From assembly GCF_006345805.1 (NCBI RefSeq), contig NC_043014.1:37634001-37698000 (forward strand): a stretch of 64,000 nt of DNA. The letters are read 5' to 3'. A model generated the notes under the pieces. The model searched no databases, was not told the origin of the DNA, and saw only the letters and a program-made list of their open reading frames with translations. The translations under genes and the position numbers were made by a program. This document shows positions 1-64,000 of this stretch, piece after piece. Source of the DNA: Octopus sinensis. Its lineage: Eukaryota. Position 1 is the first letter of the stretch. Every line of letters begins with the position of its first letter.

Positions 1-54
<54 letters not shown>
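1..54. repeat. (GT)n microsatellite
   Basis: Pure GT run from position 1. Confidence 0.98.
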
Positions 55-56
<2 letters not shown>

Positions 57-195
57 ATGTAAAACTTTCAGACAAAGAGATGGCAAAGAGATGACAAAGG
101 ACTGAGATATCTGGAGCCTTGCTGTACTCAAGAAGACCCATACTCCACAGCAGCTGTGTCAAGGCTGCTCCCCCTGGTAAAGAGGATCTGCCTGA

Positions 196-424
196 AAGAC
201 TCCTGCACTGGTGCCATGTAAAAAGCACTCATGCTAGTGCCATGTAATAGTGCTCATGCAGTGCCACATTAAAAGCACCCAGCACTGTAAAGTGGCTAGC
301 CTTGGAAGGGCATCAAGCCACAGAAACCAAGCTAAACTGGAACCTGGTGCAGCTCTCCTGCTTGCCAGCTCTGGTCAAACCATCCAACCCATGCCAGCAT
401 GGAAAACGGACTTAACGTCGATGA
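196..424 (+). mobile_element. SINE-like body and tail fragment (family D)
   Basis: Three internal repeats of GTGCCA(T/C)...AAGCAC/TGCTC, then CCATGCCAGCATGGAAAACGGAC and a short GAT tail; resembles an octopus SINE 3' half from memory. Confidence 0.45.
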
Positions 425-726
425 TACACACACACACACACTCCTGTAGCAGCACAAACAGCCAGCGCGCCATATTGGATGAGATCTCGCGGCAGCCATT
501 GCTATCACCGAGACTGGAGCGGGACCTCACCTGCATCCATTTGCCATGCGTGAGATCACAATGAGGCTCGCGGTGGAATGATGTAGACAGAAAACCGATT
601 GCGTCATGTCTTTTCTCTTTGGCACCTTTTTACACAGCAGCATTTGGCTGAACACGAACGCTGGCAGATTTTTCTATCTGTCTATCTCTAGTGGCCTTGA
701 GCCCACTCTTTCAGAGCTTAAGATGG

Positions 727-1164
727 GGATCTTTTCGGTTTGAACGGCAGTTTTTCTAGCGGTGTCATATGAAATTGTTACCCATAATTATGACCCTAGT
801 ATCGATCTATTGCATTTCAATCTGTTTTAGGGTTAGGGTTAGTTAGGGTTAGAGTTAGGGTTAGGGGTGGGAGAAGGGTAACTTTTTTTCTTCACAAATG
901 TAAATAAACCCAATCTGTTTCTTAAACGAGGGACATATGCATACAGCACAGACTGGTTTTTACCTCAATAGATGTCAGTGATTGGTTGAAATTGCAGAAA
1001 TTGAAGAAAAAAAAACAACAAATATCTTACAAACTATAGAATCTTCTCAATAAAGCCAAGAGTAAAAGATGTTTTATAAACACATTCTACCAGAATACGA
1101 AGTTTAAAATTTTTTAGTTACCTAGAAATTATGTTAAAAACTGCCGTTTAAACCGAAAAGATCC
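727..1164. mobile_element. MITE with ~29-bp TIRs, 8-bp TSD and internal TTAGGG repeats (Merlin-like)
   Basis: TIR GGATCTTTTCGGTTTGAACGGCAGTTTTT and its inverted copy; TSD TAAGATGG at 719-726 and 1165-1172; TTAGGG array at 827-871. Confidence 0.9.
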
Positions 1165-1380
1165 TAAGATGGTAGCTAAAAGCAGCACGCTTCACCTTTC
1201 CTGTAAATAGCATTTATTGTTGAAGTCTTTTCTCTTTGCCTGCCGAAAGCTTGAACTACATAAAGAACAAGAAAAAGTGATGAAGCTGATATTCCTCAGA
1301 TATCATAAACCTTGCCTTCCATTCCTAAACTCCCATACATGTTGGTGTGTGTGTGTTTTTATGTCCCCATAACTTAGCAG

Positions 1381-1625
1381 GGATCTTTTCGGTTTGACTG
1401 GCAGTTTTTTAAAATAATTTCCATGTAACTAAACACTTTTAAACTTCGTATACTGGTAGAATGTGTTTATAAAACATCTTTTTCTCTTGGCTTTATTGAG
1501 AAAATTCTATAGTTTGTAAGATATTTGTTGTTTTTTTTCCTTCAATTTCTGCAATTTCAACCAATCACTGACGTCTATTGAGGTAAAAACCATTCTGTGC
1601 CGTATGAATATGTCCCTCGTTTCAA
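1381..1625. mobile_element. Truncated copy of the GGATC MITE, inside a SINE remnant
   Basis: Starts GGATCTTTTCGGTTTGAC; body matches 4461-4700; second TIR absent. Confidence 0.85.
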
Positions 1626-2124
1626 AGTAGATCTCCAGTACGGCCGCTGTCCAATGACAGAAACAAATAAAAGATATTTTAAAAAAACCCATCAGATAAG
1701 TATTTAAAAATATTCTCCGTCATGCCTGAATGTTTTTTGATTGTATTACAGAATCGTTAATGCTGACTTGCACATGTTGTCAGTCTTCGCAATAATTTTT
1801 GCCTGCTGAGTGAATTGGGGGAACGTGAAATAAAGTGACTTGTTCAAGAATGCTGCGTACCTCCTGGACGGGTCGAATCCACAACCTAATGATCGAGAGC
1901 CAGCCCAATTGCCTAAGCATTGGGTCATGCACCTTTTCAAACAAGTTTTCAGTCTTACTGAAACGGCATCTTTGTATGAATATCAGGGATTTTAATGCTG
2001 AAATGAAAAAGAAAAGAAAGTTGAATTAAAGAAATATATAAAGATTACATGGTATATTTCACTCCACAAAACTCATGTTTGTTTCACTAGCAAAAATGTT
2101 AAATAATATTGAATTAAAATTTCG

Positions 2125-2470
2125 GCACAAGGCCATTAAGTTCGAGGGAGATGGTAAGTCGATTACATCGACCCTCCACCCCACTGTCCCGTCAGAACCT
2201 ACTTTATCGACCCTGAAAGGATAAAAGACAAAGTCAACCTCGGCGGAATTTGAACTCTGAATGTAAAGACAGACGAAATACCGTTAAGCATTTTGCCCAT
2301 CTCGCCGCCTCAGTAATGATAATAATTTTGGATAGAAATTTTGGCATAAGATCAGCAATTTCGGAAAGGGGCATAAGTCGATTGCATTGACCCCACCACT
2401 GCCCAGTCGGTACTTATTTTATCGAACCTGAAATGACCAAAGACAAAGTTGATCTCAGAATGTACCAGTT
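2125..2470 (-). mobile_element. Two diverged tRNA-derived SINE copies (family B, common tail)
   Basis: Each contains GTCGATT(A/G)CAT(C/T)GACC, GAAA(G/T)GA..AAAGACAAAGT and TTTGAACTC; many further copies in the window (e.g. ~3110, 6090, 10660, 10815, 19800, 21255). Confidence 0.8.
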
Positions 2471-3383
2471 TGAACTCAGAACATACCAGTTTCAGCACTG
2501 GGGTCTATCTAATCGACTTATCCCATCTCTTGAACTTGCTGGTCTTATGTCAATATTTGAAACCAGAATCGTTACTGCGCCGAGCAAAATATTTAGCGGA
2601 ATCTTTTTTGCCTTTATGTTCTGTGTTTAAATTCCACCAAGGTCGACTTCGCCTTTCATCCTTTCGGGGTCAATAAAATAAGTACCAGTTTAGCACTGGA
2701 GTCGATGTAATCGACTTACTTCTTCCCCGGAAATTGCTGACCGTGTGTCAAAATTTGAAATCCAATATTCAGTATGATTTCTCATTGTTGTATGGAGGTT
2801 CACAGGTACATCAAGTGACATTTAAATATTGTGATATTCAGATGCTGAAAATTTATTAGTACTGTTTTTGCTAGATTTATTTTCCTCAGTGTCAATTCTA
2901 ATAGCGGTTTGTGATTTAGACATAAGGCCAGATATTTTCAGAGGAGATTAGTCAATACCGTTGATTAGTACTTTATCATAATTGACACCGGAGATTTGAA
3001 CTCAGATCGTAACCCCAACCATCAACACCATCATCGGGAAAAATATCGCTAAACATTTTTTTCTGACACTAAGGTAACGATTCTACCTATCTATCATTTC
3101 AATTGAAGGCCTGCGGTTTTAAGGGGAGGAGTTAGTCGATACCATTGACTCCAGAGGTAAAGTTGACCTCGGCGGGATTTAGACTCAGAACGTACAGAGC
3201 CGCAGCAAATACTTCAAAGCTATTTTTTTTCCCGACGCTTTAACGATTCTACTAGCTCGCCCCCTTTGTCAAAGCTAATACTAAAATCAACACTGCGCGT
3301 GAGAAGTATTTGAAAACATTTGGTAATTCAATAAAACAACTGTAATCTAGCAAAACAAAATGCATTAAAAAAAAAATTGCATA

Positions 3384-3789
3384 GGAGTGGCTGTGTGGTA
3401 AGTAGCTTGTTTACCAACCACATGGTTCCGGGTTCAGTCTCATTGCGTGGCACCTTGGGCCAGTGTCTTCTACTATAGCCTCGGGCCGACCAAAGCCTTG
3501 TGAGTGGATTTTGTAGACGGAAACTGAAAGAAGCCCGTTGTATATATGTATGTATATATATATGTATGTGTGTGTATATGTTTGTATGTTTGTATTTGTC
3601 CCCCTAACATTGCTTGACAACCGATGCTGGTGTGTTTACGTCCCCGTAACTTAGCGGTTCGGCAAAAGAGTCCGGTAGAATGAGTACCAGGGTTACAAAG
3701 AATAAGTCCTGGGGTCAATTTGCTCAACTAAAGGCGATGCTCCAGCATGGCCACAGTCAAATGACTGAAACAAGTAATAGAGAGAAGAG
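3384..3789 (+). mobile_element. Composite tRNA-headed SINE (family A) with internal TA/TG microsatellite
   Basis: A-box TGGCTGTGTGG, B-box-like GGTTCAGTC, CORE-like ACCTTGGGCCAGTG, central microsatellite, right arm ending CAGTCAAATGACTGAAACAAGTA. Confidence 0.9.
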
Positions 3790-3839
3790 TGTAAGAGTAG
3801 AATGTTCTCGATAAGCTTTTTTTTAAAAAGATTATTCTA

Positions 3840-5000
3840 TGAATCCACGTTCAGATTCGATATCTGCTTCAGTGTGGGACAGGAATTGTTGACATGCCCG
3901 CAGTAAGTGGTCCTTATTTCGAACATTACTGGAACAACGGCAGCCTTCAATGAAGCTGTGGTGATGTGAGGATGTCGATTAGTTTCCCTTTCAAAATCGC
4001 TCCTAATGTAGCTGTCCATAGGATTTAAATTTGGCGAGTTTGAAGGCGTCAAGTTTGATGTTACGTCATCGCAAAGATTGTCTGACGTCCATTCTTGAGT
4101 TATGTGGCCTTCCGCTATGTACTTCATCCATCTACGGCTTAAGTGTTTCCAGCACCTCAGCGTATCCAACAGCATTAATTCTAATACTATGTAGAGAAAT
4201 GTGAAGTAGCATGGCACGACCTTCATTACTCATCACTTCTAAAACTATCGCAGTTGCTGGAAGCTTAGTATGCGTCACTCTGGGGATATCAAAAGCACTC
4301 GCGCATAACTATCTATTATTTCTTTATGTTGAGTTTTGGTCTTGATCGAAGATTTTCTCACCAGAAAAGAACCAAAGCATGCATTGCTCGTGGGAGTTCT
4401 TAACCTTGTTAAGTAACCGCTTTGCAAACTTAAATTGACCATATCTTAAGCACACAGAACGGATCTTTTCGGTTTGAACGGCAGTTTTTAACATAATTTC
4501 TAGGTAACTAAAAATTTTAAACTTCGTATACTGGTAGAATGTGTTTATAAAACATCTTTTTCTCTTGGCTTTATTGAGAAAATTCTATAGTTTGTAAGAT
4601 ATTTGTTGTTTTTTTTCTTCAATTTCTGCAATTTCAACCAATCACTGATGTCTATTGAGGTAAAAACCATTCTGTGCCATATGAATATGTCCCTCGTTTA
4701 AGAAACAGATTGGGTTTATTTACATTTGTGAAGAAAAAAAGATACCCTTCCCCCCATCCCTAACCCTAACCCTAAAACAGATTGAAATGCAATAGATCGA
4801 TACTAGGGTCATAATTATGGGTGAAATTTCATATGACATTGCTAGAAAAAACTGCCGTTCAAACCAAAAAGATCCCACAGAACTTGTATTTACAGTTCCG
4901 GTAGTCCATCTAACACCTGAAGTTGGTGATGACCCTCATTAATTTTCCGGGATAGTTATTGATAATGTTTTGAACCTGTTGGATGAATTACGGTGCCTTT
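3840..5000 (-). pseudogene. Degenerate Tc1/mariner-superfamily (maT / DD37D-like) transposase relic
   Basis: Minus-strand PSNSPNLNPMDSYIRSDFERETNRHPH and a broken FS(D)EKIFDQDQK-like motif; many stops and frameshifts; interrupted by the MITE at 4461. Confidence 0.7.
4461..4875. mobile_element. GGATC MITE, full copy in opposite orientation to 727-1164
   Basis: Both TIRs present; TSD CACAGAAC at 4453-4460 and 4876-4883; (CCCTAA)3 at 4758-4775. Confidence 0.92.
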
Positions 5001-5189
5001 ATAGTATCCGTACGTTTAGTATCCAGTTGAAACATTCCTACCGGACGAAGGCAATTCTATCCAAACTTTGTGTACTAAAAAATCTTGCAACATTTAGAAA
5101 GTCGGCAGTTTCTTAATCGCTGATTTCCGTACATATGGGAACAACGACTGCATCTTTTTTCATTTTTTCTTTTAGTATCTGCTTTTTGA

Positions 5190-5722
5190 AGGCACATGGC
5201 TCAGTGGTTAGAGATAGTGAGTTCGATTCCCGGACCGAGCTGTGTGTTGTGTTCTTGAGCAAGACACTTAATTTCACATTGCTCCAATTAGCTGTAGAAA
5301 TGAGTTGCCATATCACTGGTGGCAAGCTGTATCTTCCCTTAGATAACATCTCTGATGTGGGAAGAGGAGGTTGGTATGCATCATCATCATCATTGTTCGA
5401 CCGTGGTCGAGACTTTCATAGTCTTTTCAAATGGCTAATAATGTGTGCGCGCGCCACTACTACACACATTGGAAAGCATTGTACAACCAAGTACTAAAGA
5501 AGATCTTTCCTCCTCCATGAAACAAAGCTGTTCCCGCTGGACGTCAACCCAGTATTTCTAAGCTACGGACCGAGTGATTTATTGTAAGGTTATCTCCCTA
5601 GATAGATTGCCTTCACTACGGCTAAGGAGCCCTTTCTACCCCATGGTATGCATAGGCGACTGCTAGTCTTCCACAAACAACCCATATGGTCATTCGTGAC
5701 CGAAGGGAGTCTTTACCTTTAT
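5190..5722 (+). mobile_element. tRNA-derived SINE (family C) interrupted by an insertion
   Basis: Head GGCACATGGCTCAGTGGTTAG...GAGTTCGATTCCC; tail GTCATTCGTGACCGAAGGGAGTCTTTACCTTT; related heads near 11285, 21585 and 25365. Confidence 0.75.
5381..5643 (-). mobile_element. Short non-autonomous RTE-like retroelement (5' motif joined to 3' end, (GAT)n tail)
   Basis: TSD TGGTATGCA(T) at 5372 and 5644; minus strand starts GGGTAGAAAGGGCTCCTTAGCC...CTAGGGAGATAAC and ends in GAT repeats. Confidence 0.65.
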
Positions 5723-6786
5723 CTGTTATAGGGGATCTGAAATTAAAACCTATTAATTTGGCCTGAAGAGGGCAATAACCTGATAATGAAGTGACCTCAA
5801 TTACTCTGGCGCACACTGTATAAAACTTTCAATGTTATGCAATAAATTATGTTGTTTACAAGACTACTTTTTCTTATCGTATTTGTATAGGAGTGAGGGG
5901 AAAGAATTGGGATATTGAACTAGTAAAGAGTGGAGTTGGATGGGAGAATATAGAAAAAAAGCGGTTAAGTAGTACTGTGCCAGATAAAACAATGATATAT
6001 CGCTGCTAGAGGAATTTCATTCAGTAGTGCAAACCAAATGCCGTTACTGTTGCTGCTGCTGTTAGTTGTGAATTATCCTTTCTATTATAGGCACAAGACT
6101 TGAAATTTTGGGGAGATGGCTAGTCTGTTATATCGACTCCATTGTTCAACTGGTACTTATTTCATTGACCTCGAAGGGATGAAAAGCAAAGTCGACCTAG
6201 GTGGCATTTGAACTCATAACGTGAAGACGGACAATACACTGCCAAGCATTTTGTCTGACGTGCCAATGATTCTGCCTGCTCGTCGCCTTTACAGCTGAGA
6301 ATTATAACGATCTCAAGTGTCTTCTTATGTATGGGATGGTCACTCAATTCGCTGGAGATAGCATCCAAATCGCACTCATCTCACACTGCCGCAGTAAAAA
6401 CGAGAAAGATATTGGATAATGTAGCCTTACATGTACAATCCCCACCACCAAATCATGGTGCCAAGGTCTTCTCTAGCCATCATTGATCTATCATATCTTT
6501 ATCTTTTACTTGTTTTAGATATATTAGGCTGCGGCCATGCTGGAGCACTGCCTTGAAGAATCCTAGTTGAACGAATCAACCCCAGGACTTATTTTTTTAA
6601 AGTCTGGAACGTATTGTATCGTTCTCTCTTGCTGAACCGCTAGGTTATGGGGGCGTAAGCACAACAACACCGGTTGCTAAGAGGTGGTAGAGAACAAACA
6701 CAAACACGAAGACACACATATATTTATTTTATTTTATCTAGTCTCAGCTCACGAGCTGTGGCCATGCTGGGGCACCGCCATATATA

Positions 6787-7652
6787 CAAGGTTGGCCAAA
6801 AGTCACCTGATAGTAAATTTCAAAATGGAAAAGTGTGAGCAAGAGAAATAATATTCTTAAAATTATAAACCTGGAAAAGCACAGGACAAGTTATTACACT
6901 TAGAAACGTTCAGGACAACTTATGAAGTACAGAACAAGAAAATTTTTACTTAAAATATTGCAGCTAAGGATAAAATTTCAAATAAAATATTTAGATTTAG
7001 AAAATATTAGCTTTTATTAAAACTAAACATTTTATTACAAGTTATTCTATTTGTTACTACTTATTACTTCTATTAAAAATTTAAAAAATGACTCAATTAA
7101 AATAATTTTTGTATTTAAAAAAAATTCGTTTTTTAATTATTAATTAATAATTAGAAATTTGAAAATAGGTTATAAAAAATAATAGTAGTACATAATTAGT
7201 CCAATAAATAGAATAATACAAAAATTAGTTTTATGTTACAGTAAAATCTACCTATAACAATAAATTTACCGTAAGATTTGCTTGAGTCTTTACATTTTTA
7301 GTGTTGACCCAATGTCTATTTTTTACATAATGAATTTGCCGACCATATATACTATTCTACTTTGCATAAAACTTTAGCTATATTGGTAATTCTGGCTCTC
7401 ATTTTAAAAGTATTCTAGTGTGTCAATATTTTAACAAAATGACCATACCTTTTTTTTTTGTTTTTGAAAATTACAATGTTACTTTGTAAATTAAAATCAA
7501 ATAATTTTTAATATTCAGATCTTATCCTTAGCTGCAAGATTTTAAGTAAAAATTTTCTTGTTCTGAACTTTTCCAAGTGTAATAACTTTTCTTGTACTTT
7601 TCCAGGTTTATAATCTTAAGAATATTATTTCTCATGCTCTCATTTTCCCATG
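6787..7652. mobile_element. Tc1-like fold-back / MITE remnant with long internal inverted repeats
   Basis: Starts TA-CAAGGTTGGCCAAAAGTCACC; ~6823-7010 is an imperfect inverted repeat of ~7500-7652; right terminus not found. Confidence 0.6.
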
Positions 7653-8334
7653 TAATCCATGCTTTTTCCAGGCTATGCTATTATGCTAATTAATAATGTA
7701 TCAACTAATAATTTTAGATTTTACCATATTGAAAATTGAATAATAAATTTAATAAATCTCTAAATAATATTTCAATTTTTAATATAGATGACGTAATTAA
7801 ACTAATTACAAATTAGTGGTGTCGTTGATAATTTTTTCCTTACCTCAATGATGCCGGTGACATATCTTAAAAGTCCCCTTATAGAACTATATTCATAAAA
7901 AAGTATAGAACTATATTCTCACCTTCAAATTTGAGAAACACTCATAACTTTTTTCTTTTAAAACTTCATTACATGAGATTGATACCATGAAATTCCTCGA
8001 ATTGAGTTCTATCATTTTAGCTTAATTAAAATATAGATTGTTTTTAAAATAAAAAAAGTTAATTATATTTAAATTCAGTTTTTTACCTTATATATTTTTT
8101 CATGATATTTTACCTCACAACTTTTTTTATACAAATTTTTGTTGCATGGAACCAGAACTATGAAATTCTTCACACTTTCTTGTATCATTGAAGCCAAGAT
8201 AAATATATTTTGCTTTTAAAATAAAAGAGTTATTTAGATCTAAACTTGACTGGAGGCGTTACTTACTCTCCTATAATGTTGCTACAAATTTTGATGTAAA
8301 CTTTTTCTACTGGACCAAATCTCAATTATTTATG

Positions 8335-8407
<73 letters not shown>

Positions 8408-9119
8408 ACTTTCTCTGCCTTGGTTACTTACAGAACCTCTGTGGTGTGGTAAGACGACCACACTCTACACGATCTACTCCCAAGCACAGCGTTCAATAAC
8501 GGAATTAAGCGAGAATGTTATAACTTGGTGTGCATGCACGACGGAGCTCAAACTCAATCTGTGCCAAGCGGCTTCACCTCATTTTAGCTACGTTACCGTA
8601 GCAACAGCCACGACACTTTTTGATAAGACCTCTTACGTACACATACAAGTTTAAAGGGGTTGTTGTGACTGGAACACCTTTTCCTTTCAGGTGGGATTTA
8701 ATTTTTGGAAAGATCCTTGGCCGTAATGACCTCCGAGACGTATCTCTTTCCACTCACTCACTCACTCACACATTTTCTTTGCCATGGTCACTGACGAAAC
8801 CTTTGTGGTGTGATGAGACGACCACACTCTACACACTTTACTTTCACTCTACAACAGAATTAAACAAGGACATTATAACGAACTTTAAGATCATACATGT
8901 TTAAAAGGATTGTCATGACTGGAATACATTTTTAATAATAAGTCAACTCGATTATATTGACCCGAAGTAAACAAAGGCATGTTACATTGGCGCAAGCCTG
9001 GCTGCGTGGTTAAGAATCTCACTTTGCAATCACTTGATTTCAAGTTCAGTCCCACTGACTGGCTCTTTCGGCCAATAAGTGAATTTAGAAGACGGAAACT
9101 GTGTGGAAGCTTGTCGTAT

Positions 9120-9260
9120 ATATATAGTTGAAATTTATAGAAGAACAAAAGACGAAGGCAGGTGTATGAACAACAAGCAAGTGTATTAGTTTGACGCTCG
9201 GGAAAATGAAAAAGTATTTTTACTTTTCGAGCCTAAGCTCTTCAGCAGAAAGAAATAAAA
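9120..9260 (-). mobile_element. Penelope-like terminal fragment with degenerate hammerhead motif
   Basis: Minus strand CTTT-CTGCTGA-A-GAGC-TTAG-GCTC-GAAA-AGTA; same family as 46730-46810 and 50700-50900. Penelope assignment is inferred, no ORF present. Confidence 0.5.
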
Positions 9261-9453
9261 GCAAATAAACAGAGACAATGAAAAAAACTTGTAGATTTCA
9301 GCGCGTGTCTGTGTGTGTATTCGTCCCCACTCCTCACCGCTTGATTAGTGCTTTTGATTTCTTTACGACCCCGTAACTAAGCAGTTCGGCAATGGAAGCC
9401 GATAGAATAAGTACCAGGAATTTGAACTCAGAACGTAAAGACAGACGAAATAC

Positions 9454-9678
9454 CTATTTCTATTTCTTTTCTACTCACAAGGGGCCAAACACAGAGGGGA
9501 CAAACGGATTAAGTCGATTACATCTACCCCAGTGCGTAACTGGTACTTAATTTATCGACCCCCGAAAGGATGAAAGGCAAAGTCGACCTCGGCGGAATTT
9601 GAACTCATAACGTAACGGCAGGCGAAATACCGCTAAGCATTTCGCCCGGCGTGCTAACTTTTCTGCCAGCTCACCGCC
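9454..9678 (-). mobile_element. Family B SINE, Tx1-tailed subfamily
   Basis: Head GGCGGTGAGCTGGCAGAA...; tail (plus strand) CTATTTC...CACAAGGGGC; joined after GACGAAATAC of another SINE fragment. Confidence 0.85.
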
Positions 9679-9779
9679 ATATAATTATTAAATATAAAAA
9701 AATAAAGTTGTTTTTTTCCCCAACCACTGGTGGAGCTATGGTGGGGCCGGTGAGGTGGGATGGGTTGGGAAACACTGGT

Positions 9780-10215
9780 TTAGAGCATCGATCACTCTTT
9801 CCCACTGTTCCCGGTTCTGGACTGTCTTTTCTGCTTTTCTCCAATTGGAGCTTTGCTTTTTCTGCCCTTCCGTCCGGATTTTGCTGTACCTTGTCATATG
9901 TTTCTCAGGGTGAAATCCTTCCCCTCCCATGACTTGTTGGTTTTCAATTGTCATCGATGCTTCTGTAACTTTGCTTTTTTCTAGGTAGGAGTGTTGGTTC
10001 TATGCAAACCCACTTTCACATCTGGGTTTGGACTTTGAGCTTTTCGAGCAGGGAGGATTGTGCTTTACTGACACAGATCTCAGTGTCCTTGAAGCATACA
10101 AGCAACCACACTTCAACAAGGACTGGGCATTGTGGTGGATACATGGTCCTTAGCTTGTTAAAATAGCTGGCAAGTCTCACAGAATGATCAAGGGGTAGAA
10201 TGCTTTTAATCATGG
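9780..10215 (-). pseudogene. Possible RTE-clade LINE C-terminal relic
   Basis: Minus-strand WRKAEKTVQNREQWERVIDAL resembles the RTE ORF end; remainder heavily degraded. Confidence 0.4.
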
Positions 10216-11789
10216 GTGTGCTTAGTCAGGATTTATTCGGGGATATAGAACAACAGCAGCAACAACAATAATTTGCTTATTAACTTAAATACCAGAGACA
10301 TTTGGTTGCTAGGAAACCGTGTTTTGATGAAATATGATTTATTTGCTTTTGGCTAACCTGCATATTTCAGTCTTATCATTTATTTATCCAGTTTCAGTTC
10401 AGGCTTCACATTCATGTACATTGACAAAGCCGCGATGTTGTTATAATTGACGTATCGCTCCGTCAGATATTGGTGCCCCGTCAATGAAAACAGTGTTCTG
10501 AAAACTTTGTTTCGCGCGGCAAGAAAACCAGTAACAGAAGACAGGATTTGAACTCGGAAAGCAAAGAATCGTAACAGACAGCGCTATGTATTTCATCCAA
10601 CACTCTAGTAATCCCATTAAATCCACCTGTTTATAGACTGTTGTTTTATTTATTGATCCACCGCCGAAAGGTTGAATGGTAAAGTTGACCTCGGTGGGAT
10701 CTGAATTTTGAGCGTAGAGAGCCGGAACAAATACTAAAATCTATTACAACTTACGTTCTAACAATTCTGCCGATTCGTTACCTTTGTTTGATATGTATAT
10801 CAATTTCAAATCTTAGCACAAGGTCAGACATTTCGAGGTGGGGGTTAGTCGATTACATCGACCCCAGTGCACAAATAGTACTTATTTTAACGATCTTGAA
10901 AGATGAAAGGCAAAGCCGATCTCGGTGGAATTTGAACTCAGACCGTTAAAGTCGAATGAAATGCCGCTTAGCATTTTGTCCATTGAACACTGGGGTTGAT
11001 GTAATTGACTTATCCCCTCCCTCGAAATTGCTGGCCTTGTCCCAAAATTTTAAATCAATAATGTAAATTTATCTATTATAAAACTTCAGAGTTTTATGTT
11101 AAGTCGAAGCTTCGATGTGATAACATCTTGTGAAGAAGATGAGAGATAAATAATCTCAGTGATATTAAGCTAGGTCTATTATCACAATGTGTCTTTTCTC
11201 GATAGATAGATGAACTGAGTCAGTGTCAACTAAAGTGTTGTACTTTGAAGAAATATAGGACGGCAATAGTAGCAGCGGATTTAAATACATGGCTCAGTGG
11301 TTATAGCGTCGGGCTTACAATCGTGAGGTTCTGAGTTCAATTCCTGTGTTGTGTTCTTGAGAAAGACACTTTATTTCACGTTACTCCTGCTGGAAGTTAT
11401 AAAACGTTAATTAAAGAAGAATATTCATGTGCAACACAATTTTTAAACCCTTTAACAAATGCGAATAAAACTAGACTATTTAGTTAGTCGTCGAGGGAGG
11501 CGAAAGGCTCATGGCATCTGAGAATGAGGCGAATGATGCTCAATTTAAACAGGAATTTCAACCATGTTCCTTGGTCTGCTAACACATTTCCTTTATAGGA
11601 TCCAGTTAGCTCAAGACATCATCAGGAGGAACCATGTTCGGTTTCGGCCCCTACTCCTCTACCGTTTTGACGTGGCGGGCCCCCCACCTTTCGGAGGTGT
11701 CTTCAGTTCTGGTGTTGGGTGCATGTCTTCTTTATAAGTCAGTGCCTGCAGAGAAAAACTGTTAATATGTCTAGACGCAAGTATAGCTG

Positions 11790-12735
11790 CATGCTTAAGA
11801 AGAGCGTTTTGTAACCATGTGGTTTCGGGTTCAAACTACCGTGCAGCACCTTAGGCAAGTATCTTTTACTACAGACCTGGGCAGACCAATGGTTTGTGAT
11901 TGAATTTGATAGACTGGAAACTGTGAGGAAGTCCACACACACGGTCATTCGGAATGCTCACAGCAGCCATATTCCTACCGCTCTATGTCAGGCTGGTGAG
12001 ACCCATATTGGAGTACGGGATTCAAGCCTTTTCTCCTTATCTCCTCAAAGACATACATCATCTCGAAAGAGTCCAGAAGCTGGCTACCCGCATGGTTCTT
12101 GGTCTCAAGCATTTGTCTTATGAAGAAAGGCTGAAGACGCTCGACCTTTATTCTCTAGAAAAACGACGACGCCGTGGTGATCTCATTCTTGCTCACAACA
12201 TCATAAGCGGAAAGTGTAACCTCTCGAAAGAGCTGTTCTTCACTCCTGCTCCAGAGCGTCAGCTGCGGGGTCACTCCGAAAAGCTCTATCTGCGACGATT
12301 TCATCTCAATCGAAGGAGAGGGGCTTTCTCTGTCCGGGTTGTGGATCCGTGGAATAAGCTGCCGGACGAGATGGTGAAGATGCCGAAGACCGCTCGGTTC
12401 AAAGTCTCCCTTGACCTCAAATGGTCTGAACTCTTTACATAAACACCACCTTCTACATAACTCCATGTCCTCCTACATGGCCTTGCTTTTTGAGCCAAAA
12501 AATTAACTTAACTTAACTTAACACACACACACACACATATGGGAGGCGGGCGTTTCTTTGTTTTCGTCCCCACATCGCTTGACAACCGGTGTTGATTTGT
12601 TTACGTCCTTGAAATTTAGCAGTTCGTCAAAAGAGACCGCTGGAATAAGTACTGAGCCGATTTCTACAGCTAAATTCTTCAAGAGCGGTGCCCCAACATG
12701 GCCACTGTCCAGTGACTGAAACGAGTAAAAGAATA
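11790..12735 (+). mobile_element. Diverged family A SINE split by a CR1 insertion
   Basis: Left arm ~11790-11940 and right arm ~12525-12735; the break lies in the central (CA)n. Confidence 0.75.
11942..12522 (+). mobile_element. 5'-truncated CR1-clade LINE (RT C-terminus, 3' UTR, (TTAAC)n tail)
   Basis: ORF 11954-12442: LVRPILEYG, LERVQKLATRMV, LSYEERLKTLDLYSLEKRRRRGDLI, LRGHSEKL, FSVRVVDPWNKLP. Confidence 0.92.
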
Positions 12736-12921
12736 GAACTGTTGGAATTCCAGAGTATTTTCGTTCTGAAGAAGAGGAGTACATACTGTGAGAAGTGTAA
12801 GACAGAGTATGGGTGGATGACAGGATGAGAAAATAGACAGTTGGATCAGGTCGCCTGGCTGGGACAGATATTTATGTAGGTAGTTCAGAGGAGCAGAGGC
12901 CGTGCCGTTCTAGTCACAGTA

Positions 12922-12957
<36 letters not shown>

Positions 12958-12969
12958 GTGCGTGTGTGC

Positions 12970-13038
<69 letters not shown>

Positions 13039-13349
13039 TGGGGTGAGCCCGCATCACATTTGCGAACCGGATGCGATGCGATTGAAGTATATTGCTGAGG
13101 GATTCTTTGCAATCAACCGGATGTCCTTCTTTTATGGATGCAGTCAAGGATGTGTGTGTGTGTGTGTGTGTGTGTTGTGTGTGTGTGTGTGTTGTGTGTG
13201 AAGCTGCGGTAACACCATATTACAATGGCTTTGAAATATTAAAAAAAAATAATTATAGTTCCCAAAGTGGGCGTAAAATTAATCCAGCAATGTGGGAAGA
13301 AGAGGGAAGTAACATTAACGATATTTTGAATAAATTGTGAAATGAATCG

Positions 13350-13412
13350 TTACCATTATATATATATACATACATATATATATATATACATACGTATATA
13401 TATATACATACG

Positions 13413-13450
<38 letters not shown>

Positions 13451-13468
13451 ATATATATACATACATAC

Positions 13469-13499
<31 letters not shown>

Positions 13500-13570
13500 C
13501 ATATATATACATATATATATACATAATATATATATATATATTATATATATATATATATATACATACATAC

Positions 13571-13601
<31 letters not shown>

Positions 13602-13652
13602 CATACACATATATATATATATATATACATACATATATATATATATATACAT

Positions 13653-13734
<82 letters not shown>

Positions 13735-13735
13735 T
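13350..13735. repeat. Compound (TA)/(TACA)/(CA)/(TG) microsatellite
   Basis: Direct reading; source of the YIYI/HTHT ORFs. Confidence 0.95.
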
Positions 13736-13949
13736 TTCATTATGTTAACATGTATAGTTACATGCAAGCCATTGTTGTAAGTAACATACTTTATGTTAAG
13801 GTCAAGTACTGGAGTATTAATTAAGGAATGAATATAAAGCAATGAATTCCTAAAGTTTGGAATCTATTGAACTAAAAGTCAACAAATCAGTTTCGTACAC
13901 ATATACATACATACATACATACATGAGACAATGCAAATCCTTAATTCGT

Positions 13950-14500
13950 ATGCTAGAGATGATCACGATACCCGGGGCTATAAAAATCTGCAAGACCTTC
14001 TTAAGATTTAAAGGATAGTGGTTTTTAGAAGATACTTTCTTTCACAGCCTTAGTACCAAGTAGTTGGTTGGTCAAAGTTTATTCTAAATTAAAAGGAGAA
14101 AGAGAACGAAGGCATTACGCATGTGATTAGCAGTTGTCCTAAAATGTCGTCACGGTACTACCTCCCTATGCGGCACGATGTTGTTGCTAAAACAATTTAC
14201 GATGCCATCCGCAAAAAAGACTGTCTTGAAATAAACTTAGAAAATCCACCTGTTATAGAATACATTCGTAAACACCAACTCAAGGAATATTGGTGGAATA
14301 TTCCCATTAAAACTTCTGTCAAATGTAAGCATAACATGCCGGATATTGTTATTTGGGACAGAGGGGCAAAGGTATGTACCATCATAGAGGTCATCTGCCC
14401 TGCTGATATAAACATCTCTTTGAAAATCAAAGAAAAAGAGGATATCTATGGACAACTGCTTCGAAACCTCCAGCTTCTATATCCAAACTATGAATTCGTA
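13950..14500 (+). pseudogene. R4/Dong-type LINE fragment: zinc-knuckle remnant and restriction-like endonuclease domain
   Basis: HVISSCP..RHDVV, HNMPDIVIWDR, IIEVICPAD, KIKEKEDIY (PD-(D/E)xK REL signature); ORF-end motif KICKTFLRFK lies upstream at ~13980. Confidence 0.85.
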
Positions 14501-14649
14501 TTCATACCAAGAAGCTTAATCAATGTTGTTATCGTGCAATGCCTGTGCAAGAAGATTTTTTTTTTAAGTGAAGAAAGGCTGTGCACTGAGTCAATCCCAC
14601 TCACTAAGCAACAGCAGCCATAATCCGAAAAGAAGAACAAGTCAACATC

Positions 14650-15008
14650 ATCGGTAGCCACTGAGCCGCAGGTTTTATGTCGGAGTTATCCCAGTTACCT
14701 GAGTTACCCTCTCCTAGAAGGATACCCTAACAAAGGCTAGGAGTCCTTCACTCCCAATGGTTTAACCGCGCGATCGGGTATTCAGTCCGATTATTTCTAT
14801 GTCCCCGCGCATGATACAGCCTTAAGACATTTATTGGATGGCTGTTGACTCTCAAGAGTTCCTCCGCCCTTTGACGAATTTTGTTTTTCATCTCGCAGGG
14901 TGTCCAATAAACGCCCTCCTCACCAAGCAAGCTTGGTGGGGTTGCCGGTTTAGTCGCCGACGACCCGACCATGCAACAGGTTGTACTGGGTTACATGTTA
15001 CCAGTAAC
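14650..15008 (-). mobile_element. Probable 5' UTR of an RTE-clade LINE
   Basis: Contains GGACTCCTAGCC...TCTAGGAGAGGGTAAC, colinear with the 5' motif of the 5381-5643 element; non-coding; ends at (TATG)n. Confidence 0.5.
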
Positions 15009-15023
15009 ACATACATACATACA

Positions 15024-15055
<32 letters not shown>

Positions 15056-16267
15056 CATACAATTATTATCCTGTTGACGTCTTAATTCCAACTGGGGCTG
15101 GAAAGTGGCTCCTTATTGGTGAGAAATTTCAAAGAAACGTAAAACCAGAAAAAAAACCCACATACGCACGCATGCACGCGCTCACGGACCCCGCCCCCAC
15201 ACATACACACACACAAACAGTTGCGTACATCTGAGATAAGAAATATTTCTGCTTTATGTAACTAATGAAAGTCACAATCTGGTTTGATGAAATAAAATAT
15301 ATGAATATACACCCGCACCACCACCACCACCACCACCACCACCACAATCAGCACCACCTCCACCCCCGCCATATCATATTTATGTATTTATTTATTTATT
15401 TATTTATTATTTTGAAACGAGATATTACGTGTGAATGTTCCGCCTACCCGCCGCCTACTCGCCCCCGCAATGTAAACTTAAAAAAAAGAAAAAAATAATG
15501 TCACACATGCATATAATAAAAGAGTACATTCCCAAGCTAAGACATAACCAGTTGTTTACAGAGTAAATCCCAGGATTTTCAGGGTATATACACAGGTGTC
15601 ATGCACTGAAGAGGGTAGTAAAGAAAAGTTGCGCCGCCTATGCTTGCAAGAAGTACTCTTTCAGTACAGTTTCTGGCGATTCGTTTACAGCTGACGCAAA
15701 TATTCATCGAATTATTGCTATAAACTTTGATCGAACTTACTTTTTCATTAAAGGTATTCTTGCTGTGGTTATTGCGGTTTTTATCTTTTGTTCCAGGTAC
15801 GGTGATTCTATGTACAGTAGCAGAATTAGCGTGGTGATGGAAGGAGGAGTTGTTCGCTCTGGTCGACACTTTTATGGAAGCGGCAATTTGGGGTCTGCTG
15901 TATAAGCCTGCATAGGCTCGGGAGCCCGAGGGCCCAAGGGCCCGGGGCGGGGAAGCGTTAAACTTTTGGGCAAGGGTTCCCAACCATTTTGCTTTTTTAA
16001 TTATGGACCCCTTTTGATTACTGTTTTATTCTGGTGGACTCCCATAGCCATTCGACAAGTTTTATAGTAACTTCTTTCAAATTTTCCATTTTGTTTTTCA
16101 CATCATTAACTTGTGAAGGTTGAACTATGTAAAATGTTAGAGAAAGAATAAGTACTAGGCTTACAAAGAATAATTCCTGGGGTCGATTTGCTCGACTAAA
16201 AGACGGTGCTCCAGCATGGCCGCAGTCAAATGACTGAAATAAGTAAAAGAAAAGAATAAAAGAATAT

Positions 16268-16670
16268 GAGTGGCTGTGTGGTAAGTAGCTTGCTAACCAA
16301 CCACATGGTTCTGGGTTCAGTCCCACTGCGTGGCATCTTGGGCAAGTGTCTTCTGCTATAGCCCCGGGCCGACCAATGCCTTGTGAGTGGATTTGGTAGA
16401 CGGAAACTGAAAGAAGCCTGTCGTATATATGTATATATATATATGTATGTGTGTGTGTGTTTGTGTGTCTGTGTTTGTCCCCCTAGCATTGCTTGACAAC
16501 CGATGCTGGTGTGTTTACGTCCCCGTCACTTAGCGGTTCGGCAAAAGAGACCGATAGAATAAGTACTGGGCTTACAAAGAATAAGTCCCGGGGTCGATTT
16601 GCTCGACTAAAGGCGGTGCTCCAGCATGGCCGCAGTCAATGACTGAAACAAGTGAAAGAGAAAGAGAAAA
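16268..16670 (+). mobile_element. Family A composite SINE, full length (preceded by an extra right arm at ~16120-16260)
   Basis: Same head, microsatellite and right-arm layout as 3384-3789. Confidence 0.9.
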
Positions 16671-16715
16671 GATATATATATATATAATATATATTATATA
16701 TATATATATATATAT

Positions 16716-16786
<71 letters not shown>

Positions 16787-16867
16787 ATATTCATACTTAT
16801 GTTCGTACACACAAACACACAAACACATACACGATTAAGTTAGGCAGCTGTTTAGCTATGTATTACT

Positions 16868-17125
16868 AAAAAGGGAAACTATAATTGTCATTAAATATGA
16901 GAAGAGGGTGTTAGAACACCTACAATGCTGGAAATAAGAGCTAAAGTGCTCAGATGCTGAAGTCAACGCACCATACGTATTGACAGCGACCGTAAATGTC
17001 TGAAAGTCACAGTCGTAATATCCCTGGACCGTCGACGGTTTCGGCTTTAAGACCAAATCACTCAAGCATAATAGGTGTTCTAACACCCTCTGTTATATTT
17101 AGTGACAATCATAGTTTCCTTCTTT
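16868..17125. mobile_element. MITE with ~55-bp imperfect TIRs; partial inverted second copy at ~17300-17485
   Basis: AAAAGGGAAACTATAATTGTCA...GGGTGTTAGAACACCTA versus TAGGTGTTCTAACACCC...TGACAATCATAGTTTCCTTCTTT; superfamily unresolved. Confidence 0.75.
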
Positions 17126-17148
17126 GATACATTGCCTACATACATACA

Positions 17149-17179
<31 letters not shown>

Positions 17180-17496
17180 GCCTAATTTAATAATTTCTAT
17201 ATACGCATTAGAGATTCACTAAATCAGCCATATATTTCTATGGAGTAGACATGAATATTGCGGACGATCTTGTCCGGAAACTGGCGAGTTGTGCCGACCC
17301 TGCTGATGAGTGATTCGGTCTTAAAGTCAAAACCGTCGACGGTCCAGGGATATCACGACTGCCGTTTACGGTCGCTGTCAGTACGTATGTATACAATCAT
17401 GTGCGTTGACTGCAGCATCTGAGCACTTTAGCTCTTATTTCTTGCATTTTAGGTGTTCTAACATCCTCTGCCATATTTAATGACGAAGATATATAT

Positions 17497-17560
<64 letters not shown>

Positions 17561-17709
17561 TATGTATATATATATATAATAAATTATATACATATAATAA
17601 TAATGATAATAATAATAATATATATATGTATATATAATGAATTATATATATATAATAATAATAATAATATATATATATAATAAATAATATATATATCTAC
17701 ACACATATA

Positions 17710-18340
17710 CACATGCATATATGGGTACAGGACGTCACTAACGGTGCAAATTACACGAAATACATAAACAACGAGAAAAAAGGGAAAGAGGACAAGTAAA
17801 CACAGAGAAAGGACCCTTCATCAGCTGTTGGCTGTCCATCTACTCTTCATTTCGGGCATTCAACGACAATATGAGTCTTCAAAGACTGTTGGTTCCATAA
17901 GTACCAAAATAAAATTTGGGATTTATGGAGGGTCAAAGTTGGGAACAAAATCAGGACAGTGGAGACATACAAGGAAACTGAACGAAAGCAAACATGGAGA
18001 GTCGTTGGACCAGAACGAGAGGAAAATAGTGAACGGTGGGAGAAATGTTTTTTGAAACGAGAAAAGATAGAAGAGAACGCCTGCAACAACTTTGTTAATC
18101 GATTCGATTTCAAAAAAGATCCAGGGTTATTTTTTCAATCATATAACGACGTACATGCTTTTCTCGGGCTATTCTTTTCTTTCTCTCTTTCCGCTTTCCC
18201 TCTTTCTGACGAAGGGCCATGGTTGAAACGTCACCCGCCTCCTTTTTCCCCATCCTAAACTTTCTCTGAGCGTCAGTCTAATACATTCACAATGTGCGTC
18301 CATTTAACTTTTGTTGTATTTCCTCCTTTTTTAAAAAAAA
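17710..18340. mobile_element. Penelope-like remnants
   Basis: CTGATGAAGGG on the minus strand near 17817-17823 and CTGACGA...GAAACGTC at 18206-18232, flanked by (TA)n; no ORF recognised. Confidence 0.4.
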
Positions 18341-18364
18341 ATCTTTGAATTGCCCCCCTACACA

Positions 18365-18880
<516 letters not shown>

Positions 18881-18882
18881 AA

Positions 18883-19277
18883 CTAGCAGTATCGCCCGGC
18901 GTTGCTCGGATTTGTAAGGGAAATAACTATATAAGCATTTTTAGAGTTATAGCCAAAAAATAGCAAAAAAAATGCATTAAAAATGGAAAGAAAATGATGG
19001 TAAATTTTTTAAAAATTGTTGACTCATCGTAGACATTTTTAGAGAGTTACTTCCCTTATATAATAGCGAAAAAATGCATTAAAATGGAAAAAATGATGGT
19101 AAATTTTTTAAAAAATCGTAGACTAATCGTAGACGCGCGCTAATACCCAGAAGGGCTCGATATGAATCACGACTATAAGATACCCGGTTTTGGTTAAACT
19201 GCACCGCAAAATGTGGGAGTAGTTAGGAATCTAAATCGTAGGAGACAGACACACAACCTTACTTTTATATATAAAGA
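18883..19277 (-). mobile_element. Non-autonomous Helitron (family 1)
   Basis: Minus strand A|TCTTTATATATAAAAG ... GAGCAACGCCGGGCGATACTG-CTAG|T: TC start, subterminal hairpin, CTAG end, A/T target. Confidence 0.85.
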
Positions 19278-19579
19278 TTTCATATTCACACACACACACA
19301 CACATACACACATACACACACGTACACCTACACATGTATAATAGTTTGTAGGGAAATGTAACGGTTTGTATGTTGATGGTTGTCAAGTTGAGAAGACTTC
19401 ATATTTAGTTTTTCTAACGCCGGAGTCGTCAAATGCAAAGGTTGGTAGAACCTACAGTAGATGTTAGGCCACCGAGAATGTAATAGATATATTTTTTTTA
19501 GCCAAGTGAACTGCCCGATGATGAGCGATGTCCTATGTGACCCGCTTCTCGAAAAAAGGTTGCCCATGCCTGGTCTAGA

Positions 19580-19720
19580 GACTGTACGACAAAATTTCTC
19601 AACCGCAAGGTACTCATAGTGGATCTTAAGTAATTCTTGATCAACCTTAGTTTCGAAAAACTCCCCTCACAAACAACACAAACAGCAATTGTGTGACCGA
19701 AAGTGCCGCCCCACCTAAAA
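19580..19720 (-). pseudogene. hAT transposase C-terminal dimerisation-domain relic
   Basis: VCEGSFSKLRLIKNYLRSTMSTLRL matches the hAT ERSFS.L..IK..LRSTM motif. Confidence 0.8.
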
Positions 19721-20166
19721 GCTTTACCCAAAGTAGACCGCACCCTCTCCTGTTCTATGAAAAACATAGTGAATAATATTCTTTTCTGTTCTAGGCATTT
19801 GGGGGGGGGGGAGGGCCAGTCGATTAGATCGACTCCAGTACGCAACTAGTACTTATTTTATTGACCCCGAAAGGATGAAAGGCAAAGTCTTGGCTGAATT
19901 TGAACTCAGAACGTAAAGACAGAAGAAAAACATAGTGAATAATATTGTCTTAGATACGCCATAACGATTGAATAGTTTACAGCTGGAATACCTTTGATAG
20001 TCATGATATATCAGCGATTGGCCAGTTGGAAAGCATTAACCAACGCAAGTCGTGATATAAAGGTAAATGAGAAGAAAAATTACCTTTCTGGGTTGACGAG
20101 TAGAGAGAGTAAGAGTTGTCTGGTCCCTCATTAACATGCCATGAATGAAGATATATATATATATAT

Positions 20167-20227
<61 letters not shown>

Positions 20228-20234
20228 ATATATA

Positions 20235-20275
<41 letters not shown>

Positions 20276-20775
20276 TCACCTTGACCGACCAGTCCGTCGG
20301 GCGTCCATTTGTCACCGCTGGTCATAGCATGTTGTCCACTCCTCTCTGGATCGCGCCTTCTTCATCCACGTGATCCCGATCGCCCTCTTAAAATCATAAC
20401 TCCACCGTCGTGGAGGCCTTCCGAGTGATCGTTTCCGCTCGCGCGGGTACCACTCGACAACTGCGTGGGTCTACCGAATATCGGTGAGCCGGGCGACGTG
20501 TCCAGCCCATCTAAACTTGCCGCGTGTAAATTCTACGATGACATCCCTCACGCCGGACGTCTGCCTGATGACCTCGCTACTGATGTGCTCTCTCAACGAG
20601 ATTCCAGCATTGACCTCTCCATGACTCTTTGAGCCGTTACCAATCTCTGCTCTTCTCTCTTTGTTGCAACCCATGTTTCACTACCATATAACATTGCAGG
20701 TAGAACTGTGCTATCGATGAGGTTGGCGCGGGTGGTCCTGTCCAACCTTCCCTTGAGCACATCCCTTATGCCATT
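20276..20775 (-). mobile_element. 5'-truncated RTE-clade LINE (RT C-terminus)
   Basis: [35 protein letters not shown] and a downstream GRPPRRW-like motif; frameshift and stop; (TA)n on both sides. Confidence 0.9.
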
Positions 20776-20807
20776 ATATATATATATATATATACACACA
20801 CACCACA

Positions 20808-20856
<49 letters not shown>

Positions 20857-20868
20857 CATATATATGTA

Positions 20869-20953
<85 letters not shown>

Positions 20954-21749
20954 GTACAGAGAGAGAGAGAGGAGAGAGAGACAGTGTGTTTGTTGGAGGG
21001 AGAGAGAGAGAGAGAGGGTGTATGTATTGGGGAGAGAGAGTGTGTTGGAGGGAGAGATGATCCTTCGACAAATTCCAAATACAAAGAGGAAGAATTCTAT
21101 TTGGGTCATGAATTTATAATATTTTCCAAGCTAAATCGGAATGTCTTTGATAGACGTGGTAAATCAGTGACTGGTCTGTCGGTAAGTACTGACCAACAAA
21201 ACTATTGTTCACAAGTTGTGTTACAAAGTAAATGACAAAATATAGTTTCAAATTTTGGGTCGGGGCCAGCAGTTTTGGGGAAAAGAAAGTCGATTACACC
21301 GACTTCCAATACTTGACTGATACTTATTTTATCGGCCCAAAAGGATGAAAGGCAAAGTTGACCTCGACAGAATTTGAAACATAAATACGGACGAAGTTAA
21401 AATAATAAAGAGAGAACACCACTGTAAAATACGAAAACTAAAAGAAGCAGCATATATGCTTGGACACAACAACCTCCTAAGCAGACCGAGTGCAGATACG
21501 AATAGTATATGGGAACAGGTATTAAGGAAGTATAGGAAAATATTAGATTTAGAAGTCCTAAAAATATCTCTACAATTGCCCACGGGCATATGGCGTAGTG
21601 GTTAAGAGCGCGGGCTACTAACCCCGTGACTCCGAGTTTGTTTTTTACCTATGGACCACTTTGATTCCCATTTCACTTGGGTCGACTCTCATAGCCATTT
21701 GATATCTTTAAAAAATCCTATTATGTTTTTTATGATTAAATATTGTTAG

Positions 21750-21905
21750 AATAATAATATCATCGAAAAATACCTTAGGAATGTGAACCCAGGTTCGAAG
21801 TTTCCCCAAGACACTTGATGAAGGCTGGAGGGTATATCAGCCGAAATGTTGTATTAGCAACAAGCAAGATGAGGACAAATATCCGTCAAATGTAAATAAT
21901 ATACG
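21750..21905 (+). mobile_element. Penelope-like terminal fragment with degenerate hammerhead motif
   Basis: GACAC-TTGATGA-A-GGCTG-(10 nt)-CAGCC-GAAA-TGTT-GTATT at 21810-21855. Confidence 0.5.
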
Positions 21906-22431
21906 GACGAACTACAGTTCAGCGTACTTTTCAATGTGCTAACGGTTTCGCCAGCTCGCCGCTTTCCAATAGATGACAAACTATAAAAATAGGTACGTTG
22001 TATCAGAGCAGATTTATAGAAAAAAACTTTACATATATAAATATAAATAACGTGAAATACACGAAGGGACGAACATGAAAAACAGACAGGTCATTCAAAG
22101 CCTTCATTCTTCAGTCAAACCATCCCAAGTTTTATGATTCAAATTCAGTTTTAATCTTTTTGTTACCATATTTCTGTTGAAATACAGCTTTTCTTTCTAT
22201 TAATCCCGAAAATAACGAAGAAATTAGTCAAATAATTTCGTCATTATTAGGCTGATGTTACGACCATAACTGAACATGAAACTTTAATGGGAAGTTTTAA
22301 TCACTTAATGCAGGAAGTCTGAGCCATAGAACCAAGGACGGTCACGGACTGTTTGGTATCAGAGAGTCCCTATGTGGTCACTCGAACTGCTAGAAATATC
22401 AGCTAAATCTCTTACAAATGACGTTCTACGT

Positions 22432-23226
22432 CAGTGGTTCTCGACTGGAGTCCATATGGCCCTCGGAAGTTCATATAAAATTTTGTTTTTAAGGCTTAGA
22501 TGCAATAAATTGGTTATATTTCTATAATATACAAAATATTTTGACAAATTTTCATACAATTCTTAACAATATTTAATCATGTTTTTAAGGCTTAGATGCA
22601 ATAAATTGGTTATATTTCTATAATATACAAAATATTTTGACAAATTTTCATACAATTCTTAACAATATTTAATCATACAGGCGCAGGAGTGGCTGTGTGG
22701 TAAGTAGCTTGCTTACCAACCACATGGTTCTGGGTTCAGTCCCACTGCGTGGCATCTTGGGCAAGTGTCTTCTGCTATAGCCTCGCGCCGACCAATTCCT
22801 TGTGAGTGGATTTGGTAGACGGAAACTGAAAGAAGCCTGTCGAATATATGTATATATATATATATTATATATATATGTAGGTGTGTGTATGTGTTTGTGT
22901 GTCTGTGTTTGTCCCCTCACCATCGCTTGACAACCGATGCTGGTGTGTTTACGTCCCCGTAAACTTAGCGGTTCGGCAAAAAGAGATCGATAGAATAAGT
23001 ACTGGGCTTACAAAGAATAAGTCCCGGGGTCGATATGCTCGACTAAAGGCGGTGCTCCAGCATGGCCGCAGTCAAATGACTGAAACAAGTAAAAGAGTAA
23101 AAGAGTAATACAAATATAATAGGATTTTTTTTAGATATCAAATGGCTCTGAGAGTCGACTTAAGTGAAGTGGGAATCAAAGTGGTCCATAGGTAAAAAAA
23201 AAAAAAAAAATGGTTGAGAATTACTG
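22432..23226. mobile_element. hAT-type MITE containing a SINE and a 96-bp tandem duplication
   Basis: TIR CAGTGGTTCTCGAC / GTTGAGAATTACTG; 8-bp TSD TTCTACGT / TTCTACAT; related fragments near 16000 and 21645. Confidence 0.85.
22679..23105 (+). mobile_element. Family A composite SINE, full length
   Basis: AGGCGCAGGAGTGGCTG...AAAAGAGTAAAAGAG. Confidence 0.92.
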
Positions 23227-23819
23227 TTCTACATAATCATTTTCGTTCTATTTACCCACTAGCAACATTTTGAAAGTAAATTTGCACTCAATTCTGTTTT
23301 CTTCTGTAATATGAGTACACCATAATAAAACTTCTACCATAATAAAGCAACCGACAAAGAGGAAATTAAAAAAAAAATATACAGTTTTTAAACATTATTA
23401 TTTTAAGATCAAATAACAAGAACAATAAAAGCAGCATATAATACAGTCTTCTGAATTAGAACACCCCATTAAGTAACATAGTAATTAAAAATATAGATCG
23501 TTTAATCCACTAATATAACGCAAAAAAAAAATTTTTTTTTTTTTTACAAAATAGGTTTATTTCTAAATTTTCTTCTCCGAGGTTTTAAACATCATAATTG
23601 AAAGGAAAAATAAAAAGAAAAGACAATATTGAATCAGTAAATTGTCCCGCTGGGTAAGTAAAAAATTTTCACCAAGGGGAGAAATTTACCATAACGCTAA
23701 TCATGGTACTTACTTACCCAACCGAGATGGATGGTAGAGCTGAACTCAATGTGATCTGAACTTACAGTGTGAAAAACCGGTCAATAGGTGAATGAAAGAG
23801 TATAAACATATACATATAG

Positions 23820-23991
23820 GCGTTGGAGTGGCTGTGTGGTAAGTACCTTGCTTACCAACCACATGGTTCCGGGTTCAGTCCCACTGCGTAGCATCTTAGG
23901 CAAGTGTCTTCTACTATAGCCTCGGGCCGACCAAAGTCTTGTGAGTGGATTTGGTAGACGGAAACTCAAAGAAGCCTGTCGTATATATGTG

Positions 23992-24022
<31 letters not shown>

Positions 24023-24232
24023 ATACGTTTGTGTTTGTCCCCTCAACATCGCTTGACAACCGATGCTAGTGTGTTTACATCCCCGTAACTTAGCGGTTCG
24101 GCAAAAGAGACCGCTAGAATAAATACTAGGTTTACAAAGAATAAGTCATGGGGTCGTTTTGCTCGACTAAAGGAGGTGTTCCAGCATGGCTGCAGTCAAA
24201 TGACTGAAACAAGTAAAAGAGAGAGTAAAGAG
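23820..24232 (+). mobile_element. Family A composite SINE, full length
   Basis: Same layout as the other family A copies. Confidence 0.9.
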
Positions 24233-24257
24233 TATATACAAATATAATACATACATA

Positions 24258-25260
24258 CGAGGTGCGTTCACAAAGTATCCAACTTTATTTTTTCCCGCCA
24301 AAGATAATGATACGTGGGAAAAATCCTTTGGGTGGGGGTGACGCCACCCTTTCTGTGAATGCAGGAAAATTTTTGCGCCGGTGTGTTTCGTCAGTTCCCT
24401 GTTGTTACATCTAGAGTGCGCGCTGGTCGGATTTTCGTTTTCACTCAAGACGATCGAACACATCGAGCAGATACCATAAACCCAAATCTCATCACCAGTG
24501 ATGGTGATCTTCATGAAGTCTGGGTTATGGTTTGCACAATCCAGCATGACCCGTGCAATTTCCATGCGGAGCTGCTTCTGCTGCTCCGCCAACACCTTGT
24601 GGACAAATTTCCCGACACTCTCTGCATGCACAAATCCTCCGTTAAATTGGAATGCACTGATCCTGAACTTTTTCCCACTTTGTGGGAAATAGCTCACTCG
24701 TGAGCAATTTCCTGGATTGTTACGTGACAATCTTCCATGTCTATTCTTATTTCTTTATTGCCCACAAGGGGCTAAACATAGAGGGGACAAACAAGGACAG
24801 ACAAACGGATTATGTGGATTATATCTACCCCAGTGCGTAACTGGTACTTAATTTATCGACCCCGAAAGGATGAAAGGCAAAGTCGACCTCTGCGGAATTT
24901 GAACTCAGAACGTAACGGCAGACGAAATACCGCTAAGCATTTCGCCCGATATGCTAACGTTTTTACCAGCTTGCTGCCTTCAATCTTCCATGTCTATTAG
25001 CCAAATCTTCATAGCCAGCTTCTTGTTTCGACTTGTAGATGGCCTACTTGGGCGTGCTTTGCTCTCCACTGAAGTGCGGCCATGTCTGAAACGGTTGTAC
25101 CACTTCTTGATCTTTGTTTTACCCTTGGCATCATCGCCGAAAGTCTCAGCTTGAATATATAACCGAACTTTTGGCAAAAATTTGATGCAATGTCTCTGCT
25201 CGATGCGTTCGGTGAAATTGAAAATCTGACGAGCGCACACTACATGTCTGTACTCAAAGC
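24258..25260 (-). pseudogene. Internally deleted mariner relic with one TIR
   Basis: TA-CGAGGTGCGTTCACAAAGT terminus; EQRHCIKF, KKWYNRFRHGRTSVES.ARPSRPSTS, EQQKQLRMEIA, ITGDEIWVYG; split by a SINE. Confidence 0.85.
24746..24980 (-). mobile_element. Family B SINE, Tx1-tailed subfamily, with 18-bp TSD
   Basis: TSD CAATCTTCCATGTCTATT at 24728-24745 and 24981-24998. Confidence 0.92.
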
Positions 25261-25659
25261 GTAACAAAAAGGAAATGACGCGGTTTACCGGGATTAAAAT
25301 TTTCACGTATGCTCTGGAAGGATGACATCACTTCCCACGCAAAGAATTTTACTCTCGCGGCATTATTGGTTAGGACGTTGCACTCATGATCGCGAAATTT
25401 TGGTTTTAGTTCCTGGACCGAGAGTTGCGTTGTGTTCTTGAGCAAAGCACTTCATCTCACGTTGCTCTGCGACCACTTCGACACCTAACGTGTGGTACAC
25501 TGTGCACCTGTGTTCAGGTAACGTCGATTTGATGGAGGGAGTAAGCTAATGTACTGCACATACATTTGATCTCTATAAACAAATCATTCGTGCAGGTTGT
25601 TCTGCAAGGAATTGCAGAGCTGTCTTACTCAGTACTCAGACGACAAGAAACTACTGTCA

Positions 25660-25850
25660 TTGTGTATCGTTGGCGATTTCCTTTTCTCCTTCTTCCCTTC
25701 CTTGGACCTTTCCTTTTTCTATGTTTCGGACGAAGAGCTCCGCTCGAAACGTTAAATCCTCCTTTCTTTCCTTTCCTGAGCGTCCAATAACACTATACTT
25801 GTTCCACGTCCTCGCGTTGTTGTATTTTCTCTTTGTTCATGGTTGGATAT
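25660..25850 (+). mobile_element. Penelope-like terminal fragment with near-canonical hammerhead motif
   Basis: TTT-CGGACGA-A-GAGC-TCC-GCTC-GAAA-CGTT-AAA at 25724-25756; related copy on the minus strand near 44565-44640. Confidence 0.55.
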
Positions 25851-26092
25851 ATATATATATATATGTATACACACACAATGAAAAGAAGACAAAGAAAATT
25901 CTTTAAACACATCTTTAATTATAAATTACAAATGTTTCCGTACCATTTCCATATGCAACGCCAGTTTATGCGAAAATTCTAAAAGAAAAATCACGAATAT
26001 CTGTAAAATCACGTAATAATTTTAGGCATTGGAGAAGCACTTCCTCAAACTTGCATCAAAGTCGTGTTAATGTATGTGTGTGTATATATATA

Positions 26093-27486
<1,394 letters not shown>

Positions 27487-27778
27487 ATGCATATAAACAT
27501 GTATGTATGTATGTATGTATGTATGTATGTATGTATGTATGTATGTATGTACGGGCGTGCGTGCGTGTGTATGGCGAAATGGTTGAATTAGAGCGTTGGA
27601 GAAATGGCTTTGCAATGTTTCTTCCGGCTCTTTGCATTTTGATTTCAAATCCAGCCAAGGTCACCTTTTCCTTTCATTCTCTTGGTCTCGATAAAATAAA
27701 GTACCAGTGAAATACTAGTTGGTATCAGTAAAACCGCTTCGTTCAAAATTTCCTTGTTCCTTAATCAGTAACTGAGTT

Positions 27779-27809
<31 letters not shown>

Positions 27810-29098
27810 TGTGTGTGTGGTGTGTGTGTGTGTATATTCAATTTAGGATAAAAGATGCAACAGAAAAACAAATTAGTCGATGGCTTTTGTATTATATTAT
27901 TTATTTCTCTTTGTTAGCCCTAAAATAATATTATCTTTCGCTCAATGTCATCTCTGTCGCGCAATCGGCTTTTAACAGAAGAGTTGATGGCTGAAGCCCA
28001 TCCTGGGGCGAATATAATTTTTTAAAAAATATTTTTTTAACCGTGCTTAGGGTTAGGGTTAGGTTAGGGTCAGACATAATTCGCTCTCACTTGGGTTGCC
28101 CAACAGCGGCCTTGTCTCGTCGCAGTTTACCGAATTTTAGCAAAGGAATCCTTAAATAAATATACAAGAAAAGGGTATTTAATAGTGTGAAACTAGAGAA
28201 TTATTTTGTTCCAAACAAACGAAGTTACCCTTTAACGGCCTGAAATTAGATATTCGGATAAGTGTTCACAACATAGAAAAAAATCTTACGACAACAAGCC
28301 TAAAATAGACTATGATATTTAAATGGCTATGAAAGGGATCTAAGATGTTCAACATATTTTACGCCAAATTTCTTTCTATTTCGTCTTTAGAATAAACCAA
28401 TGTCAACATTGACACGTCGCTAGTCACATGTTGTTGTTTGTAAACAGTTATTCTTTATCGTCATGGAGATGTACTTGCATAGCAAGTGACTTGATCTGAG
28501 ATCGTGTGCTGAAACAAAAACAATTGGTTTTGTCAGTGAGTAGTTCGCGATTTCAAAGCAACAAAAATATTTTGACACAAATTAAATTTAAATGTTGAGG
28601 TAAAACTAACGTTTTTTTTTTGGTGTGTTCTTAAATGGCTTACAAACATCTTCCACGCTTCAATTGTTTACCGCCATGATTTCAGATTATAAACTTCCAC
28701 ATTTACTCCCTTATTTGATACTAAAACTAACGATGAGTCAAACGTAAGAAAATCTATTTTGCTGCAGGACTTGTTTTGCATAGCAACCAAATTTGCTATT
28801 AAATCAGCTTAACCCTTTGACGCCGGTATTACCCGAAGCATTCGAGACAATGCTCCTGTTTTTTTTTCGTTATCTAACGAGGCCACACAAACACACAAGT
28901 GTCAACGAACTTGCGTCTATTTACGTTCACTGTTACAATAACATAGCGTCGTACATTTACGTCTACAGGTTTATGAAAACGAACAGCGGCGAGCTGGCAG
29001 AATCGTTAGCACGCCGGGCAAAATGCTAACAAAGAGGACAGCGTTAACAAAACTGCTGTAAGGCAACAAAAACAAGTGTCTCAAGACACAACAATTAA

Positions 29099-29405
29099 TC
29101 TTTATATATAAAACTAAAGTTGTGTGTGTGTGTGTCTGTCTACTCCGATTTAGATTCCTAACTACTCCCACATTTTGCGGTGCAGTTTAACCAAAAGCGG
29201 GCATTTTATAGTCGTGATTCATATCGAGCCCTTCTGGGTATTAGCGCGCGTCTACGATGAGTCTGCGATTAAAAAAAAAATCTACAATCATTTTTCCGCA
29301 TTTTTAATGATTTTTGCTCGGGTTATATAAGGGAAGTAACTCTCTAAAAATACTTATATAGTTATTTCCCTTACAAACCCGAGCAACGCCGGGCGATACT
29401 GCTAG
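29099..29405 (+). mobile_element. Non-autonomous Helitron (family 1), shorter copy
   Basis: A|TCTTTATATATAAAAC ... CCCGAGCAACGCCGGG-CGATACTG-CTAG|T; inverted relative to 18883-19277. Confidence 0.88.
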
Positions 29406-29544
29406 TAACAAATATAATTCCAATTCAACAATCCTTCACTAACCTCTCGAACGACGCACAAACAAAATTCACGGCCAACTCGGTCACAGATGATTGGAAT
29501 AACGGTGAAATAAAGATCAGTGTTAATTTATTCTTGATTATCGG

Positions 29545-29987
29545 TGAACTCAGAACATAAAGACAGAAGAAAAACATTGTGAATAATATTGTCTTATATA
29601 CGCCATAACGACTGAATAGTTTACAGCTGGAATACCTTTGATAGTCATGGTATATCAGTGATTTCCATGCGGAGCTGCTTCTGCTGCTCCGCCAACACCT
29701 TGTGGACAAATTTCCCGACACTCTCTGCATGCACAAATCCTCCGTTAAATTGGAATGCACTGATCCTGAACTTTTTCCCACTTCGTGGGAAATAGCTCAC
29801 TTCGTGAGCAATTTCCTGGATTGTTACGTGACAATCTTCCATGTCTATTCTTATTTCTTTATTGTCCACAAGGGGCTAAACATAGAGGGGACAAACAAGG
29901 ATAGACAAACGGATTATGTCGATTATATCTACCCCAGTGCGTAACTGGTACTTATTTAATCGACCCCGAAAGGAGGAAAGGCAAAGT
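29545..29987 (+). repeat. Chimeric local duplication of 19901-20019 and 24558-24883
   Basis: Near-identical to both sources, including non-SINE flank and the mariner/SINE junction; fused at a 3-bp ATT microhomology. Confidence 0.88.
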
Positions 29988-30249
29988 TTGGGCAAGTCTA
30001 TGTCTTTATTATCAGACAATTGCAAAAAAAAAATGATTTAAAAATAATTCAAAACTCTTCAAAAATCCAGTCCAAATTCTTCATAGTTCAAACCGTTGCT
30101 TACTTTTTACTCAACTTAATATATACATGCGATGCTGTTTTTGTTTATACTTACGAAAATTGTTGCAACAGATCATTTAATGCAGACGTGCGCACGCGCA
30201 CGTGTGTGTGTATGTGTGTGTGTGTTGATCCCTGACTTGTTGCTACCTT

Positions 30250-31200
30250 TGTATTGTAATTTGGGGAAGTGGTCAATACAAGGAAGGGAGGGGCAATATG
30301 CGGTCAGGAAGGTTCAGAATGGACTAACAAGTCCCAATTATCTTCGAAAATCACAGAGCCATAGCAGAGCTGTACCCCGCCGTCGGCCCTGACGAAAAGC
30401 ATGAAATAAATGGTGGAAGGCAAAAAGTACAATTGTTATACTTGTGGACACATGAATCATTTGAAAGCTTTTCGCTCTGAAAATCTGGAGAAAATAAAAA
30501 GTAATGAAAGCAACAGAGAAAACAACTGCAGACTTCAGTCTTCGGTACATCACATGTCCTAGTTCTGTAATTTGCAGTGCCAGGACCTAACCAAAAATAA
30601 CCGAAGAACCTCCTCCTCTTGCTATAGCCAAAAGGAACAGCGAGAGGAGAGGGAAGAGGAGAATAATCAACAGCAACATCGGTAAGCAGCACTGTTTCCA
30701 ACTCTGCAAGGGTCTGGAGAAACCGTCTTGTTCTCAGTTCCAGAACCCAATGAACGGAAGCCCTCCCGTCTCCCGACCAAATATATTACGCTATCGTCTT
30801 GTGACAATGGGGTCGTAATGGAAACCACAGAGGAAGTGAAAACTACCGGGAAAAAAAAAGAGAAGGAAAAGCAAGCTCGACGTAAAGGCGTATAAAACGC
30901 AATAAAAGGACGCCAGCGACGACGACAGCATGAATTTCACAGTCGTTCGAAAAATGAACCAGTAATTTGTAAATGAACTAATGTTTATGTGGTACAAAGG
31001 ATATAGCCTTAGCGCACTAATTATCAAAAATCAAGTAGAGCCGGAATACAGGAGACACGCCAGTTGTAGAATGTTGGTAAAAGCAATATCTGAACGTTAT
31101 CAATAGCTAAAGTAGGAGTATCCGGAAAACGTAGAGTGTTTTAATTGTTTCTTCCCACGCAAAGGATGTTAACAGGCACTTTTGGGTGCACTAAATCCTA
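30250..31200 (+). pseudogene. Degenerate L1/Tx1-type ORF1 (gag-like) relic
   Basis: VEGKKYNCYTCGHMNHLKAF(R) at 30413-30475 is a Cx2Cx4Hx4C knuckle with the last Cys read as CGC; stops and frameshifts around it; boundaries uncertain. Confidence 0.6.
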
Positions 31201-31317
31201 CTATAAACGTGAGCTGGTTGGCATTGTACTCTGATCGAACTTAATAAAAACAAGAAGTTAAGCATATGAATGTAAAGAGCAGCTGCACAGTGGTTCGTCA
31301 TACCTAATGTAATATAT

Positions 31318-31906
31318 TATTTCTTTATTGCCCACAAGGGGCTAAAAATAGAGGGGACAAACAAGGACAGACAAACGGATTAAGTCGATTACATCGACCC
31401 CAGTGCGTAACTGGTACTTAATCTATCGACCCCGAAAGGATGAAAGGCAAAGTTGACCTCGGCGGAACTCAGAACGTAACGGCAGACGAAATACCTCTTT
31501 CTATTTCTTTACTACCCACAAGGGGCTAAACACAGAGAGGACAAACAAGGACAGACAAACGGATTAAGTCGATTATATCGACCCCAGTGCGTAACTGGTA
31601 CTTATTTAATCGACCCCGAAAGGATGAAAGCCAAAGCCGACCACGGCGGAATTTGAACTCAGAACGTAATGGCAGACGAAATACCTATTTCTTTACTCCC
31701 CACTAGGGGCTAAATACAGAGGGGACAAACTAGGGCAGAAAAACGGATTAAGTCGATTATATCGACCCCAGTGCGTAACTGGTACTTATTTAATCGACCC
31801 CGAAAGGACGAAAGGCAAAGTCGACCTCGGCGGAATTTGAACTCAGACTAAATACCGCAAAGCATTTCGCCCGGCGTGCTAACGTTTCTGCCAGCTCGCC
31901 GTCTTG
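31318..31906 (-). mobile_element. Head-to-tail trimer of the Tx1-tailed family B SINE
   Basis: Three bodies, one head, junctions after 31494 and 31684; one 15-bp TSD CCTAATGTAATATAT at 31303 and 31907. Confidence 0.92.
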
Positions 31907-32415
31907 CCTAATGTAATATATAGGCATAAGCGCAATCAGCTATGCCTATATATAAGAAGTTCGCTTCGCAACCACATGGATTGGGGTTCGATAACACAGT
32001 GCAGCACTCTGGGCTTGTATCATCTACTCTAGCTTCAAGATGACCAATACCTTGTGAGCGGAAACTGGTTTTCAGAAACTGTGCAGATGTGTGTCGTGTT
32101 TGAATCGTGTGCGTGTGTGTATGTGCGAGCGAACGAGTGTGCACGCACGCACGCACATCTATGTGTACAGACGTTGAATTGCGTCGAAGAAATAAGAAAT
32201 GAGTGCTCAATATATGCTGTAGAGTATACGGTTTATTTAAACTCGTGACTCAAATTTCACGTCGCTGCGATCTTCAGGAGTAAACTCTTACAACTTGGTG
32301 TGGTGATTTATTGATATCTGTTGATGTGGATGTGGTTTCTTATTCGCACCTATTCATTGGTTTGTTTGTTTTTTCGTCTGTTGGTTGACTGTTGTTTTGT
32401 GTCGCTTGATTGGCT

Positions 32416-32617
32416 ATCATCATCATCATCATCATTATTGCCTTTGCACAGCTTCTAACACTGGAGATGTACTACAGTATCAGCTGTTCACTACCAGTGA
32501 ACTAAGGTAACACCTCTTATTTTTCGAGCACCTTCCGGAGTATTCGAGCGGTTCCAAGCAGTGCTGTTTTCTGCAAGTGCTCCACCCTTATTGTAGCCCC
32601 TATTTGTTCTACGTACT
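32416..32617 (-). mobile_element. 3' end of an R4/Dong-type LINE (ORF end, 3' UTR, AAT/GAT tail)
   Basis: YVEQIGATIRVEHLQKTALLGTARILRKVLEK-stop; embedded in an (AAT)n/(GAT)n array. Confidence 0.8.
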
Positions 32618-32644
32618 ATTATTGTTATAAATTATTATTATTAA

Positions 32645-32684
<40 letters not shown>

Positions 32685-33186
32685 GAGTGAGAGAGCAGTG
32701 CATGCTATCAAAGTGACACTGGGGTAAAATATACGAAGCCCAGTATACCCATCATGACTACCCATCTGATAAGGGTACACCAGGCACATGCATCACAACC
32801 ATATGTGCGCGACATGGTGATCTCATATCAAGATAAACAGCACATGACCTTGCAGGTGGGGCCCAGTTAGAATTTTCTTCAGGTTGAGTAGCCAACCTCT
32901 AAGAATTCCTTTCAACACACGGCTATGATGCTCCCCAACTACTTCTACTTGTGATCAGAGATGCACATATCGTCAGTCACTAAGGGACATGCTCAACTGG
33001 TTATGGTCAAACAACTGATAAGCAAATCTGTGGTATTGAGCAGAATATTTGCTGTAGCCCATCTTATCAAGATAAAACAATGTACATGATAACACATTCC
33101 AATCAGTTAAGATCAGCCGCCATGAGAGCCACTGCCTGGTACTACATCAGGACAAATGAGAGCAACTGCCAGGTACTGCATCAGGG
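32685..33186 (-). mobile_element. ~540-bp AAT-associated non-coding element, copy 1
   Basis: Reverse complement of 63454-63994 with an internal deletion and a ~30-bp terminal duplication; followed by (AAT)n. Confidence 0.88.
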
Positions 33187-35145
33187 GGCTTTGATCAACT
33201 TGGATCAGAGTAAAGCCTTCGATAGGGTCGACCATCGGTACCTGGCAGCTGTCCTCAAGGCAGCCGGCTTCGGTCCAGTCTTCCGCGGGTGGATCGCTGC
33301 TTTATACAGCAACATCTGCTCGGTGATACGGGTGAACGGTCACCTTTCGGAACCGTTCGACATCTCGCGTTCGGTCCGCCAAGGATGCCCTCTCTCCTCC
33401 CTCTTGTACATTTTGACTCTCGAGCCATTACTGCGCAAGTTGGAGGCTTTGAGGGGCATCCCGCGCGATCTAGGAGGCGGAAACAGCGTGTCTGCTTATG
33501 CCGACGACGTCACCGTGGTGGTGTCGAGCCACAGGCACATTGGCCTGATTGGCGAGACGCTAAACCAGTACGAAGCGGTGACAGGGGCAAAGATTAACGC
33601 GGAAAAGTCTGTGGGCTTGCAACTGGCACCTGGAGAGGCAAGCCCATGCCGTCCAACAGCGTCGTAGGGCGCTGGACAGACGGACCCGTTAAACTGCTCG
33701 GGGTCTGGTTCGGTCCGGACCTCCAGGTGGATAAGAACTGGGAAGAGGTGACGAGCAGGGTGGCACGTCTCACCCAGAAATGGGCCGAGAGGAAGCTGTC
33801 CCTGAAAGGTCGAGCGGAGGTGGCGAATGCGTACATCGCATCCGTCATCTATTACCGCTTGACCGTCGTCCCTTGTCCCGACCGCTGGTTGGCCAAGCTG
33901 GTACGCCTGCTCTTCGACTTTTTGTGGAAGGGTCAGGTGCCACTGGTCAGGCGATCCATCTGCTGTCAACGACCGCTGAACGGAGGCCTTGGAATGCCGT
34001 GGTTGCTGTTGCGCAGACATGCGCTCAGGCTGCGGCATCTCAAGCGCTTCCTAGACGGTGAACAGGTGTGGTCGTCTTTTGTCAGACGCGATTTTCCGCA
34101 GCTCGTCTCTTTGACGGAGCTGCAGACCTGGATCAAACGTAGACCGAGAAAGGGCGCTTGGCACCTCGAGTGCCGTCAAGCCCTCTCCGCCCTCCACCAG
34201 GCGGGCAATGCGGTCGGTTACAGCTCCACTCTAGCGTTCTATAGAGGGTTAGTGGAGGAAAAATGCGACGACGTTCTCGGGGAAACTCTAGGCGTTGAAG
34301 ACGACGAACTGAGCGGTCTGTTCGGAGGACTTTCGGGCCGGGGCCGATGGATAATTTCCAGAGGTCTCTCGCCTGGCAGTGCTACCGAGGGGCTCTGCCT
34401 GTTCGAGATAAACTCTACCGGCACGGAAGTGCCGTCAGCCGGGCCTGCCCGAGGTGTTGCCAGGACGACGAAACCGTTCTGCACGCACTCGTCCAGTGCC
34501 CGAGTATTGCTGAAATATGGGTTTATGTCGAACAGCTACTGTCACGTGTAGGACGGATCCGACTATCGGCCGAATCCATAGTGAAGATTGCCCCGCCGTC
34601 CTCCTTTAACAAGGAGGGCGAGGCCGTTTTCTTGTGCCTTGTGGCTGTGGCGAAAGAAGTCGTGTGGTGGACTCGTTTGAAAGGGCTAAAGTCAGACACT
34701 TTCCTCTTTGGTCAAGGCCTCATCAACTTTTTCAAGTTTCACTTGAAAAGGAAGATGAGGTTAGAGAGGAAAGTGCTGTCCGATAGCAAGTTTTATGAAA
34801 GGTGGGTGAATTGTGCGAGACTGGCCTGTATAAATGGACCGTTTCTCAGGTTTCGCCTGTGATTTCAAAGAAAAAGGTAATGTAAAAGGAGAAGAAAGGG
34901 GACTCTCTACACCCCCTTTTTTTTGACCAGGCTCCCGTTGGCTTTTGTAGGGTTTTTTCCACCGGGAACATTTCGAGACGTCTCCCCATTTTGGGAGTTT
35001 TTCATTGTTTTTAATAATCATTGCTTTAAAGTTTTTTACACGGATTTTTTTAACAAACGGACAAAACCCTTTGTAACCTTTCGTCCTGTCTTGTCCCTTT
35101 ATGTAATCATGCGTGTCAGCCCTTGTGGCCAATAAAAAAGAATTG
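33187..35145 (+). mobile_element. 5'-truncated Tx1-clade LINE (RT domain to 3' UTR)
   Basis: LDQSKAFDRVDH, SVRQGCPLS, AYADDVTV, GGLGMP, RACPRCCQDDETVLHAL; two frameshifts; AATAAA at 35131 followed by (ATT)n. Confidence 0.92.
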
Positions 35146-37719
35146 ATTATTATTATTATTGTTGTTGTTGTTGTTGATGTTGTTGTTATCTTTATTATTT
35201 CCGGCCTTGTATTTGCTAGGTATGGGCGTGTTTGAGTATTTGCATTTCGTTTCGTCGCGTTATTTGTATTGGGCAGTTTATTTTTGAGTTTATCTGTTAA
35301 TCTAATTAAAACTGTTTGTTTACTGATCAAGTTTATTTCGTTGATTAGAACTGGGTGTAAGTTTCGTATTGTATTTCAATGTGTGTGTGTGTGTGTGTGT
35401 GTATAATAAACTTATTTTCTTAATGTGAATTTTGTATTAGTCAAGGTTAGAAAATTTCAGAAACTTGTTTGTTTGTGCGAGCATTTTGCTACTGAAGGGG
35501 GTTCGGGGCTGTTTGTTTTGTTGCTTTCTTATTATTACTATTGGATGTGAAATTGCTTTTTTTTAATTAATCTGTTAAACTAATTAAAGGCGCATGCGTT
35601 TATGGGAGACTTTGGGAGTGTCTCGTACTGTAAATGGTATTTTATGGTTGAGTGACGTTTGCTAATTTGTGTTTCTTCGGTTTATATTGCTGATTAATCT
35701 TTTGATTATTGGTGGTGAGTGATCAGAGTTTATATTAATATATAAAGACATTTTCTATGCTTTTCTGTAAGGGTAGCATTTTCCGGTGTTCATGTTCAAT
35801 GTTATATCGAAATAGTTTAAACTTGACGTGACATTAAACCTGAACGCGTACACTTGCATGCGTGTATGCATCTGTGAATATTGTGTCTGCATCTGAACCC
35901 GTGTTTATTTTTATTGGTATGGATCAAAAAGCATGACTTAATCATTCCTTGGGTCTTTTCTGTTTGGTTACACCTCTGGAAATCTTAAAATCTAGTGAAT
36001 ATTTTAAAATTTGGTTTGATGTAATTTTCCACGCTGAATCTCAGGGGCTAATTCCCTTTTTCCAGAAAATAATTAGAAGTTTAAAGTTCGATTTAGAAGT
36101 TGTAATTTTGTGCGTGACTGCACGTGTTGTCAACAGTAAACAAATGACTACCTAATACCACATGTGTTTTAAGCATTTAATAAGCGACATATGCCTGTGG
36201 CTTTCGACTGGTTAAAATTACCCATAATTTGCGAAATTTTAAAATTGATTTTATTAATTGATTTATAGCGAAAATGAATTTCATGTCAATGATTGCAATA
36301 CCAAGCTACATCATTACATCAAATATGAAATCAATTGGAACAATAATTGAAGAAATTGAAAAGTGGCAACCAAATAGAAAGTTCCCATTCCTTGAATAAA
36401 ATCACTAAAAAGAACCCTACACTGATATAAATCCTTGAACCGATACTAGTGTTTTGAAATGTGCGTTTTGGACTTTGTATTGGTCAAGACGGAAAGATTT
36501 TAAAAATTTGTTTAAGATGGGGGATTGTGCTATTACTTATTGGCTTTATCTTTTATTTTTTTTACTTATTTCACTTATTAGACTGCGGTCATTTTGGGGC
36601 ACTGTCTTGAAGGATTTTAAGTCGAATGAATCGATCCCAGTACTTATTTTTAAAAAAGACTGGTACTTATTATTTTGGTCTCTTTTAATCGAACCACTAA
36701 TTAACGGGGATGTGAACACACCAACACCGGTTTATAATTATTTGGGGAAAAATTACAAATGTAATTTTTTCCCTCCAATAAACTGCACTTCATATTTGAG
36801 GCTCCGACGAAGCTATAACGTGTTACTCAAGCACTAAACTGTGAGCCCACTGCATCTTATAGCAGAAACAGCTGTTAGCTCATGAAGTTCGTAAGATAAT
36901 CGTTTATTCCTTTGTCATCTTATTTTATTATAACCGATCTGTACTCGATTAACACTTCGTTCTGAGGCATATCTATATTGAGTACTACACTAGGTTATTT
37001 GTTTCGCAATGCCTTAGCGAAACCTCTCTCTCTCTCTCTCTGTCTTTTTATATATATATTATATAATATATATATATATATATTATATATATATATAAAC
37101 TTACAAGTACAGGACACCACAAATAGACGTAGAACTCTCAAATTTCTACATTAAATAGGTTAAATCAATTAACCTATGAGCTGTTCAAAACGTCTTACGC
37201 GATGAGAAAACTTAGTATGGTGTGACTTCGGTCCTTGCGAGGCGCTACCTATATCTAATAAACAAAGGAAGATTCGTCTGCATCCGCACTCCAAGTTGTT
37301 GTTGCACTGCTATGTCAACATCATAAGGCTGTAGACTCTCAAACTGCTCTGCAAACAAAGTTACGTCATCGTTCTGCGCAACAGTGAACTCGCAACAAAG
37401 CAATAGTTCGAGATATGGCCACTAGGTGACAGCACATACCTTGAGTGAAGAGCAAATCAAGGGTGCTAATTAATTTCTGACGGTAGTGTATGAAAAGAAA
37501 AAAAACAACCATCATTTTGTAAGGAGAGGTAGTATCACGATTAAATTTTGGGGTAGCTGCTGTTTACACATGTTATATCCTCGATAGAAGAGTAACGTAA
37601 TCGACATTTCCGGTTACATCGTAGGAGTTTTAAGTGCGCTAGTGTCTCGTCTGTTCAGCTATATCCTGCGTTTGGATTGCAAAAGCATAGCGTTCAAGAC
37701 GTGACACGATGTTACGGTC

Positions 37720-38930
37720 ACGAGTTCAAGAGAGGAAACATTTCATTTTAGTATTAACATCCTTCTCGAGTTTATAGAAAAACATAGCATGCATCACTTT
37801 TTTGTGGTATACGGACTGCTTCTCTTGCAAGTCTTCGCCGAGGTATGCTAATACTGAATTTCTGAGTTTACACGAGAGGTTGTCAGGAAGTGAATGTTTT
37901 TTGAGGAGTTCATTGCTGACTCGCATGGTGTTATTCACTAAATCTTTGAGCACTTGGCTGGTTTATTTATTTTTGCTGCCATTGTTTAACAGGTTCTGTC
38001 TAAGTGATAGCACATAACATTCAAAGACTGTTTGCATTGGCCTTAAGCGTCTTCCCCCCTCTCTTTCTCTTATTTTGATACAAGGTTCTCCCAATATTGT
38101 TTCTGTGGAAGTTTGCAGTCGATGTCAGGATCTTGCGGATTTTACTTTCCTTTCTTTCCATCGCTTGCTCATCAGTGACTATATCATTAGACTCACAAGT
38201 CTTGGAGAAATTGGTTCCAAAAGCCCGTGCACAATTTGTGCATAATGTTAAGGTAGGTTATGGCCCTATAGTTCTCTGTTAAGGCAGCGATGCAGTGATT
38301 TTATTCTTGGCTACAGGATTTGTACGTACTATGGCAAGCCAGTTCGGCATGTCAATCTGGTCTTCCAAAGTTTTCTTGGAATATGTATATAAGTGACATT
38401 ATATAAAAATTCAACATCTTGTAGCAGTAGCCTATTATGAAGGCTAGTGCCGTTTCCTTATTCTGCTTTCCCACAGCTGTGGTGAAGGTTTTATCATCAA
38501 TCATGGTGGTTTTTTTTTTTAGCCTACTCTCGTCGAAAAAAAAAATCTGTTACTTAACGATAAGCATAGAGAAGCTATAAAAATTACTCTCAGTTGTTAC
38601 GTTGTGTATATTTCACTGTCGTCTGTCTGATCGAAGATAGCGAACTGACAGGCGCTGGCGTTTTCAGTTTGTTTACATTCTTGTCGATCTGTAATGGCAG
38701 CTTTGGGCCGGTTTTGAATATAATCGGAAGATCTGTAACATCACAGGAATTGAAATAACGATTACTCTCTGGCACAGTAGTTCTCTGGGTTGTTATCATA
38801 AACAGATATCGTAGCTGTTTAACTGTCAAGTGGTTTACGTTTCGGTGAGATTCATCCTGGTGTTTCTCTAATCTGTTCATATGGCAGAAGGAAGAATCTT
38901 CACGACTTTTTTTCATAGCACCGGAGTACA
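37720..38930 (-). pseudogene. Internally deleted R4/Dong-type LINE relic
   Basis: ENYRAITYLNIMHKLCTG (RT domain 0/1-like), CESNDIVTDEQA, EGGRRL (GGRGL-like); the part above ~38350 is less certain. Confidence 0.6.
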
Positions 38931-39356
38931 TCTTGATTTAAATGCAAAGATCAAGTAGGAAAAATACTTACGTCTTCTAAGATAGTTCACAGAAGTGACA
39001 GAATTGTAGATATCAATATCGGTGGTAATGTTAATATCAGCTGTGATGACAAAAGCGAAATCTCCCAAGGCGAAAAAAAAATTATTTTTTAAATATCTGG
39101 TCTGAATGGGGTTAAATTGGGGACTAAACAGCGTTTCTCTTATTTACTGAAAAAAATGTGACAACAAAAAACAAGGAAAAACAAACAAAAGAAAACATTT
39201 ACTAACCCAGCTTTGTTATAGTTGTAGAATAAAATGTTCAGAATCACATTTTACATGAACCTCTACGCCTGAACGTCATATACTAATGGCACCATAAGTA
39301 TGCATATGTGTATATAAACAATATTTATATGAGCATATGTGTATGCATATATATAT

Positions 39357-39407
<51 letters not shown>

Positions 39408-39432
39408 TATATATATATAATATATATATATA

Positions 39433-40259
39433 TATACTACTAATATAGGATGAAACTTTTTTCGGAAAAAAATTTCATCAAAAGTGGCAACCTTCAAAGG
39501 TTAAAATTATAAACAACTTAAAAATAAGGGCAAAAGAAAAATGACTTCCATGCCATTATGCTGATAACAGACTTTAAATCGTCAATTTCCACATTTCATT
39601 ATACACTCACTATAAATATACGTCGTGCTGAAATCGAGGAAAGCTAGCCAACAGAATTTGAAAAAAAAAGTTCGTTATTTCTATATTGAATCAATTTCGG
39701 GATTAATCCTATGGATTCTTCCCTCTTCAGTAGAAAATACGATAAGAAATAAATGAAATACTTACATGCACCTATGGAAAAAAGCATAAGCAAAAGTCAT
39801 GAATACACATAAGTACCCCAGTTATATCTAAATGTAAGATCCTTTAGCCAGCCTCAGCACACGTGTGAACTATTTCGAACCACAGCTTATAGTGGTTACC
39901 AGTCCCTAAGCGAATGTTAATAAATCTACTACTAATATAGGATGAAACTTTTTTCAGAAAAAAAAATTTCATCAAAAGTGGCAGCATATTAAAATACCTT
40001 CAAAGGTTAAAATTATAAACAACTTATAAACAAGGGCAAAAGAAAAATTATTTCCATGCCAATATGGTGATAACAGAGAATAACAATATGCTGATATTGG
40101 CATGGAAATAATTTTTCTTTTGCCCTTGTTTATAAGTTGTTTATATATATATATATATAATAGCTAGTTATAAAATCTGAAGAAGAGATAGAGTACTAAC
40201 GTATACTAAACAGTAGAGGGAATAGCCACATATATGTGGCGGATGAATGTTACAACTAG
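39433..40259 (+). mobile_element. Tandem non-autonomous Helitron (family 2), two units
   Basis: Unit 2 is A|TCTACTACTAATATAGG (39925) to palindrome GCCACATATATGTGGC (40225-40240) and CTAG|T (40256-40260); unit 1 shares the first ~135 bp. Confidence 0.8.
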
Positions 40260-40360
40260 TTTAACCCCAGGCGGATTCTCCGCCTAATGGTTTTCGGTGC
40301 AAGCTCTGCACCCTATCTGCCACTTATATGTGGATACTCGCTCTATCATATATATATATA

Positions 40361-42018
40361 GGATCTAGATTTTTTTCATTCGCAAAATATGCATTTTTAA
40401 AAGGAAGTAAAAAATCTGAAAATCTGTTATAAAAATGCAACCTTCCAGTCTCATTGCTATGAAGGTATGATGTGGAGGGAAAAAATTGGAGAAAAGATTC
40501 ATAGAGATTTAAAAATCGAAACAACTGGGTATTTTTAGCCAATAGTGAGACAGAAATTTTCTGCGTTTAGCGAGGCGGTGTCAACTTTAAGGTTGTACCC
40601 TGTGAAATTTAGCGTCTGACCTGTTCATTGTAGGTTTCTAGATAAACAGAAATTCCTAATAAAATCAACATGTATCATCTTACTCGTTCTTTTGTCTCTT
40701 CATTGACTGTATGCTTTTATCATTTGTTAAAATTTATTATATTAATATATTTGTTTGCATGTGTTTTCTTTATGCGTACTTGAGTATTATGTATACCTGC
40801 CATGTATTTATGTACGTCATTAATATATAAGTCCATGAGTGTGTGTGTGTGTGTCTGTCTCAAAAACTCCAAAGTTGAGTAACGTTTTCATGATTGGATT
40901 TGTAAACTACGTTAAGAATAACACTAGTCAATAAAGAATTTGTCCCAAGGAAAAGAATGCCTGTACGCTATACGTTTTTGCATGCAGAATTCAAAAATAA
41001 TATCTAATTATCTGTATCACCCACAGTTTCTCTGTTCCACTATATCCCTCCCAGTTCCTGTTACGCGTGCTAAATGTCAGTTAAGCTGTTGAAATTTGAA
41101 GCTAACTGCTTAAGAAATACTCTTAATTTAATTTAGGTGCAGGAGTGGCTGTGTGGTAAGTAGCTTGCTAACCAATCACATGGTTCCGGGTTCAGTCCCA
41201 CTGCGTGGCATCTTGGGCAAGTGTCTTCTGCTATAGCCCCGGGCCGACCAATGCCTTATGAGTGGATTTGGTAGACGGAAACTGAAAGAAGCCTGTCGTA
41301 TATATGTATATATATATGTATGTGTGTGTGTGTGTGTGTTTGTGTGTCTGTGTTTGTCCCTCCCACATCGCTTGACAACCGATGCTGGTGTGTTTACGTC
41401 CCCGTCACTTAGCGGTTCGGCAAAAGAGACCGATAGAATAAGTACTCGGCTTACAAAAAGAATAAGTCCCGGGGTCGAGTTGCTCGATTAAAGGCGGTGC
41501 TCCAGCATGGCCGCAGTCAAATGACTGAAACAAGTTAAAGAGAGAGTAAAAGAGAAAAGAGAGAATTAACCTGGTGAAATCATAAATCCAGCTATCTGAG
41601 TGAATGAGTCCTAAAAATATATGAAATGAAAAGCACAGAAAAATACTAACACACAAAAGCACAGAAAAATATGTAATATACTAACACACAGAAAAATTAA
41701 AACAAAACACGCAGGTGAAAAGAATCACGCGGTGTGAAGAATCAAGTGTGAAAAATCAACATAGACAACAGTGAACCATAACACAGCGTGCTGTTGTCAT
41801 GGTAACAAGATGCTAATGCCACGCTGTCTGTTGATTGGCTAAAATTGCCCAAATTTCCCAACTTTAATTCCAAATAACATCAGATTCTTTAATTTACGAG
41901 ATAAAGTAATTGGTTGATCGTAAACGAAATTCAGAGATGCATCAATACACCAAAATTGAAGCAATTTGAGTAAAATTAAGGGGTGGGGTTCATTTTGCGA
42001 ATGAGAAAAACTAGATCC
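40361..42018. mobile_element. GGATC-ended non-autonomous DNA element (~1.25 kb without the SINE)
   Basis: TIR GGATCTAG(A/T)TTTT..TCATTCGCAAAAT at both ends; TATATATA flanks; second copy at 56291-57382. Confidence 0.85.
41134..41552 (+). mobile_element. Family A composite SINE, full length
   Basis: Absent at the matching site of the 56291-57382 copy (empty site). Confidence 0.92.
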
Positions 42019-42280
42019 TATATATATATACACACACACATACACATGCATATATGTATGTATGTACGTATGTATATATATATACTCACATACACGCACG
42101 CACACATCATATTTGATCGCTTATTATAAGCATACAGTCTTACAAAGACGCGCCTTAATTTTGACAGGCCGTTCCTTGAAAAACACATGTTCGGTCTTTG
42201 CCTGACATTCGTAGCTTCCACCTACCCAGCTATCAAGTCATTTTAAAGCTTGATGTTTTGAGTTATGAAACCGTGGTATG

Positions 42281-42698
42281 GGCGCAGGAGTGGCTGTGTG
42301 GTAAGTAGCTTGTTTACCAACCACATGGTTCCGGGTTCAGTCCCACTGTGTGGCACCTTGGGCAAGTGTCTTCTACTATAGCCTCGGGCCGACCAATGCT
42401 TTGTGAGTGGATTTGGTAGACGGAAACTGAAAAGAAGCCCGTCGTATATATGTATATATTATATATATATATATGTGTGTGTGTGTTTGTGTCTGTGTTT
42501 GTCCCCCTAGCATTGCTTGACAACCGATGCTGGTGTGTTTATGTCCCCGTCACTTAGCGGTTCGGCAAAAGAGACCGATAGAATAAGTACTGGGCTTACA
42601 AAAGAATAAGTCTCGGGGTCGCGTTGCTCGATTAAAGGCGGTGCTCCAGCATGGCCGCAGTCAAATGACTGAAACAAGTAAAAGAGTAAAAGAGAGAG
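42281..42698 (+). mobile_element. Family A composite SINE, full length
   Basis: Same layout as the other family A copies. Confidence 0.92.
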
Positions 42699-43464
42699 TA
42701 TATCTCATATGAAAAAAATTCAAGCCGTTTGTTTCTATATTCCTCGCTAAAATACACTCCCTCTGTGAGTCGATTAATTTCTTTAAAATAATTGCGAATT
42801 TAGACTGGTTTGGTGAAACAACTACGGTACTGAGTCAAAGATCGAGCAAGCCTGGGATCAGAAGTGATTCTGGATATCTGGAATTTCCAGTTTTCTGGAG
42901 ACAGGTTAAATATCTCATCATTCTTTTCCTTTTTACTTGTTTCTGTCAGTAGACTGTGGCCATGCTGGGGCACCGTCTTGAGGAATTTTAGTCGAACTAA
43001 TCGACTCCAGTAGTTATTTTCTTTTTTAAGCCAGGTACTTATTCTATCGATCTCTTTTGACGATCCGCTTAGTTACGGGGACGTAAACACACCAGCTCTC
43101 ACTCTCTCTCTTTCTCACACATACATAGAGGGCAGGCTTCTTTCAGTTTCCATCTGCCAAATTCACTCACAAGGCTTTGGTCTTGTGAGTGTCTTTAATC
43201 TTTGTTAATCCACATGAAAAAAAAAATAAAGAACAAAACTATTTTTAAAACAACAGATACAATTAACCAACTTCAAAAAACGGTCTATTTTTATTAAATA
43301 GAGATTACAGTCTCGATTTTGCAGTGTCCCTGGATTTCTAGAAGTCGGATAAGAGGTCCGGTACTGCATAACTTTTGTTTCTATTCACTAAAGTCCTTTG
43401 GGATCAAGATAAGATTTTATTATTAAAATTTATGTACAATAAATTGCTTATATTTTTTACAATA

Positions 43465-43868
43465 CTCTTTTACTAGTTTCAGTCATTTGACTGCGGCCAT
43501 GCTGGAGCACCGTTTTTTGTCGAGCAAATCGACCCCAGGACTTATTCTTTGCAAGCCTAAGTACTTATTCAATCGGTCTATTTTGCCGAATCGCTAAGTT
43601 ATGTAGACGTAAACACACCAGCATCGGTTGTCAAGCGATGTTGGGGGGGGGGGGGGACAAACATAGACATCCAAACATATAGACATACATATATGCATAT
43701 ATACGACGGGCTTTTTTCAGTTTCCGTCAACCAAATCCACTCACAAGGCTTTGGTCGGCGTGAGGCTATATAGCAGAACACACTTGCCCAAGTTGCCACG
43801 CAGTGGGAATGAACCCGGAACCATGTGGTTGGTATGCAAGCTACTTACCACACAGCCACTCCTGCGCC
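43465..43868 (-). mobile_element. Family A composite SINE, full length
   Basis: Reverse-complement layout. Confidence 0.9.
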
Positions 43869-44469
43869 TAACAATTTATTAAATACAATTCCTAATAATA
43901 TTTAACTATAAAAATATAATATGAACTTTTAAACGTCGGATGGCTAGGAGGGTCCACCCAAGTAAAATAGAAATTACAGTTGAAAAATGCTTGAGAACTA
44001 CTTACTTTAGTAGTGCTTAAAACACAAATTAATGAATGGTTCCTACTTAAGGACATGACGGATTTTTTTCTCTCTCTAAGCGACTATAATTACAGATAAG
44101 TACAGTTAAAATGTGAAGTATATAAGTATTTAAATTTTGTTGAAATATCACCATATAAAATGAATTATTAGCCAATATTATATTACATTATGTTATATTA
44201 TGGCATATATAACTTAATTAATACATTATATTATAATAGCAAAATTTCGTTTATTTTTAAATTTTTTTTTTCATCTTTTATTTCTTACTTGTTTCAGTCA
44301 TTGGACTATGACCATGCTGGGGCACTGCTTTGAAGAGTTCTGTCGAATAAAGAAAACCCAGTACTTCCTCCCCCCTTTTTTTAGCCAGGTACTTATTATT
44401 TTTTCAATTTTTACCAAACCAATAAGTTACAGGGAGAAGGTGACACACACACACACATACTACATACAT

Positions 44470-44517
<48 letters not shown>

Positions 44518-44630
44518 ATATAGATATATATATATATATATAATATAATATATATATAGTTAATCCAAACATGAAAACACAACAACGCGAGGACGTGGAA
44601 CAAATATAGTATTATTGGACGCTCAGGAAG

Positions 44631-44692
<62 letters not shown>

Positions 44693-45029
44693 GCATGCAT
44701 GTATGTATGCACGTATGTATGTATGTATATGCATGTGTATGTATATATATATATATATATGTGTGTGTGTGCGAGTGTGAAAGTGTGTGTATGTATCTCT
44801 CTCTCTCTATATATATATATAGAGAGAGAGAGAGAGAAAGAGAGAGACGATGGGCTTTCACGAAGTTTCCGTCAACCAAATTCACTCACACGGCACTGAT
44901 CTATCCGGAGCTATAGTAGAAGATACTTGCGTAAAGGAGCTGCACGGTGGGACTGAACCCGAAACCACATGGCTGCAAAGCAAGCTTCTTAACCTCACAC
45001 TTATGGCTGCTGTATTTTTTTTTTTTTTT

Positions 45030-45129
45030 NNNNNNNNNNNNNNNNNNNNNNNNNNNNNNNNNNNNNNNNNNNNNNNNNNNNNNNNNNNNNNNNNNNNNNN
45101 NNNNNNNNNNNNNNNNNNNNNNNNNNNNN
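45030..45129. other. Assembly gap (100 N)
   Basis: Exactly 100 N, typical of an unsized scaffold join; adjacency across it is not guaranteed. Confidence 0.99.
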
Positions 45130-46606
45130 GCAAACATTGTTTAACAGTGTTTCTGATGGCCTCTTTGATGCTTTCAACACTACTACCACCACCCCACCCA
45201 CCATCACCACTAACAACAACAACAACAACTATTATCACAGCAGCATCATAAAATGAAATGTAATAAAATACAAAAAAAAAAAACAACCCAAAAACAAAAC
45301 AAAACTAGAAAACATCAACGAGAAGAACAGCAGTAAAACCTAAACAAAACAAAACAAAATACATAAGTCAATAAATAAATAAATAAATAATAAGTAAAAC
45401 AAAGAGGGGGAAAATATCAAGAATATGAAAAAATAACAGCAAAAAATATAAATATAAAATCTAAAGGAAATAAAAAAAAACCCAACACATACATATATAA
45501 ATACACAAAAATATATATATACACAAAAAAAAAAGGAATTAAAAAAAATAAATCAAAAAGAAGGAAACGGTGGCTTTGAACACGTGGGTGTCTTGTCCCA
45601 AAACAGAAGGAAAACGTTGCCAAGTTTTGCTTGAATTCTCAATATGGAAACGCGTCGTTTTTTTATCAGGCTGTTTTTTCTGCTTACCTTCTTCCAGATG
45701 GTTCTTCAATTAGAGGGTAAGTCATTGAAGGGTTTTGTTGTTGTTGTTGTTGTTGATATGTGTTATTTGCTTGTTTGTTTGTTTGTTTGTTTATTTGTTT
45801 GATGTATTCTTTATTCATTCATTCATTCATTCATTCATTTGTTGCGAGATTCTCTTATTCAGTCGTTGGAGCAACGGTCTGAGGACGTCTTTGTAGTACA
45901 CGATCGCCATGGAACGTAGGACACACAGCGACACGCTCACCAAACACACAGGCTCACGCGCGCGCACACACATAGATATACACACGCACTCATAAACACA
46001 CATACACACACACACACACATACAAAATAAAATCGTTCACAAGCATACCCACGATCAGAAAATCAGACGTGTATACGAAAACCTAAAATCGCGAAGATTC
46101 ACGCATGAATCAGGCTTAACGTGATTTAATCATTAGACACATTCATACGCTAACCAAAGACAAAAAAAAAATCACATACATATATATATATACGAAAATT
46201 CGTATATAGACACATGCAAAGTCAGACCCTGAATCACTGACATGCACATGGAAATTTATAGGTAGACAAACGTATACACAAACCCCAAATCATCCACACA
46301 CACAAACATAGATTGACACCTACATACGCAAACCTCTAAAATCACATACGTATATATGAAAATGCATGCAAAATCGCATGCACACACAAACATTAAAATC
46401 ACACATACATGCAATTACACACACATACACACACACACACATACACACATATATATATATATATAATCTGGTGCTTGACTGAGGAAAGAAAACTTCGAAT
46501 GACCCGTCCTTGTTTTCTTTGTATCGCCCATCTGTATGTTTTGTTGTCCCTTTTTGTATCACCTAACTGTCCGGATGTTTTGTGTTCTTGTCCCATTTTG
46601 TATTTT

Positions 46607-46654
<48 letters not shown>

Positions 46655-47397
46655 TATATATATTTAAAATACAAAATGGGACAGAGAACTCAAAACATAG
46701 CGGCGTACATACACTTTGGTCTCTTATTTGTAACGCCATACTAATACATTTGTTTGTTTGTACTCCACCTGCCTTCGTCTTTTGTTTATTTTCGTAAACC
46801 TTCCCGTTATATATATATATATATATATAATATATATATATATTATATATATATATATTTATAGAACAAGTGCGTGTACAAACAAATATACTGACTCAAC
46901 CGAGTACTTTCTCAATCACACCATGCTTAAAATCATTGGCGGTAACGCACCTCCAATGTACATATGAACACATCACGTTTACTAAGGCTTCTCTCTCTAT
47001 CTCGTTTGTGTATGTTCACTGAAACCTTTTCAATTGCATCGCATGAAATCAGTCAGTGGTTTATGATCCACTCGTTATATCGCAAGATAACATCTCATCA
47101 AATGATTGTTGTTGTTGTTGATAAAGACTTGACGATGTTGATGTTAGTGATGATGATGATGATGCTCTTGCAGTAGGAATTATGTTAAATGATCTCTTCA
47201 ATAATATATGTACATTGATATATCCACACATCTGCATATATATATATATTCGATATGTATATAATTTGACAAACATACATGTATGTAAAAGAAATACCGT
47301 AATATCTATTGTGGAAGTACTCTATTACATCTATCCAAAATATACATAGATGGAAACACATCAGTATGTATGTGCGTGTATGTATATATATTATCAT

Positions 47398-47402
47398 CTA
47401 TC

Positions 47403-47470
<68 letters not shown>

Positions 47471-47580
47471 CTATCTATCTATTCTATCTATCTATCTATC
47501 TATCTGTTCTGTCTGTCTATCTATCTATATATCTATCTATCTATCTATCTATCTAGTATCTTCTCTATCTATCTATCTAT

Positions 47581-47616
<36 letters not shown>

Positions 47617-47650
47617 GCTATCTCTCTATCTATCTATTTATTTATCTATC
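47398..47650. repeat. (TATC)n tetranucleotide array (another at ~50390-50470)
   Basis: Direct reading. Confidence 0.95.
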
Positions 47651-48383
47651 TATCTACCGATCGTTCGATCTATTTCTCTACATGATATTTGTGATTCATG
47701 TATGTGTGTATATTTATCTACATACGCGTATAAATGCATGTGATATACATATATACATATAATTATATTATATATATATATCTATATATATATATATATA
47801 TAATATATATATATATAATATATATATATATATATTGTGTGTGTTGTGTGTCTGTGTTTATCCCCCTAGCATTGCTTGACAACCGATGCTGGTGTTTTAC
47901 GTCCCCGTTGCTTAGCGGTTCGGCAAAAGAGAACGATAGAATAAATACTGGGCTTACAAAAACAATAAGTCCCGGGGTCGAGTTGCTCGATTAAAGGCGG
48001 TGCTCCAGCATGGCCGCAGTCAAATGACTGAAACAAGTAAAAGAGTAAAAAAAGAGTATATATATATATACACTCATACATACATATACACACGCACAAA
48101 CACACACACACATATATATATATACACATAAATGCATACATACATTAATAGACAGAAAGAATAGATAGATAAATGTATGCTAAATCATTTAATATATAAC
48201 ATTACAGATTTACACAAACGAATACGTTTGTGTATATAATGATATCTATGTGTATGTATAAGAATGAGTGTATTTATATCTGTACATACTTACATACATT
48301 TATATACATACATGTGTTTTTTACAGGAAAAATGATCCTCCAAGACACTTGTTTCAACACGACTTTTTCCTCAGAATCTTGCA

Positions 48384-48472
<89 letters not shown>

Positions 48473-49450
48473 GTAAAATAATATGTGACAATATTCAATA
48501 GCCAAGATAAAATCTCTGAGTTTCGGATGCGAAGTGGAAATCCCAACACCATCTCTCATATATATGGTTGTATGTATATATATATATTATAATATATATA
48601 TATATATATATAATAATACATATATATATATGTATATGTATATATATATATGTGTAATATATATGTGATATATATATGTGTATATATATATGTGTATATA
48701 TATATGTGTATATATATATGTGTATAATATGTGTATAATATGTGTATATATATGTGTATATATATGTGTATATATATATGTGTATATATATATGTATATA
48801 TATATATGTGTATATATATATATGTGTATATATATATGTGTATATATATATATGCATATATATATATGTATATATATATATATTTATATAAACTGCTCAT
48901 AGTTCTAACGATAAGGTGGAGAGAACTCGGTCAGTGGGCGCTTTTTTTCCATGCCGAACGAAAGGTCATGTGTCACAGTGACCAAGTACGTTCATGGCGG
49001 AGCGCTTGATTTTCGAACTTTAGATGGAATTCGTTTATATTTGAAGTCGGTAGTCGAACCTGACTGCCACAGTTTAGCGCACGCACGCACGCACTTGTTT
49101 ATCATGTGATTGTGTGTTTGTCTTTTTTTGTGATAGTATAATTAATATTTTTTTTTCGCTATGACAAGTTTCAATCCCACTTTCTTTTTTTCTCAATACA
49201 AACCCTTTTTAAGTATGTATTTTATGGCTCTGTTGCAAGAATTAAGTGTTATATTTCAGAAAACGTGGCTGGAAGTCTTTCGAGGATGTGTTAAAATAAT
49301 CTTAGGAGATTTATTTCGTTTCCCTTGTGTGTGTTTTATCTTCTACTGTTTTGTTTTCTGCGTGTTATAATAATCTACACACACACACACACACACATAG
49401 ATACATACGCACATACATATATATACGTACTTATATACATATACGCGTAT

Positions 49451-49487
<37 letters not shown>

Positions 49488-49807
49488 AAACTTAGATTTA
49501 GGTAAACTTAGATATGTTTCGACCAAAGATTGGTCCAGGCCATGTCTAACTTAATAGCACCACCTGATAATATATAAATATATGCATATATGCATAGGTA
49601 TATGTACATACCTACATATATATGTATATATATATATATATACATGCATATATGGGTACAGGGCAATGAGAAACGAAAACATAAAAACAAAAATATAGAA
49701 AACGAACTTTTTGAACAACGAAAAATAAATCAAACAAACAGAGAAACGAGACATGCAACAAAGATCTTCCCCTTCATCAGTTGTCCCTGTTTCATCTACT
49801 GTATATA

Positions 49808-49870
<63 letters not shown>

Positions 49871-50388
49871 ATATATATATATATATATAGTATATATTAT
49901 ATACATACAGAGACATACATACATGCATACACACGTACGTACATGCATATGCATTCATATATAAATACATACATACATATGCATGCGTACATGCATACAC
50001 ACATTTGATGCATACGTACATACACACACCTATGTACATCCATCCATCCATCCATCCATCCAGCCATACATACATACATACATACATACATACAAACATA
50101 AATACATACATACATAAATACATACATACATACATACATACATACATACATACATACATACATACATACATAAGTACATATGCATGCATAGGTATACACA
50201 CACATTTTGCTTGGCTGAGTTGTAGAAAATAAAATAGTGTCACTTGTTACTTGGACGCTTCCATTTATTATTTAATGTACAAGTGTGTGTATGTACGTAT
50301 GTATGCATATAAAAATATAAATGTATGTCTACCTATAATATGTCTGTCTGCCTGCCTACCGGCCTGTCTGTCGGTCGGTCCGTCTGTC

Positions 50389-50470
<82 letters not shown>

Positions 50471-50699
50471 CAACTATCTTCGTGGTGTGTGTGCACGCGC
50501 GTATGTATACCGCGTTGCATAATGTTCAATAAGTAGTGTAGTACTCGATCATTTAAAAGAGTAAAAATATTAGAGCCACATAAAACTCATGTAAAATTCA
50601 GTTACACAGGGTTTAAACAAAAATAAACTAAATTTCACATGTTTGTGGGTTTTATGTATATATCGCCATATTGAATCGTTAGCCCCTACACGCAATTTT

Positions 50700-50900
50700 T
50701 TCTCTCTCCTTGTTTCTTTTCTGTGTATCTTTCTGTTGAAGAGCGTAGGCTCGAAACGTGAAAGACTTGTTTTTATTTTTATTCCTGAGCGCCATACTAA
50801 TACATTATTTGTTTGTACTCCACCTGCCTTCGTCTTTTGTTTATTTTCGTAAACCTGCCTTCGTCTTTTGTTTATTTTCATAAACCTTCCCGTTATATAT
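50700..50900 (+). mobile_element. Penelope-like terminal fragment with hammerhead-like motif
   Basis: TCTTT-CTGTTGA-A-GAGC-GTAG-GCTC-GAAA-CGTG-AAAGA at 50728-50765; ~30-bp internal tandem duplication; ends at (TA)n. Confidence 0.55.
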
Positions 50901-51358
50901 ATATTCATGTATTCTATCGGTCACTTTTGCCCAATCGCTAAGTTACGGGGACGTAAACACACAAGCATCGGTTGTCAAGCGATGTTGGGGGGACAAACAC
51001 AGACGCACAAACATACACACACATTCTTTCTTTCTCTCTCTCTCTCTCTCTCTCTCACTCTCTCTCTCTCTCTCACACACACACATGCACACGCGTTTCA
51101 AATATTGAAACAGACCCTTGACAAAGGAACGAACAGAAAATTCAAAAACAAGACAGCCGTGCTCTTTCCTCGTCAGTTATCGTTCAAAAAGATCATTACA
51201 ATTTCACGCTTTTAACGATAACATTGTTGAATTTAGGAGGTGTCAGCAGCGAAAAACTGTTGGAAATATCGAACACTGAAGACAGTGACGAAAGCAAACA
51301 TTGCACATAAATGTGAACATGCAACAAATAAACAAAATAAACAAAATACACCCACTCA

Positions 51359-51392
<34 letters not shown>

Positions 51393-51648
51393 GACGGGCT
51401 TCTTTCAGTTTCAGTCTACTATATCCACTCATAAACCAGCATTGTTAAGCGCTGAGATGAGGGGGGAGGACAAACACAAACACACACACATTCATATATG
51501 TGTGTGTGTGTATGTGCATATATATATACATATATACGACGGGCTTCTTTCAGTTTCCCTCTACCAAATCCATTCATAGTGCTTTAGTCGGCACGAGGCT
51601 AGATAGATGGATAGCTATTTGCATGTGGGGATAATAATGCTCTTTCAT

Positions 51649-51687
<39 letters not shown>

Positions 51688-51876
51688 GTAATAATAATAA
51701 TAATAATAATAATAATAGTTATAAAAATGAAAGAGAAAAGAAAAGAACCCCACAAATATTTTCATGTGATTTATTCAATAAAAAAAAGGGGCTGGTATTT
51801 CCTTTTTTATTGTCGCCCCAGCTTGATATTTAATGAAGTGTAGTTAGTATATTTGAGATACATGTTATCTCTCTCT

Positions 51877-52087
51877 TTCTCTTTTTACTTGTTTCAGTCA
51901 TTTGACTGTGGCCATGCTGGAGCACCGCCTTTAATCGAGCAAATCGACACCCGGGACTTATTCTTTGTAAGCCCAGTACTTATTCTATCGGTCTCTTTTG
52001 CCGAACCGCTAAGTGACGGGGACATAAACACACCAGTATCGGTTGTCAAGCAATGCTTGGGGGACAAACACAGACACACAACATACA

Positions 52088-52129
<42 letters not shown>

Positions 52130-52156
52130 ATATTACACACACACACACACACATAA

Positions 52157-52191
<35 letters not shown>

Positions 52192-52463
52192 CGACGGCTT
52201 CTTTCAGTTTCCGTCTACCAATCCACTCACAAGGCTTTGGTCGGCCGAGGGCTATAGTAGAAGACATTTGCCCAAGGTGCCACGCAGTGGGACTGAACCC
52301 GGACCATGTAGTTCGTAAGCAAGCTACTTACCACATGTATATTTTTCATAATTTCGTTTTTATTTTTTTTCGGAATGATATGGTAGTTGAAAAAAAAAAA
52401 TCTGACTACTTCATGCAATATAAATGTGAAAATTGAGTTTTGTACGTACACACACGCACGCAT

Positions 52464-52523
<60 letters not shown>

Positions 52524-52547
52524 TATTAATATATTATATATATATAT

Positions 52548-52619
<72 letters not shown>

Positions 52620-52642
52620 TATATATGTATATATGTATGCAT

Positions 52643-52676
<34 letters not shown>

Positions 52677-54014
52677 AACAGGTGGCCTATATATAACTAT
52701 ATATATATGTGTGTGTGTGCATATATATATATAGGTGCAGCCACATGGTTCCTGGTTCAGTTCCACTGCCATCTTGGTGTGTTTACGACCCCGTAACTTA
52801 GAGGTTCGGCAAAAGAACGGCGATAAAATAAGTACTAGGCTTACAAAGAATAAGTCCAGGGGGCGAATTTTTCGACTAAAAGCCGGTGATATGTACTCTC
52901 TTTTACTTGTTTCAGTCATTTGACTGCGGCCATGCTGGAGCACCGCCTTTAGTCGAGCAACTCAACCCCAGGACTTATTCTTTTGTAAGCCCAGTACTTA
53001 TTCTATCGGTCTTTTTTGCCGAACCGCTAGGTAACGGGGACGTAAACACACCAGCATCGGTTGTCAAGCAATGCTAAGGGGACAAACACAGACAAACAAA
53101 CACACACACGCATATATATACATATATACGACGGGCTTCTTTCAGTTTCCGTCTACCAAATTCACTCACAAGGCTTTGGTCGGCCCGAGGCTACAGTAGA
53201 AGACACTTGCCCAAGGTGCCACGCAGTGGGACTGAACCCGGAACTATATGGTTGGTAAACAAGCTACTTATCACACAGCCACTCCTGCGTCTCTCTTTTA
53301 CTCCAGCCACTCTCTTTTACTCTTAACTTGTTTCAGTCATTTGACTGCGGCCATGCTGGAGCACCGCCTTTGGTCGAGCAAATCGACCCCGGGACTTATC
53401 CTTTGTAAGCCCAGTACTTATTCTATCGGTCTCTTTTGCCGAACCGCTAGGTAACGGGGACATAAACACACCAGCATCGGTTGTCAAGCAATGCTAGGGA
53501 GGACAAACACAGACACACATACATATAATTTATACATATATATACAAGAGACCGATGAATAAGTACTGGCTTACAAAGAATAAGTCCCGGGTCGAGTTGC
53601 TCGACTAAAGGCGGTGCTCCAGCATGGCCGCAGTCAATATGAAACATAAAAAGTAAAGAAGAGTAAAAAGTATATATACGACAGGCTTCTTTCAGTTCCG
53701 TCTACCAAATCCACTCACAAGGCTTTGGTCGGCCCGAGGCTATAGAAGAAGACACTTGCCCAAGATGCCACACAGTGGACTGAACCCGGAACCAAGCTAC
53801 TTACCACACAGCCCCTCCTGCGCCTGTACGTATACATGTTGCTGGGTGGTAAGTAGCTTGCTAACCAAACCACATGGTTTCGGGTTCAGTCCCACTGCGT
53901 GGCATCTTGGGCAAGTGTCTTCTGCTATAACCTCGGGCCGACCAATGCCTTGTGAGTGGATTTGGTAGACGAACTGAAAGAAAGCTGTCGTATAATGTTA
54001 TATTATATAATATA

Positions 54015-54082
<68 letters not shown>

Positions 54083-54701
54083 ATATATGTGTGTGTTTGT
54101 GTGTTTGTGTTTGTCCCCCTAGCATTGCTTGACAACCGATGCGGGTGTGTTCATGTCCCCGTTACTTAGCGGTTCGGCAAAAGAGACCGATAGAATAAGT
54201 ACTGGGCTTACAAAAAAGAATAAGTCCCGGGGTCGATTTGCTCGACTAAAGGCGGTGCTCCAGCATGGCCGCAGTCAAATGACTGAAACAAGTAAAAGAG
54301 TAAAGAGTAAAGAGAGTATATATATATATATATATATATATACGTAGAGAGAATTAAACGACGTCCTTTAGTCTTTTTTTTAAACGTAGTTTTATTAGAA
54401 AATGTGTTGATATGCCGCTGCAAGTTCTTCCTTTATTTTCATTTCAAGCCAACACTCCTACGTCATAGTGTTTTTTTTTCTGCTTTTCTTTTTTATTCTA
54501 CGACAGCTGCTGAGGTTTTTCATTCACAGCCAAACTTTCCATTCACAGAATTCACGCAGTACTAACCACACTTTACAAGAACGTAATTTGATGCCAACCT
54601 AGTTTAATATGAATTCCACACGTTCCTTCGGGGGAGTGGGTATTGTCTGGTTGTAGAATGGGAATTTAAAAAAAAAAAATACAACTTCCTCCACATCCTC
54701 T

Positions 54702-54747
<46 letters not shown>

Positions 54748-55710
54748 ACTGCTGCTGCTGCTACTATTACTGCATCGGTTTCGTTATTATAAAAGAGCTA
54801 TAAAGTTGGTAGAGGTGGTTAGAGAGTCGGGGTAAATATATATTCCGGTATTTTATTTCATTCTTCAAAGATTTTAAGATCGAATTTGACTCTCTTTCCT
54901 ACCTCCTTCTGAGATTCTGTTAAGTCATTAGCAGTACTAGGATTAGCAGGACTCAATTATTAACTTAATTAGGAGGTTCTGAGGGCGGCGGGTGAACTGA
55001 AACCCATTTAGCATGTTGGCAGAAAAGAATTTTGTTTTTCATCCCGGTTGATTCTGAGTTCAAGTCACGCAGAGTATCAAGTTTGACTTTCTGCTCCGCC
55101 CCGACGTCAGAGAAGCAATAAAAACTATCCTTTATAAAATATGGTACCTCCGTATTTTATTTTCCTGCTACTCTGTCTGTAATTATAATCCGTCATTATA
55201 CTGTAGTCTATCAAGGTGGTTGAGCTGGCACGAAGGGCAAATTGCTTATCGTCTTCAGTTCTGAGTTGGAATTCTACCTAGGTCGACTTAGCTTTTCATC
55301 CTCTCTCTTTACTCTTTTACTCTTTTACTTGTTTCAGTCATTTGACTGTGGCCATGCTGGAACACCGCCTTTAGTCGAGCAAATCGAATCCCGGGACTTA
55401 TTCTTTGTAAGCCTAGTACTTATTCTATCGGTCTCTTTTGCCGAACCGCTAAGTTACGGAGACGTAAACACACCAGCATCGGTTGTCAAGCGATGTTGGG
55501 GGGACAGACACAAACACACACACACACGCATATATATACATATATACGACAGGCTTCTTTCAGTTTCCGTCTACCAAATCCACTCACAAGGCTTTGGTCG
55601 GCCCGAGGCTATAGTAGAAGACACTTGCCCAAGGTGCCACGCAGTGGGACTGAACCCTGAACCATGTGGTTGGTAAGCAAGCTACTTACCACACAGCCAC
55701 TCCTACGCCT
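51877..55710. mobile_element. Dense cluster of family A SINE copies in both orientations
   Basis: Near-full copies 51877-52333(-), 52896-53290(-), 53845-54310(+), 55318-55710(-), plus half copies at 52740-52885 and 53305-53825. Confidence 0.9.
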
Positions 55711-55982
55711 ATCGTAATCGATTAAAAAAACTAAAATAGCTACCAGTTACACACTGGGGTCGATGTAATCGACTCGCACCCCCACCCCCAAATTTAAGGC
55801 CTTGCTTCAATTGCAGAAAGCAAGTGAAAACTAGGAAAAGTTACCCTGGTGTCTATAATTTGCAATAACAAGTGCATGTGTTCTCGAGTTCAGTCTCGCT
55901 GTATGGCACCTTGAGCAAGTATCTTTTACTGCAGTCTGGATCAATGTCTTGTGAAGACTTTGGTAGGAGTGTGTGGAAGTCC

Positions 55983-56013
<31 letters not shown>

Positions 56014-56052
56014 TGTATGTATGTATGTATACATATATATATATATATACAT

Positions 56053-56095
<43 letters not shown>

Positions 56096-56202
56096 CATAT
56101 ATATATATACATATACATACATATATATGAATATATACATACATGTTTACATATACACATATATACATAAATATATATATATACACACACACATATACAC
56201 AC

Positions 56203-56245
<43 letters not shown>

Positions 56246-56247
56246 AT

Positions 56248-56284
<37 letters not shown>

Positions 56285-56290
56285 GTATAT

Positions 56291-57382
56291 GGATTTAATA
56301 TTTCTTATTTGCAAAATGAACCCCCACCCCTTAATTTTGCTCAATTTTTGGTGTATCGATGCAACTTTGAATTTCGTTTACGATCAACCAATTACTTTAT
56401 CACGTAAATTAAAGAATCTGAGGTTATTTGGAATTAAAGTTGGGAAATTTGGGGTAATTTTAGCCAATCAACAGACAGTGTGGCATTAGCAGCTTGTTAC
56501 CATGACAACCGCACGCTGTGTTGTGGTTCACCATTATCTGTGCCGCTGTTGTCTATGTTGATTTTCCACACTTGATTCTTCACACCACGTGATTCTTTTC
56601 ACCTGCGTGTTTTGTTTTAATTTTTCTATGTGTTAGTATATTATATATTTTTCTGTGCTTCTGTGTGTTAGTATTTTTCTGTGTGTATTTTTATATATTT
56701 TTTATTTCATATATTTTTGGGACTCATTGACTCAGATAGCTGGGTTTATGATTTCACCAGGTTAACTCTGTTCATGAAAATTTAAATTAGGAGTATTTCT
56801 TAAGCCGTTACCTTCACATTTCAACAGCTTAACTGGAATTTAGCACACGTAGCAGGAACTGGGAGGGATATAGTGGAACAGAGAAACTGTGGGTGATACA
56901 GATAATTTGACATTATTTTTGAATTCTGCATGCAAAAACGTATAGAGTACAGGCATTCTTTTCCTTGGGACAAATTCTTTGTTGACCAGTGTTATTCTTA
57001 TCGTAGTTTACAAATCCAAACATGAAAACGTTAACTTTGGAGTTTTGGAGACAGACACACACACACCACACACACGGAATGCATAAATGTACATATAAAA
57101 TTATATGAATACATACATCCACATGCAATTATATATTTATGATGTACACAAATACTTGACAGGTATACATAATACTGAAATACGCATTAAGTAAACACAT
57201 GCAGACAAATATATTAATATAACAAATTAAAAAAAATAATAATAAAAGCATACAATCAATGAAGAGACAAAAGAAACAGTAAGATGATACATGTTGATTT
57301 TATTAGGCATTTCTGTTTATTTAAAAACCTACAATGAACAGGTCAGACGCTAAACTATAAATTTCACAGGGTAAAACCTTAA
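56291..57382. mobile_element. Second, inverted and truncated copy of the 40361-42018 element
   Basis: Reverse complement of ~40587-42018 without the SINE; ends exactly at a TTAA. Confidence 0.85.
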
Positions 57383-59550
57383 CCCTTTAGTGTTCACAAT
57401 AATTTGTCAAATATAATCCTTATCTGTTCACATTAATTTTGATTTATTCAGGTTTAAATGGGGTGTCCACAATATATGCTTACAACTTTGTTAATTTCCT
57501 ACATACAGATTTGAAATTTTGTAAATGGTGCTTATATGCCAGTGGTTTATATTTACGTAATTTTAGCTGATCATTCTGATCAAATTTAACTTTTATGGGC
57601 AGGTAAATTTAATTAACAGGTGTAAAAACAATAGCATTATGAATAAACCACTAAAATTCATATTCTTAATGCATCTTACCTGTTTGATTTGTTACTAAAG
57701 CCGCCATCAATTTTACATTTTTACTAAAACCGCCAACAATTTTACATTTTTGAAGATGAGGTACATTAATTTGAATTAATTAAAATAGAGGTGTAATCAG
57801 TACAAGATTTTATTTTTTTCCCTATATTTCATTCAAGCATTTTCATTAAAAATAAAGTACAAAACTCTTTCACTAGTCAATATACCATTGGCTATGTACT
57901 CTTATAGTGTTTTTTCCTGTTTTTTTTTTTCTGCTTTACGTAACAGAATGCATCTCATAAAAAATCTCATTAACAAGTGAGACAAATGTGAATACAGGTA
58001 TATAACATACTGAAAATTAATATGTATTTCTCATTTTCACATATTATTTATAATAAAATGAAAAGGAATATATGATAAAATAATAGTTACAAAATGATAT
58101 AGTTATGACATATTTCTGTCATGAAACTGCCCAAAGCACCATTTACACAAGGGCACTTTGCAAAACGAACGCATATACGAAGTCTCTATATGATACTCTT
58201 TTGCAGTTTTTCTTTTTGGCAGCAAACGCAGTCTGCAAACTATTTTTCTTCCATTTATCTTTTCGACTTTATGAAAGTCAATATTTTCTCTGTTGATATC
58301 CATCTCAGTTAATTTTGCTTTTCTCCCAGTTCTGTGCTTTCTAGACGAAAAGCCCTCACGTAACTGAGATGCGATGTCAACCCGAAATCTTAAATGGTCA
58401 TAGTCCTTTTGTGGTGGAGGTACCTTGTGGCTTTTTACATATACAATGTATGCATTTACTATAGTTAAATTAACTAAAATCCACAAACTGTACTTCCACC
58501 ATTTCTTCCCAGGTCGACCAACTGGGTAAAATTCCCGATATTTGTCAGATTTATCAACCCCACTCATATATTTGTTATAACAAATATTCACTAGGGGTTT
58601 CCCCCAGCACCAACACCAGATTGTTCATTAGTAGACAAATAAAATCTGTCTTTTGTCTTTGAAAGCAGTAGCTAATAAATTTTCCTTTTGCATTTGTAAA
58701 ATGTTCCCTCTTTTTATAATTTTGTTTTCATTTCATGGGGTAAACCTTTACGGTTGCTCGTAACAGTACTGCACGTGTAAGTACATACACAGGCAAAATT
58801 TTCTGCCAAAGCCACTGAAGAAAAAAAAAAATGTCAAAATAGAGGTGTTGGTGCTGATGGTGAAATGGTTCAGTAAGAGACCATACTACATCATGTCTCA
58901 ATCCATGCGGTCTGTTTCCATTATATTTTTTACCTGTGTAAACATCGAAGTTTACAAAATATCCATTGTCTGATTCACAAACTTCCCATACCTTGATTCC
59001 CCATTTAGTGGGTTTGGCAGGTGTGTACTGTCGAAAATGTACTCTGCACTTACAGCCTATCATGGCTTCATCTACACAGATTTTTCTCAGGTAGATACAC
59101 AGTTTTATAACTATTAAGGAGTAAATCAATTACAGGACGTACCTTGTACAGGGGGTCGTAGTTTAGGTCGTTTTTGCCGGGGGCATTAGCAGAATCAGTT
59201 AAATGTAAATACTGAGATATTTTCGAATACCACGTCTTCGACATCATACTTGCGATATACGGATCACCATACCTTATGTCAGGACTCCAGTAGTTCCCCA
59301 TTCGAAGAAGCCGTTTAACACCAAATATAATATTGATTGTGAAAAACGCTCTCATTTCCGCAGTATAAGTTGGCTGCCATAGTGGATCGTTTCTTTCGCG
59401 AATAGAGATTATACGTTGCGCGTATTTGTTTGTTTCCTCCGTAACATTTTCAAAAAAACTTTCCGATAAAAATATAAAATAGATAGTCCAATGATTGAGT
59501 ATCAGGAGGTAAATTGTGTTGTGGACCAGTGTTTTCTGTAAAATCAATAA
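57383..59550 (-). mobile_element. Decayed piggyBac transposon with one recognisable terminus
   Basis: TTAA-CCCTTTAGTG at 57379-57392; transposase on the minus strand; other terminus not found. Confidence 0.8.
58103..59547 (-). pseudogene. piggyBac (PGBD4-like) DDD transposase, frameshifted
   Basis: YDPLYKVRPVID, VDEAMI, PAKPTKWGIKVW, LYFDIFF, YNKYMSGVDKSD, KKWWK and a degenerate C-terminal Cys-rich domain. Confidence 0.92.
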
Positions 59551-59662
59551 TAGTGATTAGAATTAGTGTTGTAATCTTTGAGCATGTTGCTATGTTTACG
59601 ATATCTTTTTCATCACTTTCGTTTTTATCACATGTTTTATGGGGTGTCTATTTCTGTCTGTG

Positions 59663-59706
<44 letters not shown>

Positions 59707-60208
59707 GTATGTATGTATGTATGTGTGTATGTATGTATGTATGTATGTATGTATGTATGTATGTATGTATGTGTGTGTATGTATGTATGTATGTATGTAT
59801 GTATGTATGTGTTTTCAACCACTTGGTGTCTATTGTTGAAAAGACTAAATCAAATCAAAATCATATAATCCGCCGATTAAATTATACTCATGTCACATAA
59901 ATGTAAATTTGATGTACAAATTTGTAATTAATTTATTACTGAGTATTAAGTGAAACAGCTGTAAGAAGAAAAGATGACCGATTTGTTAATAATAAACAGT
60001 TATTAATTTCCTAATCTCTATTTTATTTTCTTCTTTTAAATGGATATAAACTCTAATCTCTCTTAAAAAAATATCTTTTGATAAGCATAACAAATGCGCA
60101 ACCGGTAAAAAGAACTTTCACCTAATTAAATTACTTAAATTATTTTGTCAGCATTTTCTTCATTTCCTTTTTTATATATCACAACTCGTGTTCCACATCT
60201 CCTTTTTT

Positions 60209-60250
<42 letters not shown>

Positions 60251-61603
60251 GACACACACGCACACAATTATATATAAAATGTGTGTGTTTGTGTTTGTGA
60301 CACTCTGCATCGTTTCACAACCAATGTTGGCTTGCTGTTTACATCGTCGTAGCTTAGCGTTCCATTAAAACCATTCAAGGCGTTGTTCCAGTTTGGTCGC
60401 AGCTGAATGACTGAAACAGATTAACGAATTAAGGATTTCAGCCAGTAAACAAGGTTATTGCGTGACATTGACTTGTAACTTACAAACAGCAGTCAACCAT
60501 ATCCCTAGGCCTATTTTGGTCCGGGGTCACATTCTTGGAGGGTTTAGTCGAACAAATCGATCTTGATACATATTAAAAAAAAAAATCTGAAAATTATTCC
60601 ACCAGTCTCTTTGCTGAACCGCTATTTTACGCGGACGTAAACAAACCTATACCAATTGTCAAGTAATGGAGGGAGAATGAACACAAACATAAAAATACAC
60701 ACGCATAAACATACATACATAGTACGTACGTACATACATACATACATACATACATACATACATACATACATACATACATACATACATACATACATACGTA
60801 CATACATACACACACACTCACGATTGCACACACACACATATGATTCAGGTAATACTGTGTCTAATGAAGATTGGCAATAGGCATTATTTGAATTGGATTT
60901 GAACTCTTCAGTATACTCTTTATACCATAAGCTTTATGAGTATGTACAATATATTAACATTCACTCTAATCACCATCGATCAGTACTAAATGACATAATC
61001 AACAGTATCTCCATTATAACATTTGATCTTTCAGCAAATGAAGACATCATTAATAACCAAGTCACCCTATTATAATCAAGCTCTATGTACTAGCGGATTC
61101 TCTGACAAAGTAAAATATGAAGTCTAAGAATTAGCCAAGCTAGATTCTCGGAGACCATTCACAACGCGTTCGAACCCAGCATAGCAACCCATCCTACCAG
61201 AGATAGAGTGCCCACCCCAATCTTCTACTCTATTTCAAAAGATTTACCAGAAGCATCTCCTACCTAACCCTAAGCGCAAGAGCACACACATGGTAGATAA
61301 TCCGAAGCGAAATCGAGATGCCAGATATCCACCAGGAACACAAATTCCATACCCTCACGGTATACCAAATAAAAGTGGGAGGAGAAACATTCTTTAGTTT
61401 ACACCCCGTTTTTCCTTAAACGTCAAGAGCCTACCTCAGCAGTTTTTTTTATATCAAGTCCAATTTCCACCACAACACAAGCTCCACTCAATGTTAAATT
61501 ACCCACAATTAAATTATCGTTATTCGCAGCTCCTAATACCGAATCAATTATAGCAGCATCAAATAGGCGCAAAATTAACCGATATAACTTACATACCACC
61601 ACA

Positions 61604-61604
<1 letters not shown>

Positions 61605-61673
<69 letters not shown>

Positions 61674-61686
61674 TAATAATAATAAT
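61605..61686. repeat. (AAT)n array
   Basis: Direct reading. Confidence 0.95.
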
Positions 61687-62138
61687 GTTTTCTTTATTAG
61701 CCGGACACAAAACAAATAGGGATAATACAGCACAAGGTACAAGTGAGGTTTGGCACAATATCATGTATAAAATAATTAAAAAAAAACAATTAACAATACA
61801 ATTAAACAATAAAAATTCTCCAAAAGGGGCTGTTTCTCTCAGTTACCCCGACCGCCAAGGGCACCTTAGCAGGTGCCTCTCATTTTCTCAACTCTTCCGG
61901 TTTACAAGCGAACGTTCAGAGCAGGCCTATTCACACGGGTAATCCTCGCTACATTCGCCCACCTTTCAACAAAAATACTGGGAGCAGTACTTCCCTCTCC
62001 ACCCTAATTTTCCTTTTCAAGTGGAACTTGCAAAAATCGATGAGAACTTGGCTGAAGAGGAAGGTTTCTGTCTTCAGTCCTTTCTATCTCGTCCACCACT
62101 CTATGACCTTCGCCATAGCCACCAGAGAAAAACTGCAT
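61687..62138 (-). mobile_element. Short 3' fragment of a second Tx1-family LINE
   Basis: SLVAMAKVIEWWTR.KGLKTETFLFSQVLIDFCKFHLKRKIRVER aligns with the end of 33187-35145; different 3' UTR, AATAAA then (ATT)n. Confidence 0.85.
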
Positions 62139-62900
62139 AATACCAGGTAGTAGCTCTCATAGCTTCTGATCTTAACTTGTTGGAAGTGTTATCATATATA
62201 TGTTTTGTCTTTCTGCAAAAAAATGGCCTACAGCAATTATTCTGCTCAATACCTATTTCTTTATTACCCACAAGGGGCTAAACATAGAGGGGACAAACAA
62301 GGACAAACATAGGTATTTAGTCGATTACATCGACCCCAGTACGTAACTGGTACTTAATTTATCGATCCCGAAAGGATGAAAGGTCAAGTCGACCTCGGCG
62401 GAATTTGAACTCACAACGTAACGGCAGACGAAATACTGCTAAGCATTTCGCCCGACGTGCTAACCACGGACTTGCTTGTCAGTTGTTTGACCGTAACTAG
62501 TTTAATACGTCCCTTAGTGGTTCACAATATGTGCATCTCTGATCACGAGCAGCAGTAGTGAATGGGGGAGAGGTTATCATAGCCATGTGCTGAGAGGGAT
62601 TTATGAGCTTTGAATAATTCACCTCTGGTAACATGGGTATTTCGTTCATAATCCTTAAACAACCTTTATTCAGGGACATTTTTTAGTGGGATGGGCTACT
62701 CGACCTGAAGAAAATTCTAACTGGGCCCCACCTGCAATATCATGCGCTGTTTATCTTGATATGAGGTCACCATGCTGCGCACATATGGTCGTGATGCACG
62801 TGCCTGGTGTACCTTATCAGACGGGTAGTGGTGTTGGGTATATTGGTCCTTGTGTATTTGTACCCCAGCGTCACTTTGATGGCGTGCGCTACTCCTTCTC
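62139..62900 (+). mobile_element. ~540-bp AAT-associated element, copy 2 (contains a SINE at 62253-62464)
   Basis: Colinear with 63454-63994, more diverged; followed by (AAT)n. Confidence 0.85.
62253..62464 (-). mobile_element. Family B SINE, Tx1-tailed subfamily, 5'-truncated
   Basis: Joined at CTCAATAC|CTATTTC. Confidence 0.88.
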
Positions 62901-62910
62901 TTGTTTTTTA

Positions 62911-62959
<49 letters not shown>

Positions 62960-63072
62960 CAACAACAACACCTGTAATGTACACAACACAGAAGGGCAAT
63001 CTATTATGATTGGTAACAAAGGTAATAACTCTAATAATAGCAATAATAACGACAACAACAACAATAATAATC

Positions 63073-63255
63073 CTTTCTACTATAGGCATAAGGCCTAGAA
63101 TTTTGGGGTAGGGGACCAGTCGATTACATCGACCTCAGTGCGTAGCTGGTACTTAGTTTCAACTCGACAGCATTTGAGCTCAGAACCGTGAGACAGAAGA
63201 AATACCACTAAGCATTTCGCCGGGCGTGCTAACGATTCTGCCAGCTCGCCGCCTT
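63073..63255 (-). mobile_element. Family B SINE (common tail)
   Basis: Head AAGGCGGCGAGCTGGCAGAATCGTTAGCACGCCCGGCG on the minus strand. Confidence 0.85.
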
Positions 63256-63453
<198 letters not shown>

Positions 63454-63994
63454 AATACCCTGATGCAGTACCAGGCAGTGGCTCTCATGGCTTCTGATCT
63501 TAACTGATTGGAAGTGTCACCATGTACATTGTTTTGTCTTGGTATAAAAGATGGGCTACAGCAAATATTCTGCTCAATACTATAGATTTGCTTGTCAGTT
63601 GTTTGACCTTAACCATAGTGGCTGACGACATGTGCATCTCTGACCACGTGCAGAAGTAGTGGGGGAGCATCATAGCCGTGTGTTGAAAGGAATTCTTGGA
63701 GGTTGGGATATTTCATCTTTGGAAACATGGGTGGTTCGTTGAACATCCTTAAACAATCCTTATTCATGGACTTTTGAGCGGGATGGGCTGCTCGACCTGA
63801 AGAAAATTCTAACTGGGCTCCACCTGCAAGGTCATGCGCTGTTTATCTTGATATGAGATCACCATGACGCGCACATATGGTTATGATGCATGTGTCTGGT
63901 GTACCCTTATCAGACAGGTAGTAATGATGGGTATACTTGGCTTCGTATATTTTACCCCAGTTTCAATTTGATGGCATGCACTGCTCTCTCACTC
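63454..63994 (+). mobile_element. ~540-bp AAT-associated element, copy 3 (most complete)
   Basis: AATACCCTGATGCAGTACC...GCACTGCTCTCTCACTC-AAT; triplet repeat on the 5' side and AATGAT at the window edge. Confidence 0.88.
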
Positions 63995-64000
63995 AATGAT

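What the first reader, a model, noticed from the sequence alone, without database searches (positions are those of the whole stretch)
32416..33186. Non-coding ~540-bp element beside (AAT)n arrays that shares its tail with an R4/Dong-type LINE
Seen: three copies (32685-33186, 62139-62900, 63454-63994). Two end in (AAT)n arrays and the third in AATGAT at the window edge; I find no ORF or pol III boxes. The 3' end GGTGTACCCTTATCAGATGGGTAGT..ATACTG..CCAGTGTCA is colinear with the LINE 3' UTR next door, GGTGTTACCTTAGTTCACTGGTAGT..ATACTG..CCAGTGTTA. Both lie in the same array and orientation. Established: Dong elements target (TAA)n, and R2 has short non-autonomous SIDE partners. Inference: a microsatellite-targeting non-autonomous partner of a restriction-like-endonuclease LINE with an unknown way of being transcribed; possibly undescribed.
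Basis: partly seen in the sequence, partly recalled or inferred. Interest (0 to 1): 0.7.

Follow-up and report, generated by a model that had tools for sequence, protein, structure and literature searches.

The report
Non-coding retroposon in octopus AAT arrays

Summary
The three copies exist. They have no ORF, no tRNA or Rfam match, and the same end abuts (AAT)n in each. The 177-bp neighbour "F" (32440-32616, minus) is the 3' end of a Dong-like restriction-like-endonuclease (RLE) LINE: its last 32 codons match RLE-LINE C-termini, and relatives in other genomes lie inside (TAA)n arrays. The claimed tail similarity is weak. Its z-score is 2-4.5, unrelated loci in the window score as high, and MAFFT does not reproduce the register. 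A true LINE-SINE tail pair in this window gives z about 8.

One contig from public reads (L010) gives independent support. It joins element positions 1-445, in the same orientation, to the last ~540 nt of an F-family LINE. The break falls exactly where the proposed tail begins. I therefore read the element as a ~445-nt head of unknown origin plus a ~90-nt Dong-derived tail.

Two of the three copies are fused head-to-head, with no microsatellite between, to 5'-truncated L1/Tx1-like LINEs that carry (ATT)n tails. The LINE at 33185-35145 is of this type, not Dong. Polarity is not finally settled. The opposite-strand reading, template-switch chimeras made by the L1-like LINE, remains possible (about 0.2). 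A genome-wide census would decide.

The parts
32685..33151 (-). Element copy c1. It has an 83-bp internal deletion relative to c2 and c3.
   Evidence: blastn; alignment
33152..33188 (-). Extra direct repeat of the first ~33 nt of the element plus CCCCC, lying between c1 and the LINE. The last 3-4 G/C bases could belong to either side.
   Evidence: sequence; alignment
32617..32684 (-). (AAT)n array directly after the c1 3' end. It separates c1 from F.
   Evidence: TRF
32440..32616 (-). F, a 5'-truncated 3' end of a Dong-like RLE LINE. It comprises the last 32 codons (…LQKTALLGTARILRKVLEK, stop at 32517-32519) and a 77-nt UTR (32440-32516).
   Evidence: BLASTP against P0018 gives 21/31 identities, E 2e-13
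32416..32439 (-). Tail of F, (AAT)2(GAT)7.
   Evidence: sequence
33185..35145 (+). LINE1, a 5'-truncated L1/Tx1-like LINE (RT to the C-terminal zinc knuckle, two frameshifts, 3' UTR). Its truncated 5' end abuts the c1 5' end head-to-head.
   Evidence: Pfam RVT_1 + zf-RVT; best solved-structure match is human L1 ORF2p; homologues
35146..35190 (+). (ATT)5(GTT)n tail or target of LINE1.
   Evidence: sequence
61604..61686 (-). (ATT)28 tail of LINE2. It reads as (AAT)n on the plus strand.
   Evidence: TRF; sequence
61687..62137 (-). LINE2, the last ~450 nt of a related L1/Tx1-like LINE. Its truncated 5' end abuts the c2 5' end head-to-head with 3-4 nt of microhomology.
   Evidence: blastn against LINE1: 75% over 183 nt, E 2e-31; tblastn
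62138..62909 (+). Element copy c2, with a tRNA-type SINE inserted at 62253-62463.
62910..62956 (+). (AAT)n array directly after the c2 3' end.
   Evidence: TRF
63255..63452 (+). (TAA)27(ATG/GTG)n compound array upstream of c3.
   Evidence: TRF; sequence
63453..63994 (+). Element copy c3. It is followed by AATGAT at the window edge.

Best explanation
The element is a non-autonomous, non-coding retroposon built from two modules. The first is a ~445-nt head of unknown origin, either a captured RNA or the LINE's own 5' leader. The second is a ~90-nt tail derived from the 3' UTR of a Dong-like, (TAA)n-specific RLE LINE.

Its RNA is copied into (AAT)n-type arrays by that LINE's reverse transcriptase and endonuclease through target-primed reverse transcription.

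The odd 5' junctions are inferred to arise when the second DNA end is processed. The upstream (AAT)n 3'-OH can pair with the (AUU)n tail of abundant L1/Tx1-like LINE RNA, and the polymerase then jumps onto the free 3' end of the element's cDNA. That gives head-to-head fusions in which the element's terminus is constant and the LINE truncation point varies. Aborted restarts on the same cDNA end give the short direct repeats of the element's first 33-165 nt.

Shown: the copies, their ends, the arrays, the identity of F, the fusions and the L010 junction.
Inferred: the dependence on the Dong-like LINE, and the junction mechanism.
For: 1. The unit is discrete, with the same two termini in c1-c3 and in diverged copies from other reads, and the flanks differ.
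2. It has no coding capacity and no pol III or ribozyme signature.
3. The AAT array lies at the same end as in Dong-like LINEs. F ends in (AAT)2(GAT)7. Relatives in L005 and L006 are flanked by (TAA)n on both sides. Another family does the same in O. vulgaris L007. The literature reports (TAA)n as the Dong target in most molluscs (PMC7998251).
4. L010 reads (AAT)5(AAC)3 – partial 1-65 – element 1-445 | F-family LINE last ~540 nt, all in the same sense. The LINE part is 81% identical to F. The break, …GCCTGGTGTAC|, is where the proposed tail begins.
5. Of 30 end-versus-tail comparisons, only the element's 3' end against F's UTR exceeds z=2 for all three copies.
6. Dong-R4 families are abundant and recently active in Octopus vulgaris (PMC13282606).
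Against: - The tail similarity alone is no better than the best chance hits in the window. It is far below a genuine LINE-SINE tail pair in the same window, which gives z=8.1-8.8.
- L010 is a single ~1.1-kb contig from a run whose species I could not identify. A nested LINE insertion cannot be excluded, because the contig ends inside the LINE UTR.
- Four partial units keep the CTGATGCAG terminus and lack the other one: the 33-nt unit in c1, the 65-nt unit and the 1-445 unit in L010, and the ~165-nt units in O. bimaculoides gene models. By the usual 5'-truncation rule this points to the opposite polarity.
- Copy L011 has no array at either end.
- No full-length F-family LINE was available, so its 5' end could not be compared.
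Confidence: 0.5

Rival explanations
1. Opposite polarity. The transcribed strand is the complement (X'), a ~540-nt RNA with no tail of its own. The L1/Tx1-like, (ATT)n-associated LINE copies its own RNA part-way and then switches template to the 3' end of X'. This gives (ATT)n-[X' full length]-[LINE, 5'-truncated at variable points]-(ATT)n, as in U6/L1 chimeric retrocopies. The short repeats are aborted copies followed by new jumps to the X' 3' end. L010 would then be a chance head-to-head meeting with a Dong-like LINE.
For: - Both L1-like fragments in the window, the only two, abut the same element terminus with 3-4 nt of microhomology and no microsatellite, and they are truncated 1960 and 450 nt from their 3' ends.
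- SINEs that sit in (ATT)n arrays keep array sequence on both sides (L007), so a junction with no array is unusual.
- All four partial units keep this terminus.
- All O. bimaculoides gene models that include the element read the X' strand. This point is weak, because the queries were mostly or wholly X'-strand peptides.
Against: - The X' 3' end does not resemble the L1-like LINE tail (z<=2.4). The SINE this LINE evidently mobilises shares ~60 nt with it (z about 8).
- Four of six copies carry no LINE part.
- Under this model the L010 breakpoint coinciding with the start of the proposed Dong-like tail, within a few nt of 535, is pure chance.
- L008 lacks the first 16 nt of that terminus next to unique DNA.
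Confidence: 0.2
2. The element is unrelated to either LINE family. It is an old repeat that happens to sit in AAT arrays. The LINE fragments, F and the L010 LINE are independent nested insertions into the same arrays, which are hot spots, followed by loss of the intervening repeats.
For: - (AAT)n/(ATT)n arrays in these genomes hold several families in both orientations.
- The copies are old: 79-93% identity, with frameshifts in LINE1.
Against: - Two exact abutments at the element's own terminus, with the only two L1-like fragments in 64 kb, cannot plausibly be chance. The rough expectation is about 1e-4 or less even if both were confined to the ~700 bp of AAT arrays.
- The L010 break lies inside the element at a site that is not a TAA repeat.
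Confidence: 0.1
3. The complement of the element is the 5' leader of the L1/Tx1-like LINE itself. On this reading c1 and c2 are internally deleted or spliced derivatives (leader plus 3' part).
For: - The orientation is the same and the leader-side boundary is constant.
- c3 reads CAGG|GTATTC at that boundary, which looks like a splice donor.
- The element copies and the two LINE fragments show a comparable level of divergence.
Against: - c3, L010, L008 and L011 are not followed by any LINE sequence.
- The LINE1 junction is not preceded by an acceptor-like AG in related copies.
- No full-length LINE was available to compare.
Confidence: 0.05

Closest known systems
R2 SIDEs (short internally deleted, non-autonomous partners of the RLE LINE R2). 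Named from my own knowledge: Eickbush & Eickbush 2012, Mobile DNA.
   Same: Both are non-coding and use the target and orientation of an RLE LINE. Both are presumed to depend on the LINE's 3' UTR for recognition.
   Different: The target here is a microsatellite, not 28S rDNA. Tail homology to the LINE is not demonstrable at the sequence level. No 5' HDV-like ribozyme was found. It could not be tested whether the head is the LINE's 5' end.
Dong / R4-clade LINEs that target (TAA)n (Bombyx Dong; reported in molluscs, PMC7998251)
   Same: F and its relatives have an RT plus a C-terminal CCHC/RLE region, and they sit inside (TAA)n arrays in one orientation.
   Different: The element itself encodes nothing. 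The RT phylogeny of the F family was not done, so Dong versus a microsatellite-specific HERO lineage is not formally separated.
Chimeric retrocopies made by template switching (U6/L1 type), and the birth of SINEs as head plus LINE tail
   Same: One partner has a constant terminus and is joined to a LINE 3' part of variable length. The tail is ~90 nt in the element and ~540 nt in L010.
   Different: The head is not a known small RNA. The enzyme would be an RLE LINE rather than L1.
Twin priming in L1 (5'-inverted insertions)
   Same: Two retro-copied segments meet 5'-to-5' with microhomology.
   Different: The two arms here come from different elements, whose tails are complementary microsatellites. 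They are not from one RNA.
Tx1-group L1 LINEs with microsatellite association (Kibi, Koshi). Named from my own knowledge: Kojima & Fujiwara 2004.
   Same: LINE1 and LINE2 are L1/Tx1-like (RVT_1 + zf-RVT; relatives carry an APE domain) and end in a microsatellite, (ATT)n.
   Different: True target specificity of this octopus family was not shown. The Argonauta relative has no (ATT)n tail.

Membership tests
Non-autonomous partner of an RLE LINE (SIDE-like or stringent-SINE-like) | No coding capacity | tested here: met
   Stops in all six frames of all three copies
Non-autonomous partner of an RLE LINE (SIDE-like or stringent-SINE-like) | Discrete unit with fixed 5' and 3' termini in copies with different flanks | tested here: met
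   c1-c3; L010 and L011
Non-autonomous partner of an RLE LINE (SIDE-like or stringent-SINE-like) | Same target and orientation as the LINE | tested here: met
   3 of 3 window copies have AAT units after the same end, as do F, L005, L006 and L007. Elsewhere the picture is mixed: L013 has a degenerate AAT-like tail and L011 has none.
Non-autonomous partner of an RLE LINE (SIDE-like or stringent-SINE-like) | 3' end homologous to the LINE 3' UTR | tested here: inconclusive
   z=2.1-4.5; equalled by unrelated loci; MAFFT register differs. The positive control, SINE against the L1-like LINE tail, gives z about 8.
Non-autonomous partner of an RLE LINE (SIDE-like or stringent-SINE-like) | Intermediate or sister forms that join the element to LINE sequence in the same sense | tested here: met
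   One contig, L010: element 1-445 joined to the F-family LINE's last ~540 nt
Non-autonomous partner of an RLE LINE (SIDE-like or stringent-SINE-like) | 5' end shared with the LINE, or a 5' self-cleaving ribozyme | tested here: inconclusive
   No HDV-like or hammerhead hit at E<=10. No full-length F-family LINE was available to compare.
R4/Dong-clade LINE (for fragment F) | RT followed by a C-terminal CCHC and PD-(D/E)xK restriction-like endonuclease | tested here: inconclusive
   F holds only the last 32 codons. Proteins with the same C-terminus carry CCHC, RHD, RRPDI…IIDVA and, upstream, RT motifs.
R4/Dong-clade LINE (for fragment F) | Insertion in (TAA)n in one orientation | tested here: met
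   F, L005, L006 and L007; PMC7998251
R4/Dong-clade LINE (for fragment F) | RT phylogeny within the R4 clade | not tested
SINE with a pol III head | Head derived from tRNA, 5S, 7SL or snRNA, with internal promoter boxes | tested here: not met
   ARAGORN found none; Rfam found none; there are internal TTTT runs on both strands
L1/Tx1-type LINE (for 33185-35145 and 61687-62137) | L1-type RT with a C-terminal zinc knuckle and an APE endonuclease; no RLE | tested here: met
   RVT_1 + zf-RVT; L1 ORF2p E 5e-21 over 276 residues against R2 6e-14 over 145 residues; relatives with Exo_endo_phos
Twin-priming L1 inversion | Both arms derive from one LINE RNA | tested here: not met
   The element has no similarity to the LINE

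The most novel reading that the evidence does not exclude
Retroelements whose RNAs end in complementary microsatellites co-integrate at a single break in an AAT/ATT array. One group is (AAU)n-tailed: the Dong-type LINE and this element. The other is (AUU)n-tailed: L1/Tx1-type LINEs and SINEs. Each DNA end primes one RNA, and the polymerase jumps between the two products. The result is cross-family head-to-head fusions as a regular outcome.
Probability: 0.2. Interest if true: 0.7.

Novelty: new variant of a known kind. Interest (0 to 1): 0.5.

Why it matters
RLE LINEs are known to have non-autonomous partners only for rDNA-specific R2, as far as I know. A microsatellite-resident partner with a non-tRNA head would extend that idea to the Dong/R4 lineage, which is among the most recently active LINE groups in octopus genomes. 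About 900 recently active SINE families there remain unclassified (PMC13282606). The head-to-head fusions, if they recur genome-wide, would give a natural record of how the second DNA end is handled during target-primed reverse transcription. That step is poorly understood. The practical consequence is modest: better repeat annotation, and some caution, because octopus gene models already use this element as exons.

Tried and rejected
- **Known RNA or ribozyme head.** Rfam at gathering threshold on the whole window, and at E<=10 on both loci, gave only noise. ARAGORN found nothing.
- **F as the UTR of the L1-like LINE next door.** There is no similarity. One orientation gave z=3.4 by chance, which calibrates how easily such scores arise.
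- **The element sharing a tail with the L1-like LINE or with the O. vulgaris Dong-like family of L007.** It does not.
- **Structural conservation of the tail.** F and c1 both fold an ATACTG…CAGTGT hairpin, but c2 and c3 do not keep it, and the z-scores are -2.2 to +0.7. I dropped this line.
- **More copies from public collections.** Two exact-pattern scans of metagenome contigs and one of prokaryotic genomes gave nothing but a chance 21-mer. The O. bimaculoides gene models were not on record.
- **The RLE ORF at 14123-14623 as the partner LINE.** It belongs to a different subgroup, with a …GTVKICKTFLKF C-terminus. The sequence after it runs into an (ACAT)n array, not (AAT)n.
- **The 20-nt inverted repeat** between the element's 5' end and the LINE1 RT region. 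I judged it most likely chance.

Full report
**Source.** The window is octopus DNA.
- Peptides translated from the element hit only Octopus bimaculoides proteins.
- An RLE ORF in the window is 73% identical to an O. vulgaris protein.
- A repeat at one end of an O. vulgaris locus has many copies across the window at 84-89% identity.

**The observation.** Self-blastn and MAFFT confirm three copies of a ~535-nt unit.
- c1 lies on the minus strand at 32685-33151. A further 33-nt direct repeat of its own first bases reaches ~33188.
- c2 lies at 62138-62909 and is interrupted by a tRNA-type SINE at 62253-62463.
- c3 lies at 63453-63994.
- Identities among the copies are 79-93%, so they are old.
- No frame is open. 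Rfam finds nothing even at E<=10, including HDV-like and hammerhead models. ARAGORN finds no tRNA.
- The same end of each copy runs into AAT units: (AAT)22, AATAGT(AAT)15, and AATGAT at the window edge.

**The neighbour F.** The 177 bp at 32440-32616 (minus strand) end an open frame that reads …YVEQIGATIRVEHLQKTALLGTARILRKVLEK-stop. A 77-nt UTR and (AAT)2(GAT)7 follow.
- A protein search retrieved many proteins with this C-terminus. Upstream they carry a CCHC motif and an RRPDI…IIDVA…K restriction-like endonuclease region.
- BLASTP against P0018 gives 21/31 identities, E 2e-13, and the match ends at the protein's end.
- Two such LINEs from other species, L005 and L006, also carry RT fragments and are flanked by (TAA)n on both sides in the same orientation.
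- A further family in O. vulgaris (L007, minus strand ~4150→3507) is a 5'-truncated copy inside AAT arrays.
- This matches what is published for R4/Dong elements, including in molluscs (PMC7998251). Dong-R4 is abundant and recently active in O. vulgaris (PMC13282606).
I did not build an RT phylogeny.

**The tail similarity.**
- With ordinary scoring, the best local alignments of the element to F are not in the tail and are not above shuffles.
- Restricted to tail against tail with permissive gaps, z is 4.5 for c1, 2.8 for c2 and 2.3 for c3.
- Sliding F's UTR across both strands of the window gives unrelated loci at 16-17.5 against 17 for c1. Neither c2 nor c3 reaches the top 40.
- An unrelated pair, F against the other LINE's UTR, reaches z=3.4.
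- MAFFT puts F in another register.
- As a yardstick, the abundant tRNA-type SINE and the L1-like LINE of this window share ~60 nt of tail at z=8.1-8.8, with 0 of 1000 shuffles reaching the score.
The three copies are not independent, however.

The LINE body next to c1 (33185-35145, plus strand) is not Dong.
- It has RVT_1 and zf-RVT domains.
- Its best solved relative is human L1 ORF2p.
- Its homologues include proteins with an APE domain.
- It ends …GCCCTTGTGGCCAATAAAAAAGAATTG followed by (ATT)5(GTT)n.
- A second fragment of a related LINE lies on the minus strand at 62137→61687 and ends in (ATT)28. It is 75% identical to the first, E 2e-31.
- An octopus-like contig, L004, ends the same way with (ATT)27+.
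- These are the only two fragments of this family in the window.
- Each abuts the 5' terminus of an element copy head-to-head, with 3-4 nt of microhomology and no microsatellite unit between. The two are truncated 1960 and 450 nt from their 3' ends. That cannot be coincidence.
- By contrast, SINEs sitting in ATT arrays keep array sequence on both sides (window 63095-63250; L007 4293-4510).

**More copies.** A full HMMER scan with one O. bimaculoides protein derived from the element found further ORFs. Four of them led to ~1-kb contigs from sequencing runs SRR11869384-391. I could not identify the species, and the copies are 65-75% identical to the window's.
- L011 is a full-length copy with both termini, in unique DNA with no array.
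- L013 keeps the 3' terminus with a degenerate AAT-like tail.
- L008 lacks the first 16 nt, next to unique DNA.
- L010 is the informative one. In the element's orientation it reads (AAT)5(AAC)3-AATATACCCCC-[positions 3-65]-[positions 1-445]. It then runs directly, in the same sense, into the last ~540 nt of an F-family LINE: a degenerate RLE C-terminus (…KRYIEQMGFRIRKEHLQKTALFGT…) and the start of its UTR, 81% identical to F.
- The junction is …GCCTGGTGTAC|GTTAAT….

**Interpretation.** The element looks like a ~445-nt head joined to a ~90-nt LINE-derived tail. The same head end has been joined at least twice to Dong-like 3' parts of different length. That is what template jumping onto the 3' end of a head RNA would give. 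An internal deletion of a LINE whose leader is the head is the alternative.

Under that polarity, the fusions to L1-like LINEs and the short direct repeats of the element's first 33 nt (c1), 65 nt (L010) and ~165 nt (O. bimaculoides P0001 and P0002) have one explanation, which is inference. After first-strand synthesis, the upstream (AAT)n 3'-OH pairs with an (AUU)n-tailed RNA, or lands directly on the cDNA. The polymerase then jumps to the free 3' end of the element's cDNA, sometimes aborting and restarting.

**The rival.** Read on the other strand, c1 and c2 are (ATT)n-[full unit]-[5'-truncated L1-like LINE]-(ATT)n, which is the anatomy of U6/L1 chimeras. All four partial units also keep what would then be the 3' end.
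- Against it: that end does not resemble the L1-like tail, although this LINE's SINE partner clearly does.
- Against it: most copies carry no LINE part.
- Against it: the L010 breakpoint would coincide with the proposed tail boundary by chance.
- I put the Dong-partner model at about 0.5 and the opposite-strand model at about 0.2. With six copies the polarity is not settled.

**Limits.** L010 is a single short contig that stops inside the LINE UTR, so a nested insertion cannot be excluded. No full-length F-family LINE was seen. No transcript evidence was available.

Noticed in passing
window 24735-24965, 62253-63250 and other SINE copies; LINE tails at 35060-35145 and 61687-61770; L004 1900-2013: The abundant tRNA-type SINE shares its last ~60 nt (…GCCCCTTGTGGGCAATAAAGAAAT) with the L1/Tx1-like LINE 3' ends (z=8.1-8.8). 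This is a clear LINE-SINE partner pair. One SINE subfamily (…TAGTAGAAAGG) sits inside (ATT)n arrays with array sequence on both sides.
   Followed up: partly
window 33157-33176 and 33238-33257: A 20-nt inverted repeat (17/20) lies between the element's duplicated 5' end and the RT-coding region of LINE1, 61 nt apart. It is probably chance but sits right at the fusion.
   Followed up: no
window 14123-14623 (+), then 15009-15061: An isolated RLE-domain ORF of a second RLE-LINE subgroup (C-terminal type …GTVKICKTFLKF in relatives). The sequence after it runs into an (ACAT)n array, possibly another microsatellite-associated RLE LINE.
   Followed up: partly
O. bimaculoides proteins P0002-P0004 and P0240 (not in the window): Gene models use the complement of the element as exons. 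Three start at the same ATG (MTTRLIRVHQ…) and use the donor CAG|GTGGGG inside it. One model that looks like a POPDC gene ends in it.
   Followed up: no
window 31318-31887: Three head-to-tail copies of the tRNA-type SINE (period 184, 89% identity).
   Followed up: no
window 26260-27048 (+); 58103-59547 (-); 11954-12442 (+): A mariner-type transposase ORF (HTH_48 + Transposase_1), piggyBac-type transposase fragments (DDE_Tnp_1_7), and an ORF that I read, from its sequence alone (no Pfam hit), as a CR1-like LINE C-terminus.
   Followed up: partly
window 45030-45129: A run of 100 N, an assembly gap.
   Followed up: no
window 827-866 and 22484-22676: A short interstitial (TTAGGG)7 tract and a perfect 96-bp tandem duplication.
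   Followed up: no
L003 12600-12650 (Argonauta hians): The Argonauta relative of the L1/Tx1-like LINE ends …GGCCCTTGTGGCTAATAAAGAAATC without an (ATT)n tail. The microsatellite tail may be specific to the Octopus lineage.
   Followed up: no
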